Shown here piece after piece: positions 1-64,000 of a stretch of DNA of 64,000 bases. The notes under the pieces are model-generated. The model was given only the letters and a program-made list of their open reading frames with translations. It did no database searches and was not told where the DNA came from. The DNA comes from Pedobacter sp. (lineage in GTDB: Bacteria > Desulfobacterota > Desulfuromonadia > Desulfuromonadales > Syntrophotaleaceae): the NCBI GenBank assembly GCA_050253415.1, contig JBFWJC010000006.1, positions 32,001 through 96,000 on the forward strand, written 5' to 3'. The first letter of the stretch is position 1. Every line of letters starts with the position of its first letter. Position numbers and translations under genes: made by a program.

Positions 1-152
1 ACAAACTCGGTCTGCCGGTTAAGGTAGCCAGCCCGCGCAGGTATGGCGTTTTGCATACCTTGCATATTCCGCAGCTGCGCATAAGCCAGGGCACTACATA
101 CAGAATCGGTATCAGGGTTGCGATGCCCTACCACATAGATTTTTTGTTGCAT
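1..152 (-). CDS. ppaC: Family II (DHH) Mn-dependent inorganic pyrophosphatase, N-terminal part (runs off window)
   Basis: Not in ORF track; manual translation MQQKIYVVGHRNPDTDSVCSALAYA contains the GHxNPDTDS signature; ATG overlaps upstream stop (TGATG). Confidence 0.88.
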   Translation of the reverse strand, partial: MQQKIYVVGHRNPDTDSVCSALAYAQLRNMQGMQNAIPARAGYLNRQTEF

Positions 153-985
153 CAATCAGCCTCTTTCTGGGTACGCAGCGTTGCTCGAACATCGCCGAGA
201 CCGACCACATCCTTAACAATAACTTTCGCGGGTTGCAGGTCCTTATCGAACCAGATATAAAGAGTTCCGTCTCCGGTATCAAAAACCTCGGGATCCAGGA
301 CCACCTTGACAACAAGACCTCCATCAGGCAGCGCTGTATTCTTTGGACGTTTTTTTTCAGGTAACACCGAAATACCTATATCGGTCGATCTACCTCTGGC
401 AAAAGTAGGAATCTTATAGGAAGCGCCATCGCGCAGCGGACCAAACAGTCCGGCCCTGAAATTGTAAAAGGCTCCAAGGATATCGTAAGGGGCTGGCCCC
501 TCCCCCATTGCGTAATTCTTAACAGGGCGGTCTCGACCATTGCGTGTCACTTTTTCGATAATTATGCGCCGTGAATAATCGTAGCTCCAATTTTTGAGAC
601 GGGACGTAACGGTTTTCCCCTTGGTTTTATACATATCGGCATCGTGACTTTCGGGACGTAGACTCCCATCGTTGTCTAATCGCAGATAAGACACATAGCG
701 CTGCAACCGATTGCTGGTCAACCAGGCCGCGACCCCAAGAGTTTTCGCCTCTAAAACGGCACGATAACGATCCGGCTCGTCCGTCTTCACGAGGGCAAAC
801 TCCCCTACCGCCAACTGATCGAACCATAAGAAGGCGATATCATACAACAAGGTCTCCCCACATAGGGCATCCAGGGCTTCTCGGGCATTGGCCACGCCGG
901 AAGGGACCTTTTGGGGTTCAGCCTGCACCGGACAGATAGAGAAAAACAAAAAGCCGAGCACAAGCACTAATATTCCCGTTTTCAA
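152..985 (-). CDS. Exported DUF3108-like protein
   Basis: Signal peptide (…PVQA-E), beta-rich body, YDILGAFY and LYIWFD…P motifs; TTG start. Confidence 0.65.
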   Translation of the reverse strand: MKTGILVLVLGFLFFSICPVQAEPQKVPSGVANAREALDALCGETLLYDIAFLWFDQLAVGEFALVKTDEPDRYRAVLEAKTLGVAAWLTSNRLQRYVSYLRLDNDGSLRPESHDADMYKTKGKTVTSRLKNWSYDYSRRIIIEKVTRNGRDRPVKNYAMGEGPAPYDILGAFYNFRAGLFGPLRDGASYKIPTFARGRSTDIGISVLPEKKRPKNTALPDGGLVVKVVLDPEVFDTGDGTLYIWFDKDLQPAKVIVKDVVGLGDVRATLRTQKEAD

Positions 986-1079
986 AGATATGCTCCCGTT
1001 TCAGAGTTGAATAAAGCACAATTATGAAAAAAACCCTGTCTATTCATGCAGGAATGAATGTCGCTGCAGACCTTAATCC

Positions 1080-1108
1080 TTGACATGGAATCGTTGCCCC
1101 ACTACCAT
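1080..1108 (+). promoter_or_regulatory. sigma70-type promoter for arsR-rlmI
   Basis: TTGACA-17 bp-TACCAT; supports a start at 1166 rather than 1058. Confidence 0.6.
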
Positions 1109-1165
1109 GCGCACTATAAAACAGATTTAGACAAAAATCCCTCAAACAATGTGATTACCCGAACT

Positions 1166-1459
1166 ATGGCCTTTGATAAAAACAAGACATATGAACGCGA
1201 AGCGGATATCCTCAAAGCTCTAGGGCATCCGATTCGCCTTAAAATTATAGCTGGCCTGCTGGCGGAAGCCTGCAATGTCAAAAAAATATGGGAATGCCTC
1301 GGCTTACCTCAGGCAACGGTATCCCAACATCTGGCCCTCCTTAAAAATAAAGGCATCATTGAAGGGCGTCGCACTGGCGTCGAAGTCTTTTATACAGTTA
1401 TTTCAGAAGATGCACGCCGCATCGTTGAAGCTGTTTTTCAACAGAGTACTCCTTTATGA
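1166..1459 (+). CDS. ArsR/SmtB family transcriptional regulator
   Basis: LKALGHPIRLKI and QATVSQHLALLK winged-HTH motifs. Confidence 0.9.
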   Translation: MAFDKNKTYEREADILKALGHPIRLKIIAGLLAEACNVKKIWECLGLPQATVSQHLALLKNKGIIEGRRTGVEVFYTVISEDARRIVEAVFQQSTPL

Positions 1460-2634
1460 TTCAACTGCACCTGCGGCCCGGTCACGACCGTCGCATTCGT
1501 CGTGGTCACCCCTGGGTTTTCAGCAACGAAATCCAGTCCCCCGACAAGGACATAAAACCCGGTGAGACGATTGAGATATTAAGCGCAGCTGGAGAATATC
1601 TCGGCACCGGTTATTACAATCCCCACTCCCTGATCGCAGGACGCATCCTATCCAGACAGCGTGAATGCATCGATTGTGTAGATTTTTATCGCGACCGCCT
1701 GCTTAAAGCCATGCTCATGCGCAAGGCAATTTATGGCGAAGCAAACGCTGTGCGTCTGGTCCACGGCGAGGGGGATCACCTTCCGGGCCTTGTGGTTGAC
1801 CGATACGACAACGTGCTTTCAGTGCAGTTTCTTACACTGGGCATGGACTGCCGTAGCAGCTTGATCCTGCAGGCGCTGACCGAACTCTTTAATCCGGGGG
1901 CGATCGTCGGACGTAATAACGTCGCAGTGCGCGACCTGGAAAACTTACCACGCAAAGTTGAAATTTTACAGGGAGACCTTCCGGACCGCCTTGAAATAAC
2001 CGAAAATGGTCTGCGTTTCAAGGTCGACGTTATCCATGGTCAGAAAACAGGACATTTTCTCGACCAAAAAGAGAACCATCTTGCGCTGCGCGAACGTGTA
2101 ACCGGCAAACGGGTCCTCGATCTGTTTTGCTATTCGGGTAGTTGGGCGATCCATGCCGCACGCTACGGAGCAAAAGAAGTCGTTGGCATCGATATTTCTC
2201 CCGGAGCCATAACGCTTGCCCAAGAGAACGCCCGCCTCAACTTCCAGGAGGACACCTGCAACTTTGTGCAGTCCGACGTCTTTGAAAGTCTGCGGCAGTT
2301 CCATGCGAATAACGAACGATTCGGCGGCATCATCCTCGATCCGCCAGCCTTCATAAAAAACCGCAAGCGCATTCGCGAAGGTGTCAAGGGTTACCTGACT
2401 ATTAACCGCCGTGCCATGGAACTTCTGGAACCGGACGGCATTTTATTCACCTGCACCTGCTCCCACCACATGGATCGTGAAACATTCCTCGACACGCTAC
2501 GCCAGGCCTCGTTCCAGGCCGGACGCGAAATGCGGTTGCTCGAAATTCGCGGTCAATCCTACGATCATCCGGTTTTATGTTCATGCCCCGAAACCGAATA
2601 CCTGAAATGCGCTGTATTGCAAGCCTGTGGGTGA
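1456..2634 (+). CDS. rlmI: RlmI-like SAM-dependent rRNA C5-methyltransferase with PUA domain
   Basis: GHPWVFSNEI, GQKTGHFLDQ, VLDLFCYSG, ILDPPAF, ETEYLK motifs. Confidence 0.8.
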   Translation: MIQLHLRPGHDRRIRRGHPWVFSNEIQSPDKDIKPGETIEILSAAGEYLGTGYYNPHSLIAGRILSRQRECIDCVDFYRDRLLKAMLMRKAIYGEANAVRLVHGEGDHLPGLVVDRYDNVLSVQFLTLGMDCRSSLILQALTELFNPGAIVGRNNVAVRDLENLPRKVEILQGDLPDRLEITENGLRFKVDVIHGQKTGHFLDQKENHLALRERVTGKRVLDLFCYSGSWAIHAARYGAKEVVGIDISPGAITLAQENARLNFQEDTCNFVQSDVFESLRQFHANNERFGGIILDPPAFIKNRKRIREGVKGYLTINRRAMELLEPDGILFTCTCSHHMDRETFLDTLRQASFQAGREMRLLEIRGQSYDHPVLCSCPETEYLKCAVLQACG

Positions 2635-2647
2635 ATCAAAAATTCCG

Positions 2648-3451
2648 TCAGGATTTACGCGCCATAGCATAAATTACATGATAGGTTGCCGGCAGAAAGC
2701 CACCGGCTGAAAACCGCTGTCCATAAATTTCGGCCAATCGATGCATGACCCGTCGAGAAGACAGACCGCGTGGTCGGCGCCGCGACGCATTATGCGCACC
2801 GACGCCTTTGAGCGAACGCAATAAGGCCGGCACGGAAACGTGCTGTTCCTCTTCTTCCTCTTCCCACACCCGGAAGTTTTCAAACCCGCCTTCCTTTAAA
2901 GACTTTTCTACCAATGTTTTACACGGCAACGTTAGCAGGTAGTCCGGTTCATCGTAGCCTTCGAGGATCAGCGCCTCACGATAACAGTCTTTAAGTTGCC
3001 ATAATGTCCGGTTACCGAACAAGGCGAACAGGAATACACCTCCCGGCTGCAGAACCCGCAAGCATTCACCAAACGCTGTAGCGAGATTTTCCACCCATTG
3101 GTAAACCGAGGCGCTGCATATCAGTGGCAGAGTCTCAGAGGCGATCGGCAGGGCTGCGGCGTCAAGATCAACGGCCCAGGACCGGGGCAGGCGTTGTTTG
3201 GCAATCCGTGTCATGCCATGAGCCAAATCAGATATCAGCGGGTGCAATCGCGGATTGGATTGTGTCAGTAACTCCGCAAAATACCCGGTACCTGTACCGA
3301 CCTCAAGAAACCTGCCATGACTGGGTCCATCAGATTGGACCAGAGTCGCCAGTCTTTGCGCAACCCGCTTCTGAACATCGGCGAAGCCATCGTAATTTTC
3401 GCAGCTGGCTGAAAAATGGCGCTGCACCTGGCGACGATCTATGCCACTCAT
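2648..3451 (-). CDS. bioC: Malonyl-ACP O-methyltransferase BioC
   Basis: LEVGTGTG SAM motif, ATYHVIY C-terminus, bio operon context; ATGA overlap places start at 3451. Confidence 0.85.
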   Translation of the reverse strand: MSGIDRRQVQRHFSASCENYDGFADVQKRVAQRLATLVQSDGPSHGRFLEVGTGTGYFAELLTQSNPRLHPLISDLAHGMTRIAKQRLPRSWAVDLDAAALPIASETLPLICSASVYQWVENLATAFGECLRVLQPGGVFLFALFGNRTLWQLKDCYREALILEGYDEPDYLLTLPCKTLVEKSLKEGGFENFRVWEEEEEEQHVSVPALLRSLKGVGAHNASRRRPRGLSSRRVMHRLAEIYGQRFSAGGFLPATYHVIYAMARKS

Positions 3452-4257
3452 GTAAGAAAATCCTCTATCACCCTGGCGCAATAATCCGGTTGACTGATCA
3501 AGGGTGCATGCCCGACCTGATCCAGTTGAACGTATTGTGCATCCGGCAAGTGCTGGGCCAAATAACTCCCGGCAGACGGTGGGATAACAGTGTCACATTC
3601 CCCATGGAGCACTAAGGAAGGCACACTTCGCCACGTGCAACCAAGTAAATCGGCGTTGAGCAAAGTATCCAGCCCCCCCAATGCGGCATCTTTACCCGGA
3701 GGAGGACATGCATCCAGAATCTCACGTTTATGCCCCAGGAGTGTCTCATCATCAAGATGTTCACCATCAAATTGTTGCATGAAAAAGGTTTGCAGGGTTT
3801 TATCAGGATCACGTCTGAACTGCCGTGCCAGAATTTTAACCTGTGCCGCAGGTTGGCCCGCCAACCAGGAATCATGCTGGACAAAACAAGGGGTTGTCGA
3901 CATCAGTACCAGTTTTTTAACCCTTGCACCCAAACGTTCAACCAGTTCAAGGGCCACCAGTCCACCAAGAGACCATCCTAGCAGGCAGATTTCCCCAGCA
4001 CCGACAGTACCGAGCCACTCCTCCACATCGGATGCCAAATGATTCAATTGGTACCCGGGGCCGGGATCCGAACGGCCATGCCCGCGCAAATCCGGTGCCA
4101 GAATTCTGAATGAAGCGGCCAGCGGTTGCATGAGCGATTGAAATACCGCAGAGGACATTCCCCAACCGTGTAACATCACAACGATGGGACCTTTCCCCTG
4201 CTCGCGGTAGCTGACTGTACGACCGTCACCAAGACGGCAAAATCTCATAATTGTCAT
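3448..4257 (-). CDS. bioH: Pimeloyl-ACP methyl ester carboxylesterase BioH
   Basis: alpha/beta hydrolase: HGWG, GWSLGG nucleophile elbow, GHAP; between bioF and bioC. Confidence 0.85.
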   Translation of the reverse strand: MTIMRFCRLGDGRTVSYREQGKGPIVVMLHGWGMSSAVFQSLMQPLAASFRILAPDLRGHGRSDPGPGYQLNHLASDVEEWLGTVGAGEICLLGWSLGGLVALELVERLGARVKKLVLMSTTPCFVQHDSWLAGQPAAQVKILARQFRRDPDKTLQTFFMQQFDGEHLDDETLLGHKREILDACPPPGKDAALGGLDTLLNADLLGCTWRSVPSLVLHGECDTVIPPSAGSYLAQHLPDAQYVQLDQVGHAPLISQPDYCARVIEDFLT

Positions 4258-5426
4258 GCGGCAAGAACTCTTCGGATAAGGTCGGCGGCGCGCAGCAGAT
4301 CATCGGGCTGATGGGTGGCCATAAGCGTTACTCTCAGTCGACAGCTTCCTTCGGGGACTGTCGGTGGTCGAATCCCCTGAACAAACACGCCTTGATCCTG
4401 CAACCAGCCACTGGCGCGCATGGTCGGCTCGGGATCGCCAGTGATGATCGGCAAAATCGGCGAAACGCCATCGCTATCAACTGATAAGGATTCTGAGAGA
4501 CGGTTCGTCATAAGCTTGCGGAGTTGTTGCAACTGTAATCGTCGTCGCCGCCCATCTTCACCATCAACGATATCGAGTGCGGCAATGCCTGCAGCAGCCA
4601 CGCCCGGTGGCAGACTGGTCGAAAAGATAAAGGAACGAGCTCGGTTAATCAAAGTTTGGATCAATACTTCAGGACCGGCTACGAAGGCGCCAAATCCGCC
4701 TAAAGCTTTACCAAGAGTCCCCATATGCAGATCGATGTCTGCCATGCACCCCAGATATTCTGCACTGCCTTTTCCACCATCACCGAGCACACCGGTACCA
4801 TGAGCATCATCGACCATCAACAAGCAGTCGTAGCGATTTTTTAAAGCCACCAATTCGGACAATGGCGCGAGGTCGCCGTCCATACTGAAGACGCCATCGG
4901 TGACTATCATCCACTGACCTTTTCTCAGGGGCGCTTCTTTTGCCATCAGCTGTTCCAAGGTGCTGGTATCCTTATGCGGATAGACAACCACCCTGGCTTG
5001 GCTGAGTCGACATCCGTCAATAATCGACGCATGATTTAGACTGTCTGAAAAAATGATATCATCAGGCCCCAGCAATCCTTGCAGGATACCGATGTTGGCG
5101 GCATATCCAGCATTGAAAACCAGGGCTCTATCGGTACCTTTGAACTGCCGCAACCGATCCTCAAGGTCCCGGTGAACCATCATGCTACCGGAAACCAGAC
5201 GACTGGCCCCCGTTCCTGTGCCATATTCCATGGTAGCCCGGCAATGCGCTTCAATGAGGGCCGGATGATCCGCCAGACCAAGGTAGTTATTGGAACACAG
5301 CAGCAAAACCTCACGGCCTTCCAAACAGATATGATCGCGCTGAGCACCGAAAACTGTCTTCAGATTGCGCAGCATTCCTTCGCTACGCAACCGGTCAAGG
5401 GCATTTTCCCAACTTTCAAGCTTCAT
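4254..5426 (-). CDS. bioF: 8-amino-7-oxononanoate synthase
   Basis: SNNYLGL, NHASIIDG, DDAHG, GTLGKA (PLP Lys), IRPPTVP. Confidence 0.95.
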   Translation of the reverse strand: MKLESWENALDRLRSEGMLRNLKTVFGAQRDHICLEGREVLLLCSNNYLGLADHPALIEAHCRATMEYGTGTGASRLVSGSMMVHRDLEDRLRQFKGTDRALVFNAGYAANIGILQGLLGPDDIIFSDSLNHASIIDGCRLSQARVVVYPHKDTSTLEQLMAKEAPLRKGQWMIVTDGVFSMDGDLAPLSELVALKNRYDCLLMVDDAHGTGVLGDGGKGSAEYLGCMADIDLHMGTLGKALGGFGAFVAGPEVLIQTLINRARSFIFSTSLPPGVAAAGIAALDIVDGEDGRRRRLQLQQLRKLMTNRLSESLSVDSDGVSPILPIITGDPEPTMRASGWLQDQGVFVQGIRPPTVPEGSCRLRVTLMATHQPDDLLRAADLIRRVLAA

Positions 5427-6220
5427 GCGGACCACCTTTCATCGGGAAGCATCCGTCCGACGCGATCAATAATCACAACTTGCTGTTCCAGATATCGATA
5501 AAGACGGTCCAAATCAACCTCGGCGTTTACAAAAAAGGCCCTCCCCCCCCTGTATTCGCCAAGGGGTTTGAGCAGGGGAAATCGCACATAGCCGAAACAG
5601 GGAGATGCAATGTAACCCGCTGTGTAGCCCGGGTCGTCGGACCAGCACAATTCAGCTACAATGCCAGGGGCATGCTGAACTTTGGCAGCAAGCACCAAAG
5701 CTTCTCTTACATGCGGATTATCCAGGCCGACCGGTTGCAGCAACCGATCCAGATAGTTGGCCGCGGCATCATCAAGATCCATGCGCGAGACCCTGACGCC
5801 ACGCTGGAAATCGTGTTCAAGGCGTCTTCCGGTTACAGCATCAATCAGCATGGCACCCCGCATACTTTCACCATCTGGAGCGGCGCCTCCAGCCATGGTA
5901 TCCATAGCGCAACGCGCTGCGTGGAGAGTCACTCCCGCCTTGACAAGCATGGACAAAGCTGCGGCCCTGCCCTCATCGACAGATTCGACGCATATTGTCC
6001 GAATGTCCGGCAATTCAAGACGCATAATGTGCGCCGGATCAACTTTTTCCAGGGTCAGAAAAATCTGGTCGGCCTGCCCCTTATCGTGCTGAAGCGCCCT
6101 GCGAACCATAGCCGCAGCCAATTCATCAAGTCTAGGCGCCATTGCCAGCTTTTCGGCGCCGGAGATGTGGCGCTCATCACGTGAAGAACGCATGCGTATG
6201 CTATATAGTGTGTTATCCAT
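5423..6220 (-). CDS. bioW: 6-carboxyhexanoate-CoA ligase
   Basis: YSIRMR, HISGAE, RGVRVS, ELCWSDDPGY, GGRAFF motifs. Confidence 0.9.
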   Translation of the reverse strand: MDNTLYSIRMRSSRDERHISGAEKLAMAPRLDELAAAMVRRALQHDKGQADQIFLTLEKVDPAHIMRLELPDIRTICVESVDEGRAAALSMLVKAGVTLHAARCAMDTMAGGAAPDGESMRGAMLIDAVTGRRLEHDFQRGVRVSRMDLDDAAANYLDRLLQPVGLDNPHVREALVLAAKVQHAPGIVAELCWSDDPGYTAGYIASPCFGYVRFPLLKPLGEYRGGRAFFVNAEVDLDRLYRYLEQQVVIIDRVGRMLPDERWSA

Positions 6221-6250
6221 GGAAATGAAAATTATCAGTGCGCGACCGGA

Positions 6251-6282
6251 TTGTCAACAACAAGAGGAAGGATGGTTAACAT
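6251..6282. promoter_or_regulatory. BirA-type biotin operator overlapping the -35 of the bio operon
   Basis: TTGTCAACA-N14-GGTTAACAT, matching the TTGTCAACC-N14-GGTTGACAA BirA consensus; minus-strand TTGACA at 6257-6252. Confidence 0.8.
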
Positions 6283-6309
6283 TCGATTTTTTCCAGGTCA
6301 AACATTACC

Positions 6310-6340
6310 AAAAAGCCGCCGGTCACAAACCCGGCGGCTT
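6310..6340 (-). terminator. Intrinsic terminator after dxs
   Basis: AAGCCGCCGG/CCGGCGGCTT stem followed by a T-run on the minus strand. Confidence 0.8.
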
Positions 6341-6363
6341 AAGAGATCAATGTCATGCGACCA

Positions 6364-8271
6364 TTATTCGTTAGATGCATCCGAAGTGGTAAAAGACGTT
6401 TCGCGCCCTATAAAGTTTCGGACACTTGCGGCGATTCCTTCGGCGTCCAGTCCATACCGGGCGTAAAGTTGCTGCTGCGTTCCTTGTTCAACAAACCGAT
6501 CAGGCAACCCGATGCGCAAAACACGCACAGCAACGCCTTCGTCGGAGAGCATCTCAAGAACCGCCGAACCGAAGCCGCCTTGACGAACGTTTTCCTCTAC
6601 AGTTACAACAATGCCTGTTCGTTTAGCCTCGGCGATAAGGAGTTCCCGATCCAGAGGTTTAAGGAATCGCGGATCGACCACCGCCACAGACAAACCCTCT
6701 CCGGCCAGGATGTCGGCAGCAACAAGCGCCTCCTGACACACAACGCCCAAGGCGAAGATCACCGCATCGCTACCATCACATAATTTTTCACCTTTACCAA
6801 TGGGCAAAGTCTCAATGGTATCCGGCAGAGTCAATCCAAGAGCTTTTCCTCGAGGATAGCGGTATGCAAGGGGGCCATCATGCACCGTGCCAGTCAAAAT
6901 AGCGCGTTGCAATTCGATTTCGTCGCGTGGGGAAACCACAACCATATTGGGGATATGCCGCAGGAACGAATAATCGAACACACCGTGATGTGTAGGTCCG
7001 TCCGCTCCGACCAGACCTCCGCGGTCAATAGCAAAAGTAACCGGCAGACGTTGTAAGGCTACATCGTGCACAACATTATCGTAAGCGCGCTGCAGAAAGG
7101 TCGAATACAGGGCCACGACTGGACGCATGCCCTGACAGGCAAGACCTGCGGCGAATGTCACAGCGTGCTGCTCAGCAATTCCGACATCAAAAAACCGCGA
7201 TGGAAAGCGCTTGGAAAATTCTTTAAGCCCCGTTCCTTCGAGCATGGCCGCGGTAATGGCGACAATTCGATCATCCTTCTCCGCCAATGCCGTTAGAGTA
7301 CTGCCGAAAACCCCGGTATAACTGGCCGGACCGCCTTTAGAAGCTCGCACTTCGCCGGTGGCCTTGTCAAAAGGACCTACTCCATGGAAAAGACTGGGGT
7401 TTTTTTCAGCGGGCTCATACCCTTTGCCTTTGCGGGTCACGACGTGAACCAGGATCGGACCTTCGAGATGGGCAACATTTTCAAGAGCCGGGATCAGCGT
7501 TTCAAGTCGATGCCCGTTCAGGGGGCCAACATAATCAAAACCAAATGCTTCGAAAAGCATTCCAGGTGTAAAAAATCCCTTGAGGGACTCTTCGGCTTTA
7601 CGTGCTACTTTCAGCAGATCCTTGCCTATGCGGGGGACATGACTGAGAAAATTTTCCGCTTCCTTCTTCAATCGCACGACCAACTCGGAAGTCATCTTGC
7701 GATTGATCAGAGAAGAGATCGCGCCGACATTCGAAGAAATGGACATTTCGTTGTCGTTAAGAATGACAATGAGATTTTTTTTCTGATCGCCTGCATGGTT
7801 AATCGCTTCGAAAGCCATGCCGCCGGTAAGAGAACCGTCACCGATAACAGCGACGAACTTTTCATTTCCCTGACGACAGTCACAAGCTGCGGCCATTCCC
7901 AGTGCGGCGGAAATGGATGTGCTTGAATGTCCGACGTCAAAAGCATCATAGGGGCTTTCTTCCCGCTTGGGAAAACCGCTGATCCCTCCAAGCTGACGCA
8001 AGGTATCAAAACGGTCAAGACGTCCGGTCAACAATTTATGGGCATAGGCCTGGTGTCCGACATCCCAGATGATTTTATCTGCGGGTGTATTCAAAACCTT
8101 GTGAAGAGCAATGGTCAATTCCACAACACCCAGAGAACTGGCAAGATGACCGCCTGTCGTCGAAACGGTATCAATGATTTTTTCACGAATTTCACCAGCC
8201 AAAACCTCAAGTTCTTTAACCGAAAGGTTCTTTAACTCAGCGGGAGATTGCAGATTTTTCAGTAGACTCAC
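6364..8271 (-). CDS. dxs: 1-deoxy-D-xylulose-5-phosphate synthase
   Basis: [26 protein letters not shown] motif, [16 protein letters not shown] start after GGAGG. Confidence 0.97.
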
Positions 8272-8291
8272 TATAAAACCCTCCGTCACAC

Positions 8292-9182
8292 TCAGAAAGA
8301 GCGGTCCACGATATAGTGGGCAATGCTTCTTAAAGGTTCAGCGCGTTCATCAAAACAGGACAAGCTGTCCAGTGCCACATCGCGCAATTCCCGGGCACGG
8401 TCACGCGCGGCGTCAAGCCCGAGCAAGGCAGGATAAGTCGCCTTGCCACGTTCCTGGTCGCTTCCGACATCCTTCCCAAGCAAAGCCTGGTCACCAACGA
8501 TATCAAGGATGTCGTCAGCAACCTGAAAAGCAAGGCCTGCAGCTTTGGCATAGCGTCCAAGAGCCTCTACCTGCTCCTGGCTGGCTCCGCCGAGCAGGGC
8601 TCCTGTTTCAACGGAGGCAAGAATAAGTGCACCGGTCTTGCGAGTATGAATATATTCGAGTGTAGGCAGGTCGATATCCTTGCCTTCTGAATCCATATCC
8701 ACGACCTGACCACCTACCATGCCCATGGAACCGGCAGAACGCGCAATCTGGGAGGTCACGCGACGAGCTACCTCAAGCGGAACCGCGTTGTCGGCGCCCA
8801 ATTGGGATAAGAGAATAAAAGCTTCCGTAAGCAGCGCATCACCAGCCAGAATGGCCAATGCCTCTCCAAAAACTTTGTGGCAGGTTGGCCGTCCCCTACG
8901 GAAATCATCATCATCCATTGCCGGGAGATCGTCATGAATCAACGAATACGTATGTATCATTTCCATGGCACAGGCCGCAGGCATAACGACGTCGATTGTC
9001 CCACCTACGGCTTCACATGCCGCCATCATCAAGATAGGACGAATGCGTTTGCCGGCAGCAAAGGTCGAATAGCGCATGGCCTTGTGAAGACTTGCAGGCA
9101 GCACTTCCTCTGCGGGAAGATAGCCATCAAGTGCTTTATCTACACGTGCCCGATATTCTTTCAGATAGGCATTGAGATCCAT
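8292..9182 (-). CDS. ispA: Farnesyl/geranyl diphosphate synthase
   Basis: [29 protein letters not shown]. Confidence 0.95.
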
Positions 9183-9226
9183 TAATCCTCCATTGCGAAA
9201 AAATTATTCAAACGGCTATTAAACCA

Positions 9227-9451
9227 TTATTCTTCAAATTTGCCAATGGCTAGAGAGCCGTCTTGTTTTTTTAACAGAGTTTCAACCTGTGTTTCGACCG
9301 ATTTGAGCAATTCCTGGCAGCGGTTGGCGCATTTCACCCCCACTTCAAAAGAGGCCAGAGATTCCTCGAGAGAGAGATCGCCTGCTTCAAGCTGTTCGAC
9401 AACAGCTTCCAGAGACCGCAGGGCTTCCTCAAAAGTTGTAGGCTTGTTCAT
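9227..9451 (-). CDS. xseB: Exodeoxyribonuclease VII small subunit
   Basis: TFEEALRSLEAVVEQLEAGDLSLEESL; xseA-xseB-ispA-dxs synteny. Confidence 0.93.
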   Translation of the reverse strand: MNKPTTFEEALRSLEAVVEQLEAGDLSLEESLASFEVGVKCANRCQELLKSVETQVETLLKKQDGSLAIGKFEE

Positions 9452-9540
9452 GGATACCTCACGTAAAAAGTCGCGGCCAATTATCCACACCGACCGTAAG
9501 ATGAGTCAAGGTTTTTCCAGAAAGAATCCTGGACTCGGTA

Positions 9541-10746
9541 CTAAGTTTGTGAATCGATATGTTCTACCGTTGCGATTACCGCTCCTTTTGCAAACCGGAT
9601 ATTCAGACGATCACCTTTCTGCAAAGAACCTGCATCGCGAACAGCGACCCGGGTCTTTTCATTGAATGCAATAGCATAACCGCGATCCAGGGTGGCCAGA
9701 GGTGACAGTGCATGCATGTGACTCGCAGCCAGACCGAGTCGATTGGCCGCACTGTCGAGTATTTTTTGCATAGCCAGATGCAAACGTTTGCGGGTCTGTT
9801 CCAGGCTGTTATGCTTACGTTGCAGTTCATCAACGGGAGACCGCAACCGTCGCTGCAAACCGTTAAGCCGCTCCTTGAGCAGTAAAAGCCGTCCCTGCAT
9901 CTGACTACTGAGACGCATGATAAGGTGATCGACATGCCGTTCCAGTTCGTGGCGCCCTTGCACCACGACTTCAGCTGCTGCGCTGGGTGTCGGCGCGCGC
10001 AAATCCGCAACAAGATCCGAAATAGTCACATCCACTTCATGACCAACGGCGGAAATGACCGGGATTCTGGAGGCAAAAATAGCGCGGGCAACGGCCTCTT
10101 CGTTGAAAGCCCATAAATCTTCCGGTGACCCGCCACCTCGTCCAACGATCAACACATCTGCTTGCCCGTGCTGATTCAGGTCGGCAATGGCTTGTGCGAT
10201 TTCACCAGCCGACCCATCGCCCTGCACCCGCACGGGACGCAGCAAGACACGTAATCCGGCACCACGCCGTCGCAGGACATTAAGAATATCGTGAATAGCC
10301 GCCCCGGTCGGTGACGTCACAACTCCAATAGTGCGGGGGAAAGACGGCAAAGGTTGCTTGTGACCGGCATTGAACAACCCCTCGGCATCCAGCATGGTTT
10401 TAAGTTTTTCAAAAGCAAGTTGCCAGTTTCCGACGCCTAAGGGCTCCATGCTGTCCACCACCAACTGCAATTCCCCACGTTGCTGGTAGAGAGACACATG
10501 GCCGGTACAGACGACCTGCATGCCATTTTCCGGCGTAAAGCTCAGAACCCGATTGCTGGACCGAAACATGACACTGCGAAGTTGGGCTTGATCATCTTTG
10601 AGTCCAAAATAGTAATGCCCGGAGGACGGCGCCGAAAAGTTGGCGATTTCACCTGTGACCATCACCTGAACAAAATTATCTTCGACCAGCTCTTTAAGCA
10701 GGTAGACCAGACGTGATACCGATACACTTCCTTCGGAAACACTCAT
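9541..10746 (-). CDS. xseA: Exodeoxyribonuclease VII large subunit
   Basis: OB-fold SGHYYF, VGRGGGSPEDLWAFNEE, SAVGHE, TPSAAAE. Confidence 0.96.
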   Translation of the reverse strand: MSVSEGSVSVSRLVYLLKELVEDNFVQVMVTGEIANFSAPSSGHYYFGLKDDQAQLRSVMFRSSNRVLSFTPENGMQVVCTGHVSLYQQRGELQLVVDSMEPLGVGNWQLAFEKLKTMLDAEGLFNAGHKQPLPSFPRTIGVVTSPTGAAIHDILNVLRRRGAGLRVLLRPVRVQGDGSAGEIAQAIADLNQHGQADVLIVGRGGGSPEDLWAFNEEAVARAIFASRIPVISAVGHEVDVTISDLVADLRAPTPSAAAEVVVQGRHELERHVDHLIMRLSSQMQGRLLLLKERLNGLQRRLRSPVDELQRKHNSLEQTRKRLHLAMQKILDSAANRLGLAASHMHALSPLATLDRGYAIAFNEKTRVAVRDAGSLQKGDRLNIRFAKGAVIATVEHIDSQT

Positions 10747-10773
10747 GTTAAATTCCTGTTGTTCGTCGAGATA

Positions 10774-10804
10774 TTGACATCTTTACCTTGTTTCCCTATA
10801 CAAT
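10774..10804 (+). promoter_or_regulatory. sigma70-type promoter for the ParA-like gene
   Basis: TTGACA followed by TATACAAT at 17-19 bp. Confidence 0.5.
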
Positions 10805-10837
10805 GCCTGCATCATTTATCAAAACGAAGGACAATGT

Positions 10838-12253
10838 ATGTTTGAACCCTATGTGGTAACCGTATCCAGCGAAAAGGGTGGCGTTGGCAAGACCACCCTG
10901 GCAACCAATCTGGCCATCTATCTTAAGGCCCTGAATGAGGAGTTACCTGTTACCCTGTTCAGCTTTGATAATCATTTTTCCGTAGATCGCATGTTCCGCC
11001 TCGGAAGAACCAAACCCAAGGGTGACATGCTCGACCTTCTCAGTGGGACCCCGATAGCAGATCTGCTGGAACTCGGAGAATACGGTGTTCAATTTATTCC
11101 TTCCAGTCGCAAACTTGAAAATATTGCAAGCCGCATGGATCGTTGCGATATCCTGGCAAGAGCCTTGGCCGGATCCGATTTAAAAGGGATTATTATTATA
11201 GACACACGTCCAACCCTGGATATTTTTACGCAAAATGCCCTATTCGCTGCCGATCGTGTCATTGTCCCGGTTAAAGATACCCCCTCGCTTGAGAACTGCC
11301 GGAATCTCTACGATTTTTTTGAAGACAAAGGGCTATCAAAACGTCCATTGCGCCTTTTACCGTGTCTTATCGATTCGCGCGTACATTACGATGGTCCGTT
11401 CAAAAATGCTTATCAGCTTCTCAAAGGCTATGCCATCAATCGCGGCTACCGCTGCCTTGAAGGTTATATTGCTAAAAGCCCGAAAGTAGAATCCCTCAAC
11501 ACCAATCCTGAAGGAAAAATTTATCCGGTGCTGACCCACGGACGAGGCACCAATGTGCATCTGCAGTTCGCCCATCTGGCGCGTCAGGTTTTTATCAGCG
11601 CCAAAGACGAACCACAGCGAAGGCTGGATCAGATACGACAGGAGAGTGAACAGCAGGAACAGAACCGGGATAAGAATTTCCTCACACGGCGGGATCTTGT
11701 GCTACCTGACTGTCCGATTTGTGGACGACAATTGGTCCACCACAATGCCATGGAACCGGCAAGTTATTTTTATACAACATCCGATGGTCAGGTTGCGGGT
11801 TTTCTCGATGAAGCCTGTTTTTGCTCTTTAGTATTCCGTCACTGCTATCATACCCAAAAAAAAATAAGTCCAACGGATCCCCTTGTCGATCTGTTCAGAG
11901 AATCGGCCCTGCGCTCCTATTTTGTGCTGGGTCATCCCCAAAACAACCCGGCGTCGGGATCTCATAATTTGCTTTTCTACCGATTCGATGAGGAAGGGTT
12001 TGAGATTTCACACAAGTCCATCGAACTGCGGAAAACCGAAACACGCTTTCTCAACAAGGGACCATCTGCGTTATACAGACTTGCGTCTCAGACTCTCTTT
12101 AACGAAGACACTCCAATCAAAGACCGATTTTTATTTATCAGACGTATTAACAGCGAGTTCCCCGAAGAAATCCTGCTGGATGAAAATTATGCGAAACTCG
12201 ATGCCGCCATGCATTATATTGGCAGCAAATTATCTTTCAATCCAGCGGACTAA
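10838..12253 (+). CDS. ParA/MinD family ATPase with long C-terminal extension
   Basis: Deviant Walker A EKGGVGKTT, IIIDTRP Walker B; about 200 extra residues including CPICG. Confidence 0.85.
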   Translation: MFEPYVVTVSSEKGGVGKTTLATNLAIYLKALNEELPVTLFSFDNHFSVDRMFRLGRTKPKGDMLDLLSGTPIADLLELGEYGVQFIPSSRKLENIASRMDRCDILARALAGSDLKGIIIIDTRPTLDIFTQNALFAADRVIVPVKDTPSLENCRNLYDFFEDKGLSKRPLRLLPCLIDSRVHYDGPFKNAYQLLKGYAINRGYRCLEGYIAKSPKVESLNTNPEGKIYPVLTHGRGTNVHLQFAHLARQVFISAKDEPQRRLDQIRQESEQQEQNRDKNFLTRRDLVLPDCPICGRQLVHHNAMEPASYFYTTSDGQVAGFLDEACFCSLVFRHCYHTQKKISPTDPLVDLFRESALRSYFVLGHPQNNPASGSHNLLFYRFDEEGFEISHKSIELRKTETRFLNKGPSALYRLASQTLFNEDTPIKDRFLFIRRINSEFPEEILLDENYAKLDAAMHYIGSKLSFNPAD

Positions 12254-12304
12254 ACCATCTGCCACGTGTATGGATATGGGATTTCAACCCGGCAGTCGGA
12301 GCAA

Positions 12305-13510
12305 TCAGCGCTGCAATAACCGGGACACAGGAACAACCTGTATGTCTTGCTGACGCAGATACGCCGCTTCTTGACCTAATGCCTTAATCGTCTCCGGATA
12401 CGGATGACAGATGACCACCACTTTATGACGCGAACGGGCAATTTTCACTGCTTCGCGTAATTGGCGGGCGATGGCATCGACATTTCGGTTGTTATCAAGA
12501 AAAACATCCCGGCTGACAGAAGCAATATTGGCCCTATGAGCCTCGGATAGAGCAATCGACCCAGGACTTGTACGGCTGTCCACAAAAAACCAGCCACCTT
12601 CCTTCATCACCTCGAACACGGCCTGCATCCCCTCCGGATATTGCGTGAACCGCGACCCCATGTGATTATTGCCGCCGACGGCATGAGGTACTTTTAAAAA
12701 CATGCTGGTCACCCGGCTCTGAATCTCTGTCCGATCCTGTCCAAGAAGCAACGCGCCTGGTCCGGGATTGTTTTGCGGATAGCTATCGGGTTCCATGGGC
12801 ATATGCACAAGGATTTCCCGGCCGGCACGATGCGATAATTCGGCCGACTCTCTGGTATGCAGTTCCTCAGGCATGACGGCCATGGTCAAATTGAGATCGA
12901 GCGCCAGCAATTTACGTACAGCATGCAGGTCGCGTCCAAGGTCATCGACAATAATGGCAATCTGCGCTTTGGGCCGGATTTTTGACGGTTTGATATCAGA
13001 TCGCTTAAAGTGCAAGAAAAAAATAGGACTTCCCTGTAGAGAAATGCAGACAGGCTGACCGGCGGCACCACTGCCTTTCATCTCAAGCTGAGATGATTGA
13101 CGAACCAAGTCTTGAGTCAAAGAGTTATACCAAGCATCGCCGGGGAAAGTAGACGGCAAAAAGTAATGCGTTACGCCATTTTCTTCCCTTACGTTCATCC
13201 CTGTAAAGGAAATACCCTGCCGCCATAAGGAACGTTCAATGTCCAACTGAACTGCAGAGCTCAAAACAAGGTTCTGGTCCGGGTCAACAGGCGTCCTGAC
13301 TTCCGGTTCCGGCAGGGTCACTACCGGTGCAGGGGGAGTCGTGGTGTGTATATTTGGCTCCGGCGCGCGTTGCACAAAAGTCAGTAACATAAGTGAAACG
13401 ACCAGAAAACCAATCAGAAACAACGATGCAAGAAGAACTTTGAACGTCCGATCAGGCTGTTGCTTTTTAGGCGGGGTTTTCCGCCGGGGTTGTTTTTTTT
13501 TGGTAGCCAT
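12305..13510 (-). CDS. Divergent polysaccharide deacetylase (YibQ family), membrane anchored
   Basis: N-terminal TM; IIVDDLG, HMPMEP, NNHMGS, FVDSRT, RDVFLDN, ICHP. Confidence 0.9.
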   Translation of the reverse strand: MATKKKQPRRKTPPKKQQPDRTFKVLLASLFLIGFLVVSLMLLTFVQRAPEPNIHTTTPPAPVVTLPEPEVRTPVDPDQNLVLSSAVQLDIERSLWRQGISFTGMNVREENGVTHYFLPSTFPGDAWYNSLTQDLVRQSSQLEMKGSGAAGQPVCISLQGSPIFFLHFKRSDIKPSKIRPKAQIAIIVDDLGRDLHAVRKLLALDLNLTMAVMPEELHTRESAELSHRAGREILVHMPMEPDSYPQNNPGPGALLLGQDRTEIQSRVTSMFLKVPHAVGGNNHMGSRFTQYPEGMQAVFEVMKEGGWFFVDSRTSPGSIALSEAHRANIASVSRDVFLDNNRNVDAIARQLREAVKIARSRHKVVVICHPYPETIKALGQEAAYLRQQDIQVVPVSRLLQR

Positions 13511-13560
13511 AAATTAGGGGGATGGTGCATCCCCCCCTTTGAATGAGTGAAATAAAGTGA

Positions 13561-14880
13561 TCAGGCGGCGGTTTTTTTTAAGCCCTTGAGTAATTCCCAC
13601 CCTTTGAGCAAATCGAGCGCACGTAACAGCTGATAATCATGCTGCATCCCTTGTTCATCAATCAAGGCTTGCTCGGATTCTTGCGTACCGACGGAATCGG
13701 CATCGGGCTTACGCTCACTCTCCATATGATTGTCGAGATCTTTTTCACGAAGAGTGATGTTGTCACCCACTTCTTTAAGTTCCATTTGACGTACAACAAT
13801 ATCGGGAGTGATGCCTTTGGCCTGAATCGAGGTCCCCGAAGGGGTATAATAACGTGCTGTGGTAAGACGCAACCCAGCTTCATTTTCCAGACCAATCACC
13901 GTTTGCACCGAACCTTTACCAAAACTTTGGGTGCCTAGAATGACCGCCCTGTGATTATCCTGTAACGCGCCAGCAACAATTTCGGAAGCACTGGCGCTGC
14001 CGCCGTTAATGAGTACAACCATGGGATAATCCGGTTCAGTTCCCATACGATGCGCTTCAAAGCGCATACGACTGTCTTCAACACGACCTTCTGTATAGAC
14101 GATCAAGCCTTCCCGGAGAAACAGATCAGCAACATCTGCGGCCTGATCAAGCAGGCCCCCAGGATTATTTCGCAAATCGAGAACCAGTCCCTGAAGAGGC
14201 GCATGATTCGCGGAGTGTAAACTTTTAAGTGCATTTTTCAGATCTTTGGCGGACCGCTCCTGAAACTGAGCGAGTCGCACGTATCCGAATCCGTTTTCAA
14301 GCATGCGGAATTTCACGCTCTTCACAACGATGATTTCGCGGGTCAAAGTATATTCACGCGGCTTATCAAAGGAAGACCGCATAATCGTGATCGTTACGTT
14401 GGTTCCTTTTGGACCACGCATCATCTTGATGGCTTCCATAATCGAGAGATCTTTGGTCCAACGATCACCGATTTTAACAATCACATCGCCTGCAGCCAGT
14501 CCGATACGATAGGCGGGGGTATCCTCAATGGGAGAAACGATGGTCAAGACACCTTCTTTCAGGGTTATTTCAATCCCCAAACCACCAAACTCGCCAGAGG
14601 TATCGATCTGCATTTCCCGAAACATATCCGGTGAAAGATAAGACGAATGAGGGTCAAGTGCACCCAACATGCCATTAATGGCCCCTTCGATAAGTTTCGA
14701 CATGGGCACTTCTTCCACATAACTGTTCTGAATAATAGTCAAAACATCGGTAAACTGCTCGAGCTCCTTATAAGGAGTGCCGGTTTCGGCTTCGCTGCAG
14801 CCGACAAAAAGATTTGCCATCCAGCACCCCATTACCAGGGTAAACAGCAACAATAAGGCAATCCGCTTCCCCTTAGCCAT
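13561..14880 (-). CDS. ctpA: Carboxyl-terminal processing protease (S41A)
   Basis: LDPHS, PDZ GLGI, DLRNNPGG, SASASEI, FGKGSVQ; GGAGG before 14880. Confidence 0.93.
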   Translation of the reverse strand: MAKGKRIALLLLFTLVMGCWMANLFVGCSEAETGTPYKELEQFTDVLTIIQNSYVEEVPMSKLIEGAINGMLGALDPHSSYLSPDMFREMQIDTSGEFGGLGIEITLKEGVLTIVSPIEDTPAYRIGLAAGDVIVKIGDRWTKDLSIMEAIKMMRGPKGTNVTITIMRSSFDKPREYTLTREIIVVKSVKFRMLENGFGYVRLAQFQERSAKDLKNALKSLHSANHAPLQGLVLDLRNNPGGLLDQAADVADLFLREGLIVYTEGRVEDSRMRFEAHRMGTEPDYPMVVLINGGSASASEIVAGALQDNHRAVILGTQSFGKGSVQTVIGLENEAGLRLTTARYYTPSGTSIQAKGITPDIVVRQMELKEVGDNITLREKDLDNHMESERKPDADSVGTQESEQALIDEQGMQHDYQLLRALDLLKGWELLKGLKKTAA

Positions 14881-14906
14881 CAAGGTATCTCCTCCCCTAT
14901 GTCTCA

Positions 14907-16082
14907 TCACCGCGGCTTAAGCCACTGGAGGGGATCCAGCGGTGTCCCGCGTTGTCTGATCTCAAAATAGATCGTTTTACTGTCCCCAAAACCGGAAATA
15001 CCAACATTTTCGCCAGCGGTAACCTCCTCGCCAACTTTTTTGACGAGCTGACTGGCCTGTGCGTACAGCGTATAATATCCCCCGCCGTGATCCAGAATCA
15101 ATAAGTTGCCGAATCCCCGGAACGGTTTTGCAAAAACCACTTTTCCGCCGGCGACAGCATGTATGGGGGTACCAGGAACCTGCGCAAGTTCGATCCCCTG
15201 GCTTTCATAACGGCTCCCAAGGTCATCATTGAAATTATTCCCGAAGCGCACCATCAACTTGCCTGGGCCAGGCCATGGCAAGGACCCTTTTTGTTGCTTA
15301 AAACTTCCAGATGCGCCGACCGATGCGCCACTATACTCACGTGATTTGGCGGATTCAAGCGTTTTAAGCAGATTACGCAAACGCTGAGCTTTTTCTTTCA
15401 ACCCGGCAATTTCCCCGGTTAACTCTGTACGATTTTGGCGCAGTTTGTTAAGAGTAGATGTGTGGGTCTGACGGCCCTTATCGAGTGTCTTGTGGCTGGC
15501 ATCGAGAACATTCAGACGTCTTTGCTGTTCGCTACGCAGGTGTTCAAGCTCCTGCAATGCATCGCGTAAAACATGCCAATCGTCACGATAATTTTTAAGA
15601 AGCTCACGATCCTGTCTAACAAGACGCGTAAGGTAAAAAAAGTTTTCTGCAAGTTGCGAGGGGGAACCCTTTTCAAATAAAACTTTAAACAGGCGCATTT
15701 CGCCTCGCCGATATAATGCCCTCAGTCGCCGACGGACATATTGCTCTCTTTCGGAAATTTCCTTACGTAAGAGTTCGGCACGTTTTTCTTTACCGCCGAT
15801 GTCCTTATTCAAATCGTTCAATCGTGTTTGCAAGCGGCGGGAATTTTTTTGCAGCCCGGATAATTCTTTATCCAGTTGCGCCAATTCCTGTTGGACTGCC
15901 CCTTCCTGCTCACGACTACTGACCAATTGTTTTGAGAGTCTATCGATACGTGCTTGAATTTCCTTGAGGCTCTGACGTTGGCGATCGACATCATCCCCCC
16001 TTGCGGGCACCGCAAGACATAACAGCAACATAAGACAGCAAACAAGCCGCGCGATAGAACAAAGGGTCTGGAAACGTGCCAT
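14907..16082 (-). CDS. envC: Murein hydrolase activator EnvC (coiled coil plus degenerate M23 domain)
   Basis: Signal peptide, long coiled coil, LytM domain lacking Zn ligands (SQGIE, YFEIR); follows ftsEX. Confidence 0.85.
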   Translation of the reverse strand: MARFQTLCSIARLVCCLMLLLCLAVPARGDDVDRQRQSLKEIQARIDRLSKQLVSSREQEGAVQQELAQLDKELSGLQKNSRRLQTRLNDLNKDIGGKEKRAELLRKEISEREQYVRRRLRALYRRGEMRLFKVLFEKGSPSQLAENFFYLTRLVRQDRELLKNYRDDWHVLRDALQELEHLRSEQQRRLNVLDASHKTLDKGRQTHTSTLNKLRQNRTELTGEIAGLKEKAQRLRNLLKTLESAKSREYSGASVGASGSFKQQKGSLPWPGPGKLMVRFGNNFNDDLGSRYESQGIELAQVPGTPIHAVAGGKVVFAKPFRGFGNLLILDHGGGYYTLYAQASQLVKKVGEEVTAGENVGISGFGDSKTIYFEIRQRGTPLDPLQWLKPR

Positions 16083-16084
16083 GG

Positions 16085-16981
16085 TTAAATCCTGACGAAT
16101 TTTCTCAGGGAAAGCACACTGCCTGTAAGCCCCAGAATCAAGCCGCAACCTGCCATACCCCATTGTTGCACCGGTGAAAGGAAAAGGATGCCATCGGTAC
16201 CGGTTACCATCAAAATCCCGTAAAGCCCTTCCTGCAGTACCAGCGTAAAAACCACCCAGACGCCGACCAATGCGAGCACACCACCGACGACACCCTGTAA
16301 GGCGCCCTCAATCAGAAAGGGCATTTTAATGAACAAAGGCGTTCCGCCGACGAGGGTCATTATCTCTATTTCCTCGCGACGGGCATAAAGGGTTAGTTTA
16401 ATGGTGTTCGCAACAATGAACAACGCGGCAAATAACAAAAAACCGCCAAATACAATCCCGGCGACTTTTAACAACCCGACAAAGGCATCGAAACGTTCCA
16501 GCCATTCCGGTTCGTAGCTTACATCCGCCAGTTCCGGAATCTCTTTCAGCCGCTGCACCACGCTTTCTACGCCGATTTTGTTCTGATTGTCCTCAAACAG
16601 AACGACTTCCAATGAGGCCGGTAAAAAATCGGTCCCGACCCCATCCAGAAGATCGGCATCATCCCCGAGGCGTTCTTTAAAACGTGTAAAAGCCTCGTCA
16701 CGACTCACAAATTGAACCCGCTCAATTTCGGGCATCGCCTCAAGTTTGGTCTTCCACTGTTTCACCTTATTCGCATCGGGAACCTTGTCGAAATAAGCGA
16801 CAACCTGGATTTCACGACTCCACTGCTGTGCCACCTGCTGTACGTTAATCACAACAATGGCAAAGAAACCGATAATCATGAGAGCAACAGCTACAGTACC
16901 TATAGCGGCACTGCACAGAACAGGTGTCTGCCTCAGATTGCGCCCTACCCTGCGCATGAAATATCCGATAGATTGCAGCAC
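16085..16981 (-). CDS. ftsX: Cell division permease FtsX
   Basis: 4 TM, NTIKLTLYARREEIEIM, PFLIEG. Confidence 0.93.
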   Translation of the reverse strand: MLQSIGYFMRRVGRNLRQTPVLCSAAIGTVAVALMIIGFFAIVVINVQQVAQQWSREIQVVAYFDKVPDANKVKQWKTKLEAMPEIERVQFVSRDEAFTRFKERLGDDADLLDGVGTDFLPASLEVVLFEDNQNKIGVESVVQRLKEIPELADVSYEPEWLERFDAFVGLLKVAGIVFGGFLLFAALFIVANTIKLTLYARREEIEIMTLVGGTPLFIKMPFLIEGALQGVVGGVLALVGVWVVFTLVLQEGLYGILMVTGTDGILFLSPVQQWGMAGCGLILGLTGSVLSLRKFVRI

Positions 16982-17046
16982 GATTCATTCCCTTCAGAAC
17001 AAAATAAGATGTGGTAACGTGAAACTTCAGACTGGAAAAGGCAGGG

Positions 17047-17712
17047 TCAGGGGGTATGGTCGTCGACCAGACGTCCTTTGTCAAGAGACACTATTCGACG
17101 TGGGTAACGTCGAATCATTTCCCTGTTATGCGTAGCAAGCAATACGGTCGTGCCTCGCGCATTGGCCCCTTTGAATAATTCCATAATTTCATATGTAACG
17201 TCATCATCAAGGTTACCGGTCGGCTCATCGGCAAGCAAAATCAACGGATCGGTAACCAATGCACGGGCAATGGCAGCTCGTTGTTGTTCTCCCCCTGATA
17301 GCTGCAGAGGAAAACGGTTGAGCTTGCCCTGCAAGCCTACATGCTTGAGTGCCTGATAGACCTTGTTACTTATTTCATACCGCTTTTTTCCCTGCATTTC
17401 CAAGGGGAATGCCACATTTTCAAACAAGGTACGCGTTGAAATAAGCTTGAAATCCTGAAAAACGATGCCCAGCTTGCGACGAAGCATGGGGATACGCCAG
17501 GAACGCATACGAGTTATATTCATGCCATTGATCAGGATCTGACCCCGGGTCGGCTTTACTGCACCATAGAGTAATTTCAAGAGGGTGGATTTACCGGCTC
17601 CTGAGGGGCCAGTAAGGTACAGGAAATCACCTTTTGGCACCTTAAGGCTGAATTCCGTCAGGGCAGTGGCTTCCTTTTGATAAGACATGCAGACATTGTA
17701 AAGTTGAATCAT
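17047..17712 (-). CDS. ftsE: Cell division ATP-binding protein FtsE
   Basis: GPSGAGKST, VFQDFKL, LSGGEQQR, ADEPTGNLD. Confidence 0.95.
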   Translation of the reverse strand: MIQLYNVCMSYQKEATALTEFSLKVPKGDFLYLTGPSGAGKSTLLKLLYGAVKPTRGQILINGMNITRMRSWRIPMLRRKLGIVFQDFKLISTRTLFENVAFPLEMQGKKRYEISNKVYQALKHVGLQGKLNRFPLQLSGGEQQRAAIARALVTDPLILLADEPTGNLDDDVTYEIMELFKGANARGTTVLLATHNREMIRRYPRRIVSLDKGRLVDDHTP

Positions 17713-17719
17713 TGGGTCT

Positions 17720-18109
17720 CTACCAGTCGCGATAAGGTACGCCGTTTAGTCCCACCAGGTCGCTACCGCTATGAACATCGAAAACGGTACCAATATCTCC
17801 CACGGCAGGATCGATAACTTCAGGAGCTATGGTGTACCATGTTTCCGCACTTCTGGTAAAGGGGTCCTTGGGGAGGTCTCGCAGGTACCGTTTTTCAACG
17901 AGCTCATCGAGACTATTGGGATATCTGCGCTGATCTGCATAAAACGCGTCTATGGCTTTGCGCATCTGGTACAGGTTTTCGCTTAACACGGTCTCGCGGG
18001 CTTTGATGACATTACGCTGGTAATGAGGCACGGCAATTGAGGCCAGGATAGCGACGATCGTCATGACAATCATGAGCTCAATGAGCGTAAAAGCGCGGCA
18101 AAACCGCAC
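17720..18109 (-). CDS. Type II secretion pseudopilin (GspG/OxpG-like)
   Basis: Prepilin motif A-FTLIELMIV, YP..LDEL, PKDPFT; GTG start at 18109 inferred. Confidence 0.85.
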   Translation of the reverse strand: MRFCRAFTLIELMIVMTIVAILASIAVPHYQRNVIKARETVLSENLYQMRKAIDAFYADQRRYPNSLDELVEKRYLRDLPKDPFTRSAETWYTIAPEVIDPAVGDIGTVFDVHSGSDLVGLNGVPYRDW

Positions 18110-18125
18110 GTCTTTGTTAACAACT

Positions 18126-18617
18126 TTACCAGGAACTATACGCTGTTCCGTCAAGAGCGGTTCGGTCACTTTTAGAATAGACATCATAGATATCCTTCCC
18201 ATCCCAGGAAGTAGAATCCGGGGCATCCCGGTAGCCTCGCAAGCCCCATCCTTGTCCATCGTCAAAAGGATCGACAGGTATACGCCGTAAATATTTGCGG
18301 GGAAATGCGTAAAGTCCTTTCCAATCCATACCTTGGACCAACTCCTCAAGACTGACCGGATACCCCGTCTGATCCGCGTCGGCTATAATATTTTTGTTTT
18401 TTACCGCAAGGTCGAAGTCCTCCTTGTATTGATCGATGGCTATGCGTAAGGTTCGCAAAGCTCGCCGAAGTTCCAATTCACGTGTACGTTGAACGGTTAC
18501 TTCAGCCAGTGGCAAGACCGCGCTTACCAGGATGCCAAGAATGGCCACTGTAATGACGACCTCGATCAGGGTAAAACCGGGGCCATTCCGCAATAAATAA
18601 GCTTTACCGGTACGCAT
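18126..18617 (-). CDS. Type II secretion pseudopilin (GspG-like)
   Basis: G-FTLIEVVI prepilin motif, YLRRIPVDPF. Confidence 0.88.
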   Translation of the reverse strand: MRTGKAYLLRNGPGFTLIEVVITVAILGILVSAVLPLAEVTVQRTRELELRRALRTLRIAIDQYKEDFDLAVKNKNIIADADQTGYPVSLEELVQGMDWKGLYAFPRKYLRRIPVDPFDDGQGWGLRGYRDAPDSTSWDGKDIYDVYSKSDRTALDGTAYSSW

Positions 18618-20924
18618 TTATTCCATCTCAATCGTCAAGGGGGACGCCTCACAGGATCCAGTGTCTCCCTGTCCGGATTCAAGGCTGCAGTCCTGCAATG
18701 AAAATTCAAGGGAACCACTGTTCTTTGCCTTGAACTCAAAAACCGCAATGGTGCCACCTCCCGATACCCCGCTCCTGCCGTCACTTCGACCTACCTCTGC
18801 AACAACAGTATTCAACGCGTCGGACGGCGAGGTTTCGGCAAAACTTTCCTCTGTTTCGGGACCTAAAAGGGTGCCCGGTCTCACTTCAACAAAATCGACC
18901 AACGATGCTGGATAGTTCAAAGCAAGCCGCGCTTTAACAAGGTCCTGCATCCCCGTCGCAGTAATCTGAACAATAAATGCCTGGTCGGCTGTAACCACTT
19001 GCGGCCCTACCAGCCTGAACTGCTGAGGTTTTTCATCCGTCGCAGCGGATTGTCCGGAAGATTGTGCAGTATTTGCGATTTGCTCAAAGGCAGTCCCATT
19101 GTCGATTTGATTGTTCTCTGTAAAAGATGCAAACCGGGCACCGGGAGCCAGGTCCTCTTCGCTACCGGACCATATAGTGGCGACATCGGGGCGGGGCACA
19201 TCAAGGTTGCGTACGATATGAGGCGTAATCGACAACAGTATTTCTCTTTTATTTTTTTCTTTGTTCCGACCGGTAAAAAGTTGCCCGATAATAGGGATGC
19301 TACCGATAAACGGCAGGGTGTTACGGGTATTACTCAGGTCATCGCGAATCAGGCCACCAATGATGGTGCGCTCGCCATCTTTGAGGATCAAGGACGATCC
19401 TGCATTTGTGGTTGATATACGAAGAGCGAACCCTCCGCCGGTGATTTCCTCTTTTTCCAGGATATTACTGACTTCGAGACTTAGGGTGGTGACAACGGTA
19501 TCATCCAGCTGAATATTCGGCTCGACGTCAAGCTTGACCCCGACATCGATATATTGCACGTTGCTAGACGTAACATCCCCGGTGGTCGTACTGATATTGG
19601 TGGTTACAATAGGCTCCCTGGTACCAATGTGAACCTTCGCTTTGGCCCGATTTTTCACCCGGATTTTCGGGCTGGCCAGAATTTCGCTATCCGTAAGCGT
19701 CTTTGCAAAATCAAAGGTCGCTGTAGGCAGCGTATAAAAGGATTCGAGACGGCTAAAACTTCTCACCAGGGTGTCTGTCGATCCACCTGCCGTCAATACA
19801 TCGCTCACCAAATTGGTTACCGTATTTCCATCGCTATCGACGATGGCGCGTCCCATGCCAGCGCTAATAGAATATGTGCTGAGTTTTGGACCCAGATTCA
19901 GCACATCGCGATGGCTGACCTCAACCAGCTCAAGATCAAAAACCACTTCTGAATCATTACGGTCTGCGGCATCCAAAACCTGTCTGGCCAGCTCTATAAC
20001 CTCTGGCTTGTCACGCATGACAATGGCGTTTAGCTCTTCATGCACATAAATTTTCCGCGACTGCAGCATGGTGCGTAACATGTTTACGGCATTTTTCGCT
20101 TCGATGTTGGAAAGATAAAAGACCTGTATGATACGGTCCTCGTATTGTTTTTCCTTTTCCTGGGTTTTCGGATATACAAGAATGGTCTGGGCGTTAAGAA
20201 CCCGTTTACCAAGTCCGTTAAGCTTAAGCAGCAGATCAAGGACCTGTGCAAAAGAGGCCTTTTTCAGCAATAAGGTAACCGGCCGGGGGCTGATTTCCTC
20301 GTCGAGAATAAAATGTATTCCGGAGAGTTGGCTTAATACCGCAAAAGCCTGGCGCAAATCCATATCGGTAAACTGCAGACTTAAAGGCTCACGGGAAGTG
20401 AGCTCCAGTTCATAGCCGTCCATAACAGTCTGGCTTGCCAGTTGAACCTCGAGCAAAAGTTGCTCGGCACCGGGGTGCTTGGGAACAAGTTGCAGCGCTT
20501 TGCCAAGGTTTGCCCGGGCTTGATTGTACCTTCCTTTCAGATAAAATTCATCGGCCTCGGCAATCAGTTGGTCCGCCTGAATAAGATCCTGAACCTTATT
20601 TAACTTCTGCACGGCGGCGGTAAGACTGCCATCGAGGGTAGCCGCCTGTCGATATTCCACGGCGGCCTGGGTCAGATTGCCCTCCCCGGCCAACTTCAAC
20701 CCACGTTCATAGTGCCACACAGCCGAGCGACCACGAGCGTCAAGCCATTTCATACGATATTCCTGTCGCTCCGGATCCTGGGCTATGGCCGAGGCATATT
20801 GCTCCATGGCCAGATCGTATTCGCCCTGCTGGTAATATTGATCCCCGGCATTAAAGGCTTTTTCCCCTGCACAGCCTGCCAGCACCAGGCACATAATACC
20901 AACCCACCAGACAGCCTTATTCAT
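18618..20924 (-). CDS. Secretin (GspD/PilQ family) with lipobox, TPRs and C-terminal cohesin-like domain
   Basis: LAGC lipobox, TPR-like helices, secretin core (LASPKIRV, DGERTIIGGLI, PIIGQLF, ITPHIV), beta-sandwich tail. Confidence 0.9.
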   Translation of the reverse strand: MNKAVWWVGIMCLVLAGCAGEKAFNAGDQYYQQGEYDLAMEQYASAIAQDPERQEYRMKWLDARGRSAVWHYERGLKLAGEGNLTQAAVEYRQAATLDGSLTAAVQKLNKVQDLIQADQLIAEADEFYLKGRYNQARANLGKALQLVPKHPGAEQLLLEVQLASQTVMDGYELELTSREPLSLQFTDMDLRQAFAVLSQLSGIHFILDEEISPRPVTLLLKKASFAQVLDLLLKLNGLGKRVLNAQTILVYPKTQEKEKQYEDRIIQVFYLSNIEAKNAVNMLRTMLQSRKIYVHEELNAIVMRDKPEVIELARQVLDAADRNDSEVVFDLELVEVSHRDVLNLGPKLSTYSISAGMGRAIVDSDGNTVTNLVSDVLTAGGSTDTLVRSFSRLESFYTLPTATFDFAKTLTDSEILASPKIRVKNRAKAKVHIGTREPIVTTNISTTTGDVTSSNVQYIDVGVKLDVEPNIQLDDTVVTTLSLEVSNILEKEEITGGGFALRISTTNAGSSLILKDGERTIIGGLIRDDLSNTRNTLPFIGSIPIIGQLFTGRNKEKNKREILLSITPHIVRNLDVPRPDVATIWSGSEEDLAPGARFASFTENNQIDNGTAFEQIANTAQSSGQSAATDEKPQQFRLVGPQVVTADQAFIVQITATGMQDLVKARLALNYPASLVDFVEVRPGTLLGPETEESFAETSPSDALNTVVAEVGRSDGRSGVSGGGTIAVFEFKAKNSGSLEFSLQDCSLESGQGDTGSCEASPLTIEME

Positions 20925-21588
20925 CGATGACGTTATCAATGGGAACCTCCTTATCCAAACTCCCTGGTTCGATCGGGACATTAATTTCCGTTGGTTCGAC
21001 CGGCTGCATGACTTCCACATAGGAGGCTCCGGAAGACGAAATCAGCGATATTGGTTGTTCCGCAGTCTCTATCTGGAAAGTATCTTTATCTTCCTTATAT
21101 TTTACGATCAGATATTGCGATGCAATTTCAAGCAAACGATAGGTATTGTCCGCACCAAAACTGTCACCAGGACCAACGACATACACTTCTCCCTCTACGG
21201 ATAGAAAAACCTTCTGTCGACCTGCGTGGCGCAATTTACCCAAAAAAACAGGGGTGGGCGTGGGAGGAGGAAGAACAACCGGAGGGAGGGGGGCACTTTC
21301 AGTCTGGGATTCCTGGATCTCGGGCAAAGATGCCTGGGCAGGAAGACTAAAAAGTGGAGAAAAAATATTTCTGTTAACCAGTGTTTCCCTCTCTTCCGGA
21401 ACCTGGTTTTTTGGCAATACCTCGCCTGCGGGGGGTGAAGCATCAGGCTTAACCGAAATACCTGTGGATATACCAGGGGCAGGCACGCTCGCTACGCGGG
21501 TTTGGCGGGGCCAGCTAAAGTAGGCGTACACAAGCGCTACCGCAAGGAGTAGTAAAAAGCCGATTAAAGTTTTAACCGAAGTGTTCAT
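20917..21588 (-). CDS. T2SS/T4P accessory protein (PilP/GspC-like)
   Basis: N-terminal TM, RNIF motif, Pro-rich linker, position upstream of secretin. Confidence 0.6.
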   Translation of the reverse strand: MNTSVKTLIGFLLLLAVALVYAYFSWPRQTRVASVPAPGISTGISVKPDASPPAGEVLPKNQVPEERETLVNRNIFSPLFSLPAQASLPEIQESQTESAPLPPVVLPPPTPTPVFLGKLRHAGRQKVFLSVEGEVYVVGPGDSFGADNTYRLLEIASQYLIVKYKEDKDTFQIETAEQPISLISSSGASYVEVMQPVEPTEINVPIEPGSLDKEVPIDNVIDE

Positions 21589-22139
21589 GATGGCACCGTG
21601 TTGAAATAAGCAGCAAGACGGATACTCAAAACCACTTCATCGCTATCCGGTTTTTGTCCGGAAAGTTTCACCTGTTCCACCACTACCAGCTGTGGCCAGC
21701 CCTCAAGAGCATGAAGGAATTCCTTAATCTGTCCGTATTGCCCGGTCACGGAAAAGTCCAGCTCATATTTGAGTACCGTTCGCAAGTCGGTTTTTTCGGG
21801 CCGATAGGTAATTCGATCGATACTCAACCCGGCATCCCCCGAGTACTGATATAACTGCTGCAAAAACTCAGGAAATTTTTCATACGCAGCAACCTGACCA
21901 TAAAATTTTTCGAGAATAGCCGATGCAGAGGGACGCCCCTGGCTCAATGGGTCGCTCCCGGCCCGACGCTGAATCGCCTGATGTTGAACCAAAAGGGTCT
22001 GATCATTTTCCAGACCAGGTAACATACTTGCAAGTAACACGCTGAATAAAAAGATATTCAAAATCAAACCGACAAGCACCAGTACTGTCCTTACGCGGTT
22101 GGTTCGCCACAGTTCTTCAAAAACACCCTTAAGTACCAT
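21585..22139 (-). CDS. PilO/GspM-like protein
   Basis: Single TM, FSVTGQYGQIKEFLHALE ferredoxin-like motif. Confidence 0.75.
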   Translation of the reverse strand: MVLKGVFEELWRTNRVRTVLVLVGLILNIFLFSVLLASMLPGLENDQTLLVQHQAIQRRAGSDPLSQGRPSASAILEKFYGQVAAYEKFPEFLQQLYQYSGDAGLSIDRITYRPEKTDLRTVLKYELDFSVTGQYGQIKEFLHALEGWPQLVVVEQVKLSGQKPDSDEVVLSIRLAAYFNTVPS

Positions 22140-22140
22140 G

Positions 22141-22683
22141 TCAGAACCCCCCACGGATGCTTATCTCACAGCGTATGACAGAAAAGTTCTGGCCGACGTA
22201 ATCCTTGATATCGACATTTTCTTGCCGCAATAACAAGACCTCGGAAAATGGCTTATATTGCAGTAAGTTACCAAGATATTCCCGAAAAACCGCCCCGTCT
22301 CTTGCCAGCACCTGAATGGAAAGGCTTTGCTTGTCGAAATTGGGTTCGATGGATCGAATCTGTATCCCATCGATACCGGTTTGCTCCAGATGATTCAGGA
22401 TTTGTGACCATTGAAAAGCACGACGTTTTAAAATAATTTCGGCTTTGGCGGACTCCGATTGGAGAGCCCGTTCATCGCCAGTGTTTGTTCGCCCGCTCGA
22501 AACATCAGCCGTAGTTAGCGCGAGCAGCTCACGTACCTTTTGATGCCGCTGCCGAACCATCACCATATACCCCAGTGCGATAATAAGGGAGGTCACCAGC
22601 AATACCAGCATTGCATTGCAAAGTTTTCGCAAGACAACCCCATCCACCGGGCGTTGAGTGACAAGATTGACTGTCAGCTTCAT
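22141..22683 (-). CDS. PilN/GspL-like protein
   Basis: VNL motif, TM, WSQILNHLE. Confidence 0.7.
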   Translation of the reverse strand: MKLTVNLVTQRPVDGVVLRKLCNAMLVLLVTSLIIALGYMVMVRQRHQKVRELLALTTADVSSGRTNTGDERALQSESAKAEIILKRRAFQWSQILNHLEQTGIDGIQIRSIEPNFDKQSLSIQVLARDGAVFREYLGNLLQYKPFSEVLLLRQENVDIKDYVGQNFSVIRCEISIRGGF

Positions 22684-23571
22684 TCAACCTCCCATCATCA
22701 TGCACTCAGCAGCACCAAGGGCCGCTGCAAGCGCAGGGGGACTGCCTGCATGCCCCTCAAGAAGTTGTACCTTCCGGCCAAAGCATTCGTTCAAAGCCTC
22801 TTGAGCACCCGGCTCAACAGGCTTGTCAGCGTGGAGATATGCCTTGAACCTTCCACGCCCTGAAAACTCACGGCCATAACCAGCTACGATTCGATGCAGC
22901 TCCTGCACCTGCCTAGATACTTGGTTGCCCACCGCACGGGCTCTGTAGTATTCCAGGACACCGCCCCGGAACGACTGGACAACAATACCTTCCTGATTCA
23001 GGGATACCAAAATAGCATCCCCTTCCGGGTCAAGACGGTAACGCCAATGTCGATAAACATTCAGCCCGTAAAAGCCTATATGATCAGGAATAAACCCAGA
23101 TTGACTGATTAAATTTTCGTATTCCCCAACAATCTTTTTCTCTGCCGCAATCACTAGCAGTCGCACTGCTCCGCCTGCCGAACGTGTCAATACCTGGTAA
23201 TCGAATTGTATTTCGGATAGACCGGGTAACAATTTTCCGATCTGCCATGCAACAACCTGTTTACCTTCTCCACGCAAGCGAGGAAATCTGTCGATATCAA
23301 GTGTCATTACATAGCCGCAGCGATCCGGCAGAGACAACGCCACCCGCCGTTCTTTGTTGACGATAGGAAGCAAGGCGTCATGCAATGCCGTGACGAGCGC
23401 CTGCCGAGATGCAGGAGATAGTTGCCGGAGATCTTCCGGAATCGGACCACCAGGGATAGAACAAATATGGCTACCGACCAATTGTCCTCCCTTGCGCCAT
23501 CTTCTTCTCAGGGAAACGACCCGGATTTCGTCACTCTGCATATCGATTCCGACATACCGGCGCCATTTCAT
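22684..23571 (-). CDS. PilM-like protein
   Basis: YVGIDM actin-like N-terminus, FDYQVL, AAALGAA C-terminus. Confidence 0.7.
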   Translation of the reverse strand: MKWRRYVGIDMQSDEIRVVSLRRRWRKGGQLVGSHICSIPGGPIPEDLRQLSPASRQALVTALHDALLPIVNKERRVALSLPDRCGYVMTLDIDRFPRLRGEGKQVVAWQIGKLLPGLSEIQFDYQVLTRSAGGAVRLLVIAAEKKIVGEYENLISQSGFIPDHIGFYGLNVYRHWRYRLDPEGDAILVSLNQEGIVVQSFRGGVLEYYRARAVGNQVSRQVQELHRIVAGYGREFSGRGRFKAYLHADKPVEPGAQEALNECFGRKVQLLEGHAGSPPALAAALGAAECMMMGG

Positions 23572-25295
23572 GACGGTATCTCCCCCTCAACGAAAGTTAC
23601 TCTATCGATTTCCGCAAGGCTGGTTATGCCCTCAAATACTTTTTCCAGGGCCGCCTGCCGCAAAAAGACCGTTCCATTGCGAGCAGCAACCTGCCGTAAA
23701 TGTCCAATGGGGGCTCTTTTATCGATCAATTCCCGTAGCTCGTCATTCATTTCAAGCAACTCGATAATCGCCGATCGACCGGAAAATCCAAGCCCATGAC
23801 AATGTGCACAGCCGACCCCTTCATAAAAAGTCTGTTGACCATAACGCTCATAATTAATGCCGGCTTTTTCCAGAACGGTGCGAGAATACCTGACAGGTTT
23901 CTTGCACTCGGGACAGATTTTTCGGACCAGGCGTTGAGCCAGGACCATATTAAGACTGGAGAGAAAGTGGTAAGGATCCAGCCCCATATGCAAGAACCGG
24001 CCAAGCACATCAAATACATTGTTGGCATGTACTGTGGTAAAAACCAGATGCCCCGTAAGAGCCGACTGTACGGCTATCTGGGCGGTCTCGGGATCGCGAA
24101 TCTCCCCAACCATAATCTTATCCGGATCATGCCGCAGTATGGAACGCAACCCCCGCGCAAAGGTCAGACCTTTTTTTTCATTAACAGGAACCTGAACAAT
24201 GCCGGGCACCTGATATTCTACAGGATCTTCGATAGTTATTATCTTTTCCTGTTCTGTATGGATTTCAGCCAGCGCGGCATACAAGGTGGTTGTTTTCCCA
24301 CTTCCTGTAGGACCCGTAACCAATACCATCCCATACGGAGATCTGATCTGCCTGCGAAAACGTTGGATTTCGCGATCATTAAAACCTAAAGACTCCAGAC
24401 TCAATCCTTTGAGGTCCGCGGCAATACTGCTTTTATCCAAAATCCTGATAACGGCATCCTCGCCAAAGCTACTCGGGAGAATAGAGACCCTGAAATCGAT
24501 AGGTCGGCCGCCCATGCGGACTTTGAACCTACCATCCTGGGGAATCCGGCGCTCGGATATATCAAGTTCGCTCATTACTTTAACGCGCGATATAATCGGT
24601 CCCTGAAATCGACTGTCGAGAGGTTCCATGGCTCTCGACAGAACGCCATCGATGCGATACTTGATCAGCACTCCATCAGGGCCTGATTCAATATGAATAT
24701 CACTGGCACGTTTGTTAAGAGCATCGATCAGAGTTGTATCAATCAGTTTGATTACAGGACTGTGCTCAGCCTCTGTTACGTCAGAGACGAGGAGATCTTT
24801 ATCTTCTCTACCTTTTGTAACTGTCTGACTGCGAAACTTTTCGAGGGTACTTTCCAATACCTCCCCTGTCACGGTATGGCTGCCTGTTGTCATTCGCTGA
24901 ATATGGCTCTTTGCTGCAACCTTTAAGAGGATAGGACAACCAACAGCCCATTCGAGTTGATCAAGTCGAATGATGTCCGTAGGGTCAGAGGTGGCAACCA
25001 CCAAACTACCATCGACACGCTGCAAGGGAACGACACCGAAACGAACGGCCAGATCCTCTGGAAGACCGTCTAATGGCTCGGGGAGTCTGCTACCCATATC
25101 GATGTAATCGATGCCGAATTGTCTCGCGAGAGCCTGGGCCAAAACTTCCTCGTCATAGAACCCAAGGTCAATCCCGGTTTCACCGAACCGCAAACCAAGG
25201 GTTTTCATTCGACCAAGAATAATTTCAGTCTGACCAGGAGCAATGGCCCCTGATTCAACGAGCAATTCACCTATTTTTAGCCATCGATATGACAT
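23568..25295 (-). CDS. gspE: T2SS/T4P assembly ATPase (GspE/PilB family)
   Basis: [36 protein letters not shown], tetra-Cys Zn motif. Confidence 0.93.
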   Translation of the reverse strand: MSYRWLKIGELLVESGAIAPGQTEIILGRMKTLGLRFGETGIDLGFYDEEVLAQALARQFGIDYIDMGSRLPEPLDGLPEDLAVRFGVVPLQRVDGSLVVATSDPTDIIRLDQLEWAVGCPILLKVAAKSHIQRMTTGSHTVTGEVLESTLEKFRSQTVTKGREDKDLLVSDVTEAEHSPVIKLIDTTLIDALNKRASDIHIESGPDGVLIKYRIDGVLSRAMEPLDSRFQGPIISRVKVMSELDISERRIPQDGRFKVRMGGRPIDFRVSILPSSFGEDAVIRILDKSSIAADLKGLSLESLGFNDREIQRFRRQIRSPYGMVLVTGPTGSGKTTTLYAALAEIHTEQEKIITIEDPVEYQVPGIVQVPVNEKKGLTFARGLRSILRHDPDKIMVGEIRDPETAQIAVQSALTGHLVFTTVHANNVFDVLGRFLHMGLDPYHFLSSLNMVLAQRLVRKICPECKKPVRYSRTVLEKAGINYERYGQQTFYEGVGCAHCHGLGFSGRSAIIELLEMNDELRELIDKRAPIGHLRQVAARNGTVFLRQAALEKVFEGITSLAEIDRVTFVEGEIPS

Positions 25296-25313
25296 GCGAA
25301 AACTCCCAATGAG

Positions 25314-26522
25314 CTAACGAACGGTGCCGGCCAGTTGGAAGATAGGCAAATAAATAGCTACCACAATCCCACCGATAACCAGCCCTACAAAGAGCAAAAT
25401 AAGTGGCTCGGCAAGACTTGCCAACCTCTCTAGGCGAGTGTCTATATCCGCTTCATAGTATTCCGAAACTTCCTCAAACATTTGAGGTAAAGTACCGGTT
25501 TTTTCGCCAGTGGAAATCATGCGCAAGGCCACGGTGGGAAATAAACGACTGCTGTGCAAGGCATTACCAAGGGTATCACCTTCATTGACTGATGAAACCA
25601 CGTTGGTAATTCCCTGCTGAAGGACAACATTATTGAGAACTCCGCGGGCAAGATTCATGGCTTCTACAAGCGGCAAACCGCTGGCAAGAATGGTTGCGGT
25701 TGTGCGGCAAAAGTTGACCATTCCACTCAATCGGAACAATATGCCAATAATCGGCATATTTATAAGAGCCTTATCCAAAAACCTTCTACCGTTAGGTGTC
25801 GTAAAAAACCTTCGTATTAGCCAAACACTCAGCCCCAGGATGATGAGAATGAAAATCCATCCGCGAGCAACAAAACTTGATAGGCCCAAAACCATACGCG
25901 TAAGCCATGGCAAGGAAACTTGAGCATCAGCATAAATCTGCATAAAACTAGGGATGACGAAAAAAATCATGAACAACAAAACGCCGAAGGTTGCAGCCAA
26001 AAGGAACAGCGGATAGAAAGCTGCCGATTTAAGACGTTCACGAACCCTGGCAAAGCGTTTTTGATAAGCCAGATAACGTAAAATAGTTTGAGGCAAATCG
26101 CCGGTTTTTTCACCCGAGGCAATGGTGGATACATAGAGCTTGGGGAAAAACTGAGGAAAGGCAGAAAAAGCTTCCGATAGAGAAGCACCACCCTGAACCC
26201 CTTCTTTTATTTCCAGAAGGACAGCCTTGGTAGAAGGGGAATCCGTTTCCTGAACAAGAGAATCGAGGATTTCCAAGATGGGCATGCCAGATCTGAGTAA
26301 GGCAAGCAATTCCTGATTGAACAGCAAAAACCGATGCGATGACCAAGACTTTTTGCCACGATCGGAAAAAAAGGAAAGTGAAAAAAGAGCACGTCTAACT
26401 TTAAAAACGCAATACCCCTCCTCTTCCAGACTTTCCTGAAGTTCAAAGCGGTTACGGGCTTTGCAGTATCGTAAAAGAACCCGTCCGTCCGGAGTGCCAA
26501 CTTTACAGACAAATAATGCCAT
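25314..26522 (-). CDS. gspF: T2SS inner membrane platform protein (GspF/PilC family)
   Basis: Two GspF repeats, GEKTG, EPLILL, IYLPIF. Confidence 0.93.
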   Translation of the reverse strand: MALFVCKVGTPDGRVLLRYCKARNRFELQESLEEEGYCVFKVRRALFSLSFFSDRGKKSWSSHRFLLFNQELLALLRSGMPILEILDSLVQETDSPSTKAVLLEIKEGVQGGASLSEAFSAFPQFFPKLYVSTIASGEKTGDLPQTILRYLAYQKRFARVRERLKSAAFYPLFLLAATFGVLLFMIFFVIPSFMQIYADAQVSLPWLTRMVLGLSSFVARGWIFILIILGLSVWLIRRFFTTPNGRRFLDKALINMPIIGILFRLSGMVNFCRTTATILASGLPLVEAMNLARGVLNNVVLQQGITNVVSSVNEGDTLGNALHSSRLFPTVALRMISTGEKTGTLPQMFEEVSEYYEADIDTRLERLASLAEPLILLFVGLVIGGIVVAIYLPIFQLAGTVR

Positions 26523-26575
26523 GGTGATAAAAAGTTTACCACAGGTGGCGAAGTATGAAATATAAGGCCAAAACT

Positions 26576-26609
26576 AAAAAAAAGGCACCGCATATCGCGG
26601 TGCCTTTTT
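26576..26609 (-). terminator. Intrinsic terminator after the tRNA array
   Basis: AAAAAGGCACCGC/GCGGTGCCTTTTT stem with T-tracts on both strands. Confidence 0.85.
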
Positions 26610-26619
26610 AAGGTTTTAA

Positions 26620-26696
26620 TGGCGGGGCTGACGGGACTCGAACCCGCGACCTCCGGCGTGACAGGCCGGCGTTGTAACCGACTCTACTACAGCCCC
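26620..26696 (-). tRNA. tRNA-Asp(GTC), copy 3
   Basis: Cloverleaf, anticodon GTC, GTTCGAG T-loop, encoded CCA. Confidence 0.96.
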
Positions 26697-26735
26697 CGGT
26701 GTTTCTTAGACGCAGGAAGCGCCGTTTAAATTTAA

Positions 26736-26811
26736 TGGTGGGCGAAACAGGGATCGAACCTGTGACCCTCGGCTTGTAAGGCCGATGCTCTCCCAGCTGA
26801 GCTATTCGCCC
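26736..26811 (-). tRNA. tRNA-Val(TAC), copy 2
   Basis: Cloverleaf, anticodon TAC, encoded CCA. Confidence 0.96.
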
Positions 26812-26910
26812 ATTTTTTACAGCATTTTTAAGCGAGAATGAACCCGCCCAGAGTCTTGCTTTCATCAAAAAAGCACCGCATTCATTAGCGATGCCATTCA
26901 TGAAATTCAA

Positions 26911-26987
26911 TGGCGGGGCTGACGGGACTCGAACCCGCGACCTCCGGCGTGACAGGCCGGCGTTGTAACCGACTCTACTACAGCCCC
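26911..26987 (-). tRNA. tRNA-Asp(GTC), copy 2
   Basis: Identical to the other Asp copies. Confidence 0.96.
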
Positions 26988-27026
26988 CGGTGTTTCTTAG
27001 ACGCAGGAAGCGCCGTTTAAATTTAA

Positions 27027-27102
27027 TGGTGGGCGAAACAGGGATCGAACCTGTGACCCTCGGCTTGTAAGGCCGATGCTCTCCCAGCTGAGCTATTCGC
27101 CC
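27027..27102 (-). tRNA. tRNA-Val(TAC), copy 1
   Basis: Identical to the other Val copy. Confidence 0.96.
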
Positions 27103-27110
27103 GATTGATA

Positions 27111-27187
27111 TGGCGGGGCTGACGGGACTCGAACCCGCGACCTCCGGCGTGACAGGCCGGCGTTGTAACCGACTCTACTACAGCCCC
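27111..27187 (-). tRNA. tRNA-Asp(GTC), copy 1
   Basis: Identical to the other Asp copies. Confidence 0.96.
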
Positions 27188-27296
27188 TTTTTGTACATTA
27201 AAAAAGGAAACACTTTATAGTCCGAAAACTTATCTACAGATCCGCGACTAGGGCGTTTCCTCTTTAAATCTTCAATCAGTTTGTGGTCTTCCGTGC

Positions 27297-27569
27297 TTAA
27301 TTAACGGAATCCTTGAGTGCCTTGCCAGGTTTGAACTTAGGCACCTTGGCAGCAGGAATATCCATTTTTTCGCCAGTCTGGGGATTCTGACCTACGCGAG
27401 CAGCACGTTCACCTACACTGAATGTACCGAAACCAACCAGCGCTACTTTTTCGCCAGCTTTCAGAGCTTCAGTGATAACATCAGTAAAAGCCTTAATAGC
27501 TTTTTCAGTATCTGCTTTGCTCATACCGGCTTTTTCAGCCATCGCATTAACAAGATCGGCTTTGGTCAC
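27297..27569 (-). CDS. hup: Histone-like DNA-binding protein HU
   Basis: [26 protein letters not shown]. Confidence 0.96.
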
Positions 27570-27620
27570 AATATACCTCCACTTTTGATTGAAAGATTTG
27601 GTGCCGCTGAAAGTGCGATA

Positions 27621-27650
27621 CTTATATCAGAACTGGAAAAAGAGTGTCAA
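27621..27650 (-). promoter_or_regulatory. sigma70-type promoter for hup
   Basis: TTGACA-18 bp-TATAAG with TG extension on the minus strand. Confidence 0.6.
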
Positions 27651-27671
27651 GGAATTATTTCAACTTTTTTC

Positions 27672-30077
27672 CTAATGACAAACAGGTCCATCCGTACCAA
27701 GTACCTGATCTTTCTTAGCGGGACCGACCCCTACAGAAGCAGGGAATTTAAGTGACTGCTCGAGCACTTCATCCATATGTGATACAGGAATAATCTCCAA
27801 AGCAGCCAGGATCACCTCAGGAACCTCTTCAAGGTTCTTCTTATTATCTACAGGAATCAGGATACGTTTCAACCCAGCTCTTTTTGCTGCCAGCAGCTTT
27901 TCCTTCAAGCCGCCAATGGGAAGCACTCGACCCCGCAAGGTAATTTCACCGGTCATAGCCAGGTTACGATCCACCGGACGTTCCGTCAATGCAGACGCCA
28001 GGGCGGTGGCCATGGTAATGCCCGCAGAGGGACCATCCTTTGGGATAGCACCTTCAGGTACATGTATATGAATATCAATCTTATGGTAAAAGTCTTTTTC
28101 CAAATGCAATTCCTGCCACCGCGATCGTATGTAACTCAATGCGGCTTTGGCGGATTCCTGCATAACTTCGCCCAACTTGCCTGTAACCGTAAGTTTCCCG
28201 TTACCGGGCAAAACGGTTGTTTCGATAGTAAGGAGTTCCCCTCCCACTTCCGTCCAGGCCAATCCGGTGACAAGCCCAACGGAACTCTCCTCTTCCTTGA
28301 CGCCATATTCGTAGCGATGCACACCAAGATAGTTGCCGACTGATTCGCCATCAATGACAAAATGATCTTTTTTGTCTTTGGACATAACGACCTGACGCGC
28401 AACTTTTCTACAAATGTTGGCCACTTCGCGTTCAAGGTTTCTCACCCCGGCTTCCCGGGTAAAATTCCGGATGATCCGATAAATTGCATCGTTATCAAAA
28501 GCTACCCTTGCAGGATCAAGGCCATGAGCTTTAACTTGCTTGTTTACAAGGTATTTTTGCGCAATGTTCACCTTTTCGTCTTCGGTATATCCTTCAATAC
28601 GAATAACTTCCATCCGATCAAGAAGTGGTCGCGCTATACTGTGTAAACTGTTGGCCGTGGCGATAAACATGACATCCGACAGGTCATATTCCACCTCCAT
28701 ATAATGATCACCAAAGGTACTATTCTGCTCAGGATCAAGTACCTCAAGAAGAGCCGAAGAAGGATCCCCGCGAAAATCGCTGCTGACCTTATCAATCTCA
28801 TCCAGTAGAAAGACCGGGTTTTTAACCTCCACCTTCCGCATATTCTGGACAATTTTACCGGGCATAGCACCGATATAGGTACGCCTGTGACCACGGATTT
28901 CGGCTTCGTCTCGCAATCCACCAAGGGAAATACGTGCAAACTTGCGCCCCAGGGAGCGTGCAATAGATTTCCCCAAAGAGGTTTTCCCTACGCCGGGAGG
29001 CCCGACAAGACAAAGAATCGGACCCTTTATCTTTTTTACCAGTGCCTGGACCGCCAGATACTCAAGAATACGTTCTTTGACCTTGTCCAAACCGTAATGA
29101 TCGGCTTCAAGGATTTCTTCTGCGTAGACCATATCACGGCGATCCCGAGTTTTCTTTTTCCAGGGAACAGACACCAGCCAGTCGATATAGTTACGAACCA
29201 CTGTCGCCTCAGCCGAGGTAGGGGACATCATACGCAATTTGCGTAGTTCTCCAAATGCCCTTTCTTCGGCTTCCTTAGACATGTGCGACTGCTTGATACG
29301 CTCTTCCAGATCCTTTATTTCGGCTTTGAACTCGTCACTCTCTCCAAGCTCTTTTTGGATGGCGCGCATCTGCTCGTTGAGATAGTACTCTTTTTGACTG
29401 CGCTCCATCTGGCCCTTGACCCGGGATCGAATTTTCTTCTCGATCTCAAGGATCTCAACCTCGCGAGCAAGCAGAGTAATAAGCTTTTCAAGACGTAAAA
29501 TCGGGTCAAGATCGCTAAGTAGTTCTTGCTTTTCCTGAACTCTCAGACTCAGATGGGCAGCTACCGTATCCGACAACCGTCCTGGAGCTTGAGTCCCTGA
29601 AACGGACGCGGCCACCTCGGTTGGGATTTTTTTACTTAGCGAGACATAGGACTCGAAAAGCTCGCTAACACTGCGGAGCAGTGCCTCAAGCTCAGCACCT
29701 TCAACAACCTCGCTGTCTTCCAGGGGCGAAAAATCGACGTGAATGGACTCATCGGTTGCAGTCCAATGATTGATACGGCCCCTTTGTTTACCCTCGACAA
29801 GCACTTTTATAGTGCCATCGGGCAGTTTCAACAACTGGACGATATGGGCAAAGGTCCCGACCTCATAAACGTCGTCAAAAGAAGGATCATCAATCTGAGG
29901 ATCCTTTTGCGTAGCCAAGAAGATATGCTTTTCACCTTCCATAGCCTCTTCGAGAGCACTAATGGATTTATCGCGCGCCACAAATAGTGGTGTCACCATG
30001 GAAGGAAAAATGACAATATCGCGCAAAGGCAGCAACGGAGTTCCGTTGCTGCCTGTATTTGATTCCTGCATAGTCAT
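27672..30077 (-). CDS. lon: ATP-dependent protease La
   Basis: [29 protein letters not shown]. Confidence 0.97.
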
Positions 30078-30116
30078 TATGATTCAGTATTTCCCGGCAA
30101 TCGTACCACCAACCAC

Positions 30117-31367
30117 CTAGGCCGATTCCGCACAGTCGTAAACGATTATAGGTTTGCCCTGCTGACGGATGACATCTTCATTGATGACAACTTCCTTAAC
30201 ACGATCTTGAGAAGGAATATCATACATGACGTCAAGCATGGCATTTTCAATAATAGAACGCAAACCACGCGCTCCGGTTTTACGCTTAAGAGCTTCTTCC
30301 GCTACGGCGACCAACGCACCATCGGTAAACTTGAGATGGACTTTCTCCATCTGGAAAAGCTTTTGATACTGTTTTACGAGGGCGTTTTTCGGCTCTTTAA
30401 GAATACGCACCAGCGATTCTTCATCAAGCTCTTCCAGAGTCGCGATGACTGCTAAACGACCAACAAATTCAGGGATAAGACCAAAGCGAATAAGGTCCAT
30501 GGGCTCGGTCATGGCAAGAATTTCACCCACACCCTGGTCCTTCTTCTCCTTGATTTCAGCGCCAAACCCCATAGCCTTACTGCCGCTACGCTGTTTGATA
30601 ACGCTCTCAAGACCGGAAAAGGCACCGCCACAAATAAACAGAATGTTTGTGGTGTCTACCTTGAGGAATTCTTGCTGCGGATGCTTGCGGCCACCCTTAG
30701 GGGGAACACTAGCGGTCGTACCTTCGATAATCTTAAGCAAAGCCTGCTGAACACCTTCCCCGGAAACATCACGAGTGATGGAGGGAGAGTCAGACTTGCG
30801 TGCGATTTTGTCGACCTCATCAATATAGATAATCCCGCGCTGCGCCTTTTCCAAATCGTAATCGGCGGCCTGCAAAAGATTCAGGATTATGTTCTCTACA
30901 TCCTCGCCAACATATCCAGCCTCAGTGAGGTTGGTCGCATCAGCAATGGCAAAAGGCACATTCAGCAAGCGCGCAAGCGTTTGAGCCAGCAATGTTTTTC
31001 CACTGCCGGTCGGCCCAAGCATGAGTATATTACTTTTCTGGATTTCTACATCGTCGCCATCCAGAATCGTTTCAACCCGCTTGTAATGATTATAAACAGC
31101 CACGGAGAGGACCTTTTTTGCCCTTTCCTGTCCGATTACGTATTCATCCAGAGCGTCTTTGATTTCTGAGGGGCGCGGTAAGCGCTTGGGGCCATTATCG
31201 GAGGTATCCTCCAGCTTGGCTTCTTCAGCAATGATGTCTTTGCACAATTCTATGCACTCATCGCAAATGTATACTTCAGGCCCTGCGATCAGCTTTTTGA
31301 CATCATCCTGTCCCTTGCCACAGAAGGAACAGGTTAGATATCCGGACTTCCCATCATGGTCGCTCAC
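30117..31367 (-). CDS. clpX: ATP-dependent Clp protease ATPase ClpX
   Basis: CSFCG Zn finger, [21 protein letters not shown] loop. Confidence 0.97.
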
Positions 31368-31389
31368 AAAATCCTCCGTGCTAAAAAGC

Positions 31390-31974
31390 TTAGACTTTCC
31401 TTTTTACTATATCGTCAACGATACCATACTTTTTAGCTTCCTCGCTACCCATGAAAAAATCTCGCTCGGTATCGGCTGCAATTTTTTCAAAAGTCTGTCC
31501 GGAGTGCCTGGACAGCACACCATTCAGGGTCTCACGCATCCGCAGGATTTCCTGTGCATGGATATTAATATCGGTTGCTTGCCCCTGAAAACCACCCCAG
31601 GGCTGATGAATCATAATACGAGCATGAGGTAAAGCGAAGCGCTTACCTTCGGCCCCGGCTGCGAGTAAAACCGCACCCATACTTGCTGCCTGTCCGACAC
31701 AAAGAGTGGAAACCGGACAACGAACATATTGCATGGTGTCATAGATCGCCATGCCGGCAGTAACCACCCCACCGGGGGAGTTAACGTACAAAAAGATATC
31801 TTTTTCGGGGTCCTCGGATTCAAGGAACAGTAATTGGGCAATAATCAGATTTGCAACCTGATCATCAATGCCTCCACCCAAGAAGATAATGCGATCCTTG
31901 AGCAAACGAGAAAAGATATCATAAGCTCTCTCGCCTCTTCCTGTCTGCTCAACGACCATGGGGATAAGACTCAT
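31390..31974 (-). CDS. clpP: Clp protease proteolytic subunit
   Basis: [23 protein letters not shown]; start MSLIPMV at 31974. Confidence 0.97.
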
Positions 31975-31978
31975 ACGA

Positions 31979-33298
31979 TTACTCCTCTGCCATTTGGGGC
32001 TGATCAAGGGACTGCTTGTCAACCATCTCGATTTTGGCCTTACCACTCAAAAAGGCAACAACCTTTTCTTCGGCCATCTGAGACACCAGCCCACGGCGTT
32101 TTTCGTCGCTGCTGTAGAAATTCAGTACCGCCTCTTTGGGGGCACCGCTGGTCTCGATAATCTCTTCGAGTTTATCCTTAATGTCGTCTTCTTCAACCTT
32201 CAGGTTTTCCTGAAGTGCGATTGCCTCCATAATCAGGCTCGACTTAACCTGTTTGGCGGCTATCTCACGATAGATCTGTTTGAAGGACGCGGCATTGATA
32301 CCCATGTCTTCCAGACGCATCCCCTGTGCCTGCATACGATTCTGCAGATTCTGAAGCATATAATCAAGTTGTGATTCGACCATCGATTCAGGCAGGTCAA
32401 TCGGGTTAGCCTCGATCAAGGCATCGCTCAAACGCTCGCGAAAATCTTTCTCAATACGATCGGCTTCCTGACCCGTAATACTTTCAAGAATCTTGGTTCT
32501 CAGATCTTCAATGCTTTCCAGCCCTGCTTCCTTGGCAAATGCTTCATCGAGTTCAGGAAGCACCTGCTCTTTAATTTCTTTAAGGGTAACCTTAAAGACA
32601 GCAGGCTTGCCAGCTAACTCTTTATTGCCGTAACTCTCGGGAAAGGTTACCTCGATATCCTTGCTCTGGCCACATTCAAGTCCCACAACCTGTTCTTCAA
32701 AACCGGGAATGAAAGTGTTGGAACCAAGCTCAAGATGATGACCTTCAGCTTTGCCATGCGCAAAAGCCTCTCCATCAATAAAACCTTCGAAATCGATTAC
32801 CGCGATATCGCCCATTTGGGCAATGGTACGTTCACTGGTAGCGACATTCGCTTTGCTTTTGCGCATCTCGTCAAGGCGTGCGTCAACCTCAGATTCATCA
32901 ACAACAAGAGACTCTTTTTTCAATTCAAGACCGACATAGTCTTTGGCCTGAACCTCAGGTCTGACTTCAACTTCGGCTTCATAAACAAAAGGCTGCCCGA
33001 CTTTAAGCACTCCGTTGTCGACAACCTCTGGAGGCGAAACGGCATCAATTTTATTTTCAACAATAGCCTTGAAAAAAGTTTCACTGATCAAACCTTCAAA
33101 AACCTGGGCTTCGATTTGCCCACCATACTGGCGCTCAAGCACGCTACGGGGCACTTTGCCGGGACGAAAGCCGGGAACCTTGGCGGTCTTTGCCAACTTC
33201 TGAAAAGCTTTGGTAAATTCGGCATCAACAGCTTCAACAGGAACTTCGAACGACAGTTTTTTCTTAATGCTACTGATATCTTCAATCTTGACATTCAT
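31979..33298 (-). CDS. tig: Trigger factor
   Basis: PGFRPGKVP ribosome-binding motif, FKBP domain FIPGFEEQ. Confidence 0.96.
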
Positions 33299-33417
33299 GT
33301 TGTTACCTCACAGAAGATTTTGACTAATTCAATTGTAGGCCTCCGTTGTCCCGTTTTCGTTTTACTGAACAACGATGTCATTTTGGGGCCCGCATTTAAG
33401 TGGATTTACGAGTGAAA

Positions 33418-33500
33418 TGGTGCGAGAGGGGGGAGTCGAACCCCCACGGTTGCCCGCTGGATCCTAAGTCCAGTGCGTCTGCCAGTTCCGCCACTCTCGC
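33418..33500 (-). tRNA. tRNA-Leu(TAG)
   Basis: Cloverleaf with variable arm, anticodon TAG, CCA; usual position upstream of tig. Confidence 0.95.
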
Positions 33501-33702
33501 TAATTTGGAAGCCAGCATCCCGCCCGATTCAGCTATCGGGACGCTGTTAAAAATATCTCGATACGATGTACCAAAAACGCTTGTGGTCTGCCAAGCTCTA
33601 ATTTGCAGACATTAAAACAAAAAGCCCGTCGTTCGTCAACCGGGCCGACAACCTGATCAGGTTCGGCGCCATGGTCTACGGTAGACGGGCATAGTTGCTA
33701 AA

Positions 33703-33779
33703 TGGGGTGAGTGAAGGGGCTCGAACCCTCGACAACTGGAGCCACAATCCAGTGCTCTACCAACTGAGCTACACCCACC
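33703..33779 (-). tRNA. tRNA-His(GTG)
   Basis: Anticodon GTG, G-1/C73, CCA. Confidence 0.95.
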
Positions 33780-33793
33780 ATAGAAGCGGCGGC

Positions 33794-33823
33794 ATCTTAC
33801 TTAACCGTCACACTGTTTGTCAA
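33794..33823 (-). promoter_or_regulatory. Stable-RNA-type sigma70 promoter for tRNA-His
   Basis: TTGACA-18 bp-TAAGAT followed by GC-rich discriminator GCCGCCGC. Confidence 0.7.
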
Positions 33824-34325
33824 ACCTTTTTTTCCGGAACTGCGTGTCATCTGACGGCCCCGCCGTTGCCCTAACTCCAGTCCGGTAAAATCCGCCATGA
33901 CACCTATCTTCGCAAATCGGCAGAGGCCACGCTCGGAGAAGCAGGAATATATGCCAAGGGAACGTGCAAGTCAACAAAAAATAATCACACAACTGAAGTA
34001 AAAAGCATACCTTCTCAACCGAAATACTTATCCCGCTATGCATTTAAGTTATTACTTTTACAGCTTGCCCTCGTTGACAACTATTTTCTTCAGGAGCGTT
34101 CGCCTGTCGAAACTTCCGCTTCAGACATGAGCGCTCCCCCTGTCAACCAACATTCAAATCAGAACACATCTCTCTCCTTAACAGTAAAATTCGACGACAC
34201 CAACGCCACTCGATTTAAGGGCAACCCCACGGTCGCTGTAATTTCTAAAGAGAATTTCCTTGATAATATTACTACCGGTTTCTATAATTAACCATTTAAT
34301 GGCACAATGAAGGATCGGAAACGGG

Positions 34326-34976
34326 ATGTCCTCATTCATAAGTTTTGAAGGAATTGAAGGAAGCGGAAAAACCACCCAGATCCAGCTTCTCGCCAATCGG
34401 CTTGAGAGCCTGGGCTACGAAGTGCTGATAACGCGCGAACCGGGCGGTTGTCCCATAGCCGATCAGATTCGTCACATTCTGCTCCACCCCGACAATGATC
34501 GATTGGTTCCCGGAGCAGAACTGTTACTCTATGCAGCCGCTCGCGCCCAACATGTGTCTGAAGTCATTACCCCGGCGCTTGAGCAAGGGAAAATTGTCCT
34601 TTGCGACCGTTATTGCGATGCGACTCTTGCTTATCAGGGTTATGCACGCGGCCTTGATCTGCAACTTGTCCAACAACTCAACGATTTAGCCGCAGGAACC
34701 TGTCGCCCCAATTTGACGTTATTACTCGACATGCTACCCGACCATGGGCTTCATCGCGCACAAAGTCGTAATGCCGTAGCCTCAGGCCCTGCCGAGGGAC
34801 GATTCGAGCAGGAATCGCTTATATTTCACTCCAAGGTGCGACAAGGTTATCTGGATCTCGCACAACAGGAACCACAGAGGATAAAAGTTATCGACGCAAC
34901 AGGTACCCAAGAACAGGTGGCCAAACGCATCTGGCAAACCACCTCTGGCTTTCTCAATTGCTCAAGGAGCGCATGA
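34326..34976 (+). CDS. tmk: Thymidylate kinase
   Basis: FEGIEGSGKTTQ, TREPGG, CDRY, AYQG. Confidence 0.96.
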   Translation: MSSFISFEGIEGSGKTTQIQLLANRLESLGYEVLITREPGGCPIADQIRHILLHPDNDRLVPGAELLLYAAARAQHVSEVITPALEQGKIVLCDRYCDATLAYQGYARGLDLQLVQQLNDLAAGTCRPNLTLLLDMLPDHGLHRAQSRNAVASGPAEGRFEQESLIFHSKVRQGYLDLAQQEPQRIKVIDATGTQEQVAKRIWQTTSGFLNCSRSA

Positions 34977-35941
34977 TGTTTGCCAGAATTCTCGGCCACC
35001 AGCGTCAAAAGGATCTGTTGCAGCGAGCCATTGCTTCTTCCCGGTTGCCGCACGCCTACCTCTTTGAAGGGCCGGAGGGTATCGGTAAGCGTCTTATGGC
35101 TCTTGCACTGACCAAGAGTCTTTTTTGCGCGAACGGCAATAGTTGCAGCGAATGTCCGGCTTGCCGGAAAATTGACCATCATAATCATCCGGATTTGCAC
35201 CTGATCAATGCAGAGGGAAGTTCCATTAAGATCGAGCAGATCCGAGAGTTGCAGAAAGAACTGTCTTACCGACCACTGGAGGCTTCCTACAAGGTATGTA
35301 TTATTGATGGTGCCGAAAAGATGAACCTGGCTTCAGCCAATGCATTACTGAAGACATTGGAGGAACCACGTGCCCAGACACTGCTCATCCTGTTGACATC
35401 GACCCCCGATGCGGTCCTGCCAACCATCCGCTCACGCTGTCAAAGACTGCCCTTCTCCCGCATACCCAAAGAGAAATTGCAGGAAGTACTGGTTGAGCAA
35501 TTAGATATAGATGATACGCAATCGCATATTCTTGCCACTTTATCCGAAGGCAGCTTCAAAAAAGCCCTGGGCAAAGACCGGGAGCTTTACCTGCAACGTC
35601 GCAGAGAGCTTCTTAAAAAGCTTGCAGCATTGAGTCCTGGGAGTATCATTCCCCTTCTGGATTTGGCACAGAAACTGGCGGAAGAAAAAGACTTGTTATT
35701 TGAAATTCTTGAAATCATCCAGGCTTTTTACAGGGATTTGCTGTTGCTTAAACATGGCAGTCCTTTGGACGAACTGGTCAATATCGACATGCTTGAAACC
35801 CTGGATCAGGTATCCCGCAAGGAAGATATTTTATCCCTACTTGGTAAGCTTAATGCCCTTATGACATCAAGGCGACATCTTGAACGGAATGTTAACCGCC
35901 AACTGGCCATGGAAGTTCTGCTAATGCGGCTTGTCGCCTGA
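34973..35941 (+). CDS. holB: DNA polymerase III delta' subunit
   Basis: HAYLFEG, Zn motif CSECPAC, HPD, NALLKTLEEP, TIRSRC. Confidence 0.95.
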   Translation: MMFARILGHQRQKDLLQRAIASSRLPHAYLFEGPEGIGKRLMALALTKSLFCANGNSCSECPACRKIDHHNHPDLHLINAEGSSIKIEQIRELQKELSYRPLEASYKVCIIDGAEKMNLASANALLKTLEEPRAQTLLILLTSTPDAVLPTIRSRCQRLPFSRIPKEKLQEVLVEQLDIDDTQSHILATLSEGSFKKALGKDRELYLQRRRELLKKLAALSPGSIIPLLDLAQKLAEEKDLLFEILEIIQAFYRDLLLLKHGSPLDELVNIDMLETLDQVSRKEDILSLLGKLNALMTSRRHLERNVNRQLAMEVLLMRLVA

Positions 35942-36007
35942 ATCATCGTCCTTACGGACCGACGCAGCCTGCTCCATAAGGCTGCCGCAACTTACAAGAC
36001 AGGATTT

Positions 36008-37108
36008 ATGATTAGAATTGTCTCGATAAAATTCCGCAAAGCCGGAAAACAATACCATTTCAATGCCGGGCAACTTGAACTGTCCTCGGGACAGTCGGTT
36101 ATCGTCGAAACAGACAGGGGCCGGGCTCTGGGCTGCGTTGTAGCCCCCCCCCGTGAAAAACCCGAAGACCAGGCACCTGAAAATCTTAAAAATGTTGTTC
36201 GAATTGCTTCCGACGAAGATATCGCTCTGGCTGAAAACAGCGTAGCCAAAGAGAAGGAGGCCTTCAGTTTCTGTCTGGAGCGCATTAAGTCCCGCCAGAT
36301 GGACATGAAACTGGTACGCGCCGAATACCTGTTTGACGGTTCCAAAATTATTTTCTATTTTACGGCGGACGGACGGGTTGATTTCAGGGAATTGGTTAAA
36401 GACCTGGCCCATTACTTCCACACGCGTATTGAAATGCGTCAAATAGGCGTTCGAGATGAAGCCAAACTTATCGGAGGGATTGGTATATGCGGCAGAGCCT
36501 TATGTTGCTGTACTTTTCTCACAGATTTCGCGCCGGTTTCTGTAAAAATGGCTAAAGAACAAGGTCTGGCACTTAATCCCAATAAAATTTCCGGTCAATG
36601 CGGTCGATTGCTGTGTTGCCTCAATTATGAATATAAGACCTATCTGTCTCTGAAACAGGGCATGCCCAAATGTGGACGCCGTGTTAGGGTTGATAATCAG
36701 GAAGGCGAAGTAATAAGTCAAAACGTTCTTGATCAGTCGGTTACCGTCAGACTTGACGAAAACCAACGCATTAACGTGCCTGTTGACAAACTACAAGCTG
36801 CCGAAAACCAAACCAAACCTGCCGCAAGCGAGGAACCTCCACCCACAAAACCCCGGACCAGAGTCCCTTCTCGCGCACGAAAAAACGCCCCTGCCAAGGA
36901 ACCTCTTGCACCGACCAAGGCAGAAGAAGAAAAAGAGGGACAGCCAAAGCCAGGCAAACCTACCCCAAAACGTCGCGGCCAAAAACCGGTACAACGTGAG
37001 GCCTCCCCTGCAACCGAAGGGGACCAGAGCGCCCGCAAACGTCCCAGAAGAAAGAGTCGCCCTAAACAACGGCCACCCCAAAATACGCCCTCAGGAGATA
37101 AACAATGA
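36008..37108 (+). CDS. PSP1/YaaT (RicT-like) protein with low-complexity tail
   Basis: RVDFRELVKDLA, CGRALCC, SGQCGRLLCCLNYE. Confidence 0.92.
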   Translation: MIRIVSIKFRKAGKQYHFNAGQLELSSGQSVIVETDRGRALGCVVAPPREKPEDQAPENLKNVVRIASDEDIALAENSVAKEKEAFSFCLERIKSRQMDMKLVRAEYLFDGSKIIFYFTADGRVDFRELVKDLAHYFHTRIEMRQIGVRDEAKLIGGIGICGRALCCCTFLTDFAPVSVKMAKEQGLALNPNKISGQCGRLLCCLNYEYKTYLSLKQGMPKCGRRVRVDNQEGEVISQNVLDQSVTVRLDENQRINVPVDKLQAAENQTKPAASEEPPPTKPRTRVPSRARKNAPAKEPLAPTKAEEEKEGQPKPGKPTPKRRGQKPVQREASPATEGDQSARKRPRRKSRPKQRPPQNTPSGDKQ

Positions 37109-38637
37109 GCAAGCGCTTTTATGTCACCACTCCCATTTATTACGTGAACGACGTGCCACACATCGGTCATGCCTATACGACCGTAGCCTGTGATATGCTG
37201 GCACGTTACAAAAGAGCGCAGGGATTTGAAGTTTCCTTCCTGACAGGTACCGATGAGCACGGCCAAAAAGTCGAAAAGGCCGCCCAGTCCAAGGGAGAGA
37301 CCCCTCTTGAACTGGCCGACCGCGTCGTTAAGCGCTACCAGGCCCTATGGGAAAAGTTAAACATATCCCATACCGACTTTATTCGTACATCCCAGGAACG
37401 ACACAAAAAAGGCGTATGCAACCTGTTTGAACAGCTGCTGGAAACCGGTGACATTTACCTGGGCGAATATGAGGACTGGTATTGTACCCCCTGTGAAACC
37501 TTCTGGACCGAAACACAACTCCTGGATGGCTGCTGTCCTGACTGCGGACGCCCCACGGATAAACTCAAGGAAGAATCGTATTTTTTCCGCATGAGCAAAT
37601 ACCAGGATCAACTCCTGAAGCACATCGAAGAAGACCCTGAGTTTATTCAGCCCAGAACAAGGCGTAATGAAATCCTCAACTTTGTACGCGAGGGTTTGCG
37701 CGATCTTTCCATTTCGCGCACGTCTTTTTCATGGGGAATACCCGTCCCTGGCAATGAACGTCACGTTATTTATGTATGGTTTGATGCTCTGAGCAATTAC
37801 ATCACCGCCCTTGGTTATCCGGACGACTCCGAAGGTCGGTATAAAGATTTCTGGCCTGCGGATGTCCATATCATCGGCAAAGATATCCTTCGATTCCACA
37901 CGGTTTACTGGCCGACCATCCTTATGGCAGCCGGCATCCCCCTTCCAAAGAAGGTTTTCGCACACGGCTGGTGGACCGTCGAAGGGCAAAAGATGAGCAA
38001 GAGCCTGGCGAACGTGGTGGAGCCGAATATGCTGATCGACAAATACGGCGTCGATGCAATTCGTTATTTCCTGCTGCGTGAAGTACCCTTCGGTCTTGAT
38101 GGCGACTTTTCCCATGCAGCTCTGGTCCATCGGATCAACTCGGATCTCGCCAACGACCTGGGTAACCTTGTCAGCCGCTCTACCGCCATGCTGAATAAAT
38201 ATTTCGGAGGAATCTTACCGGAACCGAGCGATCAGCGCGCTGAAGACGAACCATACATTGCAGCTTTTGCCAACACGGTTAAAAACGTCGATGGATTCAT
38301 GCAGGACCTTGCTTTCAACAAAGCATTGCAGTCCACCTGGGAACTGATCAGTCTGGGCAATAAATATATTGACGACATGGCTCCCTGGGCGCTGGCCAAG
38401 GATGAGTCGCAACACCAACGACTTGGAACCATCATGTACAATCTGCTCGACTCCCTGCGATTGGTGGCCCTTCTGATTGCGCCAGTCATGCCGGAAACCT
38501 CCGACAAGATCCTGGGGATCCTCGGTTGCGAACCAGAGCAGATGATATTGGCCGGCAATGACCGATGGGGGTTACTCAAACCTGGTACGGAAATCGCCAA
38601 AGCGAAACCCCTTTTCCCACGCATCGAAACCGAATAA
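37105..38637 (+). CDS. metG: Methionyl-tRNA synthetase (short form, no C-terminal tRNA-binding domain)
   Basis: HIGH, KMSKS, Zn knuckle, YVWFDAL, LFPRIE end. Confidence 0.97.
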   Translation: MSKRFYVTTPIYYVNDVPHIGHAYTTVACDMLARYKRAQGFEVSFLTGTDEHGQKVEKAAQSKGETPLELADRVVKRYQALWEKLNISHTDFIRTSQERHKKGVCNLFEQLLETGDIYLGEYEDWYCTPCETFWTETQLLDGCCPDCGRPTDKLKEESYFFRMSKYQDQLLKHIEEDPEFIQPRTRRNEILNFVREGLRDLSISRTSFSWGIPVPGNERHVIYVWFDALSNYITALGYPDDSEGRYKDFWPADVHIIGKDILRFHTVYWPTILMAAGIPLPKKVFAHGWWTVEGQKMSKSLANVVEPNMLIDKYGVDAIRYFLLREVPFGLDGDFSHAALVHRINSDLANDLGNLVSRSTAMLNKYFGGILPEPSDQRAEDEPYIAAFANTVKNVDGFMQDLAFNKALQSTWELISLGNKYIDDMAPWALAKDESQHQRLGTIMYNLLDSLRLVALLIAPVMPETSDKILGILGCEPEQMILAGNDRWGLLKPGTEIAKAKPLFPRIETE

Positions 38638-38705
38638 CGATATTTCCACAATCAATTACCTTTCAAGGGGCGCACCAGCGCCCCTTGGCTTTGGAGCAAT
38701 ACCTC

Positions 38706-40100
38706 ATGCCCCAGACAATTCCGACACTCATCGATACCCATGCGCATCTAGACCACTGTCAGTACGACCAGGACCGGCAGGAAACCATTCAACGCGCACT
38801 GGTCGCCGGAATATCCCACATGATTACCATCGGTTGCGATCTTGCAAGCTCCCAGGCCAGTGTTGAGCTTGCGCAACAACACTCAAGCATCTATGCAGCC
38901 GTAGGTATCCACCCTCACGATGCAGCCGAGCTTGATAATCCGACGCTTGCTGCACTGGAGAACTTGGCGCGCCACAACGATAAGGTTGTTGCAATCGGAG
39001 AAATTGGCCTGGATTACTATCGCGATCGCTGCCCCAGAGATGTTCAAGTCATCGCATTTCGCCAGCAAATTCGCCTTGCTCAAAAACTTGGTCTCCCCAT
39101 CATTATTCATGACCGGGATGCCCACCAGGACGTCCTCGATATTCTACGTCAGGAAAAAGCCTCGACAACAGGAGGCGTATTACACTGTTTCAGCGGTGAC
39201 CTGGCCATGGCCCAAGCCTGTATCGAATTAGGGTTCTATCTGTCGTTTCCAGCCACTATTACCTATCCTAAAAACGAGGCCCTGCGTGATGTTGTTAAAG
39301 CCCTGCCGACCGATCGCCTGCTGATAGAAACCGACTGTCCCTATCTTTCACCCCAGTCATATAGAGGCAAACGCAACGAGCCAGCGTTGCTGCGCCATAC
39401 CGCGGAAGAGATAGCCCGCATTAAAGGCTTGAGCGTGGAAGACATCTCACGTATCACCAATCTGAACGCATACCGACTGTTCGGGATTGGCAACGCTGAT
39501 CAATCCACCAAAATTGCTTACCGGATTCGCAACTCGCTCTATCTGAATATCACCAACCGTTGCAGCAATGCCTGTATATTCTGCGCTAAATTTCGTGATT
39601 TTGCGGTTAAGGGCCACGAACTCAAACTGGACCGTGAGCCAACTGTCGAAGAGATCAAACAAGCAATCGGTGATCCCCGCGAATATGATGAAGTGGTTTT
39701 TTGTGGCTATGGAGAATCATTATTACGTCTCGATATCATCCGAGAAATCGGGACATGGGTGCATCAGCAAAATGTACCGGTCCGCATTAATACCGATGGA
39801 CAAGCCAACCTGGTTTATGGCCGGAATATCCTGCCCGAACTAGCAGGTTACGTCGATGCCATTTCAGTCTCTCTCAATGCCGCCGATGCCACCACGTATC
39901 AGAAAATATGTCAATCCTGCTTTGGGGAGGCTGGTTACGAAGCCGTCAAAGAGTTCATCCGTGAAGCAAAAAAAGTGATCCCCTCGGTTACCGCCAGCGT
40001 GGTTGCCATGCCGGGCATCGATATCGACGCTTGTCGTCATATAGTCGAACAGGAATTGGAAGTTAACTTTAGAGTACGTCCCTACAACGAAGTCGGCTGA
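38706..40100 (+). CDS. TatD family nuclease fused to TatD-associated radical SAM domain
   Basis: DTHAH, GEIGLD, HCF, ETDCP, then LYLNITNRCSNACIFC (CxxxCxxC) and VFCGYGE in one frame; start at 38706 after GGAG. Confidence 0.9.
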   Translation: MPQTIPTLIDTHAHLDHCQYDQDRQETIQRALVAGISHMITIGCDLASSQASVELAQQHSSIYAAVGIHPHDAAELDNPTLAALENLARHNDKVVAIGEIGLDYYRDRCPRDVQVIAFRQQIRLAQKLGLPIIIHDRDAHQDVLDILRQEKASTTGGVLHCFSGDLAMAQACIELGFYLSFPATITYPKNEALRDVVKALPTDRLLIETDCPYLSPQSYRGKRNEPALLRHTAEEIARIKGLSVEDISRITNLNAYRLFGIGNADQSTKIAYRIRNSLYLNITNRCSNACIFCAKFRDFAVKGHELKLDREPTVEEIKQAIGDPREYDEVVFCGYGESLLRLDIIREIGTWVHQQNVPVRINTDGQANLVYGRNILPELAGYVDAISVSLNAADATTYQKICQSCFGEAGYEAVKEFIREAKKVIPSVTASVVAMPGIDIDACRHIVEQELEVNFRVRPYNEVG

Positions 40101-40157
40101 TTTATTTTTCGCCGTTTTTATAACTTCGTTGGTTCTAACAAATACCACCCAACATTC

Positions 40158-40198
40158 AAAAAAAGACACCCCCGTTTACGTTTAACGGGGGTGTCTTT
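40158..40198. terminator. Bidirectional intrinsic terminator
   Basis: 15-bp stem AAAGACACCCCCGTT/AACGGGGGTGTCTTT between convergent genes. Confidence 0.85.
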
Positions 40199-40354
40199 AC
40201 GTTTAAACTATTTCCACGTTCGCCATTAACCAATGCAAGACCTTCAATGCAAAATAGTGCATAGAAACCCGGAGTCTGTCGGACAATACGAATCGAAGCG
40301 GAAGGTCTGGGTATTTTCGACCAGATTTTAGCTCTTTTGAAGGTGCATAGTTTG

Positions 40355-40693
40355 CTAGCTTTCCAAAGAAGTGCAATAAAGATCAAATGCTTCCGAGCCG
40401 GCATCAATCTTCAATATACGAATCCCCATCCCCCCTTTATTTGCAACACGCATAAGAGGCGCTGGCACTTTTCTGGCCCATTGTACCTTACCCTGCAAAG
40501 TTACGGCGCCGTGTTCCGGAAGGACAAGTTCCATGTACAAGCTGGTTCCCGGGCGCAGCGGTTGAGCAGTTTTCAAGAATAAACCTTCTCGGTGGACATC
40601 TTCGGTGAACGCAATTCGACAAGGGTCTTTCTCTCCATAACGTACCTGAATTCGCCTACGAGGTCGCCTCCTTACACGTCGATCAACCGCCAT
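40355..40693 (-). CDS. Stand-alone PilZ domain protein
   Basis: RxxxR motif, DVHREGLFL, GKVQW, GMGIRI; AAGGAGG SD. Confidence 0.82.
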   Translation of the reverse strand: MAVDRRVRRRPRRRIQVRYGEKDPCRIAFTEDVHREGLFLKTAQPLRPGTSLYMELVLPEHGAVTLQGKVQWARKVPAPLMRVANKGGMGIRILKIDAGSEAFDLYCTSLES

Positions 40694-41054
40694 TAGTCCT
40701 CCTTACTCACAGAAAGAAACGTCTAAACATAACGAAAAACGTGAATATTCAGATCCCGGAAAGTAATCCGTATAATTAAAGCATACTTAGCATGATTAAG
40801 GATATACGGCCTAAGCCTGGGGTGCAAACAAAAAATCCACAACCCAGCTGACATTTCAAATCTACAAACAGAATTGAAACGTACATAAGCCACTGATTTA
40901 TTGTGTTTTTTATCTATCGCGGGCATACCAACCGACAATAATCGCCCGGCTATTATGCTCTGGAGATAAAACGTCGATTTCAAATGCCGGAAATTCAGCT
41001 AAAATTATAGCAAAAGGAGATGCGCAATAAATTTTTCCAATCGGAGGATTCAAC

Positions 41055-41306
41055 ATGAAAGGTCTACTTATCAAGGATAAGACCCATTGGTGTGACTCCT
41101 GGTCTGCGAAAATGGCCACCCGACTTGAGATTCTCGATTCAACCTATAACCTGCTCATATTTCACCAGCGACACACCTTGGAGGAAATTCTTTCACATCT
41201 ACCCGATGCACCAGAGCACATTTTTCAGATCATTGATCTTGAAGAAACACACGAGGATCACAGCGATATTGTTAGCGATTCCGGAACCTTTTACCGTATT
41301 ACTTAA
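41055..41306 (+). CDS. Small hypothetical protein (83 aa)
   Basis: GGAGG SD, plausible composition; no family recognised. Confidence 0.6.
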   Translation: MKGLLIKDKTHWCDSWSAKMATRLEILDSTYNLLIFHQRHTLEEILSHLPDAPEHIFQIIDLEETHEDHSDIVSDSGTFYRIT

Positions 41307-41522
41307 CTAATCCGATGCCTGATCTATAAGGTTTCTTTCCGCCGACATCTTTCATTTTGACGGCGAGTCGACATCCACCCGTTACCTTCTTCCGATATGA
41401 AATATTTATTACGAAATTAAATACGGCCGGAATCCCTTTTTTACCAAAGAGGACTTCCGGCCGCACCTGATTACTGTTACCTGTATTAAAAATTTGGATC
41501 ACTATTTCAGAGACTGCAGCAT

Positions 41523-41873
41523 CTAATGTTTTATGCCGTTTTTTTTCAAAGGCAGAACTTTAGCGGCTCCACGCTGCCCAGCTTCACGTTCGGCAATAAA
41601 CCTTTCCGGATCGTTTAGCACACTGTTGAATTCCTCAAACTGCTCCCAGAACATAGCGATCATCATGTTCATGCGAACAATAGGATCCCTGTATCGGCGC
41701 AGGCGCATCTCAATCTGAAACTGCATGCCGTATGCACGCTGCCGATATTCTTCAGGAAAATCCTCAAGCATTTGATGAATAATATCTGCCCGCATCTTCT
41801 CAAAGGCTTCCGGATCTTTTTGATATAAACCTACCATTTCCAGGACCTGGCTTTTTTCTTTGGTTGTACTCAT
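41523..41873 (-). CDS. DUF3135-like protein
   Basis: DPEAFEKMR…QFQIE…DP pattern; AGGAGG SD. Confidence 0.6.
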   Translation of the reverse strand: MSTTKEKSQVLEMVGLYQKDPEAFEKMRADIIHQMLEDFPEEYRQRAYGMQFQIEMRLRRYRDPIVRMNMMIAMFWEQFEEFNSVLNDPERFIAEREAGQRGAAKVLPLKKNGIKH

Positions 41874-41948
41874 AAAACCACCTCCTGTCATGATATTAAC
41901 ACTCCCGGGAGAAGTGGCAAGCCTGCAGAGATTGAAGTCACTCCCCCT

Positions 41949-42494
41949 TTATCCATTTCCCGGAGTATCCAGGTTAATCAAGGGTATTCCGGACTCAAGT
42001 CTATGCCACAGGGTGATTCCATGCCCCAAGCGCATAGAAACGCCAGCTACAACTTTCTCGTAAGCATCCGTAGACCATGGCGGTAACGTGTCGACATGCG
42101 CCCTTGCCCGCCTGGCGATATCAAACAACGAATTATCCAACAAATAAATTCTGCCAACCGTCAAATTACTGCCATAAAACCGTACCATCAGTAATTCCTG
42201 ATTTTCCAGGGCCAGTAAAACCCGGCGTTCATAATCGCTGTGGTAATTAAGCCAGCATGTGTATACATATTTTACGACCTGTCCAATGGCCAGCAGCACT
42301 CCAAAAACGGCACAGTTATTATGATAAAACAATCCGCCGCGAACCTGAGGCTTGGCATTGCCAAAATATTCGATGGTAGCAGACCTCTCCACCACCTGTA
42401 TCGTAACCTGTGAGGGAATCCGATCGGTCACAACAAAGCCCATTTCTTCAAACGCGTATTCAGACAATGGTTTGGTTGCCGCCGTATGCGTCAT
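41949..42494 (-). CDS. Hypothetical protein
   Basis: GGAGG SD before ATG 42494; no family recognised. Confidence 0.6.
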   Translation of the reverse strand: MTHTAATKPLSEYAFEEMGFVVTDRIPSQVTIQVVERSATIEYFGNAKPQVRGGLFYHNNCAVFGVLLAIGQVVKYVYTCWLNYHSDYERRVLLALENQELLMVRFYGSNLTVGRIYLLDNSLFDIARRARAHVDTLPPWSTDAYEKVVAGVSMRLGHGITLWHRLESGIPLINLDTPGNG

Positions 42495-42765
42495 TTTAAC
42501 CTCCATACACCTTTTCGATTATAGGTGGCACGGCATACCTCACTGCAGCCTTGCCGCCTATTTACCCTTCACGTATACTTGCGTTTGTACAGCAGAGCCT
42601 CCGCAAAAGACTGACCAGCGCAGGCAATATCGATACTCGAATATTCCTTCGTCTGCGAGAACGGTTACCTTAATCCACGAAAATGATTTACACAGTCAAT
42701 TCCACCAAACGTCTGCATTGATATAACCTACTCTATCCTGCACCTGACAACGTGGAAAGCATGCG

Positions 42766-43920
42766 ATGAATAATTTTACGTTTCATAATCCGGTACGCGT
42801 TGTTTTTGGCCGCGGTTCCATTACGCAATTATCCCAACTGGTCCCACGGGAAACCAGGATCATGCTGATTTTCGGTGGCGGCTCCATAAAACACAACGGC
42901 GTCTATAATCAGGTCATCAAAGCTCTTACCGAACATGATGTGATTGAATTCTCCGGCATAGAACCCAACCCCCTGTACGAAACCTGCATGGAAGCAACGC
43001 GACTGGCTCAAAAAGCCAAGGTGGGTTTTCTGCTGGCCGTGGGCGGAGGTTCGGTAATGGACGCCACCAAGTTTATCGCGGCAGCGGCCACCTACGCAGG
43101 TGATGATCCCTGGGATATGGTCCTGAAAATGGCCCCGGTTGAGTCCGCCCTGCCCCTCGGCTGCGTTGTCACCCTGCCGGCAACCGGATCGGAAACCAAC
43201 ATCAATGCGGTCATTTCCAGAGCATCGACAGCGCAAAAAATCCCCTTTAAAAGCGCTTTTCTCTATCCGCAGTTTTCCATTCTCGATCCCGATACCACCT
43301 TTTCTCTGCCACAACGCCAACTGGCCAACGGTGTTGTCGATACGTTTGTCCATGTATGCGAACAGTATCTAACTTACGATGTCAATGCGCCCTTGCAAGA
43401 CCGTCAGGCTGAAGGCATCCTTCTCACCCTTATCGAAGAAGCACCCAAACTATTTGGATCAGAGGATGGGTATGATGTTCGGGCGAACCTTATGTGGTGC
43501 GCAACGCAAGCCCTGAATCACAACCTGGCCTGCGGTGTCCCGACGGATTGGTCCTCCCATGCCATTGCTCACGAATTGACGGCGCTATGCAGCCTCGACC
43601 ACGCCCGAGCTCTAGCTATCGTATTGCCTGCCCTGCTGCATAAGCAAAGACGCGCCAAATCTGCCAAGCTGCAACAATTCGCGCTTCGCGTGTGGGGTAT
43701 CAGTGATGCAAACCCTGAGGAAGCGATAGACAAGGCGCTTGTCAGCACCGAGCGGTTTTTTAAATCCTTGGGCCTGGCAACCCGCCTGCGAGACTACAAT
43801 ATCCCACGGGACGTCATTACGCAGATCGCTCAACGACTGGGGCAACGACAACCGCTGATAGGCGAGCATCAGAATATTGGAACCGCCGAAGTTGCCGACA
43901 TTCTTGAACACGCCTTTTAA
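42766..43920 (+). CDS. Iron-containing alcohol dehydrogenase (YqhD/BdhA-like)
   Basis: GGGS motifs, TLPATGSE, HVCEQY, HAIAHEL, HARAL metal ligands. Confidence 0.92.
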   Translation: MNNFTFHNPVRVVFGRGSITQLSQLVPRETRIMLIFGGGSIKHNGVYNQVIKALTEHDVIEFSGIEPNPLYETCMEATRLAQKAKVGFLLAVGGGSVMDATKFIAAAATYAGDDPWDMVLKMAPVESALPLGCVVTLPATGSETNINAVISRASTAQKIPFKSAFLYPQFSILDPDTTFSLPQRQLANGVVDTFVHVCEQYLTYDVNAPLQDRQAEGILLTLIEEAPKLFGSEDGYDVRANLMWCATQALNHNLACGVPTDWSSHAIAHELTALCSLDHARALAIVLPALLHKQRRAKSAKLQQFALRVWGISDANPEEAIDKALVSTERFFKSLGLATRLRDYNIPRDVITQIAQRLGQRQPLIGEHQNIGTAEVADILEHAF

Positions 43921-44018
43921 GCGTTACGCCAATAAGATAACAACGAAACAAATTGCCTTGTATATCTGCGTGAGTTTGAATAATCTTGGAGGATCGTTAT
44001 TCAGCATGGAGGGGATGT

Positions 44019-44768
44019 ATGGCCAGAAAAGGCATCCTGTACGAGCAGGTCATTGACGCAATCAGCGCGCTGCAGACAAATAAACAAAAAGTTACCGTTC
44101 GTGCTATTCATGCTGTGACCGGTGGATCCATGTCCACCGTGTTAAAGCATTACCGTCGATGGCAAAGCGAACAGCTGGGCCAGCCTTCTGATGCGACGGA
44201 TATATCCCCCCAATTGACTGAGGCTTTGCACAACGAGTTGCGCAATTACGCCCGGCGGACACTCCTGGTCATGGAGACCCGCCTGTCGACCAACAGCCAG
44301 AAACTTCAGGAAATCGAATCGGCATACAAAGAGGCGCAGCGTTACATAACCGATCTCGAAAAGGCGCTGCAGGAAAACGAACAAAATTCGTCCCCAAAGA
44401 TGGCCGAGATGGAAGCGCAATGTAAACTGGCCTTGCAGAGCAAAGCCCACGCCGAAGAACAGCTATACCAGGCACGACAGCATGCGGTTTTGATGGAAAA
44501 CCGTCTTGACGAAGTCGACACCCGCCTGGGGGTGCTGACTCAGGAACTGAATACCGCCCGGGAACAGATTCGCAAGTCGTCGGCGCAAGTCGAGGACCTT
44601 GAACAGCGCCTGGAGGAAGCCGATGCGCGAGCCCAGCGTGCAGAGGCGCAGCTACAGGAACTGCTGCCCCGGGAAAAGACCCGGCAACAACGCAACAACA
44701 CGCCGCCGCCTAAGACTCCCGCCGCCAAACCTGCGGCCGAGGAGCAGCAGGAAGCTTTTGAATTTTGA
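44019..44768 (+). CDS. KfrA-like DNA-binding coiled-coil protein
   Basis: KfrA_N-like TVRAIHAVTGGSMSTVLKHYRRW followed by a long coiled coil. Confidence 0.78.
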   Translation: MARKGILYEQVIDAISALQTNKQKVTVRAIHAVTGGSMSTVLKHYRRWQSEQLGQPSDATDISPQLTEALHNELRNYARRTLLVMETRLSTNSQKLQEIESAYKEAQRYITDLEKALQENEQNSSPKMAEMEAQCKLALQSKAHAEEQLYQARQHAVLMENRLDEVDTRLGVLTQELNTAREQIRKSSAQVEDLEQRLEEADARAQRAEAQLQELLPREKTRQQRNNTPPPKTPAAKPAAEEQQEAFEF

Positions 44769-44771
44769 GTC

Positions 44772-44810
44772 AAAAAAACCGGGATCACAGAGTGTGAATC
44801 CCGGCTTTTT
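44772..44810. terminator. Bidirectional terminator between the kfrA-like gene and ALDH
   Basis: CCGGGAT-CAC/GTG-ATCCCGG stem flanked by A and T runs. Confidence 0.7.
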
Positions 44811-44831
44811 CACGAAAACAATGAGAGGCTG

Positions 44832-46262
44832 TCATGCGCTCGGCGGCAGCTGAATGGCTTTAACCTCCAGATATTCCTCAAGTCCGAACCGTCCCATTTC
44901 CCGCCCATAGCCCGATTGGCGATAGCCTCCGAAGGGGGCCTCGGTATTGTAAGGCGCACCGTTGATATCCACCTGTCCGGCACGCAGACGGCGCGCCACG
45001 GCCATGGCTCGCGTTGCATCGGCCGACCAGACCCCAGCAGCGAGGCCATAGGGCGTGGCGTTGGCCAGAGCAACCGCCTCATCTTCGCTCCTATAAGTCA
45101 TAATCGATAATACCGGGCCGAAAATCTCTTCCCGGGCAATACTCATTTCGGGTGTCACCCGACCGAACACCGTAGGTTGGACGTAATAACCATGCTCAAG
45201 ACCGACCGGGACATCCGTCCCACCAAAAAGCAACGCCGCACCTTCATCACAACCCTGCCGAATATAATCCATCACTTTTTCGTATTGACGTCTGGAAACC
45301 AAGGGACCGAGGCGCGCGTTTTCATCCATGGGATCGCCCGGATGGAACTTCTTGGCGGCTTGAACAGCCAGCTCAGCCGCCTCTTCGTAACGGTCTTCGG
45401 GAACCAACAATCGTGTCCAGGCACTGCAGGTCTGTCCGGAATTGAGAAAACAGGATTTGACCGTACCTTTAACCGCCTCCGCAAGGTCGGCATCGTCCAA
45501 AACAACGGACGGGGATTTTCCTCCCAACTCCAGAGCAACACGCTTGACACCGCCGGCTGCCAGCTCGGCGACCCTTTTACCGGCACGGGTGGATCCGGTA
45601 AAGGAAATCAGATCGACATCTTCATGGATTGCCAGTCGCTCGCCGACTACCGGCCCGGCACCGCTGACAAGGTTGAAAACTCCCGCCGGCAAACCGATCT
45701 GATCCATAATATCCGCCAGCAAAAATGCATTCAGGGGTGTCACTTCACTTGGCTTGAGCACGACGGTGCAGCCGGCAGCTAAAGCTGGCGCCAGCTTGGC
45801 CACGATCTGGTGCAGCGGATAATTCCAGGGAGTGATGGCTGCCACAACCCCCGCAGCCTCTTTCACGATAAGCGAATGACCCATTTTCTCTTCAAAGGGG
45901 AAAGTTCGCGCATGACTGGCGTACGACGCGAGGGTGACCATCGGCAATCCGACCTGAATCATTCGGGTCAGTTTAAACGGCATGCCGAGTTCGGCCGTAA
46001 TCAATTCGGCCATTTCTTCGGACTTATTTTTCAGTGCGGCGTGAATTTTATCCAGCCAATCTGCACGTTCCTCCACGGAGGTGGCCGCCCAACTTCCAAA
46101 TGCATTACGCGCCGCCATAACGGCGGCATCGGCGTCCTGTTGCCGAGCAGCCGGTATGGTGCCGATGATTTCTTCGTTGGCCGGATTGACGACCTCAAAG
46201 ATCTCAGCGCAGGAAGGCCCAACCCATTTACCGTTGATGTACAATTTATCCCTGATGACCAT
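44832..46262 (-). CDS. NAD(P)-dependent aldehyde dehydrogenase
   Basis: PWNYP, FTGS, LELGGK, NSGQTC, EEIFGP. Confidence 0.95.
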   Translation of the reverse strand: MVIRDKLYINGKWVGPSCAEIFEVVNPANEEIIGTIPAARQQDADAAVMAARNAFGSWAATSVEERADWLDKIHAALKNKSEEMAELITAELGMPFKLTRMIQVGLPMVTLASYASHARTFPFEEKMGHSLIVKEAAGVVAAITPWNYPLHQIVAKLAPALAAGCTVVLKPSEVTPLNAFLLADIMDQIGLPAGVFNLVSGAGPVVGERLAIHEDVDLISFTGSTRAGKRVAELAAGGVKRVALELGGKSPSVVLDDADLAEAVKGTVKSCFLNSGQTCSAWTRLLVPEDRYEEAAELAVQAAKKFHPGDPMDENARLGPLVSRRQYEKVMDYIRQGCDEGAALLFGGTDVPVGLEHGYYVQPTVFGRVTPEMSIAREEIFGPVLSIMTYRSEDEAVALANATPYGLAAGVWSADATRAMAVARRLRAGQVDINGAPYNTEAPFGGYRQSGYGREMGRFGLEEYLEVKAIQLPPSA

Positions 46263-46372
46263 GCTATCCTCCTATCAAGTTTTACGGAATATCAAGGTAT
46301 GGAGTATAGCAAATAGAACCGTCAGGTTGAAATTTTCCTTGCAGAGGACCCGGCACCCTAAAAATGGATTTT

Positions 46373-46388
46373 CTTGATAGTTGTCAAG
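46373..46388. promoter_or_regulatory. Crp/Fnr-family (HcpR-like) binding site
   Basis: CTTGATAGTTGTCAAG = TTGA-N6-TCAA palindrome about 80 bp upstream of the ferredoxin-like gene. Confidence 0.65.
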
Positions 46389-46466
46389 GGTGATCAGAAA
46401 CGGATGTGAGAAGATCAGGCCATCAAACGAACACAACTCCATTTCTACAACTAAGGGAGATTATCT

Positions 46467-47180
46467 ATGAAACGGAATATCATTCACATCGACGAAGACA
46501 AATGCAACGGTTGCGGCCTCTGTGTACCCGCCTGCGCCGAAGGTGCTATCCAGATCATCGATGGCAAAGCCCGCTTGGCTGCCGACAACCTTTGCGACGG
46601 TCTCGGTGCCTGCCTCGGTCATTGCCCGCAAGATGCCATCCGCATCGAGGTCCGCGAAGCCGATGAGTTTGATGAAGTGGCGGTGGCAAAAAAAACCGCT
46701 AAAACGCAGGATGCAAAACCTGCCCACGGACACGGCCATAGCGGTTGCCCGTCGGCCCGGATCATGTCCTTCGAAGCACCGCAGTCAGCTCCAGTGACGG
46801 ACAATATCTCCCAGCCTTCTGCCATAGGCAACTGGCCTGTGCAACTGAAACTGATCCCGGTCTCCGCACCTTTTCTTAAGGGAGCCGACCTGCTGCTGGC
46901 CGCCGATTGCGCACCGTTTGCCTATGCCGACTTCCACCGCGAACTTCTGGCTGGCAAAGTGCTGCTCATCGGATGTCCCAAACTTGATGATGCCGAGGAA
47001 TACAAGCGGAAATTGACCGCAATTCTGGCCGAGAACGATGTCAAATCCCTCACCGTGGCCTACATGGAAGTCCCTTGTTGTTCCGGCCTTGTTGCCCTGG
47101 CCAAGGAAGCCCTGGCGGCAAGCGGCGTAGATATCGCTTTACAAACGGCCTGCATCGGCATCCGTGGAGAGCGTCGATAA
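46467..47180 (+). CDS. 4Fe-4S dicluster protein (FrdX-like, usually hcp-associated)
   Basis: CNGCGLCVPAC, CDGLGACLGHCP, GCP, WPVQL, AADC, GCPKLD, MEVPCC. Confidence 0.85.
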   Translation: MKRNIIHIDEDKCNGCGLCVPACAEGAIQIIDGKARLAADNLCDGLGACLGHCPQDAIRIEVREADEFDEVAVAKKTAKTQDAKPAHGHGHSGCPSARIMSFEAPQSAPVTDNISQPSAIGNWPVQLKLIPVSAPFLKGADLLLAADCAPFAYADFHRELLAGKVLLIGCPKLDDAEEYKRKLTAILAENDVKSLTVAYMEVPCCSGLVALAKEALAASGVDIALQTACIGIRGERR

Positions 47181-47195
47181 CCATCCACTTTTTCG

Positions 47196-47228
47196 AACAG
47201 GCCCGGGCAACCGGGCCTGTTTTGTTTT
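47196..47228 (+). terminator. Intrinsic terminator
   Basis: AACAGGCCCGG-GCAA-CCGGGCCTGTT plus T-run. Confidence 0.85.
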
Positions 47229-47245
47229 AGCCACCTTACAGGAAA

Positions 47246-47280
47246 ATAAAAAGTCCTGACCCATTAAACAGGTCAGGACT
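47246..47280 (-). terminator. Intrinsic terminator after the DUF4242 gene
   Basis: AGTCCTGACC/GGTCAGGACT stem with a minus-strand T-run. Confidence 0.7.
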
Positions 47281-47307
47281 CGGATGAAGCGAATAGTAAC
47301 GAAAGGA

Positions 47308-47583
47308 TCAGTCTTCGGCAGTAATCGGACTGATAATAGTCTTGACTTCGGAGATGCTGTTGGCAGGAAACCCACCTTTGGTGGCATGTTCAAGGATCTC
47401 TTTTTCACTGGGCGAAATATAAACACAGTAGATTTTGTCCGCTGTAACGAAGCTTTCTACCCACTGGATCTGGGGTCCCATTTCCTTAAGGACCGCACAG
47501 GAAGCCTGAGAAATGCTCTGCAGATCCTGGGCGGAAAGGTTTCCAGCGCCGGGAAGTTCCCTCTCAATAATAAACTTGGGCAT
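47308..47583 (-). CDS. DUF4242 family protein
   Basis: MPKFIIER, QWVESFV, KIYCVY, HA..GGFPA..ISEV pattern. Confidence 0.8.
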   Translation of the reverse strand: MPKFIIERELPGAGNLSAQDLQSISQASCAVLKEMGPQIQWVESFVTADKIYCVYISPSEKEILEHATKGGFPANSISEVKTIISPITAED

Positions 47584-47731
47584 GATCCGTTTCCTTTCTT
47601 TAGCAGCAAGAGACACATGGCGGACAGCACACCTGACCGACCATCAAACACTGTTTCATATTGCCTCGGATTAGAGATGGAGGCAATGAAAAAAAGTTCG
47701 GTCCCCAAAGCCCCCCTCTATCCAACTTCTA

Positions 47732-48211
47732 TCATTCCCGTATACGGGAAATCTGGATATCGGTGCCACCCTGCTGCGTATTTTCGGATAAGACCACGGT
47801 TTTTACGGTTCTGTCTTTTTCAACCGTTATGGTCACCATTTTTCCGGTCGGCATGGCCATTTCAAAAATACGGGGCTGTTCGTTTTTGGTTTCATTTTTA
47901 TAATATTGAGCCACTTTTTCGATATCGTCGGCACTATGCACGGATACCGAAACCACGGAATCCGTTCCATCCTCGGTCTCGCTTTCCACCAGCATTGTCC
48001 CTCCCGGGCCGGCAGTGACCCCGGGATACAGGGTAAGACCCATATCAGCAGGCAGCGATGCTTTGCCGTATTCCATGGTCGTCGTGCCTTCTTCGCCGGT
48101 TATGGTCACAGTGCCTTCTTCACCGGAAACGACAGTATTATCTTCCTTTTTGCCGCAACCGACCATCATTGCGGCGATGCCGATAACCACCAGAGCTGTT
48201 CTGAATTTCAT
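47732..48211 (-). CDS. Putative lipoprotein
   Basis: Lipobox MVGC after a hydrophobic stretch; GGAG SD. Confidence 0.75.
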   Translation of the reverse strand: MKFRTALVVIGIAAMMVGCGKKEDNTVVSGEEGTVTITGEEGTTTMEYGKASLPADMGLTLYPGVTAGPGGTMLVESETEDGTDSVVSVSVHSADDIEKVAQYYKNETKNEQPRIFEMAMPTGKMVTITVEKDRTVKTVVLSENTQQGGTDIQISRIRE

Positions 48212-48312
48212 TCAAAAGTCTCCTTTCCAAACTAAAAGGGATAACAAACGCCAACCGGCCAAATCCGGTTTAAAGGCATCAGGGTATATATTTATCGTCA
48301 AGCATATCGCTC

Positions 48313-51300
48313 TTAAAGAGTAATCCAACCATCCAGCAATGGAAAATAGAGTGCCGTGCGCATCACGCGCGAAGGTTCCATGGCCTGCATCAGGCGAACA
48401 TACAGTTCCAGTTGACCCTGATAAATCCGAGCCTGTTGCCGTATGAATGTATCTTCGTCCGATCCTTTACTATCGCCGGTTTTATAATCCACAATCCAGC
48501 GGACCCCCTTATCATCGAGAAAAGTGCGATCGATCTCCGCATGCACCACACGCCCATCGACGACCCCGGAGAGGGAAAGTTCGCAGGCAGCCTCCTGATG
48601 CGCGGAAAGGATCCACCTGCCCCGCCGGCTTTGCAAGGTTTTGGATAGCGCCAGCACCACCTTTTCGGCAGCCGCAGGCAAGCGGTCTTCGGCAATGCCC
48701 ATGCGACCCAGACGATGAATCATCATCTGACCCTCGTTTTCGGCACGTTCTACCGGCCAAAGATCAAGGCCCTCCGCGGCAATGCGTTCAAGATAAGCAT
48801 GTACCAGACTGCCGATATGACGCCCCTCTTCCGTTTCGGGCATGAGGGTCGACGCCACCGTATGTTGGGCCGACGATGACGGACGCAATACATCCACCGA
48901 TACCGCCTCGTAGCCGATGGGCATGACGGGAAGTTGCCATTCAACAGGCAGCCGCCGCAACCCGGCAAAAGTTTTCACTTCATCTGCCGAGCCGGGTGAC
49001 AGAGGGTCAAGCCCTGCAAAAGAATCTTCAACAGCCGGCCATAATTTTTCCAGAAAGGAACTCCTTGCCGGTCGGAACACTCCGTCCGCGGCCGGCCTTG
49101 CATAGCCAAGCAAATGGAGTCGTTTTTTGGCCCGCGTGGCTGCAACATACAGAACCCTGGCGATTTCCAGATCGTTCTTCTGTTTTTCGATGCGTCCGAT
49201 AGCATCGTAAATGGCATCACGACCCGGACCGCCCAAAGGCGCCAGAGGCGCTAACAACAGCCCGGTATCAGGCAGTTCAAGCCAACGCATCAGAGGCGCG
49301 TCTTCGGCGCGGGGTCGCCTGCCGAGTCCGGGTAAAATCACGGTGTCAAACTCCAGCCCCTTGGCTTTGTGAATGGTCATAACCTGCAGGGAGTCGTCGG
49401 CACCGGGATCAGGGGCCGCATAGAGCTTGCCAAGTTTGACTTCAAGTTCCTCCAGAGGCAACAGATCGCCGCCATGGTCGAGTTGTTGCAGCAGACCGAA
49501 GACCGCCTCGGCATCAACCAGGCCGGCATCGTCCAGGCACCCCGGCCCTCCCAGGGCCAACCATGCCCCCTCTACCAGTGATCTCAGTGGAGTTCTGCCC
49601 CGCTGGGTTGCAACCTGGTTCAAAACCGCTGTAACACGCGCCAGACGCTTGCGGCCATCCTCGGAGAGAGGGTGCAGGCGTTTGGGTTGACGCAGCAATT
49701 CTGCCATCGTGACATCGGGCATTTCGCCGCAAAGGATATGAAGATCATCCAGGCTCAATCCACACCAGGGAGCGCGCAGTACCGCCAGGTGCGCAATACG
49801 GTCGGAGGGATGGAGCAACGCCCGGGTCAGAGCCAGCAGGTCTCGTGCCACAGGCCGGCCGGCAAGAGGATCGATCTCCTGGGCGCGAAACCGCAACCCC
49901 GCCTCGTGAAAAGCACGCAGAATCTCCTGAAGATGACTGCGCGCCCGCACCAGTACGGCAACGCTCCCCTGGGGATCGTCCCGCCGAGCCTGCCGAACAA
50001 GTTCCAGAACCTGCAAAGCCTCGGCACGGTCGTCGCGGTTCGCCAGGGCATGGCAGGTAACGGCCTGGATATCCAAAGATTCCCGGGCAGCGACCGAAGG
50101 GGCATACGTCACGCCTCCCAGGGCTTCGTCCTCGCGATCAGGGAACAAACCCGGGAATACGCCATTGACCCAATCGACGATACCCGCCTGGGATCGGAAA
50201 TTGGTGGTTAGATACAGCGGTTCGAGATGCAATTGATCGATGCCGTGATGGCGCGCTTGAAGATACAGGCCGACCTCGGCCTCACGAAACCGGTAAATGG
50301 ACTGCATCGGGTCACCGACCAGAAACAGACTGCGACCGTCACCCTGCTGCCAACCGGAGGTCAGTTTCTTCAGCAACAGGAACTGCCCCCAGGAAGTATC
50401 CTGGAACTCGTCCACCAGAATATGCCGGATGCGACTGTCAAGATGCAGCAGCAGGTCGGTCGGCGCATCGACCTCGCCAAGCGCCCGGCCGGCCGCCAGG
50501 GCAACCTCGACAAAATCGCTTTGGCCACCCTCTTTGAACACCAGCCACAATTCCGCCACGGCCCGTGGCAACAGGGTTGTCAGAGCCTGCAAAACCTGCC
50601 ATTGCTCAGGTTCATAAACCACCGGTGGCAAGGCACGAACCTCGGCAAACAGTTCGGCAACCGCATCGTGTTGCCCGAGTTCCTCCAGCAGCTGCCCCAT
50701 ATCTTGCTTCATGGAGGCGAACGGTTCCTGCTTACCGGGGGGGAATCCGCAATTTTTATCCAGACGTTTGCGCAACGTACCGCCGCCTGTCAGCAACAGA
50801 TCGGCCAGACCGCGCCAGATTGCCACCTCATCCGCCGATATCAAGGGAAAACGGTCTACCCCGGCAAGAGCCGTAATGCCGTTTTCGATACCCTGTGACT
50901 GCAGATTGGCCGCGGCCAGGGCGCCCAGACGGATCATGCGGTCTTTGTGCTCCGGACTCAATATCCGATCCACTTGAACCAGCACACCTTCAACCAGACA
51001 GCGCAGCCCCCCTTCAAGAATCAGGCGCTGCTGTTCGGCCTGCTGCCCAAAAAGGTGACGCAACCAGTGATCGCGCCGGCCGAGCATGCCGACCAGCAGA
51101 TCGCGCAGCCGCTCCATGCGATTGTCGAGATGCGCAAGCAGCAGGCAGGCCGCTTCACCATAAGTACTTTGGCTATCGGCCAGCGCCAGCACCCTTTCGG
51201 CGGCCTGTCGATAAAGATCGCCTGCGTCCTCTACAATACTGGCCTGGGCGCCGAATCGCGACTGCCAGGGCATGCGCCGGACCAGGGAAGCGCAAAAGCT

Positions 51301-51669
51301 GTCGATAGTCTGTACAGCCAATCGCACGGGATTTTCCAGCAAACGCCAATCGTAACGCGTATCGTTGTCCAACACCTGCCTGGCGAGTCGCCAGGTGGTG
51401 CGGGCATGTTCCGCTTCCGGTTCAGGCCCGCGAGCTGCCTCCAGTGCACGCACCAGGCGATCACGCATTTCACCGGCGGCTTTACGCGTAAAGGTAATGG
51501 CCAGCACCTCCTCGGGGCGCTCGACCACTCCCAGCAAAGCCAGCATTCTCTGAATGAGAAGTTCGGTCTTGCCGCTGCCCGCGGGAGCCTGCACGATAAA
51601 AGTGCCGGATGGATCAAGCGCCCGCCGCCTGGCATCGTAATCGGGTGGCTGTGTCAGACGCAGTTTCAT
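48313..51669 (-). CDS. addA: AddA/RecB-like UvrD helicase with PD-(D/E)xK nuclease
   Basis: APAGSGKT, VDEFQD, VGDPMQSIYRFR, TIHKAKGLEF, YVAATRA, C-terminal IDR…VDYKTG. Confidence 0.88.
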   Translation of the reverse strand: MKLRLTQPPDYDARRRALDPSGTFIVQAPAGSGKTELLIQRMLALLGVVERPEEVLAITFTRKAAGEMRDRLVRALEAARGPEPEAEHARTTWRLARQVLDNDTRYDWRLLENPVRLAVQTIDSFCASLVRRMPWQSRFGAQASIVEDAGDLYRQAAERVLALADSQSTYGEAACLLLAHLDNRMERLRDLLVGMLGRRDHWLRHLFGQQAEQQRLILEGGLRCLVEGVLVQVDRILSPEHKDRMIRLGALAAANLQSQGIENGITALAGVDRFPLISADEVAIWRGLADLLLTGGGTLRKRLDKNCGFPPGKQEPFASMKQDMGQLLEELGQHDAVAELFAEVRALPPVVYEPEQWQVLQALTTLLPRAVAELWLVFKEGGQSDFVEVALAAGRALGEVDAPTDLLLHLDSRIRHILVDEFQDTSWGQFLLLKKLTSGWQQGDGRSLFLVGDPMQSIYRFREAEVGLYLQARHHGIDQLHLEPLYLTTNFRSQAGIVDWVNGVFPGLFPDREDEALGGVTYAPSVAARESLDIQAVTCHALANRDDRAEALQVLELVRQARRDDPQGSVAVLVRARSHLQEILRAFHEAGLRFRAQEIDPLAGRPVARDLLALTRALLHPSDRIAHLAVLRAPWCGLSLDDLHILCGEMPDVTMAELLRQPKRLHPLSEDGRKRLARVTAVLNQVATQRGRTPLRSLVEGAWLALGGPGCLDDAGLVDAEAVFGLLQQLDHGGDLLPLEELEVKLGKLYAAPDPGADDSLQVMTIHKAKGLEFDTVILPGLGRRPRAEDAPLMRWLELPDTGLLLAPLAPLGGPGRDAIYDAIGRIEKQKNDLEIARVLYVAATRAKKRLHLLGYARPAADGVFRPARSSFLEKLWPAVEDSFAGLDPLSPGSADEVKTFAGLRRLPVEWQLPVMPIGYEAVSVDVLRPSSSAQHTVASTLMPETEEGRHIGSLVHAYLERIAAEGLDLWPVERAENEGQMMIHRLGRMGIAEDRLPAAAEKVVLALSKTLQSRRGRWILSAHQEAACELSLSGVVDGRVVHAEIDRTFLDDKGVRWIVDYKTGDSKGSDEDTFIRQQARIYQGQLELYVRLMQAMEPSRVMRTALYFPLLDGWITL

Positions 51670-54353
51670 GACAAATCCTCATCATCGAGTAAAACATCCT
51701 GGTCGGCAATACGACACAGGGAATGCAAATCACAGCGATCGCATGCCTTGCTGGCATTGAGCGGGTCGACGCCAGCTTTGCCGTTGGAAAAATCGCTGCC
51801 GAGTTGTTGCAAAGTACTGCGCCAGGAATGCAGCAGTTCATCCCAATCGGCGATGGCGGTCCCCTCCAATTGCCGATGGCCGGCTGCCCCGGCAACTCCC
51901 GGCAGCAGCTCGCTTTCTCGGCCGAGTCCGACGAAGCTGCAATCTCCCCGTCTGACCTTGGCAAAAGCCACCGCAGCCAGATCGGAGCCATGGCGGCCAA
52001 GGGTGTACAGGGGCAACTGCGGTTCCACCGGGCGATCGCCCAGCCAGTCGGCCACCGTCGCAAGACCGGTTTTGTAATCAATAATGACCTGCGAACCGTC
52101 TTCCAGACGATCGATACGGTCGATGCGGGTCTGCAACGTCAAGGGTCCGAAATTTTCGCGATGCCATGCCTCCAGAGTCTCGATATTGAATGGTGGACGC
52201 CCCGCCTCGACTTCGAGCCACTCCCGCAGCAAATCCGCTAAGCGTTGACGTTCCAATAGTCTCTGGCTGGTCGACAACGGCACCCTCCGTTGTGCCGCAA
52301 ATTCATCCAACGCCTGATCGCTATACTTCAGAATGAGCGCGCACAGGCCGTCTGAATCCAGCTCGGATAATTGGCGCCAACCGCCTATTTCCAACCAGAA
52401 CAGTTCCAGGATGCGATGCACCAGCGATCCCCGATCGAGCCCGTCGAGCCCAAGGCTGGCTGTGGCCAGCCCCCAGGCCCCGAGTCGATGGCGGGCAAAG
52501 GCACGAAACGGACAGAGCGCCTGGTCTTTAAGCAGTGCGGTGCCACCCGACACCCTGGTCCCATCCGGAATGGGCGGTCCCTGGAGATCGGTCAAGCTTT
52601 CAAGACCTTCAACCGAATCCCGAATCAGCAAAGTGGGCTTGCGGCTGTCAGCCAAAACCGGCGCAATCGGCGGCAGATGTTGAACCAGAGGGCTCGGCTG
52701 ACGTTCCCGGCCATCCATGTGTTCCGGCCAGCTGACGACCAGCGTCAGGGCACAACTCAATAAGCGCTGCGACAGTTTGTGCGCGAAATCGAGTTCCCTG
52801 GCTGCATCGGCATGGGGCATTTTAAGCTTGCGCTGCAACTCTGGCGGGATAAAAGGATTAGGACGGGCAGGCGCCGGTAGCGCCTCTTCATGGACGCCCA
52901 GCAGCCACAGGGCATCGAACTGCATCCCGGCCGCTTCCAGAGCCCCCAATACCTGGACGCGCCCTTCGGAACCTTCCGGTTGGAAAATCTCCTCAGCAGC
53001 CAATCGTCGCAGTAATGCAAGAGCCTCACCGCGCTGGATCGGCTCGGATACCGTATCCAGGCAGGCCATGGACGCAAGCAACTCTTTCCAGGCTGTAAAC
53101 ACCTGATATTCGCGACTGGTAAGGCTGCGATCTCCCGGCCATTGACAAGCATCCAGCACCTGGGCGAAATGACGCGACCAGGCACCGGGTAGACGCGGCT
53201 TGGTTTCTTTAAGCAAATTCCCAATGATTTCGAGTTGCCGCGCAAAAATATCGGAGCGTCCGAGTTTTTTCTTGAACCCCTGCTCGGCAAAATGCAGCAC
53301 CTGCTTAAGAGGCAGTTCCGTCATGCGCAGGTTGCGCAGTTCCCGATCTAAAATCGACCGCGAGTATTGTTCGGACAGATGGCCCCAGATAAACGGCGAA
53401 CGCAGTAAATAACTCAAACTGTTGAGAGATACGGTTCGGCCAACGGACAATAGTTCGAATGCGGCGGTTACCATGCCCTCTTCAATCAAGCGGGTACCAA
53501 GGGACAAGTTAAAAGCCTTTTCGGATGCGGATCCCGGCAACAAGGCTGACGGCGACAACTCTTCCCGGAAAATACGTTGTAAACGCTCCTGGTAGGCCGC
53601 CATATCCACCGCGACGATGCCGATGCGACCGAGGTTACCTTCGAGAAGATGCCTGGTCCAACGTGCACAGCAGCGCACCTCCTCGTCGGGATCGGCATAC
53701 CCGACGCGCCCCATCGATGGAGACACACACGCCGGCGGCATCCAACGGTGGATGGCCACACCGCGCTGACTCAAGGTACGGCATAAAGCTTCAACCGTGG
53801 GTGTCAGATCGTCGAACCCCGCCAGCCACAGATTGCCGGGCAGGGAAACATTCGCTTGCTCTAACGCTTGCACAAGCCGCGAGGACAAAAGCGCAGGGTC
53901 TTCCCAACCGCCCGACAGGCATAAGCCCTGCCAACGTTGACGCCAGCGCAAGAAAGTCCGGTGGTCTTCTCCCCCTTCTTCAGGGGTAAAAGCAGTACCG
54001 TATTCGCACAGTAACTGATGAGCCTTGGCAGCCTGTTTGGCGGCATCGGGAATCCGCATGAGGCCCTCTCCCGAAGCGTTCAGATCGGCTTCGACAGCAC
54101 GCTCCCAAAGCCGCAGAACCTGTGCCTGGTCAAGGGTCCTGTCATCAAGTCGGAGGCTTCCCACCAACTGACGTTGCCAGGCCGAGAATGAATATACCGC
54201 CGGAGATGTCCATACCGCGCGCCCCTGACTCTGTTGCCGCCGGTCATAACCCTGGCGCAGATAGCGGGCCAGGCGCTTGTTAACGGTCAGCACCAGGTCC
54301 CCCTGCTCGAGGCGCCCCAATAAATCCTCCAGGGGAATGGCCTCTATTTGCAT
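51666..54353 (-). CDS. addB: AddB-like protein with Fe-S PD-(D/E)xK nuclease
   Basis: CPF…RIDRID…IIDYKTG…QL..Y…CDRC…C iron-staple nuclease; ATGA overlap with addA; start MQIEAIP inferred. Confidence 0.82.
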   Translation of the reverse strand: MQIEAIPLEDLLGRLEQGDLVLTVNKRLARYLRQGYDRRQQSQGRAVWTSPAVYSFSAWQRQLVGSLRLDDRTLDQAQVLRLWERAVEADLNASGEGLMRIPDAAKQAAKAHQLLCEYGTAFTPEEGGEDHRTFLRWRQRWQGLCLSGGWEDPALLSSRLVQALEQANVSLPGNLWLAGFDDLTPTVEALCRTLSQRGVAIHRWMPPACVSPSMGRVGYADPDEEVRCCARWTRHLLEGNLGRIGIVAVDMAAYQERLQRIFREELSPSALLPGSASEKAFNLSLGTRLIEEGMVTAAFELLSVGRTVSLNSLSYLLRSPFIWGHLSEQYSRSILDRELRNLRMTELPLKQVLHFAEQGFKKKLGRSDIFARQLEIIGNLLKETKPRLPGAWSRHFAQVLDACQWPGDRSLTSREYQVFTAWKELLASMACLDTVSEPIQRGEALALLRRLAAEEIFQPEGSEGRVQVLGALEAAGMQFDALWLLGVHEEALPAPARPNPFIPPELQRKLKMPHADAARELDFAHKLSQRLLSCALTLVVSWPEHMDGRERQPSPLVQHLPPIAPVLADSRKPTLLIRDSVEGLESLTDLQGPPIPDGTRVSGGTALLKDQALCPFRAFARHRLGAWGLATASLGLDGLDRGSLVHRILELFWLEIGGWRQLSELDSDGLCALILKYSDQALDEFAAQRRVPLSTSQRLLERQRLADLLREWLEVEAGRPPFNIETLEAWHRENFGPLTLQTRIDRIDRLEDGSQVIIDYKTGLATVADWLGDRPVEPQLPLYTLGRHGSDLAAVAFAKVRRGDCSFVGLGRESELLPGVAGAAGHRQLEGTAIADWDELLHSWRSTLQQLGSDFSNGKAGVDPLNASKACDRCDLHSLCRIADQDVLLDDEDLS

Positions 54354-54727
54354 GATTTGACTCCCGTCGGGCGGAAAAATATCCGCCAGAGCAGGTAGAC
54401 AAGACCTGCACCAAAAGTGTTGGCGACCGCATCCCCGAACTGAGCGACACGCTGACCGGTTAAGGCCTGCGCCCCCTCGAGAAGCACGCCATAAACGATC
54501 GCCAGCCCCAGAGCCCGACTCCAGGCGCGCGCCGCGCCCCAAAACGGCGCCAAAGCCCAGCCGCCAAGTGCGGTCAGGAAGGCATAAGCGAGAGCATGTT
54601 GCGCCTTATCCCAGGAAAGAACGTCCCGGATGATATGCGGAGGGCGGGGAATCACAGACAGCACGAAGATAAGCATGGCAAAAGCGACAAACAACACCAG
54701 ACGCACCGATGCAGGAAACTTGATCAT
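54344..54727 (-). CDS. VanZ family membrane protein
   Basis: DKAQHALAY, EGAQ…R…GDAVAN motifs, about 4 TM. Confidence 0.8.
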   Translation of the reverse strand: MIKFPASVRLVLFVAFAMLIFVLSVIPRPPHIIRDVLSWDKAQHALAYAFLTALGGWALAPFWGAARAWSRALGLAIVYGVLLEGAQALTGQRVAQFGDAVANTFGAGLVYLLWRIFFRPTGVKSCK

Positions 54728-54966
54728 AAAAGCCCTTAGGGAGGAATGATCCAGGGCAGTACCTGGAAAAGACAAATCAATGATTGCCAAAAAACATATT
54801 TTGAGCTCGGGAATATCGGATACTTCGAAGTAGGTTCAAGTTACCCTATTTTCCAGTTTAAAAAAAGCTAAGAAGTCCGAAAATTCGTTGAAATTTACCC
54901 TTGCAGGATGGCGAATATGTGTTTCCATTGAAAGCGTAGTGATACCTATCACAGGAGGATCAAACC

Positions 54967-55497
54967 ATGACCAGTACAAAATACTTCGGAAAAATCATCC
55001 TATTGCTCGCCCTTGGATTTTTTGTCATCCCGGCAACCAGTCAGGCAAACAGAATGCATAAGGGTAGCGGCTACCACATGATGAACTCAGGCATGATGTC
55101 GCAACTCACAGACGAGGAACAAAAAACCGTCATGGACCTGATGCAAAAATACCATGGCCCCATGATGGAGCTCAAGAAACAACTCTATGCCAAACGTGCT
55201 GACCTCAATGCAGTGATGGCCCAGGAAAAATTCGATGGCAAAAAAGCCCGCGCACTGGGCAAAGAAATTTCCGCACTCCAAAGCAAATTCATGGATCAAC
55301 ACATGGAAATGTTTATCGAGATGCGTGAAAAAGGCGTCTCCTACTACGGCACCTGCATGTCGGGCGGCACAATGGGCCGCGGCATGATGGGGCCGGGAAT
55401 GATGATGGATGATGGCATGATGGGAACCGGAACAATGATGGACGGCAGGAATACAGACATGATGAATCAGAACATGATGCCGTCCAAGCAGGAATAA
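54967..55497 (+). CDS. Periplasmic Spy/CpxP/ZraP-like protein, Met-rich
   Basis: Signal peptide, LTDEEQ helix hairpin, Met/Gly-rich termini; AGGAGG SD. Confidence 0.78.
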   Translation: MTSTKYFGKIILLLALGFFVIPATSQANRMHKGSGYHMMNSGMMSQLTDEEQKTVMDLMQKYHGPMMELKKQLYAKRADLNAVMAQEKFDGKKARALGKEISALQSKFMDQHMEMFIEMREKGVSYYGTCMSGGTMGRGMMGPGMMMDDGMMGTGTMMDGRNTDMMNQNMMPSKQE

Positions 55498-55544
55498 ATC
55501 CCGTCAACAGCTTTTCCCTTAACAAACGGTGATTATGAATTGCC

Positions 55545-55579
55545 AGGCGGCATGTCGAATCTTCTGACATGCCGCTTTT
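55545..55579 (+). terminator. Intrinsic terminator
   Basis: GCGGCATGTC/GACATGCCGC stem plus TTTT. Confidence 0.75.
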
Positions 55580-55745
55580 CTATCCCCTTCCCCTCTATCA
55601 ATTTTCAGACCTTTTTGAATGCCCTCTACACAATCCACGAAAGTCATTGTCGGGGAAAAAGTCCGGTGGTTTGACTTTGCGAATTTGACCACTAATCTTT
55701 AATCATGCAGCCCCCTGATAAATCCACAAAAAGAAAGGAGCAAAG

Positions 55746-55988
55746 ATGCATGGTATCGGTTTTATGGATGGCTGGAGCATGATGAGCCCCGGCATGTGGA
55801 TTTTCATGCTGTTGTTCTGGGGTTTGGTCATCGTCGGGATTGTGGGTATTATCCGCTGGCTTGCCGGTCGAGACCATCGCCAGAATAGATCGGAAACAGA
55901 AACGCCGCTGGAAATTCTTCAAAAACGATACGCGCGCGGGGAAATCGAACGCGAAGAGTACCAGCGGATGAAAAAAGACCTTGAATAA
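55746..55988 (+). CDS. SHOCT domain membrane protein
   Basis: Met/Gly N-terminus, single TM, LEILQKRYARGEIEREEY. Confidence 0.88.
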   Translation: MHGIGFMDGWSMMSPGMWIFMLLFWGLVIVGIVGIIRWLAGRDHRQNRSETETPLEILQKRYARGEIEREEYQRMKKDLE

Positions 55989-56238
55989 CCTCTGTCCATC
56001 ATCGGAAAAATTCCTGGCGTAATGCTGCCTTCCAAAACCAGGTCAGGAATAAAATGATCACCCGTTTAGGGCATTTTTTCGCCGATGCCTTTATGTCTCT
56101 TTCGCGGGAGCATGGGACTACGTACGCCCCTTTGCGCCTGATCGGATTCATCGAGCTTGGCATAAAGACATAGCTTGCAAACGAAGTTCCCAAGTTTAGG
56201 CTCAATACATAACCCGAACTTCAGCCGGAGCCATCCTG

Positions 56239-58638
56239 ATGTGCGCAAAAACCATCTTTATAATGCCTATTATTTTCCTTTTTTTAACATCCACCGGACT
56301 GGCTGCCATCCGGGAATATCACCTTACAGTGGACCGGAAACAGATCGTCATTCAGGGCAAACAGGCCCCAGGGATGACGATCAACGGCCAACTACCCGGG
56401 CCGACTCTGCGCTTCAACATAGGCGATATCGCCCGCATTCACGTCACCAACAAAATGGATGTGCCTACCTCCATCCACTGGCACGGCGTACTTGTACCGC
56501 CGGGGATGGACGGTGTCCCCTTTGTCACTCAGCCCCCTATCGCTCCGGACACCACCTTCACCTACGAGTATCCCATTCGCCAGACCGGTACCTACTGGTA
56601 CCATTCCCACGTCGAGCTGCAGGAACAAAGCGGTATGTACGGTGCAATCGTCATTACCGGCGAAGAATCGTCCCTGCAGGTAGATAGAGACGAGGTGGTG
56701 CTTCTTTCCGACTGGACCACCGATGACCCCCACGAGGTGTTGCGGACCCTGAAACGAGGCAGCGAGTGGTTCGCCCTTGAAAAGGGCTCGGGTCAGAGCA
56801 TTTTCGGCGCCGCCAAAACCAACAGCCTGGGAGACTATTTCTATCGGGAATTACAGCGCATGCCACCGATGGATATCGCCGATGTGGCTTACGACTACTT
56901 TCTGGCCAACGGCACCCCGCACATGACGATTCCCGCCAAACCTGGTGAAAAGGTGCGGCTGCGTGTCATCGATGGCTCGGCTACCAGCTACTTTCATCTG
57001 CAGTACGCCGGAGGTCCCATGACCATCGTCAGCGCCGACGGACAACAGGTGGAAGCCGTCGAGCAAAACCGGTTTCTCATTGCGGTGGCAGAAACCTACG
57101 ATGTATTGGTGACCGTGCCCGCCGACGGCTCTTACGAATTCCGGGCGACCGCCCACGACGGCTCCGGCCGCGCCTCCGTCTGGATCGGCACAGGCACCAA
57201 ACACCCGGCGCCGGATATCCCTAAACCAAACCTGTACCGGGCCATGCACCGCCCAGCCCTTGCGTCACTCTTTTCCCTGACCCCGGCCGGCACCATGGGC
57301 ATACCCGACACCCTGGTGGAACAAGGCCGTTTCGACGCCCCCGGCATGATGGGGACGATGAATATGCACGAGATGGGGCACGCTCCCCCCGGACATGAGA
57401 TGGACCATATGCGACCTGAGCAGCAGATGATGAGACCAGGCCGCGAAGCTCACCCCCCTTCCCCATCCGAGCCGAGCGGCATGAGCGACATGAACCTATC
57501 TCATAAACATCATGCCGTCCCTTCTACCACGATCGGTTCCGAATCGGCCGGCCCGGACCTTGAACCTGCTACCCTGACTGCAAACCGGTCCGCCCGACCC
57601 TACGGGACCCGGTTCGGCTTTCTGCAGACGGACATAGCCGCCCGGAAGGCTCTGGCCATCGAAGGCGGCGAACAGCGTCCCGGGACGCCCTATGCCACCT
57701 TGCGCTCCACCAGACCGAGTACCCTGCCGGCGAATCGACCGATCCGGGAGGTCCGTCTGACCCTTGACGGCGACATGGAGCGGTATGTCTGGTTGTTGAA
57801 CAACCAGCCGTTGTCCGAATCGGACCACATCCTGATCAAAGAGGGTGAAATCGTCCGCTTCATCATGATCAACCGCACCATGATGCATCATCCGATGCAC
57901 CTGCACGGGCATTTCTTTCGGGTGATCAACGGCCAGGGGGACAACGCGCCCCTCAAGCACACGGTTGACGTGGCCCCCATGTCGACCACCGTTATCGAAT
58001 TTTACGGCAATGAAGTTGGCGACTGGTTCTTCCATTGCCATCTGCTCTATCACATGAAAAGCGGCATGGCGAACTTCGTCCATTACCAGGAATTCCAACC
58101 CGATCCACAGGTGTTGGCGGTACGCCCCCGTCTCTATCACGATCCATGGTACGCTTGGGCCAGGGCGGACCTGCTCAGCAACATGACCGAGGGCAAAATA
58201 TCCCTAAGCAACACCCGGATCATGCTGGACGGATCGTGGGAAGTAGGCTGGCAGAAGGTTGACGAAACCGATTGGGAGGCAATGGTCTCTGCAGGCTGGT
58301 ACCTGAACCGTTTCACTTCCTTCTTTGCTGGCGTGGATGCCCTGGGAGAAGGCTCGCATGCGGAAGATTTGCGAGGTCTGATGGGGTTGAAATATCTTCT
58401 GCCACTGAATATTGACCTGTTCGCCTGGGTGGACACGGAGGCCGGAGCCCGGGTTATGCTGGAAAAGGATCTGGAACTGACCCCCAGAATGAGCCTTCAC
58501 GGCGAAGTGGAGTATGACACCCACGATCAATGGGAAGGCGCTGCTGCCCTGCATTACCTGCTGACCAAAGATCTTTCCCTGATTGCCACGTGGCATTCCG
58601 AATTCGGTTATGGCGGCGGAATTTCTTTACGTTTTTAA
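56239..58638 (+). CDS. Multicopper oxidase (CopA-like) with C-terminal beta-barrel-like domain
   Basis: HWHG, WYHSH, HPMHLHGH, HCHLLYHM copper motifs; Met/His linker; amphipathic beta C-terminus ending in Phe. Confidence 0.9.
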   Translation: MCAKTIFIMPIIFLFLTSTGLAAIREYHLTVDRKQIVIQGKQAPGMTINGQLPGPTLRFNIGDIARIHVTNKMDVPTSIHWHGVLVPPGMDGVPFVTQPPIAPDTTFTYEYPIRQTGTYWYHSHVELQEQSGMYGAIVITGEESSLQVDRDEVVLLSDWTTDDPHEVLRTLKRGSEWFALEKGSGQSIFGAAKTNSLGDYFYRELQRMPPMDIADVAYDYFLANGTPHMTIPAKPGEKVRLRVIDGSATSYFHLQYAGGPMTIVSADGQQVEAVEQNRFLIAVAETYDVLVTVPADGSYEFRATAHDGSGRASVWIGTGTKHPAPDIPKPNLYRAMHRPALASLFSLTPAGTMGIPDTLVEQGRFDAPGMMGTMNMHEMGHAPPGHEMDHMRPEQQMMRPGREAHPPSPSEPSGMSDMNLSHKHHAVPSTTIGSESAGPDLEPATLTANRSARPYGTRFGFLQTDIAARKALAIEGGEQRPGTPYATLRSTRPSTLPANRPIREVRLTLDGDMERYVWLLNNQPLSESDHILIKEGEIVRFIMINRTMMHHPMHLHGHFFRVINGQGDNAPLKHTVDVAPMSTTVIEFYGNEVGDWFFHCHLLYHMKSGMANFVHYQEFQPDPQVLAVRPRLYHDPWYAWARADLLSNMTEGKISLSNTRIMLDGSWEVGWQKVDETDWEAMVSAGWYLNRFTSFFAGVDALGEGSHAEDLRGLMGLKYLLPLNIDLFAWVDTEAGARVMLEKDLELTPRMSLHGEVEYDTHDQWEGAAALHYLLTKDLSLIATWHSEFGYGGGISLRF

Positions 58639-58782
58639 TCGGTTATTTTATGGTTACCCTTGATGGGCCATATATTCTACTCAGAAGGAGTATCCGGTTT
58701 TTAATCAAGAGTCGAAAAGATTTTCTGTACCGGCAGTAGAAAAAAAAGTATTCGAGCCATTAAATGGACAGGCGCGCACGAA

Positions 58783-59424
58783 ATGCAGGAAAAAAATCAC
58801 TGGGAACAGATTTACGCAACCAGGCCGGCAGAGAAGCTTGGCTGGTATGCGCCCCATCTGCAGATTTCTTTAAATTGGATCAAGGGGCTTTGTTTGGCCG
58901 ATAATGCGCCGATCATCGACATTGGTGGCGGTGTATCCACCTTGGTCGACGACCTGGTGGACTCAGGCCATCAAGTAATCACAGTCCTCGACATATCTGA
59001 TAAAGCTCTGGACTCGGTCAAAGTCCGATTAGGCAAAAAGGCAGAGATGATAAGGTGGATAAGTGCCGACATCACCTCGGTTGATATGCCCAGACACTCT
59101 TATGAATTGTGGCATGATCGAGCCGTCTTCCACTTTTTGATGGAGCCTGAACGGCAACAGAAATATCGGGAAAACCTTCTGAAAGCGTTGAAACCAGGCG
59201 GGCACGCGATTATCGGAACCTTTGCACAGGAAGCCCCTGCCCGTTGCAGTGGCCTGCCGGTACAGCGCTACAGCCCGGAACAGTTAAAAGACACGCTAGG
59301 TCCTGAGTTTGACTTAAAGCGTCATCGCCAAGTGCTTCATATTACGCCGGGAGGAGTAGAGCAAATGTATCTTTATTGCCTTTTCCGGAAATCTGGCCAA
59401 CAAGGTCAAGGTACGAATCGCTGA
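58783..59424 (+). CDS. Class I SAM-dependent methyltransferase
   Basis: IIDIGGG, VLDIS, WHDRAVFHFL, CSGL. Confidence 0.88.
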   Translation: MQEKNHWEQIYATRPAEKLGWYAPHLQISLNWIKGLCLADNAPIIDIGGGVSTLVDDLVDSGHQVITVLDISDKALDSVKVRLGKKAEMIRWISADITSVDMPRHSYELWHDRAVFHFLMEPERQQKYRENLLKALKPGGHAIIGTFAQEAPARCSGLPVQRYSPEQLKDTLGPEFDLKRHRQVLHITPGGVEQMYLYCLFRKSGQQGQGTNR

Positions 59425-59545
59425 TTGCGCACGGTTTAATCCTTGCCTCGTGCCATCCGGAAAATATGGTTCAAAACAACCTCGAAACTGGAGAAAATTA
59501 ATCCCGATAAGTTACGACACCTCTTTTTGGAGGGAACGATAGACA

Positions 59546-60637
59546 ATGCCAAAAGATCCAATCTGTCAGATGGAGGTCTCAAAAGAAACAGCCATAAGCG
59601 TCCAATGCGACGGCCAGCGCTTTTACTTCTGCTCAGAGGGATGTCGCAAAAAGTTTTTAGAAGATCACTCCTGCAAGAGGCATGCGGGGCCATTCGACCT
59701 GATCATCATCGGTGGAGGGCCGGCTGGACTAACAGCAGCAACCTTCGCCGCCACCTTGAAGATGAAGGCATTCTTGATTGCCAGGGACCTGGGCGGTCAG
59801 GCGGTCGACAGCACCAAGATTGAAAACTATATGGGGTTCGACTTCATCACCGGGCCAGAGCTGATCGCCCGTTTTCAAAATCAGTTACTTCATTCCCACT
59901 TTGTCGATCACCTGATGGATGAGGTAACCCGAATCATTCCCGAAAAAGATGCGTTCCGCGTCGTCACTCGCGGACAGGATACTTTCCTGACTAAAGCTGT
60001 CCTGGTTACTACCGGCATGACCCGAAAGAAGCTTGGCATCCCCGGGGAAGAGGAGCTTCAAAGGCGTGGAGTTTTCTACGGGAATATCCCCGATTTCTCA
60101 TTTGCTGAGGGCGAGGATGTTGCCGTTATCGGAGGTGGTAACAGCGCTCTGCAGATCGTAGAAAATCTTCAAACTCTCGCCCGCAGCATCCACCTCGTTT
60201 CCACATCCCGCCTGCGAGCCGACCAGGCAACCATTGAGAGAGTGAAGAGGTTGTCAGGCCTGACAGTATACGAAGGGTACAGGACGTTGAAATTCGGCGG
60301 AGAAAATTATCTGACCACGGTAGAGATAGAAAACATGTCGGGGGCGAGATCCCTCTGCCTTTCCGTCCGGGGGGCCTTTGTCGCAATTGGACATGAACCC
60401 AACTCGGATTTGGTGGCGGATCTTGTGACCCTGAATGAAAAAGAAGAAATCGCCATAGGGCCTGATTGTAGCACCTCATGTCCTGGACTTTTTGCCGCAG
60501 GCGATGTCACCGACGCTTTTGGTAAGCGAATTATCATTGCTTCCGGCGAGGGGGCCAAGGCCGCCCTTGCAGCGAAGGCGTATCTTTTAAAAAGAGCTGG
60601 CCGGCAAAGGGAGGAAACATCAGGTGCAGGGAATTGA
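59546..60637 (+). CDS. YHS domain-thioredoxin reductase-like flavoprotein (no catalytic CxxC)
   Basis: KDPICQM…YFCSEGC YHS domain; GGGPAG, IENY, GGGNSA, FAAGDVT; YGNIPD where TrxR has YCxxCD. Confidence 0.85.
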   Translation: MPKDPICQMEVSKETAISVQCDGQRFYFCSEGCRKKFLEDHSCKRHAGPFDLIIIGGGPAGLTAATFAATLKMKAFLIARDLGGQAVDSTKIENYMGFDFITGPELIARFQNQLLHSHFVDHLMDEVTRIIPEKDAFRVVTRGQDTFLTKAVLVTTGMTRKKLGIPGEEELQRRGVFYGNIPDFSFAEGEDVAVIGGGNSALQIVENLQTLARSIHLVSTSRLRADQATIERVKRLSGLTVYEGYRTLKFGGENYLTTVEIENMSGARSLCLSVRGAFVAIGHEPNSDLVADLVTLNEKEEIAIGPDCSTSCPGLFAAGDVTDAFGKRIIIASGEGAKAALAAKAYLLKRAGRQREETSGAGN

Positions 60638-60875
60638 CGCGCTATTATAAGAATTCGATAAGTGTCAGCGGAGAAAGTTGGTAACAACGCGTCAAATTTT
60701 CACAGTTCATACTATAATGAACCCAACCGCTCCTTTCAATGTTTGGCTCAATGATCGCTGCCCTGACCGGCCCCTACTCCAGTTCAATTCATAATAGCCA
60801 AAAGGGGAAACCGTATAACTTTGACGATTAATTGAAATATGTCGTCCCTCATCTAAATTGGAGTTACTGGCTACC

Positions 60876-61424
60876 ATGAGAATTCTTGCAAAACAGCCGT
60901 CTGGCTATCCCTGGTATCTCCGCCCCTTCTTCTGGAATCAAAAGAGGAAATACGGTCAGGTGCTGAAACCCGGCCTGCTGTGGGGACGAAGGCCGGGGCT
61001 GTTCATGGCCGTTGCCGCCCTCTACGGTGTGCTGGACCGGAAACGCTCACCCCTCGATCCGGCTCTGAGAGCCCTCGTCACCGTGCGGGTCTCGCAGATT
61101 AACTGGTGCCGGTTCTGTGTGGACATCAATTCCGCCCTGCTGGCCAAACGGACCGGCTCAACCGCCAAGGTCGAGGCACTGGAAAACTGGCGGGACTCCG
61201 AACTGTTCGACGATCGGGAAAAGGCGGTGCTAACCTATGCCGAGGCCATGACCGACTCTCAACAACAGGTCGATGACGACATGGTCGCCCGATTGCGCAC
61301 CTTTTTTGATGAGGATGGAATCGTGGAATTGACCGGCCTGGTCGCCTTTCAGAACCTGTCGAGCAAGTTCAATGCCGCGTTGGACGTGGAACCCCAAGGG
61401 TTTTGCAAAATACCTCCCCTCTGA
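60876..61424 (+). CDS. Carboxymuconolactone decarboxylase/AhpD family protein
   Basis: RVSQINWCRFCVD, FDDREKAVL, IVELT…NLSSKFN. Confidence 0.85.
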   Translation: MRILAKQPSGYPWYLRPFFWNQKRKYGQVLKPGLLWGRRPGLFMAVAALYGVLDRKRSPLDPALRALVTVRVSQINWCRFCVDINSALLAKRTGSTAKVEALENWRDSELFDDREKAVLTYAEAMTDSQQQVDDDMVARLRTFFDEDGIVELTGLVAFQNLSSKFNAALDVEPQGFCKIPPL

Positions 61425-61541
61425 GGATTTGCACTTCCCCTCAAGGTTCCGTTTTCTATCTCGCACAGCAGTCCTGGGAACCTTCCATCAATATCGAGAC
61501 CACATAAGGAAACCATCGAGTTGGCCCAGGTTAGTGCACCA

Positions 61542-62306
61542 TTACCGTCTGTGGTGACCCTTGAAGTCGACAACTATCGCCGTGCAATCGTCTTCCGGAG
61601 AATCCTTTCCGGTGAATTTTGTCAGCGTCCGAAATAGTTTATCCAGAAACTCCAGGTTATTCTGCTCCGATTGCAATAACATCCGTTCCAGCCGTTCCTC
61701 ACCGAAGAACTCTCCATCTTTATTGGTTGCCTCGATGATTCCATCAGTGTAAAGCAGAAGCCGGTCCTCCTCCTGCAGGGAAATGCTTGCCGTCGCTATC
61801 TCGGGATCAGGAAAATACCCTAAAGGACGGGAGGTCACCGGCAAGGTGAAAAGGAAGTCTCCACGACGGACCAAAGGGGCCGGATGACCTGCATTGACAT
61901 AAGTCATCCGCTGAGTCTCGGGATTGATGATTCCGTAAAACAACATCGTAGAAAAAAACTGGTCGAATCTTCTGGAGCGCGAGGTAAAGGTCAGGAGAAA
62001 ATTGTTGATCTGGCGGACGATGTCCTGACAGGGGCAAGGGTTCCTGAAGGCATGGTGGATAAAGCCATAGAGCAGCGCCATAATCAGCGAGGCATGAACA
62101 CCCCGGCCCGTGACGTCCCCGAGAAAGATGATCTGACAGGTATCGGACATGGTCAGAAAATCGAAATAGTCCCCGCCTACCCCATGAGCCATCCGGTTTT
62201 GGAAACCGATTTCCCCCCACTCGCAAACCGGTGAGGCTTTGGGAAAAAGGATTTTCTGCACATGGGCAGCGAGGTCAAGATCCCGGGCGCTGTCATTTTC
62301 TTCCAT
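61542..62306 (-). CDS. PP2C/SpoIIE family phosphatase (no sensor domain)
   Basis: VGGDYFD, GDVTG, NAGHP, YTDGIIE, DDCT. Confidence 0.9.
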   Translation of the reverse strand: MEENDSARDLDLAAHVQKILFPKASPVCEWGEIGFQNRMAHGVGGDYFDFLTMSDTCQIIFLGDVTGRGVHASLIMALLYGFIHHAFRNPCPCQDIVRQINNFLLTFTSRSRRFDQFFSTMLFYGIINPETQRMTYVNAGHPAPLVRRGDFLFTLPVTSRPLGYFPDPEIATASISLQEEDRLLLYTDGIIEATNKDGEFFGEERLERMLLQSEQNNLEFLDKLFRTLTKFTGKDSPEDDCTAIVVDFKGHHRR

Positions 62307-62330
62307 GAGTTGCTTTCCGGATTTTAAACA

Positions 62331-63686
62331 TTAAAGGGTCAGAATGCTCTGATCGCTCGCCACCTCGACATGGTAAGACGTCCTGCGGCGTAGATGATCA
62401 CGCATCGCTTCCAGAGCATCCGGTTCGCCATGGACCAGCTTAATGGCGGTGTTTTTTGTCAGCAGGGATCGTTCGAGCCATTGCCGGATCTCCACGTAAT
62501 CGGCATGGCCGGATAAACCGTGAATGACCTCCACCCGAGCCTTGACGGGGAACCATTCACCGTGGATTTTAACGCTATCGGCACCACCAGTCATTTTCGC
62601 CCCGCGAGTACCACCTGCCTGAAAACCTGCAAACAGCACCGTGGTGCGATGATCCCCCAACAGCCGCTTGAAATGATGCAGAATACGCCCTCCGGTAGCC
62701 ATGCCGCTGCCGGCAATGATGACGTGAGGATAAACCAACTCCGCCAGCGCCTTCGAATCCTCCACCCGATGCGTGTAGGTAGCCACTTCGCACATGCGAC
62801 GGCACTGATCATGGCTCAAGCGATGGTGACGGGAATAACGGCAGTAGATATCCGAGACATTGATGGCCATGGGGCTGTCAAGATACACCGGGATGTCGGG
62901 CACGCGACCTTCACTCTTTAAATTTGCCAGCAAGTGTTGCAGAGTCTGTGCGCGGCCCACCGCAAAACTCGGGATCAACAGCACCCCTCCTTTTTGCGCC
63001 GTCTCGTTGACGATACCTGCAAGCTGTTCGATCGGGTCCGTAACCTCATGTCGGCGATTGCCGTAGGTGGATTCCAGCAACAGCAGATCCAGTTCGGGTA
63101 ACGGCTCGGGAGGGTTCATCAGGGCATCGTTCGACTTGCCGACATCGCCGGAGAACCCCACACGTTTCCCCTCCGCCTCGGCAATAAGGCTGCCGGCACC
63201 CAGGATATGCCCCGCGGCTTGCAGATGCAGACCGATATCGCCGATCTCGACTGTTTCACCAAACTCAACCGGATCGAACAACTCCAGACAGCGCTCGGCT
63301 GTGGCCCGGTCATACAGCGGTTGCGGTTCCGCATGTTTGCTCAGTTTGTGCCGACTATAGTACTTGGCGTCCTCTTCCTGAATATGGCCGCTGTCCGGCA
63401 ATAAAATACCGCACAAGGCTTTGGTGGCAGGATGGGTGAAAACCGGCTTTCGAAAGGTTTGGCGATAAAGCACCGGAATATAACCTGAGTGATCCAGGTG
63501 CGCATGGGTCAGGACGACGGCATCAAGTTTGTCGATATTCAGTGGCAGAAGGCTCCGGTTTCGTTCCCGTAGCCACTTGTAACCCTGAAACAGGCCGCAA
63601 TCCACCAGAATCCGCGTATTGCCGCTTTCCAGCAAGTATTTGGAACCGGTGACGGTTTGGGTACCGCCTAGGAAAGTGATCTTCAT
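62331..63686 (-). CDS. Metallo-beta-lactamase/beta-CASP RNA-processing family nuclease
   Basis: VTGS, DCGLFQG, THAHLDHSG, AGHILG, ESTYG, SGHAD, VHGE; GGAG SD before 63686. Confidence 0.9.
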   Translation of the reverse strand: MKITFLGGTQTVTGSKYLLESGNTRILVDCGLFQGYKWLRERNRSLLPLNIDKLDAVVLTHAHLDHSGYIPVLYRQTFRKPVFTHPATKALCGILLPDSGHIQEEDAKYYSRHKLSKHAEPQPLYDRATAERCLELFDPVEFGETVEIGDIGLHLQAAGHILGAGSLIAEAEGKRVGFSGDVGKSNDALMNPPEPLPELDLLLLESTYGNRRHEVTDPIEQLAGIVNETAQKGGVLLIPSFAVGRAQTLQHLLANLKSEGRVPDIPVYLDSPMAINVSDIYCRYSRHHRLSHDQCRRMCEVATYTHRVEDSKALAELVYPHVIIAGSGMATGGRILHHFKRLLGDHRTTVLFAGFQAGGTRGAKMTGGADSVKIHGEWFPVKARVEVIHGLSGHADYVEIRQWLERSLLTKNTAIKLVHGEPDALEAMRDHLRRRTSYHVEVASDQSILTL

Positions 63687-64000
63687 GACAAGACTCCAAT
63701 AAGGGTTCATCCCGTTTGGCCAGGTCAAAGTCGCACGGGCAGTCGGTCGCTGCCAGGATCTCCGGATGAACACTGGCAGGTTTTCCCATTGAAAACTGTC
63801 TGAACATATATTATCAAATTGCGGTGGAACGCCCCGAGCTCGTAACCGCCTGCAGGAATGGCTGCGATTGCACCTTCTTCCGCTGCTCCGGGTAGACGCT
63901 CACGCCCCCGGCTGTTTTCCCCGGGATCGCCACCAGATGCGTTGATCCCCCGTCAGGTTACAAAGAAACGCCCTTTCCTGACCAACCTCAGGCACATCGG

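Follow-up and report, generated by a model that had tools for sequence, protein, structure and literature searches.

The gene described here, which lies in a window of 64,000 nucleotides (the whole stretch of DNA that was analysed), probably encodes a conserved and unstudied type of enzyme that helps anaerobic bacteria to handle copper. Its product joins an N-terminal YHS (TRASH) domain to a flavoprotein core of the AhpF/TrxR type that lacks the catalytic CxxC, and the gene context of the family strongly supports a link to copper. The function favored here, with somewhat less than even confidence, is the NAD(P)H-driven reduction or handling of YHS-bound copper, in the service of Cu(I) export. 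The gene and the motifs of its product are located in the window as follows:

59546..60637, forward strand: open reading frame of 363 amino acids with an ATG start, encoding a YHS domain fused to a CxxC-less flavoprotein of the AhpF/TrxR type
59529..59534, forward strand: Shine-Dalgarno-like GGAGGG, 11 nt 5' of the ATG of the target
59546..59689, forward strand: YHS/TRASH domain plus short linker (residues 1–48), with D4, C7, C29 and C33 and the extra C21 and C43
59711..59728, forward strand: FAD dinucleotide motif GGGPAG (residues 56–61), read in the sequence
60080..60091, forward strand: G179-N-I-P182, aligned to the CxxC of TrxR/AhpF; the family consensus is G-N-I-Q
60131..60148, forward strand: NAD(P)H motif GGGNSA (residues 196–201), read in the sequence
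60197..60223, forward strand: V-S-T-S-R-L-R-A-D (residues 218–226), which replaces the NADPH-specificity motif HRRxxxR and has an AhpF-like '..AD' ending
60491..60505, forward strand: second FAD motif FAAGD (residues 316–320), preceded by the invariant C308 (in P-D-C-S-T-S)

Both parts of the protein are recognized by Pfam, the first as YHS (PF04945, residues 3–40, 37.0 bits with a cut-off of 30.3) and the second as Pyr_redox_2 (residues 50–329, E 5.8e-31). The core has the same two-domain FAD/NAD(P)H fold as low-Mr TrxB and AhpF, with which it shares GxGxxG, GxGxxA and FAAGD, and its C-terminal segment is likewise AhpF-like (IIIASGEGAKA and the '..AD' ending), with a short tail. The best sequence matches in the PDB are TrxR from M. 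tuberculosis (2a87, E 4e-46) and AhpF (1hyu, E 2.4e-39), and TrxR and AhpF are also the top Foldseek matches of the flavoprotein. However, the protein differs from these enzymes in having neither CxxC nor HRRxxxR and in scoring under the curated NCBIfam cut-offs for TrxR (TIGR01292, 233.4 bits, cut-off 343.45) and AhpF (TIGR03140, 221.4 bits, cut-off 502.9). Moreover, the N-terminus of AhpF is a double thioredoxin fold with CxxC, whereas that of the target is a YHS domain of 48 amino acids. A preliminary description of this gene had reported intact motifs for FAD and NAD(P)H and the replacement of the CxxC and HRR motifs, and this stands: GGGPAG, GGGNSA and FAAGD are all present, and HMMER, aligning the protein to 2a87, places 'rgvfygnipd' over 'rgvsscatcd', with G-N-I-P over C-A-T-C, and 'vst.srlrad' over 'vhrrdefras', with V-S-T-S-R-L-R in place of V-H-R-R-D-E-F-R. 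The full-length AF2 model has a pLDDT of 69.4 and a pTM of 0.55, and a predicted complex of the core dimer with two FAD and the YHS domain (score 0.01, mark 0.32) weighs neither way. Annotation pipelines name members of the family 'alkyl hydroperoxide reductase subunit F' or 'FAD-dependent oxidoreductase'; the former name is wrong.

The loss of the catalytic Cys residues extends to the whole family. None of the 121 relatives (58–96% identity) has a Cys in the CxxC segment, and the motif is equally absent from all seven sequences in the 50%-cluster set that are YHS-fused and of full length (the query and six representatives). The loss is not peculiar to this copy, and the CxxC-retaining close homologues that the preliminary description had named as the mark of a simply degenerate copy are found in neither set. 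Since close homologues also lack CxxC, the architecture is a selected one and not the outcome of decay. The YHS-fused cores form one side of a single branch (SH-aLRT 92), and the relatives fused to a Grx-like domain, among those listed, retain CxxC. Across 119 sequences, down to 41% identity, 31 columns are invariant and include all cofactor motifs, with G56/G58/P59, G83/G84, G196–N199 and G319 among the invariant residues. D183, the acid beside the former CxxC, is D or E in 121/121 relatives, and H118, H122, M158, R160, R173 and R328 (Q in TrxRs) are specific to the family. The family is present in 153 stretches of species-representative genomes, its carriers being Nitrospirota, Thermodesulfobacteriota and a few Desulfuromonadales-type genomes, and a tblastn search of 72,556 plasmids returned no match at E 1e-40, hence no indication that plasmids of this set carry it. 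The genome studied here also encodes two canonical TrxRs and, thus, the YHS flavoprotein is not the housekeeping enzyme.

In the YHS domain, the TRASH tetrad D4/C7/C29/C33 is invariant in 50 of 50 sequences; C29 and C33 occur in all 121 relatives, and C7 in all 113 sequences that have the N-terminus. Two further residues, C21 and C43, are each found in 113 of the 121 relatives, and both together in 109; C21/C43 is missing in 12/121 and in several divergent members, two of which (P0123 and P0126) carry the three TRASH Cys only. Instead of the three conserved Cys first counted in this region, there are five, of which C7, C29 and C33 are universal and C21 and C43 mostly present. In DPIC, the Cys is C7. 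The two histidines of the HSC..H linker, H41 and H46, lack conservation in the family (H in 4/121), with P predominating at position 46. The arrangement of D plus three Cys (DPxC...FCSxxC) is shared with the YHS domains of Cu-ATPases, with the M. phlei adenylyl cyclase and with L24e, and identity to the YHS domains of neighbouring ATPases and kinases amounts to 38–54%. The target domain differs from these neighbours in being fused to a flavoprotein and in its two extra conserved Cys, a pair that is absent from the ATPase and kinase domains. A separate AF2 model of the domain (pLDDT 81) finds its best Foldseek match in L24e (E 0.09, probability 0.97), and the YHS region of toluene/phenol hydroxylase is the next-best match in both sequence and fold. 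According to PMC4626032, the D plus three Cys set has been proposed to bind Cu2+ in the Cu-activated cyclase of M. phlei. The role of YHS domains shown experimentally is, in that same paper, a sensory one only, with Zn/Cd or nothing bound elsewhere.

The following genes accompany the target in the window:

54967..55497, forward strand: Met-rich Metal_resist protein (PF13801, assigned by Pfam)
55746..55988, forward strand: small membrane protein with a SHOCT domain (cluster c6)
56239..58638, forward strand: multicopper oxidase of the CopA type (TIGR01480, 403 bits, cut-off 479) with an unannotated C-terminal extension of ~185 amino acids
58783..59424, forward strand: class I SAM methyltransferase, 122 bp upstream of the target
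60858..61424, forward strand: AhpD/CMD-like protein with a CRFC motif, not a conserved neighbour

At 5.9 kb downstream, just beyond the end of the window, a YHS+HMBD ATPase with a CPC/YN/MxxSS signature is encoded, accompanied by ICMT-like, DUF5676, YtkA-like and RND genes. The identification of the C-terminal extension of the multicopper oxidase as CopB was considered and rejected, since it has no Pfam match, and a scan of positions 54500–61600 for promoters and terminators yielded counts no higher than in shuffles.

The copper link suggested for this gene is strongly supported by the gene context of the family. A P-type ATPase lies within 6 kb of the target in 52 of 81 loci, compared with 1 of 80 control loci around ordinary TrxR/AhpF-like genes, and is present in 31 of the 37 target loci of at least 12 kb; the remaining 29 of the 81 have no ATPase inside 6 kb, many of these contigs being short. 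Among 58 neighbouring ATPases, 29 show the Cu(I)/Ag(I) signature (CPC + YN(x)4P + MxxSS), and many of the others are truncated ORFs. The nearest ATPase is encoded on the strand of the target in 44/49 loci and is directly adjacent (<150 bp) in seven; of the 'adjacent' pairs, those of L026 and L056 are artefacts with large negative gaps. These genes were called by a crude longest-ORF script, and in 5/81 loci a spurious ORF of greater length hid the target. Of seven loci from the stand-alone CxxC-less sister clade, none has an ATPase neighbour. Moreover, a multicopper oxidase is found upstream both in the window and, in the immediate position, in the closest relative (88% identity); the SHOCT protein of cluster c6 is encoded no more than four genes from the target in seven loci, the window included; and Met-rich secreted proteins and CsoR-like genes also appear among the neighbours. 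The AhpD-like protein, which had been put forward as a possible client of the enzyme, is a neighbour in 1/81 loci, that of the window, and is absent from the locus of the 88%-identical relative; thus, such a partnership is rejected. 

In the favored reading, the target would be a working cytoplasmic flavoprotein of AhpF/TrxR descent in which electrons from NAD(P)H pass onto FAD, without a dithiol relay from there because CxxC is gone. Copper would be bound by the YHS/TRASH domain through D4, C7, C29 and C33, with C21 and C43 as putative extra ligands or as a redox pair. The enzyme would act on the metal held in this way and keep or make Cu(I), either through reduction of Cu(II) or by maintaining its thiol ligands in reduced form, and Cu(I) would then be handed to the ATPase encoded nearby, a Cu(I) exporter of the P1B type with a homologous YHS domain at its N-terminus. 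In favor of this reading, PMC4142287, citing Bester 2010, reports that TrxR-like proteins without CxxC reduce Fe(III) with NAD(P)H. We infer copper as the ligand, the flow of electrons from FAD to YHS and the hand-over to the ATPase. In its most specific form, which is put forward tentatively, the protein would be a dedicated cytoplasmic NAD(P)H:copper oxidoreductase-chaperone, derived from TrxR and MerA-like in design, whose FAD reduces copper or its thiols on a tethered YHS domain with five Cys and which afterwards supplies the YHS domain of P1B-type ATPases with Cu(I).

This layout resembles that of MerA, in which the metal domain NmerA precedes an NAD(P)H/FAD oxidoreductase on a short tether and the protein is encoded in a metal-resistance island. 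The target shares the order of N-terminal metal-binding domain, short tether and flavoprotein, and the setting in a metal-resistance island, by analogy and not by membership: MerA is of the glutathione-reductase type, with a flavin-side CxxxxC, a C-terminal Cys pair and an HMA-fold domain, whereas the target is of the TrxR type with a YHS domain, and the MerA profile (TIGR02053) gives 51.7 bits against a cut-off of 454.45. The proposed role resembles that of the archaeal CopZ of Archaeoglobus fulgidus, in which a redox module is joined to a copper-binding module and which reduces Cu(II) and supplies an ATPase of the CopA type; CopZ differs in consisting of a [2Fe–2S]/Zn domain and an HMA domain, with no flavin. 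Several points count against the copper-reductase reading. By the general view, thiols reduce Cu(II) in the cytoplasm spontaneously, so that it is not evident why an enzyme would be needed. Furthermore, since the core has no Cys near the lost CxxC, an inner-sphere mechanism like that of MerA is not available and electron transfer would have to go straight from the flavin to the YHS site. The linker of ~10 residues between the YHS domain and the core, the missing C21/C43 in 12/121 relatives, the 29/81 loci without an ATPase within 6 kb and the sensor-only precedent for YHS domains in PMC4626032 are counted on the same side.

That precedent leads to an alternative which is possible, if rather doubtful, namely that the YHS domain is a copper sensor and that copper switches the flavoenzyme on or off, its real substrate not being a metal. 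Possible substrates are a quinone, ferredoxin/flavodoxin, O2 and a small disulfide, and the enzyme might pass a signal to histidine kinases, which are often encoded after the target. According to PMC4626032, the sole YHS domain studied experimentally is a Cu2+-activated module fused to a cyclase, and, in the same islands as the target, YHS domains are fused to histidine kinases (a YHS+HisKA+HATPase_c protein at L001:8129-8998) as well as to the N-termini of ATPases. Histidine kinase genes are present in 23/81 loci and come immediately downstream of the target in six, and cyclase genes (HAMP+Guanylate_cyc) lie directly upstream in two loci (L037 and L042) and nearby in a third (L053); a short linker would also suit allosteric coupling. 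However, a sensor leaves the joint loss of CxxC and gain of YHS unexplained, the extra C21/C43 are confined to the YHS domain of the flavoprotein and do not occur in the sensor and ATPase domains encoded nearby, and the neighbour genes offer no conserved candidate for the substrate protein.

An unlikely possibility is that the YHS Cys residues form a mobile dithiol/disulfide centre that replaces CxxC, as the N-terminal domain does in AhpF, and that the enzyme is a disulfide reductase acting, for example, on copper-oxidized metal-site Cys of the ATPase or on the AhpD-like protein. The core is of AhpF/TrxR descent, where dithiol relays are the rule, and has an AhpF-like C-terminal half; the acid at position 183 is kept throughout, C21 and C43 occur together in 109/121 relatives, and C43 lies within the flexible linker. 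Nevertheless, the full TRASH tetrad, including the non-thiol D4, is invariant, an indication of metal binding; no Cys is available in the core to take electrons from FAD (0/121); the AhpD-like gene is a neighbour in a single locus; and P0123 and P0126, with three TRASH Cys, have no extra pair.

It is quite unlikely that the YHS domain holds Fe or Zn instead of Cu, either as a rubredoxin-like Fe(Cys)4 site or small Fe–S relay in a fused NAD(P)H:iron-centre reductase, or as a purely structural Zn ribbon on an enzyme resembling ferredoxin/flavodoxin-NAD(P) reductases. Five Cys within 43 residues would be compatible with such a centre, as would the resemblance to the phenol hydroxylase YHS region and the existence of ferredoxin-NADP reductases among CxxC-less TrxR-type enzymes. 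The TrxR-type ferredoxin/flavodoxin-NAD(P)+ reductases have, like the target, a TrxR fold without CxxC, and in them a C-terminal extension covers the flavin; they are, however, only distant, with PDB matches of E 3e-22 to 2e-12, the core being far nearer to TrxR (E 4e-46) and AhpF (E 2.4e-39). Neither these reductases nor the TrxR-like ferric reductase of Thermus scotoductus have a metal-binding N-terminal domain, unlike the target. In further support of an Fe or Zn site, the TRASH fold of L24e binds Cd/Zn in ribosome crystals according to PMC4626032. Against an Fe or Zn site, the copper-specific genomic association (52/81 versus 1/80) would be left unexplained, and the YHS domain is 38–54% identical to those of the neighbouring Cu-type ATPases. 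Finally, it is highly improbable that the protein is a decaying, non-functional TrxR/AhpF paralogue or pseudogene, because, although its catalytic Cys are gone and it scores under both curated cut-offs, decay is contradicted by the 31 columns, all cofactor motifs included, that stay invariant in 119 sequences, by the spread of the family over 153 stretches of species-representative genomes, and by an open frame with a Shine-Dalgarno-like sequence.

A literature search found no paper on a YHS–flavoprotein fusion; among its matches were reviews on selenoproteins in which an unrelated YHS selenoprotein appears. The picture of copper efflux in bacteria consists of chaperones, P1B ATPases, RND pumps and periplasmic oxidases; to our knowledge, no dedicated cytoplasmic redox enzyme forms part of it. 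A conserved flavoprotein that carries the YHS domain of the pumps and is encoded beside them would add to it either the missing redox step or a new copper-controlled redox output. If the reading as an oxidoreductase-chaperone is true, an enzymatic redox step would be added to bacterial copper efflux, together with a second, independently evolved design for detoxification in which a metal domain is combined with a flavoprotein. The family would also provide the poorly understood YHS domain with a partner that can be assayed, as flavin absorbance can be followed directly, and it illustrates a way in which an AhpF/TrxR scaffold that has lost its dithiol can be rebuilt.

The flavoprotein gene lies in the window as follows.

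59546-60637, forward strand: ORF of 363 aa with an ATG start and GGAGGG 11 nt before the ATG.

Pfam places a YHS domain at residues 3–40 (37.0 bits against a cut-off of 30.3) and Pyr_redox_2 at residues 50–329 (E 5.8e-31), and the GGGPAG, GGGNSA and FAAGD cofactor motifs, reported as intact FAD and NAD(P)H motifs in the preliminary description, are all present. The top NCBIfam models, thioredoxin-disulfide reductase (233 bits, curated cut-off 343) and AhpF (221 bits, cut-off 503), both score far under their thresholds. HMMER aligns the target to M. tuberculosis TrxR (2a87, E 4e-46) with ‘rgvfygnipd’ over ‘rgvsscatcd’ and ‘vst.srlrad’ over ‘vhrrdefras’ and, thus, nt 60080-60091 encode G-N-I-P at the exact place of the CxxC, while the HRR motif is replaced, both as previously described. 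The protein belongs to the YHS/TRASH domain family and the TrxR structural superfamily. It is neither a thioredoxin reductase nor an AhpF, since the defining CxxC is absent, it is not a MerA, and TrxR-type ferredoxin-NADP reductases are only distant relatives. Its homologues carry source names such as ‘alkyl hydroperoxide reductase subunit F’, ‘FAD-dependent oxidoreductase’ and ‘NADH dehydrogenase’.

The target is a member of a real family and not a decayed copy. The best 120 matches of a word-indexed search share 58–96% identity with it; 114 have a precomputed YHS annotation, and the remaining six are merely called from an internal Met. The family consensus in the 121-sequence alignment reads R-G-V-F-Y-G-N-I-Q-D over the former CxxC segment, and none of the 121 sequences has a Cys in the ten residues around it, which answers the question of whether close homologues keep the CxxC and argues against a degenerate copy. 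Among 1.84 billion 50%-cluster representatives, searched exhaustively with HMMER, 1,104 proteins match at E <= 1e-30, and the target was aligned with the 135 proteins of at least 280 aa from the best 150 of these matches (n = 136). The CxxC is kept in 105 of the 136, as well as in all listed relatives that have a Grx-like (CPxC) domain fused at the N-terminus, and it is absent from all seven full-length YHS-fused sequences of this alignment, namely the target and the representatives P0121, P0122, P0123, P0124, P0126, and P0129 (41–58% identity). In a quick IQ-TREE analysis (LG+G4) of 147 core domains, with 18 of the 127 family sequences used to thin near-duplicates, a single branch (SH-aLRT 92) separates the 18 YHS-fused rows from all others. 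With midpoint rooting, eight stand-alone CxxC-less proteins make up the sister group of these rows and, therefore, the CxxC may have been lost before the YHS fusion. The window’s own genome retains two canonical TrxRs with CATC and HRR.

Several core residues set the family apart from the 105 CxxC-bearing relatives: T70 stands where 104 of them have R, while G179 and R328 stand where all 105 have C and Q, respectively. H118, R160, R173, F177, and Q203 are also distinctive, and H122 and M158 occur in 100% of the family.

Window 59894-59911 and 60017-60019 (residues 117–122 and 158): S117-H118...D121-H122 and M158, (near-)invariant in the family, with other residues in CxxC-bearing relatives.

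His and Met are typical copper ligands and, since H118, H122, and M158 are such residues, the core might carry a second metal site, as an idea from the sequence.

Relatives of the target occur in 153 stretches of a species-representative genome collection, 80 of which were fetched and, together with a 12-kb slice of the window, make up 81 loci, in which related MAGs are not independent samples. Record labels assign 48 loci to Nitrospirota and most of the rest to Thermodesulfobacteriota or ‘Deltaproteobacteria’, with single Stahlbacteria-, Bipolaricaulota-, and Spirochaetota-labelled MAGs. Neighbouring genes were called by a crude home-made longest-ORF script, which masked the target itself in 5 of the 81 loci, and clustered by BLASTP. 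A P-type ATPase is located at most 6 kb from the family gene in 52/81 loci, and in 31 of the 37 loci of at least 12 kb, compared with 1/80 metagenome control loci around ordinary TrxR/AhpF-like genes and 0/7 loci of the stand-alone CxxC-less sister clade, all processed in the same way; hence, the copper association is a property of the YHS-fused clade. The family gene and the nearest ATPase gene share the same strand in 44 of 49 loci, and in 7 they are direct neighbours (<150 bp). CPC, YN(x)4P, and MxxSS, which we take to be the Cu(I)/Ag(I) P1B-1 signature, are found together in 29 of 58 neighbouring ATPases, the others being five CPH pumps and mostly truncated ORFs or other P-type pumps.

Histidine kinases, some of them YHS-fused, are encoded in 23/81 loci and multicopper oxidases in 7/81, and ICMT/PEMT-like methyltransferases, DUF5676, SHOCT proteins, Met-rich secreted proteins, and YtkA-like, TolC-like, CsoR-like, and HMA-like proteins also recur. 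Short soluble YHS + HisKA + HATPase_c kinases beside the flavoprotein gene (L001:8129-8998, L020:8159-9040, L033:3367-4206) are candidate cytoplasmic copper-sensing kinases. The secreted proteins of clusters c2, c5, and c9 (e.g., L056:8011-8448, L015:7160-7759, L057:6412-6792) are extremely rich in Met (MxxM, MMM runs), match neither Pfam nor NCBIfam models, and are often encoded directly before the ATPase gene; binding of Cu(I) in the periplasm is their likely role. Five loci (L049, L052, L055, L059, L078) share another upstream context of HI0933-like flavoprotein, DEAD-box helicase, and Tex genes, followed downstream by GalT-like, geranylgeranyl-reductase-like, and EgtD-like histidine methyltransferase genes and then DUF5676 and the ATPase; the EgtD-like gene may point to a connection with thiol-histidines of the ergothioneine type.

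In the window’s own genome, same-strand genes upstream of the target encode a Met-rich Metal_resist protein, a SHOCT membrane protein, a CopA-type multicopper oxidase, and a SAM methyltransferase. The surrounding features are these.

Window 48313-54542, reverse strand: UvrD-type helicase + PD-(D/E)XK nuclease (1117 aa) and PD-(D/E)XK protein (957 aa), immediately before the copper genes.
Window 58081-58635, in ORF 56239-58638: C-terminal extension (~185 aa) of the multicopper oxidase, ending ...GGGISLRF.
Window 60858-61424: AhpD/CMD-like protein with a W-C-R-F-C motif.
Contig 6, 98490-100793, reverse strand: YHS+HMBD P-type ATPase with CPC/YN/MxxSS, 5.9 kb downstream of the target, past the window end.
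Contig 6, 98490-103400 (L168:5891-10861, own-genome locus), reverse strand: DUF5676, ICMT/PEMT-like, YHS+HMBD Cu-type ATPase, YtkA-like, and RND genes, ~2.5–7.4 kb past the window end.

This ATPase is absent from the 12-kb slice used in the counts, and its flanking ICMT-like, DUF5676, YtkA-like, and RND genes form the same module as in Nitrospirota loci, many of which repeat the DUF5676, ICMT-like, and ATPase set. The helicase–nuclease pair looks like AddAB/RexAB. The oxidase extension has no Pfam match (best TamB, E 0.022) and could represent a beta-barrel or an anchor domain fused to the enzyme; the oxidase of the genome with the closest, 88%-identical relative is of similar length (808 aa, L084:7274-9700). 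There, the oxidase gene lies immediately upstream of the relative’s gene and a DUF3047 gene after it, with neither an AhpD-like gene nor a methyltransferase in the locus. Just upstream of that oxidase, a WYL/WCX regulator, a DncV-like/SMODS nucleotidyltransferase, and a ThiF/E1-like protein (L084:2929-6716) look like a CBASS-type defence cluster, and ArsA and ArsD genes are found further downstream. The AhpD-like protein (best NCBIfam model ‘YciW-related (seleno)protein’, 138.8 bits against a cut-off of 310), once suggested as a functional partner, is rejected as such, as its gene accompanies the family in 1/81 loci, that of the window, and is missing beside the closest relative. With 3 carriers among 201 searched genomes of the window’s order and none among six other genomes of the genus, the family gene is a patchy accessory gene in this order.

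Concerning the YHS domain, its presence stands, and the three conserved Cys initially counted become five; the two histidines of the proposed HSC..H linker are not conserved in the 121-sequence alignment. All 50 YHS segments taken from genome loci carry D4, C7 (the Cys of DPIC), C29, and C33, the Asp + 3 Cys set that, according to Linder’s proposal in PMC4626032, binds Cu2+ in the cyclase of M. phlei, an enzyme activated by copper. Of the 121 family sequences, 113 have C21, 113 have C43, and 109 have both. Neither Cys occurs in the YHS domains encoded by neighbouring ATPase and kinase genes, which otherwise share 38–54% identity with that of the target. An AF2 model of residues 1–50 alone (pLDDT 81) shows a beta-hairpin and a helix, with ribosomal L24e (E 0.09, prob 0.97) and then the toluene/phenol hydroxylase YHS region as nearest PDB folds, scores that are weak, as expected for 50 residues, and consistent with the sequence matches.

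In the target, an intact NAD(P)H/FAD machinery derived from AhpF/TrxR, without a dithiol acceptor for its electrons, is combined with an invariant TRASH metal site and a clade-specific Cys pair on a ~10-residue linker, and the family is tightly linked to genes for Cu(I) export, the pumps of which have a homologous YHS domain. We tentatively propose an NAD(P)H-driven handler of YHS-bound copper. The YHS domain would bind copper, FADH2 would act on this site by reducing Cu(II) to Cu(I) or by keeping the ligating thiols reduced, and the copper would then be exchanged with the pump’s YHS domain, by analogy with HMA chaperones, which exchange metal with the HMA domains of CopA. MerA, built on a ‘tethered metal domain + flavoprotein’ design, is one precedent. 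A second is NAD(P)H-driven Fe(III) reduction by CxxC-less TrxR-like proteins, described in PMC4142287, citing Bester 2010.

In the main rival reading, which we hold to be rather unlikely, copper sensing by YHS would gate a flavoenzyme that acts on some other substrate; the YHS-kinases and cyclases encoded in these islands are consistent with it, and it matches the only YHS studied experimentally according to PMC4626032, that of the M. phlei cyclase. A thiol-relay enzyme is improbable, and an Fe/Zn centre in YHS is marginally more so. A dead paralogue is very unlikely in a family with 31 invariant columns, all cofactor motifs included, over 119 sequences down to 41% identity.

No paper on a YHS–flavoprotein fusion was found in the full-text collection searched, which leaves subscription-only papers outside its coverage. 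The target unites known parts in an undescribed, clearly selected combination, the biological setting of which is well supported.
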